Source: an uncultured virus (IMG/VR IMGVR_UViG_3300029319_000027) (taxonomy: Duplodnaviria > Heunggongvirae > Uroviricota > Caudoviricetes). Taken from it: a DNA stretch of 20,000 nucleotides. The DNA lies in the IMG/VR virus record IMGVR_UViG_3300029319_000027. One strand, given 5' to 3'. The position numbers were made by a program, and so were the translations under genes. This document shows, piece by piece, positions 1 to 20,000 of the stretch. Below the pieces are notes generated by a model. That model ran no database searches, had not been told where the DNA came from, and saw nothing but the letters and a program-made list of their open reading frames with translations. Position 1 is the stretch's first letter. The number at the start of each line of letters is the position of its first letter.

Positions 1-279
1 CTCAACAAGTAACCAACCAAGTAACTCTTCCAACTGCTTCCAACCTACGCCCGACTCTAACATATCGTTAAGTATCTGGTCTCCAAGTAAAGCACCTAGC
101 CACTTTGTCATGTCGTTAGGGTTCAACTCTCCTGATTCATTTTGCAAAGTTAATTGCATCAAAACCACACGAGCAGGTAGCTGGGCAGGTACTTCGTATT
201 CCCGTCCAGCTATCTTGAACTCTAAAGTGTCTTCTACTTCCTCGCTGATTGCTGCGTCAAAATCTTTATACTCTGACAT
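1..279 (-). CDS. Probable tail assembly chaperone, runs off the left edge of the window
   Basis: Not in the ORF track. ATG at 279 preceded by AGGAG; open to position 1 (MSEYKDFDAAISEEVEDTLEFKIAGREYEVPAQLPARVVLMQL...WKQLEELLGWLLVE). Lies directly downstream of the tail tube gene. Confidence 0.7.
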   Translation of the reverse strand, partial: MSEYKDFDAAISEEVEDTLEFKIAGREYEVPAQLPARVVLMQLTLQNESGELNPNDMTKWLGALLGDQILNDMLESGVGWKQLEELLGWLLVE

Positions 280-313
280 TCTTCTCCTATCTATTTAATT
301 AATTTTAAAAATT

Positions 314-913
314 CTAGACTGTGTCTATAACTTTGAAAATGTTTGCGAATGGAGCACTACTGTTAGGCTTCAACACTTTGTATTCAATAGTGATTGTTAC
401 CTTTTGTGGTGCTTTTGCATGTACCATGGAGAAAGCTCCAATGTTCACTGCTCTAGGAACTTGAATGTCCCTAACTTTAGCTGTTCCTGCTTCATCATTT
501 CCAGGTGCATTAACTCTCAATATCAATGACTTTTCTTCGAAAGAGTCAGTTGTTGGAGGGGTTAATGTTGTATAACCTGATGATGGAGAGTCTGCTGTGG
601 TTGTACCACCTGCCATAGCGAACTTCAAACTTCTTAGAGAAGCCTGTGCTAATTCTCCTGTGATTCTTACTTCTTGTGCAGTTTTGATTGTCTTAATTGG
701 ATCAACCTCTTCTGCAACTAAAACATCTTCAAATGTTTTGTCATACTCTAATGAAAATCCACCTTCGGAATATCCGATGTCATCCCAATAAGATGAACTT
801 GGTGTATCTGCTGGTGTGGTAGGAAATGTTGCAGTTCCTGCATTCACATCTGTCTCACTAGCTACATAAAGAGTACCGGTTCCTAAAAGAACTTCTGTAA
901 TTGACTTTGCCAT
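314..913 (-). CDS. Major tail (tail tube) protein
   Basis: 199 aa, Thr/Ser/Gly-rich; LLGTGTLYVA...WDDIGYSEGGFSLEY pattern typical of siphovirus tail tubes; GAGG RBS; position after tail terminator. Confidence 0.85.
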   Translation of the reverse strand: MAKSITEVLLGTGTLYVASETDVNAGTATFPTTPADTPSSSYWDDIGYSEGGFSLEYDKTFEDVLVAEEVDPIKTIKTAQEVRITGELAQASLRSLKFAMAGGTTTADSPSSGYTTLTPPTTDSFEEKSLILRVNAPGNDEAGTAKVRDIQVPRAVNIGAFSMVHAKAPQKVTITIEYKVLKPNSSAPFANIFKVIDTV

Positions 914-949
914 TACTTATACCTCATTATTTTCTACTTCAGGAATTTG

Positions 950-1246
950 TCATTCCTCTTCTTGCACTTCGTCAGTTTCCTCGATTTCCATCCACTCATC
1001 ATCATTAGAATCTTCCTCGATTGTCTCGTTTAAAAGATTCACAACTTCTCCCATACCTTCATCTTTTTCAATGAATGTAGGGATAAGAACATCTCCTTGT
1101 TTTGTTTGAGATTCTTTCAATCTCTTCCATTGGGCTTCTGTAACTTCTTCCCACTTATAGCCGTCAAAAATTACATCCAACTTTTCATCCCTGATAGAGT
1201 CAAAGACCCTTATTAAAGGATTCATTTTCACATATTTTTTACTCAT
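950..1246 (-). CDS. Hypothetical protein with acidic C-terminus in the tail module
   Basis: 98 aa ORF; ATGA overlap with the stop of the 1243-1701 gene. Confidence 0.65.
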   Translation of the reverse strand: MSKKYVKMNPLIRVFDSIRDEKLDVIFDGYKWEEVTEAQWKRLKESQTKQGDVLIPTFIEKDEGMGEVVNLLNETIEEDSNDDEWMEIEETDEVQEEE

Positions 1247-1701
1247 GAACTTGCTCCATAAATCATTGCTAACTCAGTTGTATACCGAGCTAATCCTAAC
1301 TCTGATTCTTCCACTCTGAAAGGTCCAGATATAGGATTAAAACCCATTATAACACCCGAAACTCCACCAGATGAGGTATAGCGTTTCGGTGTAGAGTCAA
1401 ATGCAACTCTTGCAACATTATTTGCTATTTGAAAAGCTAATCCATAATCAGGATTACCTTTTGTATTATTAGCACCCCATTGTCCTGCATAACAATCTAT
1501 ATCAAAGTTTGCTTCATAAATTAAAGCTCCACCGTCTTGATTTACAGGAACTGATGATTTCAAAACACATACAACAAAAGGCATGGAACCGTTAGAAGGT
1601 AATCTTGTTGCTACATTTGTTCCAACATCTGATGTAACTTCTGACTGATCTAACAACCATGTTCTCATTAAAATTTCTGAATCAGGTAAATTCTGTGCCA
1701 T
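1243..1701 (-). CDS. Tail terminator / tail completion protein
   Basis: 152 aa; LPDSE...VATRLP...PFVV...FDIDCYA pattern; between gp10-like and tail tube genes; TAATG coupling to the upstream gene. Confidence 0.7.
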   Translation of the reverse strand: MAQNLPDSEILMRTWLLDQSEVTSDVGTNVATRLPSNGSMPFVVCVLKSSVPVNQDGGALIYEANFDIDCYAGQWGANNTKGNPDYGLAFQIANNVARVAFDSTPKRYTSSGGVSGVIMGFNPISGPFRVEESELGLARYTTELAMIYGASS

Positions 1702-2702
1702 TAATCCATTCCCTTCATTTTTCTAGCATTGTCTGATAATATTCTTTCCCAACTCTTGTTACCAAACATGACATCTTTTTTATCAAATCCTGATTTTTTG
1801 ACCATATCTAACATACCTCTTCTCATCATAGCTCCGTTTCTTGAGGATTTTACTGCCCTACGGTCTCTTGAAGAACTTCTTAATGCCTGGAAAACTTCAG
1901 GAGTAGGGAAGTATTTTTCTAAGTACTGAGCTCCAACATTGAATCCTGAGCCTAAACCATACTCAATGTATGGTGCATAATTCTTTTCTAATCCATCTCC
2001 AATTTCAATAACAGCTTGTGGTAAACCATCTGCACCTTTTCCTGTTACTGAACCTTTTAGAGTTGACTTCAAAGCACCTGTCCATACAGGTGTAAATTTC
2101 TTAACACTAACAATAGATAACATAACGATTGTGTCTAAAGCATTTTCAATAGGTAATCCTTTTGCTGCTTTTTGTAGATTCATTACTAATTGAGATTCAA
2201 ATGTTTGACCTCTTACTTGAGTTCTTACTAATCTATCAAACTCTCTCTGTAAGTTTGCACCAACAACAGACCTAGCTGCACGAGTTGCAACAGCACTACC
2301 TACATTTGATTTAGGCATAGCTTGTAGTATTTTACCTATTGCTCTACCACCAACACGCCTAACGAAACGCTCTCCAATAGTGTTTGTTGCCTCCATGTCC
2401 ATAGCTCTTTTGACTGTACCTAGACCTGCGTTAACATCTCCAAGAACTTTACCGAATTTAAGCATGTTTCCTCTAGCTCTTCTGAAAGGTTTTGTATTAG
2501 CAAAGACACCACCAACATCGCCAATAAAGACTGATGATTCATAGATGAAACTTCTTATACCTGCAAGGCTGTCGAATTTATTTTGAAATCTATATCTTTG
2601 TGAAGAAGTTTGAAATACAGGATCACCTTTGTAATCTGATATTTGTTGTAATCTACGAAGTGTTCTTCGAGATACATTAAGTCTTTGTCTAACTTGAGCC
2701 AT
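1701..2702 (-). CDS. HK97 gp10-like neck/tail-completion protein with long basic N-terminal extension
   Basis: C-terminal part has TPVWTGALKSTL and YAPYIEYG, the HK97 gp10 signature; synteny fits; 333 aa in total. Confidence 0.7.
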   Translation of the reverse strand: MAQVRQRLNVSRRTLRRLQQISDYKGDPVFQTSSQRYRFQNKFDSLAGIRSFIYESSVFIGDVGGVFANTKPFRRARGNMLKFGKVLGDVNAGLGTVKRAMDMEATNTIGERFVRRVGGRAIGKILQAMPKSNVGSAVATRAARSVVGANLQREFDRLVRTQVRGQTFESQLVMNLQKAAKGLPIENALDTIVMLSIVSVKKFTPVWTGALKSTLKGSVTGKGADGLPQAVIEIGDGLEKNYAPYIEYGLGSGFNVGAQYLEKYFPTPEVFQALRSSSRDRRAVKSSRNGAMMRRGMLDMVKKSGFDKKDVMFGNKSWERILSDNARKMKGMD

Positions 2703-3046
2703 TAGAAACCTGAAGAAATAGTTATTCTTTTATAAAATACATTTCCTGATCTGTCTTTAACATCTTCTACTTTTATGATGTTGTAATAGTCTGTACCAAT
2801 CTTGACTCTGTTTCTTACAGATACTGAGGTTCCTGCAGGAATAACTACTGTCTTTCTTTCTACATTAGAAATTATTCCATCGTTTTGAGTTTCTGTAATG
2901 TTAGAAGAATCAACTACTCTAGCTTGTACATTGCTTGCACTAGCAGACCATGTTTCATTTGATAATCCTCTGTCATCAACACCTGAGCCTGATAGACCTT
3001 CTATTGTTATCGATTCGTTTAATAAAGCTGTTGTTAATTGTGGCAT
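2702..3046 (-). CDS. Head closure / head-tail adaptor (SPP1 gp16-like)
   Basis: 114 aa; LLNESITIE...DDRG...ETW...RNRVKIGTDYYNIIKV pattern; synteny fits. Confidence 0.75.
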   Translation of the reverse strand: MPQLTTALLNESITIEGLSGSGVDDRGLSNETWSASASNVQARVVDSSNITETQNDGIISNVERKTVVIPAGTSVSVRNRVKIGTDYYNIIKVEDVKDRSGNVFYKRITISSGF

Positions 3047-3061
3047 ATATTTATGATACCA
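3047..3061 (-). promoter_or_regulatory. Extended -10 promoter for a probable leaderless head-closure/tail operon transcript
   Basis: Minus strand reads TGgTATCAT-aaatat-ATG(3046); no Shine-Dalgarno. Confidence 0.55.
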
Positions 3062-3094
3062 AATAAAAAAGCACTCGTTTGGAACGAATGCTTT
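3061..3094 (-). terminator. Intrinsic terminator after the 3128-3931 gene
   Basis: Minus strand AAAGCATTCGTT-CCA-AACGAGTGCTTT (one G-U pair) running into a T-rich tract. Confidence 0.75.
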
Positions 3095-3127
3095 CTTACA
3101 TCGTTTAGTTGGTTATTTAATAATAAA

Positions 3128-3931
3128 TTAGCTTGAGACTGATTTCAACTTATAGCTAGAAAGTGCAGATTTCACAGACTGAATAGCTTCAGCCCTAGCT
3201 TTTGCTTTCCAATCTCCAAGCACTGCTAACTCACTTATTCTTGTAAGTTCATTAGGATTTTTATTTATTTCGTTAAATCTCTTTTGCCATTTCATGTAAC
3301 ATTTCTGATAAATTTTACATTGTCCCTGTAGTCCTGAATTAGCATGTGTGCTTCTGTAAAAGAAACTTGCAGGCAATAATCCAAGTTCAGGTAATGCACT
3401 GCAATGTTTTTCAGAAACAGTTGGTATTAAGACAATTCTTTTTTCATAATATTTTTGAACTGTTTTCTTATTGCAAGGAATACATCTTCTATTTCTTCCA
3501 TCAAGATATGATTTGTCAGGATAATAATGATCTATAGGTTTAATTTTTTTGCAAATATTACATTGTTTCTCAGCAGGGTTTCTTCTTTTATTATCTGCAT
3601 ATTCTAAAGCTTCATCTAACTGTGCTTGTAAGTACGGATATTCTTCAACCCATTGCATAAATGTAGTTTTTCCTAATCCATCAACAACTTGAAAAGTTCT
3701 TATAGTATTTAGAGTCCCCCTGCCATCCCTGATGTAAGCAATTACTTTAGATGCTGATACAGGGTTAAAATCTTTGACACCAGGCAGACCCATTTCGACA
3801 CGAAGCTGGCGAATTCTTTCTCTTGATACATTATATTTTTCTGCCCAAACTTGATTAAATGTATGAGGATTAGCTAAAACATCATGTTTTAATTGATTTA
3901 ATTCTTCTTCTCTAAGTTTCATCCATCCCAT
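3128..3931 (-). CDS. Multi-domain DNA-binding protein (sigma70 region-4-like HTH, second HTH-like segment, CxxC Zn finger)
   Basis: WAEKYNVSRERIRQL; GLGKTTFMQWVEEYPYL; KQCNICKKIKP...DGRNRRCIPC; followed by a degenerate second copy of the finger. Confidence 0.6.
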   Translation of the reverse strand: MGWMKLREEELNQLKHDVLANPHTFNQVWAEKYNVSRERIRQLRVEMGLPGVKDFNPVSASKVIAYIRDGRGTLNTIRTFQVVDGLGKTTFMQWVEEYPYLQAQLDEALEYADNKRRNPAEKQCNICKKIKPIDHYYPDKSYLDGRNRRCIPCNKKTVQKYYEKRIVLIPTVSEKHCSALPELGLLPASFFYRSTHANSGLQGQCKIYQKCYMKWQKRFNEINKNPNELTRISELAVLGDWKAKARAEAIQSVKSALSSYKLKSVSS

Positions 3932-3943
3932 TCGTATAGGAAA

Positions 3944-3987
3944 ATAATATCATAAACTTGAAATATATACAAGTTTATGCCTAAAAT
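3944..3987. promoter_or_regulatory. Overlapping divergent sigma70-like promoters straddling a 10 bp inverted repeat (probable operator)
   Basis: IR CATAAACTTG (3951-3960) N9 CAAGTTTATG (3970-3979). Plus strand TTGAAA-N18-TAAAAT; minus strand TTGTAT-N17-TATTAT. Confidence 0.6.
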
Positions 3988-4015
3988 AGATATATCGGAT
4001 AGTTGAGGAGATAAG

Positions 4016-4246
4016 TTGGTAGAAGTACCTTATGTCGATACAGCACCCGTCTTTGAGGATGAAGTAATTCACAAAGGCGAAAACATGATACATGTAAGGT
4101 GGAATCCTTACTTGAATTGCCACGAAGCTGATGTTTATCAGGTCAAGGCAGTTGGGACAAAGACATCCTATAAGCATGTTGGTTCAACAGCAGGAAAGTC
4201 AAAATCATTAGCTATATCTGACGCAGAAATGCTTATTGTAGATTAG
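4016..4246 (+). CDS. Hypothetical protein
   Basis: 76 aa; GAGGAG RBS 5 nt before a TTG start; first gene of the plus-strand cassette. Confidence 0.65.
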   Translation: MVEVPYVDTAPVFEDEVIHKGENMIHVRWNPYLNCHEADVYQVKAVGTKTSYKHVGSTAGKSKSLAISDAEMLIVD

Positions 4247-4267
4247 TTATCTTACCAAAGGAGGAAA

Positions 4268-4804
4268 TTGATAGCTGAATGTATGCTATTTTTAGCAAGT
4301 TTTTCGACACCCCTAATAGGTTCGGAAACTGAATTCGTTAATACATCAATCGAATGTAGACGAGAAATACCTGAGAGTATGCGTCAATACTCTGAATATT
4401 ATTTAGAATTTTTTGATTTCGAAAATATTGATACAGCCGTAAGAATTGGGTGGTGCGAAAGCAGGGGAAAAGATACTGCATATCGTGATGACAATTCCGA
4501 TTCAGGCGTTATGCAATTTGTACCTTGGACCTGGAATTGGGTTGCCGAGGAATATGATCTGCCGAGGTGGAACGAGTGGGTAATCCTTCGTTATGGGCGA
4601 CCATACGAAGGTCCCACTTCAAAATCAAACATGGGTTTTGAACAAACAAAAGTTCAATTTACTCCTTACTACAACATTATGTTTGCGAGTATCTTAGCTG
4701 AGGACATTTATGGAAGAACTCAGTGGAGAGATTGGAACAGTAGTAAGTGGTGTTGGGAAGACGAAAAAGATTGGGAGAGAAGATGGAAAAGAGAGCAAAA
4801 TTAA
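4268..4804 (+). CDS. Lysozyme-like / lytic transglycosylase (SLT/Rpf-like) protein with hydrophobic N-terminus
   Basis: AAGGAGG RBS with TTG start; IGWCESRG (catalytic Glu), SGVMQFVPWTW and PYYNI...W..W motifs. Confidence 0.75.
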   Translation: MIAECMLFLASFSTPLIGSETEFVNTSIECRREIPESMRQYSEYYLEFFDFENIDTAVRIGWCESRGKDTAYRDDNSDSGVMQFVPWTWNWVAEEYDLPRWNEWVILRYGRPYEGPTSKSNMGFEQTKVQFTPYYNIMFASILAEDIYGRTQWRDWNSSKWCWEDEKDWERRWKREQN

Positions 4805-4890
4805 CAGTTCACATTTGTCGAATCTGTAATATCGAATTATCTAAATCTGACGCTCTGTCAATTTGTGATGTGTGCTTGTATGGAAAATGA
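4783..4890 (+). CDS. 35 aa Zn-finger microprotein
   Basis: MEKRAKLTVHICRICNIELSKSDALSICDVCLYGK; two CxxC pairs; GGGAG upstream. Below the ORF-track cutoff. Confidence 0.5.
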   Translation: MEKRAKLTVHICRICNIELSKSDALSICDVCLYGK

Positions 4891-4944
4891 AGATAAAGAA
4901 TATTGTGATGTCTACGGATATGACGATTTAGATGAGGAGTTATA

Positions 4945-5304
4945 ATGTATGGATTAATGATAGTTATGTTGATGGGTGGTGGTTTCATGCCACAACTCTC
5001 AGGACCTTTACCAATATTTCATGGACCTGATTTATCTCAACCAAATGTTGAATACAATTTTTGGTGTGATGGTAACAGGTGCGATGACCACGATATTAAA
5101 GGTTACATAAAAAGTGTAGATGCTGATGGTACTATTACCTGGTATACAACTGAAGAACAAATAGATTTAGATATAAGTTCTTTAGAAGATTGGCAAATAA
5201 TAAGATACACTGCTTCAGAAATGAGTGAATTAGATATTGTTCCTGAAGACTGTACTACAGAAGAAGAACAGAATGGTATCTGTGGATTTGGAATTAGACC
5301 ATGA
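4945..5304 (+). CDS. Hypothetical secreted or membrane-anchored acidic protein
   Basis: GAGGAG RBS; hydrophobic N-terminus MYGLMIVMLMGGGFM; four Cys. Confidence 0.65.
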   Translation: MYGLMIVMLMGGGFMPQLSGPLPIFHGPDLSQPNVEYNFWCDGNRCDDHDIKGYIKSVDADGTITWYTTEEQIDLDISSLEDWQIIRYTASEMSELDIVPEDCTTEEEQNGICGFGIRP

Positions 5305-5402
5305 AAAAAAGAAGATTTAGAAAAGAACTACATGAATGGACATATGAGGTAAATTGGAATCACAGTTTGCCTGTTTATGGAGATAAGAAAAAATTAAAAT
5401 AG
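5301..5402 (+). CDS. 33 aa ORF overlapping the start of the C5 methyltransferase frame
   Basis: ATGA overlap with the upstream stop; MKKRRFRKELHEWTYEVNWNHSLPVYGDKKKLK. Confidence 0.4.
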   Translation: MKKRRFRKELHEWTYEVNWNHSLPVYGDKKKLK

Positions 5403-6997
5403 GAAGTTTATTTAGTGGGATTGGGGGCTTAGACCTAGGTATCGAGCGTGGTCTAAAAGACTTTAATGCTGAGACTGTATGGCAAATTGAATTTGATGAA
5501 TACTGTTGTTCAGTTTTGGAAAAAAGATTCCCCAATTCTAAAGTTATTAATGCCGATATTAATGATGTAGACTTTACTAAACTAGAACCTGTCGATATTT
5601 TAATCGGTGGATTCCCATGCCAAAGTTTTAGTTACGCAGGTAACAGGAAAGGAATGAGTGAAGAAGATGAGCGAGGAATATTATGGTATCAGTTCGAACG
5701 AGCCATTAGCATTCTTAAACCAAAATGGGTTGTGGCAGAAAATGTCAGAGGACTCCTCACAGCAAAAGACAACGAAGGAAACAAAGGAGGAGCATTCGGA
5801 AGAGTTGTTTCTTTCCTTTCCGATAGGGGGTATAGTGTTGAATGGCAAATTGTATCAGCAGCCTCGGTTAATGCCTCGCACCTTAGAGAAAGAATCTTCA
5901 TCGTGGGAAACTCCGAACACTTTAGATCACTTGAAACCAAGGACGGGGGAAGCGTTGGAGAACGCACTCTACCGTGGGGACAAATCAAAAAAGAGCAAGA
6001 GGAAAAGTACAGGCAACTTGAGAGAGAATCCCAAGCTATGGTCAACTCCGAGAGCAAGTCAAGCATCGAAACCGATAAACAAACAAGCTCCCTCAGTGAA
6101 AGCAGGGAAGCACGGGTCGACATTGGAGATGGACATGGGGGAGAGGAATCCGAAATTGATTGGGAAAAGATTACACAGCAAGTGGGTCTCCCTTCTAATG
6201 GGTTTTCCCCAGGATTGGCAGGAAGATTAGGCTTACCTAATTATTGGACTTACAACAGAGATTTAATGTGGCGTACTCCCACAACAATGGATTCCAAATC
6301 AGGAGAAGATGCATTAAAGTACGCAACAAAATTACTACAAGGAAAAACACACAGAGCTTCAGGTCAACCGGTACAAATAACTTTGGCTGACCAAATAGCC
6401 ATAGACCAAATACACAAGAATCCTGATCTGTTCGAAAAATACAAAGACCATGAGATTTATAAAAGACCTAACCTACCTCCACAAAAAACTTTTGTTAAGT
6501 ACTTAAAAGATAATGTAACAAGGTCTACCTTATACGATGCACTAGATGTAAAGAAAACAACTATCGACCATTGGTTTAGAAATGATAAATACTTTTCATA
6601 TCCCTCAATGGAAGATTGGGAAAAACTAAAACCATATTTGAAAGTTATTAAATACGATGAAGAAATGACAACAATTGAAAGTTTTGAATGGCAAAAACAA
6701 AAATGGCAAACACCTTTAGTTACAAGCAGTAGACCTAGTACTAAACGAATAGCAGAAGGAATAAATCCAAAAGGGAATTTAGCAGAGAATCCTGATGTTT
6801 ATAAAGATGAATACATCATAGAACCATGGGAAACAGTTCCAAGGACAATAGAGGACGAGGAAAAGCGTGTAGATAAAATAAAGGCACTTGGGAACGCTGT
6901 AGTGCCTGCCTGTGCAGAGTTTATCGGCATTTGTATATCCAATGCCATAAAATTTAAAACAATTGTTTTTGACGCAGATATGTTAGAAGATTGGTAA
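5393..6997 (+). CDS. DNA (cytosine-5)-methyltransferase, main (alpha) frame; start uncertain
   Basis: The frame is open from 5387, upstream of the tracked TTG at 5516, and carries motif I GSLFSGIGGLD (from 5402), motif IV GFPCQSFS, motif VI ENV, motif VIII RERIFIVG and motif X ALGNAVVP. There is no in-frame ATG/GTG/TTG before motif I. Confidence 0.9.
   Translation: MKIGSLFSGIGGLDLGIERGLKDFNAETVWQIEFDEYCCSVLEKRFPNSKVINADINDVDFTKLEPVDILIGGFPCQSFSYAGNRKGMSEEDERGILWYQFERAISILKPKWVVAENVRGLLTAKDNEGNKGGAFGRVVSFLSDRGYSVEWQIVSAASVNASHLRERIFIVGNSEHFRSLETKDGGSVGERTLPWGQIKKEQEEKYRQLERESQAMVNSESKSSIETDKQTSSLSESREARVDIGDGHGGEESEIDWEKITQQVGLPSNGFSPGLAGRLGLPNYWTYNRDLMWRTPTTMDSKSGEDALKYATKLLQGKTHRASGQPVQITLADQIAIDQIHKNPDLFEKYKDHEIYKRPNLPPQKTFVKYLKDNVTRSTLYDALDVKKTTIDHWFRNDKYFSYPSMEDWEKLKPYLKVIKYDEEMTTIESFEWQKQKWQTPLVTSSRPSTKRIAEGINPKGNLAENPDVYKDEYIIEPWETVPRTIEDEEKRVDKIKALGNAVVPACAEFIGICISNAIKFKTIVFDADMLEDW
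5658..6230 (+). CDS. Nested alternative-frame ORF: putative beta subunit of the C5 methyltransferase (WxTP modules plus motif IX-like end)
   Basis: 190 aa open in a second frame inside the MTase; WETPNT and WSTPRAS modules; ends KRLHSKWVSLLMGFPQDW. Start could be GTG 5658 or ATG 5667. Confidence 0.7.
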   Translation: MKKMSEEYYGISSNEPLAFLNQNGLWQKMSEDSSQQKTTKETKEEHSEELFLSFPIGGIVLNGKLYQQPRLMPRTLEKESSSWETPNTLDHLKPRTGEALENALYRGDKSKKSKRKSTGNLRENPKLWSTPRASQASKPINKQAPSVKAGKHGSTLEMDMGERNPKLIGKRLHSKWVSLLMGFPQDWQED

Positions 6998-7048
6998 AAA
7001 GTATGTAACCTTTTTAGATTCAAAGAGTCTAAATAGTAGGAGGAGATA

Positions 7049-7597
7049 ATGACAAAAGGAGAAGGAAATTTTCACGGATTTAATCCAAATAGTAATGTAA
7101 ATAAATCCAAAGAATGGTACACACCAAGGAAGATAATAGATGCTTTGGGCTTACATTTCGATTTGGACCCTGCATCATCTGAGAAAGCAAATACGCTTAT
7201 TAAAGCAGATAATATCTTTACTAAAGAAGATGATGGGCTAACTAAAGAGTGGTTTGGTAAAGTATGGTTAAATCCACCATATGGAAAAGATACACCAATT
7301 TGGTTAGATTATGCTTTACAACAAATAGCAAAGAATGATGTAGAAGTTGTTTCTTTAATATTTTCTAGAACAGATACAAGGTGGTTTCATGATTTGTGTA
7401 CACAATTCAATATGCTTTGTTTTGTGAAAGGGCGTATAAACTTTATTGACGGTAATACAATGGAAAAGGGACAAGGCTCAACAAACGGTAGTTTGATTGT
7501 TGCTAGTGGACCTACAGTTGAACAAGCTGTACTAAATTCAGGTCTTGGGTACTGTGTGCAAAGATATCCACAGTATCAAGCATCTGATTTTATTTAG
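7049..7597 (+). CDS. Phage Dam-family DNA N6-adenine methyltransferase
   Basis: EWYTP...FDLDPAS...DDGL...W.GKVWLNPPYG...RTDTRWF...GRINF; AGGAGG RBS. Confidence 0.9.
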   Translation: MTKGEGNFHGFNPNSNVNKSKEWYTPRKIIDALGLHFDLDPASSEKANTLIKADNIFTKEDDGLTKEWFGKVWLNPPYGKDTPIWLDYALQQIAKNDVEVVSLIFSRTDTRWFHDLCTQFNMLCFVKGRINFIDGNTMEKGQGSTNGSLIVASGPTVEQAVLNSGLGYCVQRYPQYQASDFI

Positions 7598-7604
7598 GAG
7601 GGAC

Positions 7605-7769
7605 ATGCTAAAAAAATTATGGATAAAACTCAAAGATAGAGTTAGTTATATCATTGAGCTTCGTATTTATGAAAAACAAAAAAGAGCACAAGACCTTTGG
7701 GTAGTCGAACAAGAAGAACTAGATAAACTGCTTGGTACAGATTACGCAAAAGATATAGAAGAAGAATGA
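7605..7769 (+). CDS. Hypothetical 54 aa protein
   Basis: AGGAGG at 7596-7601 favours ATG 7605 over the tracked start at 7545. Confidence 0.6.
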   Translation: MLKKLWIKLKDRVSYIIELRIYEKQKRAQDLWVVEQEELDKLLGTDYAKDIEEE

Positions 7770-7939
7770 TAGAAAGATTTAAAGAAATAGAAAACAGAGT
7801 ATTTTCTGCACCATACAAGTGGCTAATTAGAAAAGGTTACATTGTTGCTAAAAGAGTGTATTTAACTATGGATGACTTATATCAAACAAAAGTTCTTGAT
7901 AGTTATAGAGGAAATCCTAATTTTCCAGGAGACGATTAA
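7766..7939 (+). CDS. Hypothetical 57 aa protein
   Basis: ATGA coupling to the upstream gene; MIERFKEIENRVFSAPYKWLIRKGYIVAKRVYLTMDDLYQTKVLDSYRGNPNFPGDD. Below the ORF-track cutoff. Confidence 0.6.
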   Translation: MIERFKEIENRVFSAPYKWLIRKGYIVAKRVYLTMDDLYQTKVLDSYRGNPNFPGDD

Positions 7940-8175
7940 AACTTAACTTTTCTTTTTGCTGCTTTTTTTGCTTTATCTCTCATAGAACTAGATACTTTAC
8001 TAGGATCAGTATTCCAATCAATACCAACAGTTCCGTAGAGATTAACTGAAGAGCTAATTTGTCTATTAGATATTGCTTTACATTTTTCACATTTAATCTC
8101 AGGGTCTTCATGAATTGAGTGTGTTACTTCGAATAAATGTTCACATTTAGAACATTTATAATCGTATCTAGCCAT
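7936..8175 (-). CDS. FmdB-family zinc-ribbon protein
   Basis: MARYDYKCSKCEHLFEVTHSIHEDPEIKCEKC...RQISS signature; TAATG coupling. Confidence 0.85.
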   Translation of the reverse strand: MARYDYKCSKCEHLFEVTHSIHEDPEIKCEKCKAISNRQISSSVNLYGTVGIDWNTDPSKVSSSMRDKAKKAAKRKVKF

Positions 8176-8366
8176 TATTCATCAAAGGCTTTGCAAATCT
8201 TTAAGTAAAGATTTACCATATCATCTGCATCTTGTACAAGATTGATACCTTTGATACGCATGTAATTGAATTGTTTTAGAACCATTTCTTTAAATTGCTC
8301 GTCATCAATTAGTTCGTTTACTGCGTCTTCTCGTTTTGTCCCATCAGGGAATCTTAAGTCTTCCAT
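8175..8366 (-). CDS. Hypothetical protein
   Basis: 63 aa; TAATG-coupled on both sides. Confidence 0.7.
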   Translation of the reverse strand: MEDLRFPDGTKREDAVNELIDDEQFKEMVLKQFNYMRIKGINLVQDADDMVNLYLKICKAFDE

Positions 8367-9052
8367 TAGTCTAGTATACCTGCAGAAGTGAAGAATTGCC
8401 TCTTATATTTAGAAAGTGCCCTTTTCTCTTCTACTGTTAACAAATCTTGGCTAAACAATTCCATCGGAGATTCATATACAACTGAATAGTCTCCTATTTT
8501 TTCTTGTTTTACCATTTGGAATTTTGCATCAGAAGTATTATCTGATAAATGAGTTCCAACAGTTCCTGTGCTTTGTTGAGTTCCTAAACTTGCACTTGCT
8601 GCAAATAATCTAGCTGCAACTCTTGCACTGATGTACTTAATATCTTTTGGTACATCCTCTGCTGAACTTTCGCTATCTGAATAACCTGCAGAATAAACTA
8701 CAGTAATATTTTGTAACTTTGCATCTGACCATGTCTCTAATGCTGTTCTTCTCAATCTACCCAGGTTGGAATAAAGAACATAATCGTTTGAGTTTCCCTC
8801 AGAGAGGGCATTACCATCTTCGGTAACAGATGTTACTGATACTACAGGTGATCTAGATAAAAATAAATCTTCGGTATTGTCTCCATCGAATTTTTCGGTT
8901 ATTGAAGCTGTATAATCTAATTCGTAACCTACGAAGTTGTCTATGGCTTGGTCTGCTGTTGGTATAAATAAATTTGTAACAGTTGATTCATCAGTAGTAT
9001 TTAAATCAACGCCAAGCACTTTTTCGACATCGGAAACAGAAGAAAGTGCCAT
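8366..9052 (-). CDS. Head-tail connector / head completion protein (gp6-like)
   Basis: LSSVSDVEKVLG...AIDNFVGY...PVVSVTSV...ITVVYSAGY...VPKDIK...EKIGDYSVVY...LSKYKR; lies downstream of the capsid gene. Confidence 0.8.
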   Translation of the reverse strand: MALSSVSDVEKVLGVDLNTTDESTVTNLFIPTADQAIDNFVGYELDYTASITEKFDGDNTEDLFLSRSPVVSVTSVTEDGNALSEGNSNDYVLYSNLGRLRRTALETWSDAKLQNITVVYSAGYSDSESSAEDVPKDIKYISARVAARLFAASASLGTQQSTGTVGTHLSDNTSDAKFQMVKQEKIGDYSVVYESPMELFSQDLLTVEEKRALSKYKRQFFTSAGILD

Positions 9053-9060
9053 GTTAGGAC

Positions 9061-9330
9061 CTACTTATCTTCTTTTGGCTTAACTGCTTTTGTTTCTACT
9101 TTTTTCTTTGGAGCTGCTTTTTTTGCAGGAGCTTTTTTAGGAGCTGCTTTCTTCTTAGCAGGAGCTTTCTTGCCCCAACCTTGTTCTTTAAGCCACTCAG
9201 TAGGATATTCTTTTCCTGCTTTAGCGATTAAAGATGCACCTGATTTAGGTAGTTCTGATACAGGACCTTCCCAAATAGTACCATCGCTTAGTTTCCAAAT
9301 ACTTTTTTCTGGTTTTGTAAAATCTGACAT
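9061..9330 (-). CDS. Small protein with Lys/Ala/Pro-rich (histone H1-like) tail
   Basis: 89 aa; KKAPAKKKAAPKKAPAKKAAPKKK; AAGGA RBS. Confidence 0.7.
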   Translation of the reverse strand: MSDFTKPEKSIWKLSDGTIWEGPVSELPKSGASLIAKAGKEYPTEWLKEQGWGKKAPAKKKAAPKKAPAKKAAPKKKVETKAVKPKEDK

Positions 9331-9352
9331 TATTTTCCTTTTTTAATAATTG

Positions 9353-9393
9353 TAGTTTGAAAGGGGTAGGGTTGCTACCCCTTTCGTAAACTA
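9353..9393 (-). terminator. Hairpin / intrinsic terminator after the major capsid gene
   Basis: 11 bp perfect stem GAAAGGGGTAG (9359-9369) / CTACCCCTTTC (9375-9385), extendable by TAGTTT/AAACTA. Confidence 0.7.
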
Positions 9394-9412
9394 TCTAACA
9401 AATACTCCTAAT

Positions 9413-10669
9413 TTAGAAGTTTGTTATTTTGTGGAAAGCTGCTTGCCTGTAAACAGGGAAACCGACTCTCATTGTTGCTCTAATAGCGAGCTGATTCTTA
9501 ATAAAGAAATCAGAGTGGCTATCAGAAACAGCGATGTCCATTCCTTGTCTCATGACAACATGAGCTGCTTCTCCACCACCAAACTTACCGACAAGAACAG
9601 TGTTCTCAGCGATAGCTGTGGTTGGGACAACTTTTAATCCCCAAATGGATGCTACAGGAGCATTGCCCATGGCACCTGCTGCCATGAATAGTGGGACATT
9701 AGCTGCATATCCTGCAGATGAGTCTCCAGCAAATCCTGTTAAGGATGTTACTACTGTATTCCAATCGTTTGGATGCATAACTATTGCATCTGGTTCTGTA
9801 AATGCATTAACACGAATGTTTGTAATTGCACTATAAATCGCACCAACTCTACCTAAGTTACCATTGAACTCAGTTGAGTAGTTTGTAGAACCAACATTTG
9901 ATTTACCTGCGTCCAAGATACCTTCTAGGTTTGGAGCAGAACCGTCTCCTGAAAGGAGTTGGCTGTCCAAACGAAGTTTAATCATTGTTTGTAATCTTGA
10001 GTTTAAGTAACCTTGAATTCCAGCTTCATCAGCTAATAATTCATCAGTAACAGGCAAGAATACACCAAGTTTTCTGATGGATTCTGTGTTTTCTGTGAAT
10101 GCTAATGCACCTTCGCCAACGGCTGAACCTTCAGCAGCTTCTGCTGCGTTGTTTGTGAAGGTTGTTTCTTCCAAATAACTGAAAGAGTTTTGATCAGTTG
10201 TAATTTGGTCGAATAAGCCGATGACAGAATCAGGGTCTCTTAAAGCAGTCTCAAGAATACCTGGTTGTCTTAGGACCTCAGGTGGATAACCTGTGGTTGT
10301 TAATGTGGTTTTTGTTTCAAGATTGTTAGGAGCAAATTTTACTCTGCTGTCTACACCCTTGATACCACTGTCCTTATAATTTTTCCAAGCATCTGACTTA
10401 ACAAATTGCTCTCCAATTGTAAGGGTTTCATTCTCTGTTGGGAAATTGCTTGCTACAGGTTGTGAATCAGCATCAATAGCTTTTTCATTTTTCGCTTGAG
10501 CAGATTTAAGATTTACTTCTTCGACTAAAGAAGCGAGTTCTTCGTTTCTTTTTCCGATTTCATTCTTTTGCTCTGTAGAATATTTTCCATCCTCTGAGGA
10601 TTCAAATAATTCTTTTAGCTCAACTCTTTTAGCAGCTAATTTCTCACGGAGGTCTTTGATATCTGACAT
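9413..10669 (-). CDS. Major capsid protein, HK97 family
   Basis: Start moved to ATG 10669 (AGGAG upstream). Coiled-coil N-terminal delta-like domain; VGEGALAF...IRKLGVFLPVTDELLAD...LLSGDG...VMHPNDW...IWGLKVV...FIKNQLAIRATMRVGFPVYRQAAF. Confidence 0.95.
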   Translation of the reverse strand: MSDIKDLREKLAAKRVELKELFESSEDGKYSTEQKNEIGKRNEELASLVEEVNLKSAQAKNEKAIDADSQPVASNFPTENETLTIGEQFVKSDAWKNYKDSGIKGVDSRVKFAPNNLETKTTLTTTGYPPEVLRQPGILETALRDPDSVIGLFDQITTDQNSFSYLEETTFTNNAAEAAEGSAVGEGALAFTENTESIRKLGVFLPVTDELLADEAGIQGYLNSRLQTMIKLRLDSQLLSGDGSAPNLEGILDAGKSNVGSTNYSTEFNGNLGRVGAIYSAITNIRVNAFTEPDAIVMHPNDWNTVVTSLTGFAGDSSAGYAANVPLFMAAGAMGNAPVASIWGLKVVPTTAIAENTVLVGKFGGGEAAHVVMRQGMDIAVSDSHSDFFIKNQLAIRATMRVGFPVYRQAAFHKITNF

Positions 10670-10685
10670 TGATATTCTCCTATTG

Positions 10686-12053
10686 CTAAATTTCGTCTTC
10701 TTCTTCTGTTTCAGCAATTAATGAGTCTGCGATTGTTCTTTGAGTTTCCATGAGTAGAGACTCTAAATCTTCATCAATTTCATCAGTTGCCACTTCTTCA
10801 GTTACAGCTTCGACAGGAACTTCAACTTCTTCAATTACTTCAACTTCTGCTTCTGCAATCTCAGCTTCTTCAGTTTCTTCAACTTCTTCAACTGCGACTT
10901 CTTCAACTTCAGTTTCAACAACTTCTTCTGTCTCTGTATCCACATCGTCTACTTCAACTTCTTCTTCTACTGCAGTAGCAGTAGCTTCAGGAAGTGTTCC
11001 GACTTCTTCGATGATTTCATCAATCTCGGTCCATGCGTCATTCAAATCTTCACGGACTGCATTAAGTGCTTCGGTTGCCTTTTCTGACAATTTCCTACCA
11101 TCCTTTACTCGTAATAAGCCAATTGCTTTGGCTCGTACTATGAGGCTATCCAATGCAGCAAGCACATCTTTTACCTCTTCAGAGAAAGTCAACCCTGTCA
11201 AGCTAGGTGCCTTTCCTGAATCCTTTTCCTCAGATACATCATCTTCAGGAGTATCTGATTCTTCGACAATTTCCTCGCCCATTTCATCTTCAGGCTCTGG
11301 ATCATTTGTCTCAACATCTTTAATTTCTGTTTCTTCGTCAATAGATTTTCCTACTGCTTCTTCATACTCTTCATGTGTTTTACATGGCATAAATACTTCT
11401 TTGCCATCTACTTCATGAGTGTGAACGCCAACAGGACAACTTAATTCTTTTGACCTGTTCATAGCTTCAGCAGGATTATCAAAAGTATCTTTTGCATATG
11501 CTGCTTTTTCTTCTTCTACTGATTCAGTATCTACAACTTTTTGTTCCAATTCGTCTTTTTCTGAGGCTTCTTTAATAGCCATGGTATAGGTTTCTTGATT
11601 AGCACCAACTAGAACAGGGGAGACTTCGTAAACTGTTAAATCTTTGAGGTATCTTGCAGTTTCTTCTTCAGCATCAGCAGATTTTTGCCATTTGCCTACT
11701 TCTGAATCTTCAACTCTAAAACCAAAAGACCATTGTTGTAAATCGCCCATTGATTTGACTAAGTTATAAGCTTCTTTTCCTGCTTCAGTATCCATGAAAA
11801 AATTACCTTCAAAGGTAGCTTTGTCATTGTCTTGTTTAATTTTTCCTTTTCCAATAGGCATGTCCCATTTGTGAGACCAAACCATAGGAACATCGCCTGA
11901 TTTAAAACCTGACCTTACTGCTCCTGGAATGACAACATCGCCATCGCTATCTTTATTGTTGAATACTGAGAAAACTGCTTCTACAGCTCCCTTTTTAGAT
12001 TTTGATTTTTTAAGTTCTATTTCAAACTCTTTTTTTTCTTTTTGTTCGTCCAT
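10686..12053 (-). CDS. HK97-family prohead protease with long acidic C-terminal extension
   Basis: SVFNNKDSDGDVVIPGA, MVWSHKWDMPIG, QWSFGF, LTVYEVSPVLVGAN; AGGAG RBS; 455 aa. Confidence 0.93.
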   Translation of the reverse strand: MDEQKEKKEFEIELKKSKSKKGAVEAVFSVFNNKDSDGDVVIPGAVRSGFKSGDVPMVWSHKWDMPIGKGKIKQDNDKATFEGNFFMDTEAGKEAYNLVKSMGDLQQWSFGFRVEDSEVGKWQKSADAEEETARYLKDLTVYEVSPVLVGANQETYTMAIKEASEKDELEQKVVDTESVEEEKAAYAKDTFDNPAEAMNRSKELSCPVGVHTHEVDGKEVFMPCKTHEEYEEAVGKSIDEETEIKDVETNDPEPEDEMGEEIVEESDTPEDDVSEEKDSGKAPSLTGLTFSEEVKDVLAALDSLIVRAKAIGLLRVKDGRKLSEKATEALNAVREDLNDAWTEIDEIIEEVGTLPEATATAVEEEVEVDDVDTETEEVVETEVEEVAVEEVEETEEAEIAEAEVEVIEEVEVPVEAVTEEVATDEIDEDLESLLMETQRTIADSLIAETEEEDEI

Positions 12054-12075
12054 AACTCCTATACCTCTTCCTTTT

Positions 12076-12106
12076 TATAATAACGCAAAAAATGGTCGAT
12101 TGTCAT
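12076..12106 (-). promoter_or_regulatory. Candidate internal promoter for the protease-capsid genes
   Basis: Minus strand ATGACA-N18-TATTAT in the portal-protease intergenic gap. Confidence 0.4.
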
Positions 12107-12112
12107 ATATTG

Positions 12113-14557
12113 CTAATTAGTGTGTCCTAATATCTCTTGTGCCTTTTTGTTACGAGCATTAACTTTCTTTTTTTGCTCATTGACAAGTTTTTTCATTTCT
12201 GAAACACCACCTGTTGTAACTCCACCCCACTTCATAACTGCAATAGCACCATTCAATCTATTATTATTTTTATGACGATTCATAAAGCGTTCTCTTCGTT
12301 TTACCCAAGAAAGCACAGAAGCTGATCTATCGCCTGCTTTATACTTTGTCCATCTGTTAAAAGCATCATTGCCTGTAAATGCAGTTGGTGGGTTACCACC
12401 TGTTCCTGCTCTTCTCCAAATGGTTGGGTAATTTTCTTTTAAATCTTTTACATAGTTGTAGTCAGGGAATTGTCTGTACTGAGAGTTGCTCAAACTAATT
12501 TTTTGATTGTCTCCTGATTTTGGAAAGTTTGTAATTTTATCTTTCTTTTCTGATTTACGCCAATCTTTAATTTTTTGTAATTTAGAAATTGGCTGTGTAA
12601 CATTTCTATCTGTTTTTTTATGAGAACCGTCATCCATGATTGCCCAAACATTCATTGTTGCATTTTCTTTAGAAACAGAAACAACAACACCGTGAACTGT
12701 TGATGGTGGGTCTGGGTCTTTATTTATTGACCAACTAACTGTATCTCCAACACTTACAGAACTAGCTTTACTGTTCTCAGGCTCTATCTCAAAAGACTGT
12801 TCATATAAAGTTTCTGCCTCTTCTGTAGATACTTTTAGTTCTTCAATACCTCCTGATTTCTTAGAAGATAATGGATGTCCAGCAGGGAGCAGGTCTTGGT
12901 CAAAAGGCTTGCGTGGGAATCTTCCCTTTAATCCCTTAATAAAGGCATTAACCCGGGCTAATCCCCATTGGGTAGCACCTGTTACATTACCTCTTACCGA
13001 AGATGGATTTGTTCGATAAGCACCTACTCCTCTCCTGAACACTGCAGCTAACATTCTATAGTTAGCTCTGTACTTAGGATTCTTTGCGTTATGGTCTTTT
13101 ACTTTCTTTTGAAGACTCTTTTTGACTTTTGCAGAAATAGCAGTTGATTTTAGTCTTGTTGGTTTTTCAACAATTTTAGGACTTCTTTCGCTTTCAACAC
13201 TTGCACCTTCAGTAGTCAATACATCTTTTAGTTCAAAAGATTTTTCAGGGAGTATAGGGTTTGCGTAATCTTCTTCTTTTGTAGGTTGTAAGTTTAATGG
13301 TCTTAGATAAACTGAATGGTCATCACTAGCATCTAAGCCAACTGCTTTTCTAGCTTCTCCAACTGTTATCCAACCACCTTGAACACCTGTGTTCATTCTC
13401 TTGAATACTTCAGACTTATCTGCATCTAGTGCTCTAACTTCTCCTAGATCATACTTACAAACAAGTTTTGTATCTGAAGTAAAGTCTGCTTGTAATAGCT
13501 GAGATGTTATTTCATTAGCAACTGTTTGCCATAAAGGAATTAATTTTTGCTCAGTAAAAAATTCTCTAAGCTCTCTCGTGTTATTGTAAGTAGCAGCTTC
13601 AAGACCTGCACCTAATCCTGCAAGAATAGCAGGAACACCAAGAACAGCAGAAACTCTTTCTTCAGGAAGTCTTCTTAGTTTATTTAAATTTAATTGTTCA
13701 GGAGACCATGAAACTACTTTGACATCCATAGAGCCTGTAAGAATCATAGGAGCTCCTCTGTTTGCTCCACCGAATTTTTGTTTGTAAATCTGTGCGATAG
13801 CTTCTGCTTCATCTTTTGAAGGACCACCCATAGAGTCATCTTTTGGAGAAAGTATCACTCCTGGTACAGCCATGTTATGCAAAAGGGCTGCTGCATATTG
13901 CCCTGCTGCTTCGTCTCCTAAAATTTCTCTTAACACAGATTTAAGGGGAGCAAAACCTTTTCTGTGGTCATTTGGGTCTATTCCTTGTCGGATATGTACT
14001 ACCTCACTAGCAGGTATAACTTGAAATTCGTTTATTGATGTACTTCGTTCTTTTACATAATATTCATAATGAGTTATGAGTTGTTCTTCATTACCTCTAG
14101 GTTTTACATAACTTGGAAGCAATGGAACTAATTCAACAACCCTGCCACTTCTTGCACGATTCTTGAATAAGTATGCATCTCCTGTTGCATTCAAGGCTGT
14201 AATAATATAGTTCGCTAGTAAAGAACCTGATGTATATTGATTTGGTCTTGTAAGTAATTGATTTACAGGATGGTCTTCTTGTTCAACCATTTCCCCGTTT
14301 TCTCTTTTGTAAACTTTTAATGATGGTTCAGCGAATGATGTGGATAAAACATTTAGACATGCAACAACTGCTGAGTTACCTGTGCCGTCTCCAACTTCTT
14401 GTAATTTTTTATCTGGAAAATATCCTGAACTTGTATTGTATCCATACACTAATGGATCAACACCTAGTGATTGATTATAGTTCAAGCCTTTAACCCTTTC
14501 GGGTGGTGCTTGCAAATATTCTACAAACCTTCTAAAACGAGACTTATCCTCTGCCAT
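12113..14557 (-). CDS. Portal protein (HK97 family) with about 390 aa multi-domain C-terminal extension
   Basis: NSAVVAC, HPVNQLLTRPN, TGDAYL, ELVPLLPSYV, EVVHIR, GFAPL, PGVIL, VLGVPAIL, TYNN, WITVGEARKAVGL; abuts the terL stop; 814 aa. Confidence 0.93.
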   Translation of the reverse strand: MAEDKSRFRRFVEYLQAPPERVKGLNYNQSLGVDPLVYGYNTSSGYFPDKKLQEVGDGTGNSAVVACLNVLSTSFAEPSLKVYKRENGEMVEQEDHPVNQLLTRPNQYTSGSLLANYIITALNATGDAYLFKNRARSGRVVELVPLLPSYVKPRGNEEQLITHYEYYVKERSTSINEFQVIPASEVVHIRQGIDPNDHRKGFAPLKSVLREILGDEAAGQYAAALLHNMAVPGVILSPKDDSMGGPSKDEAEAIAQIYKQKFGGANRGAPMILTGSMDVKVVSWSPEQLNLNKLRRLPEERVSAVLGVPAILAGLGAGLEAATYNNTRELREFFTEQKLIPLWQTVANEITSQLLQADFTSDTKLVCKYDLGEVRALDADKSEVFKRMNTGVQGGWITVGEARKAVGLDASDDHSVYLRPLNLQPTKEEDYANPILPEKSFELKDVLTTEGASVESERSPKIVEKPTRLKSTAISAKVKKSLQKKVKDHNAKNPKYRANYRMLAAVFRRGVGAYRTNPSSVRGNVTGATQWGLARVNAFIKGLKGRFPRKPFDQDLLPAGHPLSSKKSGGIEELKVSTEEAETLYEQSFEIEPENSKASSVSVGDTVSWSINKDPDPPSTVHGVVVSVSKENATMNVWAIMDDGSHKKTDRNVTQPISKLQKIKDWRKSEKKDKITNFPKSGDNQKISLSNSQYRQFPDYNYVKDLKENYPTIWRRAGTGGNPPTAFTGNDAFNRWTKYKAGDRSASVLSWVKRRERFMNRHKNNNRLNGAIAVMKWGGVTTGGVSEMKKLVNEQKKKVNARNKKAQEILGHTN

Positions 14558-15859
14558 TTAGTACGCTACCCACTCTCTCTTATTATTTAAGTTTAACACT
14601 CCATATGCTAGCGTGTCGACAATATCGTCATGGCTACCTACAGGAAAAGTAATTAGCTCTCTTTCTGCTTCTCCAACCCAAGTTGCCAATTCATCATCAG
14701 GAAAGTATATTTGTCCACTTTCAAACTTTGCAGACAATGGCATAGCTCTTGACCTTTTATCTTTATCTGCTTTTAATTCTTTTACGACAATTCCTTCTCT
14801 TTGAGCAAACTGTACAATAGCAAGCTGATAACCTGCTCTTTCAATTCCTACCCAAGACAATTCGTTGTCATAAAATATTTTTTTAAGAGTTGGAATAATA
14901 TCAGGAGCTTGCAATCTGTCTCTAAACATATCAGTAACAAAAAGATTGTTAGTTGCAGAATCATGAGCAAAAGAAGTTATGACTGTATAGTCAGCAGAAT
15001 CTTTTGTTGACACAGCCAAGTCAACTGTAGCAAACTTGTGCATGTCATCCATAAGAAACTCATCGTTTCCAATCTTACAACTTCTGACACCAGGCTTATA
15101 GTATTTAAACCAATCAGCTTTGAAAATTTGAGTTGTCTCATTTACAAACTCTGCTTCATACTCTTGAGCAAAAGTTATTGAGCCTAGTTCAGCTTTTGCA
15201 GATTCTATTTCTTCAGGATCAATTCTTGGATTAGCAATTGTTGGAAATTTAAATCTTTCCCAATCTTCTTTGTTTTCTGAATCAACCCACAATCTGTAAA
15301 ACCAATTGTTCATACCACGAGGTGTAGAAATAAATAATGCAGAACCTTTTCTTTCAGTAAGAGTCGGTCTTAAAACTTCTGTCCATGTTTCTTCTTTAAC
15401 AAAGGCAGCCTCATCCATAACTAGGAAATCAAGACCTTCTCCTCTAAGTCTTTGTGGATTGTCAGCAGATTTAACAGCAATAAAACCACCATCAGGAAAG
15501 TTAACAACCATATCGCCAACTTTGATATCTACTTTGATTCCTGTAAGTTTTGAAGATGCGTTTAATATATCACGCCAACCTACACGAGCGATAGAAAAGG
15601 TTGGAGCAACCCACCATGCTCTTTTACCATTTAGGGCATGCTCCATAGCCATTTGTACACCAAGTCTAGATTTACCAAATCTTCGACCGGCACACAGTAT
15701 TTTCCAACGAGCTTCTGAGTCGTGGACTTCTTGTTGAGATGGGTATAAGGAATCTTTAAAAGAAATCTTTTTTTCGGGCTTCTCTTCTTTATCAGCTAAA
15801 ACTTTATCAGCAGCTAAATTTAAGAACTTCCCATCACTAAAGGTATTTATTCCTGCCAT
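14558..15859 (-). CDS. terL: Terminase large subunit
   Basis: Walker A AGRRFGKS, Walker B LRGEGLDFLVMDEAAF, ISTPRG, QEYEAEF, and nuclease motifs VDLA...ADYT...HDDIVDTLAY. Confidence 0.97.
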   Translation of the reverse strand: MAGINTFSDGKFLNLAADKVLADKEEKPEKKISFKDSLYPSQQEVHDSEARWKILCAGRRFGKSRLGVQMAMEHALNGKRAWWVAPTFSIARVGWRDILNASSKLTGIKVDIKVGDMVVNFPDGGFIAVKSADNPQRLRGEGLDFLVMDEAAFVKEETWTEVLRPTLTERKGSALFISTPRGMNNWFYRLWVDSENKEDWERFKFPTIANPRIDPEEIESAKAELGSITFAQEYEAEFVNETTQIFKADWFKYYKPGVRSCKIGNDEFLMDDMHKFATVDLAVSTKDSADYTVITSFAHDSATNNLFVTDMFRDRLQAPDIIPTLKKIFYDNELSWVGIERAGYQLAIVQFAQREGIVVKELKADKDKRSRAMPLSAKFESGQIYFPDDELATWVGEAERELITFPVGSHDDIVDTLAYGVLNLNNKREWVAY

Positions 15860-15872
15860 AACTTATAGTATA
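15860..15872 (-). promoter_or_regulatory. -10 element for probable leaderless terL transcript
   Basis: Minus strand TATACT-N7-ATG(15859); no Shine-Dalgarno. Confidence 0.5.
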
Positions 15873-15873
15873 T

Positions 15874-15971
15874 ACGGTTAACCCCGAAGAGCTAACCGTT
15901 GATGGGAGGGCTTGTCAGCAAGGAAGCCGACTTAATTATTGTATACATACTAAAGTCGGCTTTGGATGACA
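15874..15971 (-). other. Structured intergenic element (two hairpins); terminator or small RNA
   Basis: Minus strand ACGGTTAGCTC-TTCG-GGGTTAACCGT (15874-15899) plus a 10 bp IR AAGCCGACTT/AAGTCGGCTT (15924-15962) flanked by TGTCA/TGACA. Confidence 0.6.
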
Positions 15972-15978
15972 CTGCGTA

Positions 15979-16680
15979 TTACTTTGTGTCGTTTACCTCA
16001 TAATCTGTCATAAAGTCAGGAATTACATCTCCAACAACTTCCATAAGATTTCCATCAGGGTAATCCTTAAACTGAGCCCAAATCTTTTTTCTCATATCAA
16101 GATTAAGATTTTTTACAACATACATACCTTTGAGCATGTCAGCTTTTGTAACTGATGCAGGTTTAAGTTCTAAATCTGCTTCTGTAGGAATTCTTTTAAC
16201 TTCGTTATCGCATCCCTCAGTATCACACCTGCCAACGAAAATAGGATTACCGTTTTTATCGCTAATCCAATATCTCCACATAAATTCAGATGGCTGTTCA
16301 CAGCTTTGGCAAAAGTCGGCACCTGCCATACTTTGTTCTTTTCTGATATTTCTGACAGGGTCAACTGCCATGTCATTCAAACGACTGACAATGTGTGAGC
16401 CCTGGAAAGATGTTCTACCTTCTTTGTATAAAGATTCGACAGCTACAAAAACATCTTCGTATGCATATTCTTGTAAATCTCTAAACCATACTTCAATGTT
16501 GATGTCTTCCCATTTCTGAGTTTCAGGCATTCTCATTTGAATCCACTGAACTATCTCAATCCACTGAGCTTTTGTCATCGCAACAAGATTTTCTCTATCA
16601 CGAGATAGAACTTGTTTAGGTTTGTATGTCGCTAGTTCTTCTAATGAAAGCCCTGTATTAATTTTCTCTAAATCACTCAT
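15979..16680 (-). CDS. Putative replicative helicase loader/inhibitor (G39P-like) with Zn ribbon
   Basis: Start likely ATG 16680 (TAATG coupling). IEVWFRDLQEYAYEDVFVAVESLY resembles G39P-like loaders; CQSC...CDTEGC. Confidence 0.5.
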   Translation of the reverse strand: MSDLEKINTGLSLEELATYKPKQVLSRDRENLVAMTKAQWIEIVQWIQMRMPETQKWEDINIEVWFRDLQEYAYEDVFVAVESLYKEGRTSFQGSHIVSRLNDMAVDPVRNIRKEQSMAGADFCQSCEQPSEFMWRYWISDKNGNPIFVGRCDTEGCDNEVKRIPTEADLELKPASVTKADMLKGMYVVKNLNLDMRKKIWAQFKDYPDGNLMEVVGDVIPDFMTDYEVNDTK

Positions 16681-17003
16681 TAGTAAGTTAACCAAAGAAT
16701 GAAAAAGATTTCTCCATTAATTTCTTCCTTTTTAGAAATCAAGTGAAAATTAGAATCAGGATAATTGGCTTTGAAATACCTTGTATAAGCCATTCTTAAT
16801 CTTTTTGTTTCCAAGATTCTTTTTTCATTAAATTCAGGTCCTGATCTGAATCTAGCTAACTCTTGTGCCATTGATGTGTTAATAAGTTCGCTAATTGCAT
16901 TCTCATTAATATCCTTAGGAACCAATGACTTCTTCCTAAGTCTTTCTGATTCAGGAACTTCAACAATAGAGCTGTTAGTTCCTTTGTATTCATATGTTTC
17001 CAT
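16680..17003 (-). CDS. Hypothetical protein
   Basis: 107 aa; AAGGAG RBS. Confidence 0.7.
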   Translation of the reverse strand: METYEYKGTNSSIVEVPESERLRKKSLVPKDINENAISELINTSMAQELARFRSGPEFNEKRILETKRLRMAYTRYFKANYPDSNFHLISKKEEINGEIFFILWLTY

Positions 17004-17044
17004 ATTCTCCTTTGTCTTTCTGTGTCAATTTTAACTATTGTGTC

Positions 17045-17138
17045 ATTATATGCAAGTCAAAAAAAATAAAAATAATTAACGCATATAACTCACATGTTGG
17101 TAATATTATAGAAATATTTACACCAAGCGTAAATATTT
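17045..17138. promoter_or_regulatory. Divergent promoter region with 10 bp inverted repeat
   Basis: Minus strand TATAAT (17045-17050); plus strand TGgTAATAT (17098-17106); IR AAATATTTAC-N7-GTAAATATTT (17112-17138). Confidence 0.5.
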
Positions 17139-17159
17139 GATATACATAAGGAGAAGATT

Positions 17160-17384
17160 ATGACGGGAATACCCGAAAGTAAAAACGCTAAATTTAGGCG
17201 TTTAGCAAACACTAGAGTTCCTAATGCTGTAAAGCAGATAGAACTCATTAAGAATCTAGCTAATACAACTCACTATGAGTATTCGAAAGAAGAAGTAAAT
17301 GCAATTCTTAAAACACTCAGTAAAAGCATGAATGAATTGAAAAAAAGCTTTGCTGACCAAGATAGCTCTAGTTTTAGAATCTAA
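17160..17384 (+). CDS. Small helical conserved hypothetical protein
   Basis: AAGGAG RBS; ESKNAKFRRLANTRVPNAVKQIELIKNLANTTHYEYSKEEV pattern; TAATG-coupled to the next gene. Confidence 0.8.
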   Translation: MTGIPESKNAKFRRLANTRVPNAVKQIELIKNLANTTHYEYSKEEVNAILKTLSKSMNELKKSFADQDSSSFRI

Positions 17385-19636
17385 TGGATACTAAACAAGC
17401 AAGAGCTTTATTTACTGATCTATTTCAATCTGAATCAGAAGAAGCAGTTATTGAAGTATTAAAAAAAGCAGGGCTGTGGGAGTTTGACGAAAAGGATTGG
17501 AAAATTCTTGGAGCAAAAGAAAATAATCAAGCAATTGTAGGTAATCAAACTATTCAACCTCACAATGCTTTAGTAGAAAAATTAACTAATAGCGTTGATG
17601 CCATGATTATGCTAAAAGCAGCAGAAGCAGGAGAAGATAAGAAAAACTCTCCAAAATCAGTAAAAGAAGCTGTTGAGAGGTATTTTAATATTCCTGAAGG
17701 CAAATTAGAGAATTTACAAATCCGTTCAAAGGATGTAAAAAATCTAACTAGAAACATACAAATGTTTGCAACAGGAGTTAAAAACAGAAAACCTTCAATA
17801 ACATTTGCAGATAAAGGAATTGGTCAATCTGTAGATACCATTGAACAAACATTCTTATCAATTAACGAAACTAATAAAACTAACATACCTTACCTACAAG
17901 GTTCCTTTAACCAGGGTGGATTAGCCACATTAGTTTTTTCAGGTAAAAATCGTATGAACTTGATTGCTACTAGAATGGCACCTTCTGTTAATAAAAAACA
18001 CAATACTGAATGGTGTTTTACAATCATTAGGTATATTGATCCTGAAATATTAGGAACTGAAGTTCCAATATATTATTATCTCGCACCAAAAGGAAAAGTT
18101 CTTACAATTGGAGATGAACCAATTGATGCTCTTCCAGGTCAAGATAGACATCCTTACTTAGTGGAATTAGATTATGGCTCAATTGTTAAATGCTATAGCT
18201 ATGACACAAAAGGTTGGAAAGGTTCACAAAACATTGTTGGAGAACCGAGGTATTACCTTGAAGAAATTTATGCAGAACCTGCACTTCCAATAAGAATGGT
18301 TGATTGCCGTCATGAGGATACAACTTTTGGAGAAGGTAACTTTTATGGTTATTGGGCTCAAGCAAAAGATAACTTTCATAATGGTAAAAAAATGATGACT
18401 CTTGAAGGAGATTATGGAACAATAAAAATATCTTATGGTGTTTTTGATATTGCTAAATCAAAAGACAAGCAAGGAAGGTCTACTAGTAGAGGAATACATG
18501 TAGTTTATAACGGTCAAACTCATGGAATCTTACCTGTAGAGACAATTTCTAAAAAAGATATGCTTAACTTTCCGTTCTTAAAAGATAGATTGCGTGTTGA
18601 TATTAATTTAACTGAAATATCATCTAGTTATAGAACAAAAATATTTTCTACATCAAGAGATAGACTTATCCAGAGCGAAGAATATCATCAAATCCGTAAA
18701 GATGTTGTTGATTTACTTAAAAACAACAAAGATTTAAAGGAATTGAATGCATATTATCAATCTTTGATTGCTGAAAAAGCAAAAGATACAAATAATTCGT
18801 ATTTTGAGCGTTTTTTACAGTCAAATGAGCATATTTCAAGGCTTTTAACAGGTAAAGCTGCTAAAAAAGCTAAAGTTATGCCCAAGAAAGAGCTTACAGA
18901 GTACGAAGGAAAGAATTTTCCTACCTTTTTCGAGTGGTCTAAGTCAAAAACTGACCAAGTTAAGGTTGCTCCAATAAATCATGAGCATATTCGTACCTTT
19001 GCAACAACAGATGCAGAGAATCTTTACTTTGATAGAGCAGTCGATAAAGGAACAGTTCAAGTATTTCCAAAAGAAATGCTTAAATCTTATGATCTAGTCA
19101 ATGGTAAGTTAAATTTTTCTTTTAACATGCCTGATAATGTCAAGGTCGGTCAGCAAATTCCTGTAAGAATAGTTATTTCTGATAAAGTACAAGAGTTTGA
19201 ACTAACTCATGTAATAAAAGTTGGAAAAGCAGCTAAACAATCTAAAGGACCTAGCGTCAAAAATGATGGTAGGAAGCAAGGAAGTACAGGAAAACTTAAA
19301 AGTAACAAAGGTGGCTTGCCATCTGTAAAAAGAGCTACTGCTGAAGAGTTACAAGAATTGTTTCCAAAGTCATTCGATAAGAGATATTCAGTATTCTGTG
19401 AAGGAGACATGTGGTTCTTAAATCAAGACAATGATGATCTAAGAATTATGTTGACTGATAAAGAGTATAGAGCCTTTGGTAGCGACTTTATTGTCGACCA
19501 ATTTGAGAAAGCTCTGCTTTTGAATGGTCTGTCTTTGAAACAAGGCGAATCTACTGATGAATTGGTTAATGAAAGCTTGGCGAAAATGTCAGCTATGCAA
19601 GTTCCAATCATACATGGATTAAGCAAGCCTATCTAA
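17384..19636 (+). CDS. GHKL (HSP90/MORC-like) ATPase-domain protein
   Basis: Bergerat-fold motifs ALVEKLTNSVDA, ITFADKGIGQ and QGSFNQGG; 750 aa; C-terminal region unassigned. Confidence 0.8.
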   Translation: MDTKQARALFTDLFQSESEEAVIEVLKKAGLWEFDEKDWKILGAKENNQAIVGNQTIQPHNALVEKLTNSVDAMIMLKAAEAGEDKKNSPKSVKEAVERYFNIPEGKLENLQIRSKDVKNLTRNIQMFATGVKNRKPSITFADKGIGQSVDTIEQTFLSINETNKTNIPYLQGSFNQGGLATLVFSGKNRMNLIATRMAPSVNKKHNTEWCFTIIRYIDPEILGTEVPIYYYLAPKGKVLTIGDEPIDALPGQDRHPYLVELDYGSIVKCYSYDTKGWKGSQNIVGEPRYYLEEIYAEPALPIRMVDCRHEDTTFGEGNFYGYWAQAKDNFHNGKKMMTLEGDYGTIKISYGVFDIAKSKDKQGRSTSRGIHVVYNGQTHGILPVETISKKDMLNFPFLKDRLRVDINLTEISSSYRTKIFSTSRDRLIQSEEYHQIRKDVVDLLKNNKDLKELNAYYQSLIAEKAKDTNNSYFERFLQSNEHISRLLTGKAAKKAKVMPKKELTEYEGKNFPTFFEWSKSKTDQVKVAPINHEHIRTFATTDAENLYFDRAVDKGTVQVFPKEMLKSYDLVNGKLNFSFNMPDNVKVGQQIPVRIVISDKVQEFELTHVIKVGKAAKQSKGPSVKNDGRKQGSTGKLKSNKGGLPSVKRATAEELQELFPKSFDKRYSVFCEGDMWFLNQDNDDLRIMLTDKEYRAFGSDFIVDQFEKALLLNGLSLKQGESTDELVNESLAKMSAMQVPIIHGLSKPI

Positions 19637-19650
19637 GTCTCCACGAAAGA

Positions 19651-19692
19651 GAAAAGAAAAACCCCCTTTGGTTTCCCAGGGGGGTTTCCTTT
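19651..19692. terminator. Bidirectional intrinsic terminator
   Basis: AAACCCCCTTTGG-TTTC-CCAGGGGGGTTT stem with A-rich and T-rich flanks, between convergent genes. Confidence 0.8.
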
Positions 19693-19751
19693 ATACAAAA
19701 GGCATTCTCACTATGGTGCCCGGAGGCTCCGTAGTTGATTACTCAGACAGT

Positions 19752-19904
19752 TTACTCTTCTTCTAGATTTAATTCCACTGCATTTTCAGAATTAACTTCG
19801 TGGATTAGTTGATTCTCTATGATTTCCCAAAACCTATCGTCATACATTCTTGGGAGAAGTTTATCAAATTCTTTCTTTGTGTATCGGTACCATCTGTTTT
19901 TCAT
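19752..19904 (-). CDS. Hypothetical 50 aa protein, probably leaderless
   Basis: MKNRWYRYTKKEFDKLLPRMYDDRFWEIIENQLIHEVNSENAVELNLEEE; TATACT-N7-ATG upstream; converges on the terminator. Confidence 0.55.
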   Translation of the reverse strand: MKNRWYRYTKKEFDKLLPRMYDDRFWEIIENQLIHEVNSENAVELNLEEE

Positions 19905-20000
19905 ATGGATTAGTATACATACCTAAAAAAAAATTTTTGTTTTTTATACATCCCTTACTGCCTTCTTAAATATAAATATCTCTCCCTATATTAGGTTTAG

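Follow-up and report, generated by a model that had tools for sequence, protein, structure and literature searches.

The window, that is, the whole stretch of 20,000 nucleotides analysed from an uncultured virus of the Caudoviricetes (IMG/VR record IMGVR_UViG_3300029319_000027), carries on its plus strand a C5 cytosine methyltransferase gene (5387..6997, 536 codons open from 5387), here called alpha. Wholly inside it, on the same strand and in the frame one base downstream (+1), lies a second open reading frame of 190 codons plus stop, beginning with GTG (5658..6230), here called beta; a sequence-only reading of this DNA had pointed to this nested frame, and it is confirmed. The alpha product matches Pfam PF00145 (E 1.4e-39, in two stretches) and DNA methyltransferase families of PHROGs, has more than 1200 full-length homologues, and its modelled N-terminal domain shares the fold of M.HhaI and M.HaeIII (PDB 2z6u, 3ubt, 1dct; Foldseek E 1e-12 over about 175-205 aligned columns), enzymes made of one polypeptide, with a variable region unrelated in sequence to the one found here.

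Motifs I, IV, VI, VIII and X, which PF00145 expects on one chain and which the earlier reading had assigned to the main frame, could all be located in alpha: motif I, FSGIGG (5411-5428), nearly invariant in alignment A1; motif IV, GFPCQ, with the catalytic cysteine (5609-5623), and motif VI, ENV (5738-5746), both invariant; motif VIII, HLRERIF (5879-5899), with H165, L166, R167 and R169 invariant; and a C-terminal element (6821..6907) running from EPWETVPR (6821-6844) through motif X, GNAVVP (6890-6907), in which W481, E482, P485, R486 and L501-P507 are invariant. Between them lie a linker (5909..6211), which is the main-frame reading of the beta core, weakly conserved, stop-free and predicted to be disordered (pLDDT below 50 over alpha residues 179-305), and a helical module described below. 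The pattern search found motif IX in the +1 frame only and none in the main frame, an absence judged by pattern, which a very degenerate copy near EPWETVPR would escape.

In the alpha frame no ATG, GTG or TTG stands upstream of motif I, and the listed main-frame ORF begins at TTG 5516, downstream of that motif, the frame itself being open from 5387. Read from the letters, the probable start is ATT (5393-5395), ten bases after a GGAG (5379-5382), the whole putative signal occupying 5379..5395 and being overlapped by a mini-ORF of six codons (ATG 5377 to TAA 5397). The same arrangement is present on two further contigs (L084 and L088), and the relative L006 also has an ATT after AAGGAG. As alpha has no ordinary start codon, the enzyme may not be expressed in this phage.

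The beta frame overlaps alpha motifs VI and VIII and ends in ...RLHSKWVSLLMGFPQDWQED; its residues 24-190 match the PHROGs family phrog_1008, "DNA methyltransferase" (E 8.5e-10). Its initiation region (5645..5669) comprises AGGAAAGGA (5645-5653), which in alpha is read as the codons for Arg-Lys-Gly, then TGA (5655-5657), a stop of the +1 frame, and the two candidate start codons, GTG 5658 and ATG 5667, at one of which beta would begin. The spacing is not ideal for either, since GTG follows AAGGA by 4 bases and ATG by 13, and in all nine window-type loci (the window and L004-L011) the beta frame has its first ATG 43 or 49 bases past the cysteine codon of PCQ, behind an AAAGGA(G)-like stretch. 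Two parts can be distinguished in what follows: the overlap of the beta N-terminal part with alpha motifs VI-VIII (5658..5903), which is doubly constrained, and the beta core (5904..6227), with a first W-x-T-P unit, WETPNT (5904-5921), a second, WSTPRAS (6039-6059), and a motif IX, RLHSKWVSLLMGFPQDW (6168-6218).

The assignment of this last motif, as the earlier reading had suspected from the resemblance of the ORF end, is put forward from a motif pattern and a short profile alignment, in which the end of beta aligns with the single-chain motif IX, RRLTPxECERLQGFPDDW (hhalign of the beta alignment A3 against the single-chain alignment A4, probability 85%, E 6.4e-6, 44 columns). A motif IX of this kind is followed, in the relatives L003 and L035, by motif X within one frame, and BLASTP of beta against L035 recovers the motif IX stretch only (E 0.003). 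Other searches were less informative: Pfam gave no family for the whole beta ORF or for its core, PF00145 missing it; the beta profile against PDB sequences gave nothing relevant, with one chance match at E 0.23; and BLASTP against a mycobacteriophage +1 ORF gave an uninformative E of 0.18. No in-frame fused form of this type of beta was found among the longer proteins searched, which is weak evidence, and thus any homology between the W-x-T-P part and recognition domains already characterised is putative.

One objection is that the nested ORF is a non-functional by-product, either of a T-poor, purine-rich composition or of a frameshift error in a decaying gene. The overlap with motifs VI-VIII had been described correctly in the earlier reading, but the DNA that it called AT-rich is more precisely T-poor, with T making up 16.6% of 5906-6230. 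Such T-poor DNA also leaves the antisense frame open over 183 codons from stop to stop (5689..6123 on the minus strand, 144 amino acids from its ATG, no Pfam match), so that openness alone is weak evidence; that antisense ORF most likely stands outside the system and is itself a by-product of double coding in T-poor DNA. The lack of an ordinary start codon also speaks for the by-product. Against it, the longest open stretch in +1 reaches 190 codons and that of +2 only 49; permuting codons across the gene leaves on average 61 codons open in +1, and synonymous shuffling 55, none of 5000 replicates reaching 190 in either case, while permuting only local codons reaches it in 7 of 5000. In addition, the same sequence is found on three independent contigs. 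The case for beta is, in any event, carried by the comparative evidence.

This evidence comes, for selection, from the nine window-type loci, pairs of which are not independent. A scan of metagenome contigs for close relatives added one near-identical contig only, so that the tests rest on eight IMG/VR loci plus one virus record 99% identical to the window. In the alpha-only parts, differing bases follow the alpha codon, with 0.32, 0.19 and 0.52 at its positions 1, 2 and 3 in 5387-5657 and 0.37, 0.31 and 0.60 in 6830-6990. Over 5906-6227 they follow the beta codon instead (0.20, 0.13 and 0.46 at beta positions 1, 2 and 3), and over 5904-6227 it is at the third codon position of the nested ORF, and not at that of the main frame, that bases vary most. 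The same bases are far better conserved as beta than as alpha, with an amino-acid identity over 5906-6227 of 0.78 for beta against 0.43 for alpha and, for the window against each relative over the beta core, 69-93% against 21-58%. In the 99% identical record (L088), 22 of 1801 bases differ from the window, only two of them within 5658-6230, both silent in beta and both changing alpha, whereas of the 19 that fall where alpha alone is encoded, 16 are silent.

Beta is thus a real coding frame, and the by-product explanation, which would have to account for third-position variation that tracks the nested frame, seems hardly credible. The main frame, in turn, is not simply left over beneath the beta core: synonymous shuffles of beta in this core leave the alpha frame free of stops in 7 of 5000 cases in the window and in none of 5000 in L008, L009 and L011. 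The alpha frame is actively kept open there. Upstream, in 5658-5903, synonymous differences where the alpha residue is the same drop to 0.19, compared with 0.48 and 0.53 in the alpha-only parts. Judged from these substitutions, purifying selection acts on each frame where that frame carries conserved sequence, including, as the earlier reading had suggested looking for, the second frame where the main frame is not so constrained, and some 80 codons appear to be selected in both frames at once. That the N-terminal part of beta might be a meaningless leader was considered, because its similarity among distant relatives is in part that of conserved alpha motifs seen in the wrong frame. The notion could not be fully accepted, given how strongly alpha synonymous variation is suppressed there.

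Beyond these close loci, the layout was surveyed in the best 80 IMG/VR loci of 573 confirmed relatives. In 59 of the 80 the motif IX pattern belongs to a nested +1 ORF, with a frame-0 motif X downstream, which bears out the expectation, also voiced in the earlier reading, that the second frame be stop-free in homologues; the pattern lies in frame 0 in 7, in +1 without a frame-0 motif X in 3, and matches nowhere in the remaining 11. All 59 loci with the nested layout have more open codons in +1 than in +2 (medians 272 and 50), and the recurrence of this layout over widely differing compositions again speaks against a compositional by-product. By tblastn, beta residues 130-189 match phages of Paenibacillus and of Bacillus with E values of 1e-6 to 4e-5, and the matching stretch is read in +1 within genes annotated there as methyltransferases.

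That standard gene callers would miss beta, as had been proposed, holds for the most part, in that 18 database proteins match it against more than 1200 for alpha, but not throughout, since both genes are annotated in some GenBank entries for Paenibacillus phages. The nested layout is not peculiar to this marine phage, but common and rarely annotated among phages; in the open-access literature searched we found no account of nested beta frames being widespread among phage methyltransferases.

A different way of using both frames would be a single chain produced by two programmed frameshifts, +1 after motif VIII and -1 after motif IX, with the nested ORF not being a separate gene. Reading from the main frame to +1 and back does give the canonical order of motifs I-VIII, variable region, IX and X, and G GGT TTT, a heptamer that could serve as a -1 slippery site, occurs among the motif IX codons of the window. 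However, this heptamer is present in only two of the nine window-type loci, and was rejected as the slippery site. Furthermore, a ribosome that shifted would have no need of a main frame kept free of stops across the beta core against expectation, and the beta frame is open, with suppressed synonymous variation, over about 80 codons upstream of the would-be shift, its conserved first ATG being preceded by a Shine-Dalgarno-like sequence. The return after motif IX would also leave 220 more conserved residues in the alpha frame, a non-canonical spacing. Taken together, we consider the frameshifted chain very improbable, and a separate initiation of beta would fit these sequence features better.

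Beta alone is poorly folded in prediction (mean pLDDT 56.5, pTM 0.22), at a quality too low for comparing folds. When alpha and beta were modelled together, as the earlier reading had recommended, the complex scored 0.84 and the best of three controls 0.00, the mark used being one reached by 116 of 157 solved complexes and by 2 of 215 mismatched pairs, counts that are approximate here because our own alignments were used. Contacts agreed between runs to at least 65%, with a pLDDT of at least 57 for the partner and a moderate 58-62 for beta. In the model, beta residues 170-188 touch alpha 493-508, 12-17 and 43-47, alpha 481-508 forming the interface with the beta motif IX, and beta 56-63 touch alpha 150-161. 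In solved single-chain C5 methyltransferases, motif IX packs against motifs I and X, and it is against these same two motifs of alpha that the model places the motif IX of beta. The model thus predicts an association of the two chains, while its high score may reflect a likeness to solved single-chain C5 methyltransferases known to the predictor rather than binding. In the doubly selected stretch of some 80 codons, the two products are predicted to touch each other.

The arrangement has a precedent in M.EcoHK31I of E. coli HK31 (recognition sequence YGGCCR), an alpha/beta C5 methyltransferase credited to Lee, Kam and Shaw (1995) in PMC2836561 and PMC3404938. According to PMC2836561, its beta chain is encoded wholly within another frame of the alpha gene, and removing the beta start codons silently in alpha abolishes methylation in vivo; the two sources together describe internal start codons of beta, the first 42 residues of which are dispensable in vitro. 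Compared by published description, the locus studied here is alike in that the alpha gene contains all of beta in another frame of the same strand, and in that beta has motif IX and alpha motifs I-VIII and X.

It differs in several respects. According to PMC2836561 and PMC3404938, the target-recognition domain of M.EcoHK31I is in alpha and only motif IX in beta, whereas here beta adds two conserved W-x-T-P units and its N-terminal part is constrained; alpha has a helical module of 150 residues which in sister phages is located in beta; and the gene is a phage gene adjoining a Dam-like gene, with no restriction-enzyme family among the 18 ORFs scanned.

Other two-gene systems are divided elsewhere. 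In M.AquI (CYCGRG), a two-subunit C5 methyltransferase according to PMC3404938, and in the mycobacteriophage "DNA methylase" pairs, such as genes 76 and 75 of PeaceMeal1, the split comes after motif VIII, where the first gene ends, and the second chain contains the variable region, motif IX and motif X; the second frame of PeaceMeal1, likewise +1, overlaps the first gene at its end. In contrast, the alpha frame here holds motif X (6890-6907) and encloses beta completely. Nested as here are, for example, genes 54 and 55 of the Paenibacillus larvae phage Tadhana, both named DNA-cytosine methyltransferase, which belong to the same family by tblastn and have the same layout, gene 55 (504-1208 of locus L086) being inside gene 54 (302-1372), with an offset of 202 bases that places it in the +1 frame. 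The alpha chains of these P. larvae phages are short (about 260-360 residues) and without the helical module, and the accessible part of the P. larvae phage genome paper gives the two methyltransferase genes in a table and discusses no two-chain enzyme.

This helical module, which we call module M (6269..6715 on the plus strand), consists of a W-x-T-P unit and a helical domain of no known family (HWFR at 6569-6580). Its block-mean pLDDT is 51-94, mostly at least 68, over about alpha 306-437; Pfam has no family for it and its Atlas matches are hypothetical viral proteins only, with scores below 0.9. It shares 54% identity (E 1e-54) with part of the protein that L009 encodes in its beta frame, so that this module of 150 residues is in the alpha chain here and in the beta chain in sister phages, and W-x-T-P units are likewise found in either frame. 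A tentative idea, which we would not press as the probable one, is that the overlapping frames are a platform on which recognition modules are shuffled between the subunits, specificity coming from parts that hop between frames and the catalytic core staying fixed.

The contents of alpha also give shape to the most serious of the alternatives, according to which beta is real and selected yet not obligatory, modulating specificity, stabilising or regulating alpha, or acting alone, while alpha methylates without it. Variable-region units are present in alpha itself, so that beta might not be indispensable: in this clade the alpha frame holds W-x-T-P units and a well-folded helical module, the conserved EPWETVPR stands just before its motif X, and L035 has a nested beta-like gene although motifs IX and X are in its main frame. 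On the other hand, the alpha frame shows no motif IX pattern, the motif IX of beta is predicted at the very place it occupies in single-chain enzymes, and M.EcoHK31I alpha without beta gives no methylation, as reported in PMC2836561. It is this analogy that leads us to infer that both chains would be needed for methylation; on the whole, we regard a dispensable beta as unlikely.

In summary, the comparative evidence and the modelled complex reinforce the proposal of the sequence-only reading, and 5387-6997 very probably encodes an alpha/beta C5 methyltransferase similar to M.EcoHK31I, made as two polypeptides from overlapping frames. Alpha would be the catalytic large domain with motifs I-VIII, followed by a disordered linker of about 100 residues, which would be merely the out-of-frame reading of beta, by the helical variable-region module and by motif X. 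Beta would start separately, at an internal Shine-Dalgarno-like site made of the alpha Arg-Lys-Gly codons (GTG 5658 or ATG 5667), and would supply two W-x-T-P units of the target-recognition region as well as the motif IX that, docking on alpha motifs I and X, would complete the small domain.

If both chains are needed, most of these phage C5 methyltransferases would be annotated as one enzyme with a meaningless middle, a DNA-recognition subunit would be missing from the protein databases, and its omission would distort the prediction of specificity, the interpretation of methylomes and the study of how phages escape restriction. The overlap is also unusually long and deeply conserved for a DNA phage, spanning 190 codons in this phage and about 380 in its sister phages. 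Since selection can be measured in each of the two frames, it is well suited as a model of how overlapping genes originate and persist, and module M, read in different frames in sister clades, provides a natural experiment on the exchange of recognition modules.

The window is a portion of a tailed-phage genome, with the terminase, portal, head protease, major head and adaptor genes at 8366-15859, and the main frame of its C5 cytosine methyltransferase (alpha, 5387-6997, + strand) has 536 open codons that match Pfam PF00145 with an E of 1.4e-39. Along this frame lie motif I (FSGIGG, 5411-5428), motif IV (GFPCQ, 5609-5623), motif VI (ENV, 5738-5746), motif VIII (HLRERIF, 5879-5899) and motif X (GNAVVP, 6890-6907). 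Alpha has more than 1200 homologues (E <= 1e-10), all from metagenomes, dozens of which span the full length with 40-98% identity, and conservation in the alignment is lowest from motif VIII to residue 283, with many insertions and deletions. Directly 3′ of alpha is a Dam-like N6-adenine methyltransferase gene (7049-7597, +; PF05869, E 4e-23; phrog_111), so that two orphan-looking methyltransferases stand side by side in the phage; in PHROGs, a 267-aa ORF at 3128-3931 (−) weakly resembles endonuclease VII and also a Lar-like restriction alleviation protein (E 1e-7 to 1e-8).

Inside the methyltransferase gene, as the sequence-only reading had claimed, there is a same-strand ORF of 190 codons in the +1 frame (beta, 5658-6230, +), which ends in ...RLHSKWVSLLMGFPQDWQED, and the motif IX pattern, said to occur only in this nested frame, was indeed matched in the +1 frame alone. 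The open frame would by itself be little proof, because T is scarce in the stretch (16.6% over 5906-6230) and an antisense frame is also open, for 183 codons from stop to stop; the 144-aa antisense ORF that faces the doubly coding stretch (5689-6123, −) is probably a by-product of the low T content. Despite this low T, the permutation tests on the length of the nested ORF are clear: a +1 frame of at least 190 codons was obtained in 0/5000 permutations of the gene's codons (mean 61), 0/5000 synonymous shuffles (mean 55) and 7/5000 local permutations, and the longest opening in the +2 frame of the gene is 49 codons.

Purifying selection on the second frame was found in the fraction of differing bases at each codon position across nine loci, the window plus L004-L011 (its eight nearest relatives in IMG/VR), figures that are descriptive and carry no probabilities, since the compared pairs are related sequences. 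In the alpha-only parts the greatest variation is at the main-frame third position (0.32/0.19/0.52 for positions 1/2/3 in 5387-5657, and 0.37/0.31/0.60 in 6830-6990), whereas in 5906-6227 the pattern matches the nested frame and not the main frame (0.20/0.13/0.46 for beta positions), with an amino-acid identity of 0.78 in the former against 0.43 in the latter; compared with individual relatives over this stretch, the nested protein of the window is 69-93% identical and its main-frame reading 21-58%. In 5660-5903, which codes both for alpha motifs VI-VIII and for the N-terminal part of beta, synonymous differences at identical alpha residues amount to 0.19, against 0.48 and 0.53 in the alpha-only parts, which suggests constraint in both frames at once. 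A viral record 99% identical to the window (L088) differs from it at 22/1801 bases, with only two differences within the nested ORF, silent in beta and altering the main-frame residue, and with 16 of the 19 in alpha-only coding sequence silent. The main frame, for its part, stayed stop-free after synonymous shuffles of the nested core in 7/5000 cases for the window and 0/5000 for L008, L009 and L011, loci with an overlap of ~300 codons, and judging from these counts it is actively maintained open across that core. That both frames are genuinely coding is, on such comparisons, well supported.

A double frameshift yielding one chain is unlikely, firstly, because the main frame that it would bypass could close, yet stays open, and secondly, because only 2 of the 9 window-type loci (the window and L004-L011) have the candidate −1 heptamer at motif IX. 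Beta would rather be made by separate initiation, at GTG 5658 or ATG 5667 downstream of AGGAAAGGA (5645-5653), which also forms alpha's Arg-Lys-Gly codons; the +1 frame opens directly past a TGA at 5655-5657. All nine window-type loci have their first nested-frame ATG 43 or 49 bases past the PCQ cysteine codon and an AAAGGA(G)-like stretch ahead of it, and in other clades the start of the nested frame, preceded by GAAGGAG or GAGGAGG, lies ~50 bases ahead of PCQ. As for alpha, its frame has no ATG, GTG or TTG ahead of motif I; a GGAG followed by 10 bases and then ATT 5393 is overlapped by a 6-codon mini-ORF (ATG 5377 to TAA 5397) that includes six A residues at 5388-5393, and a start at this ATT, or slippage on the A run, may be the explanation. 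The same arrangement is found in two other contigs (L084 and L088), an ATT stands behind AAGGAG in L006 too, and alpha relatives at 98% identity have an ordinary Met start.

The nested protein contains three core elements, WETPNT... (5904 onward), WSTPRAS... (6039 onward) and the motif IX-like RLHSKWVSLLMGFPQDW (6168-6218). With a profile built from 35 nested proteins, hhalign paired the third element with the motif IX (RRLTPxECERLQGFPDDW) of single-chain relatives over 44 columns (probability 85%, E 6.4e-6). Its identity is fixed by the motif X that follows in the same frame in Mycobacterium phage PeaceMeal1 (L003), whose +1 ORF holds both motifs as well as the variable region, and in the related locus L035, in which the main frame again has the two motifs. 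PHROGs phrog_1008 (DNA methyltransferase) matches beta residues 24-190 (E 8.5e-10); a Pfam search of the nested protein detected no family, and a sequence search against solved structures gave no match for it. In PeaceMeal1 (1495-2488) the first gene ends past motif VIII, and in the +1 ORF, which is open from 1841, two L-P-T-P units precede motifs IX and X; gene 75 is annotated from 2069, perhaps too late, as this is downstream of the first L-P-T-P unit. L035 (1459-2493) has a hybrid layout, with three L-L-P-T-P units in a +1 ORF and a stop ahead of motif IX.

An IMG/VR scan confirmed 573 relatives, and among the best 80 of these the motif IX pattern lies in a nested +1 ORF upstream of main-frame motif X in 59, in the main frame in 7, and in +1 without a main-frame motif X in 3, with no match to the pattern in 11. 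The second frame is open in homologues as in the window, the +1 opening exceeding the +2 opening in 59/59 nested loci (medians 272 and 50 codons), and tblastn with the nested protein gave matches in Paenibacillus and Bacillus phages, in the +1 frame within annotated methyltransferase genes of 250-260 residues. In the single-chain relatives L025, L036, L063 and L080 (~1500-2470 in each), with motif IX in the main frame, the +1 frame over motifs VI-VIII is open well beyond motif VIII and reads similarly (...CSLSDILE...KYFLS), which may be a mirror of conserved main-frame codons or a further nested gene. Alpha residues 294-443 (150 residues, 6269-6715) comprise a W-x-T-P unit and a helical domain with HWFR, a module for which a family search found no known family; because this segment shares 54% identity (E 1e-54) with part of the L009 nested-frame protein, the module is in alpha here and in beta in sister phages. 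In L008-L011 (e.g. L009:1760-2884) it lies inside a beta of ~380 codons, and its alpha-frame reading is low-complexity filler.

Alone, alpha is predicted with a confident catalytic domain (Foldseek match to M.HhaI and M.HaeIII, E 1e-12), a linker at residues 179-305 (pLDDT <50), a mostly confident helical module (~306-437) and a motif X helix, and beta folds poorly (mean pLDDT 56.5, pTM 0.22). Their complex scored 0.84 against 0.00 for the best of three controls, the mark being one reached by 116/157 solved complexes and 2/215 mismatched pairs and approximate here, as own alignments were used; contact agreement between runs was at least 65% and partner pLDDT at least 57. In the model, beta 170-188 (motif IX) would contact alpha 493-508 (motif X), 12-17 (motif I) and 43-47, and beta 56-63 would contact alpha 150-161. 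The prediction thus favours and supports binding as a model, although, because single-chain C5 methyltransferases with such intramolecular packing have been solved, the pass may be a memory of that likeness and no demonstration of binding.

In M.EcoHK31I, according to the available text of the sources, beta is encoded wholly in another frame of alpha, with motifs I-VIII, X and the recognition domain in alpha and motif IX in beta (PMC2836561; PMC3404938), and silent removal of the beta start codons abolished in vivo methylation (PMC2836561). The window shares this nested layout but divides the variable region between the chains differently, and motif X is in alpha, in contrast to M.AquI, where the text available places it in the second chain (PMC3404938), and to the mycobacteriophage two-gene form, where it is also in the second chain. 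For some Paenibacillus larvae phages, annotation of such nested pairs already exists (in Tadhana, genes 54 and 55, offset by 202 bases), and the available part of the paper on these genomes lists two methyltransferase genes, with no discussion of their arrangement; the limited literature collection searched gave no account of the nested layout as widespread in phages. By analogy with M.EcoHK31I, beta would be translated and bound to alpha, and both chains would be needed for methylation. In summary, the proposal of a two-chain methyltransferase is supported with refinements, and the enzyme of the window is best read as a further example of a nested two-chain C5 methyltransferase of the EcoHK31I kind.
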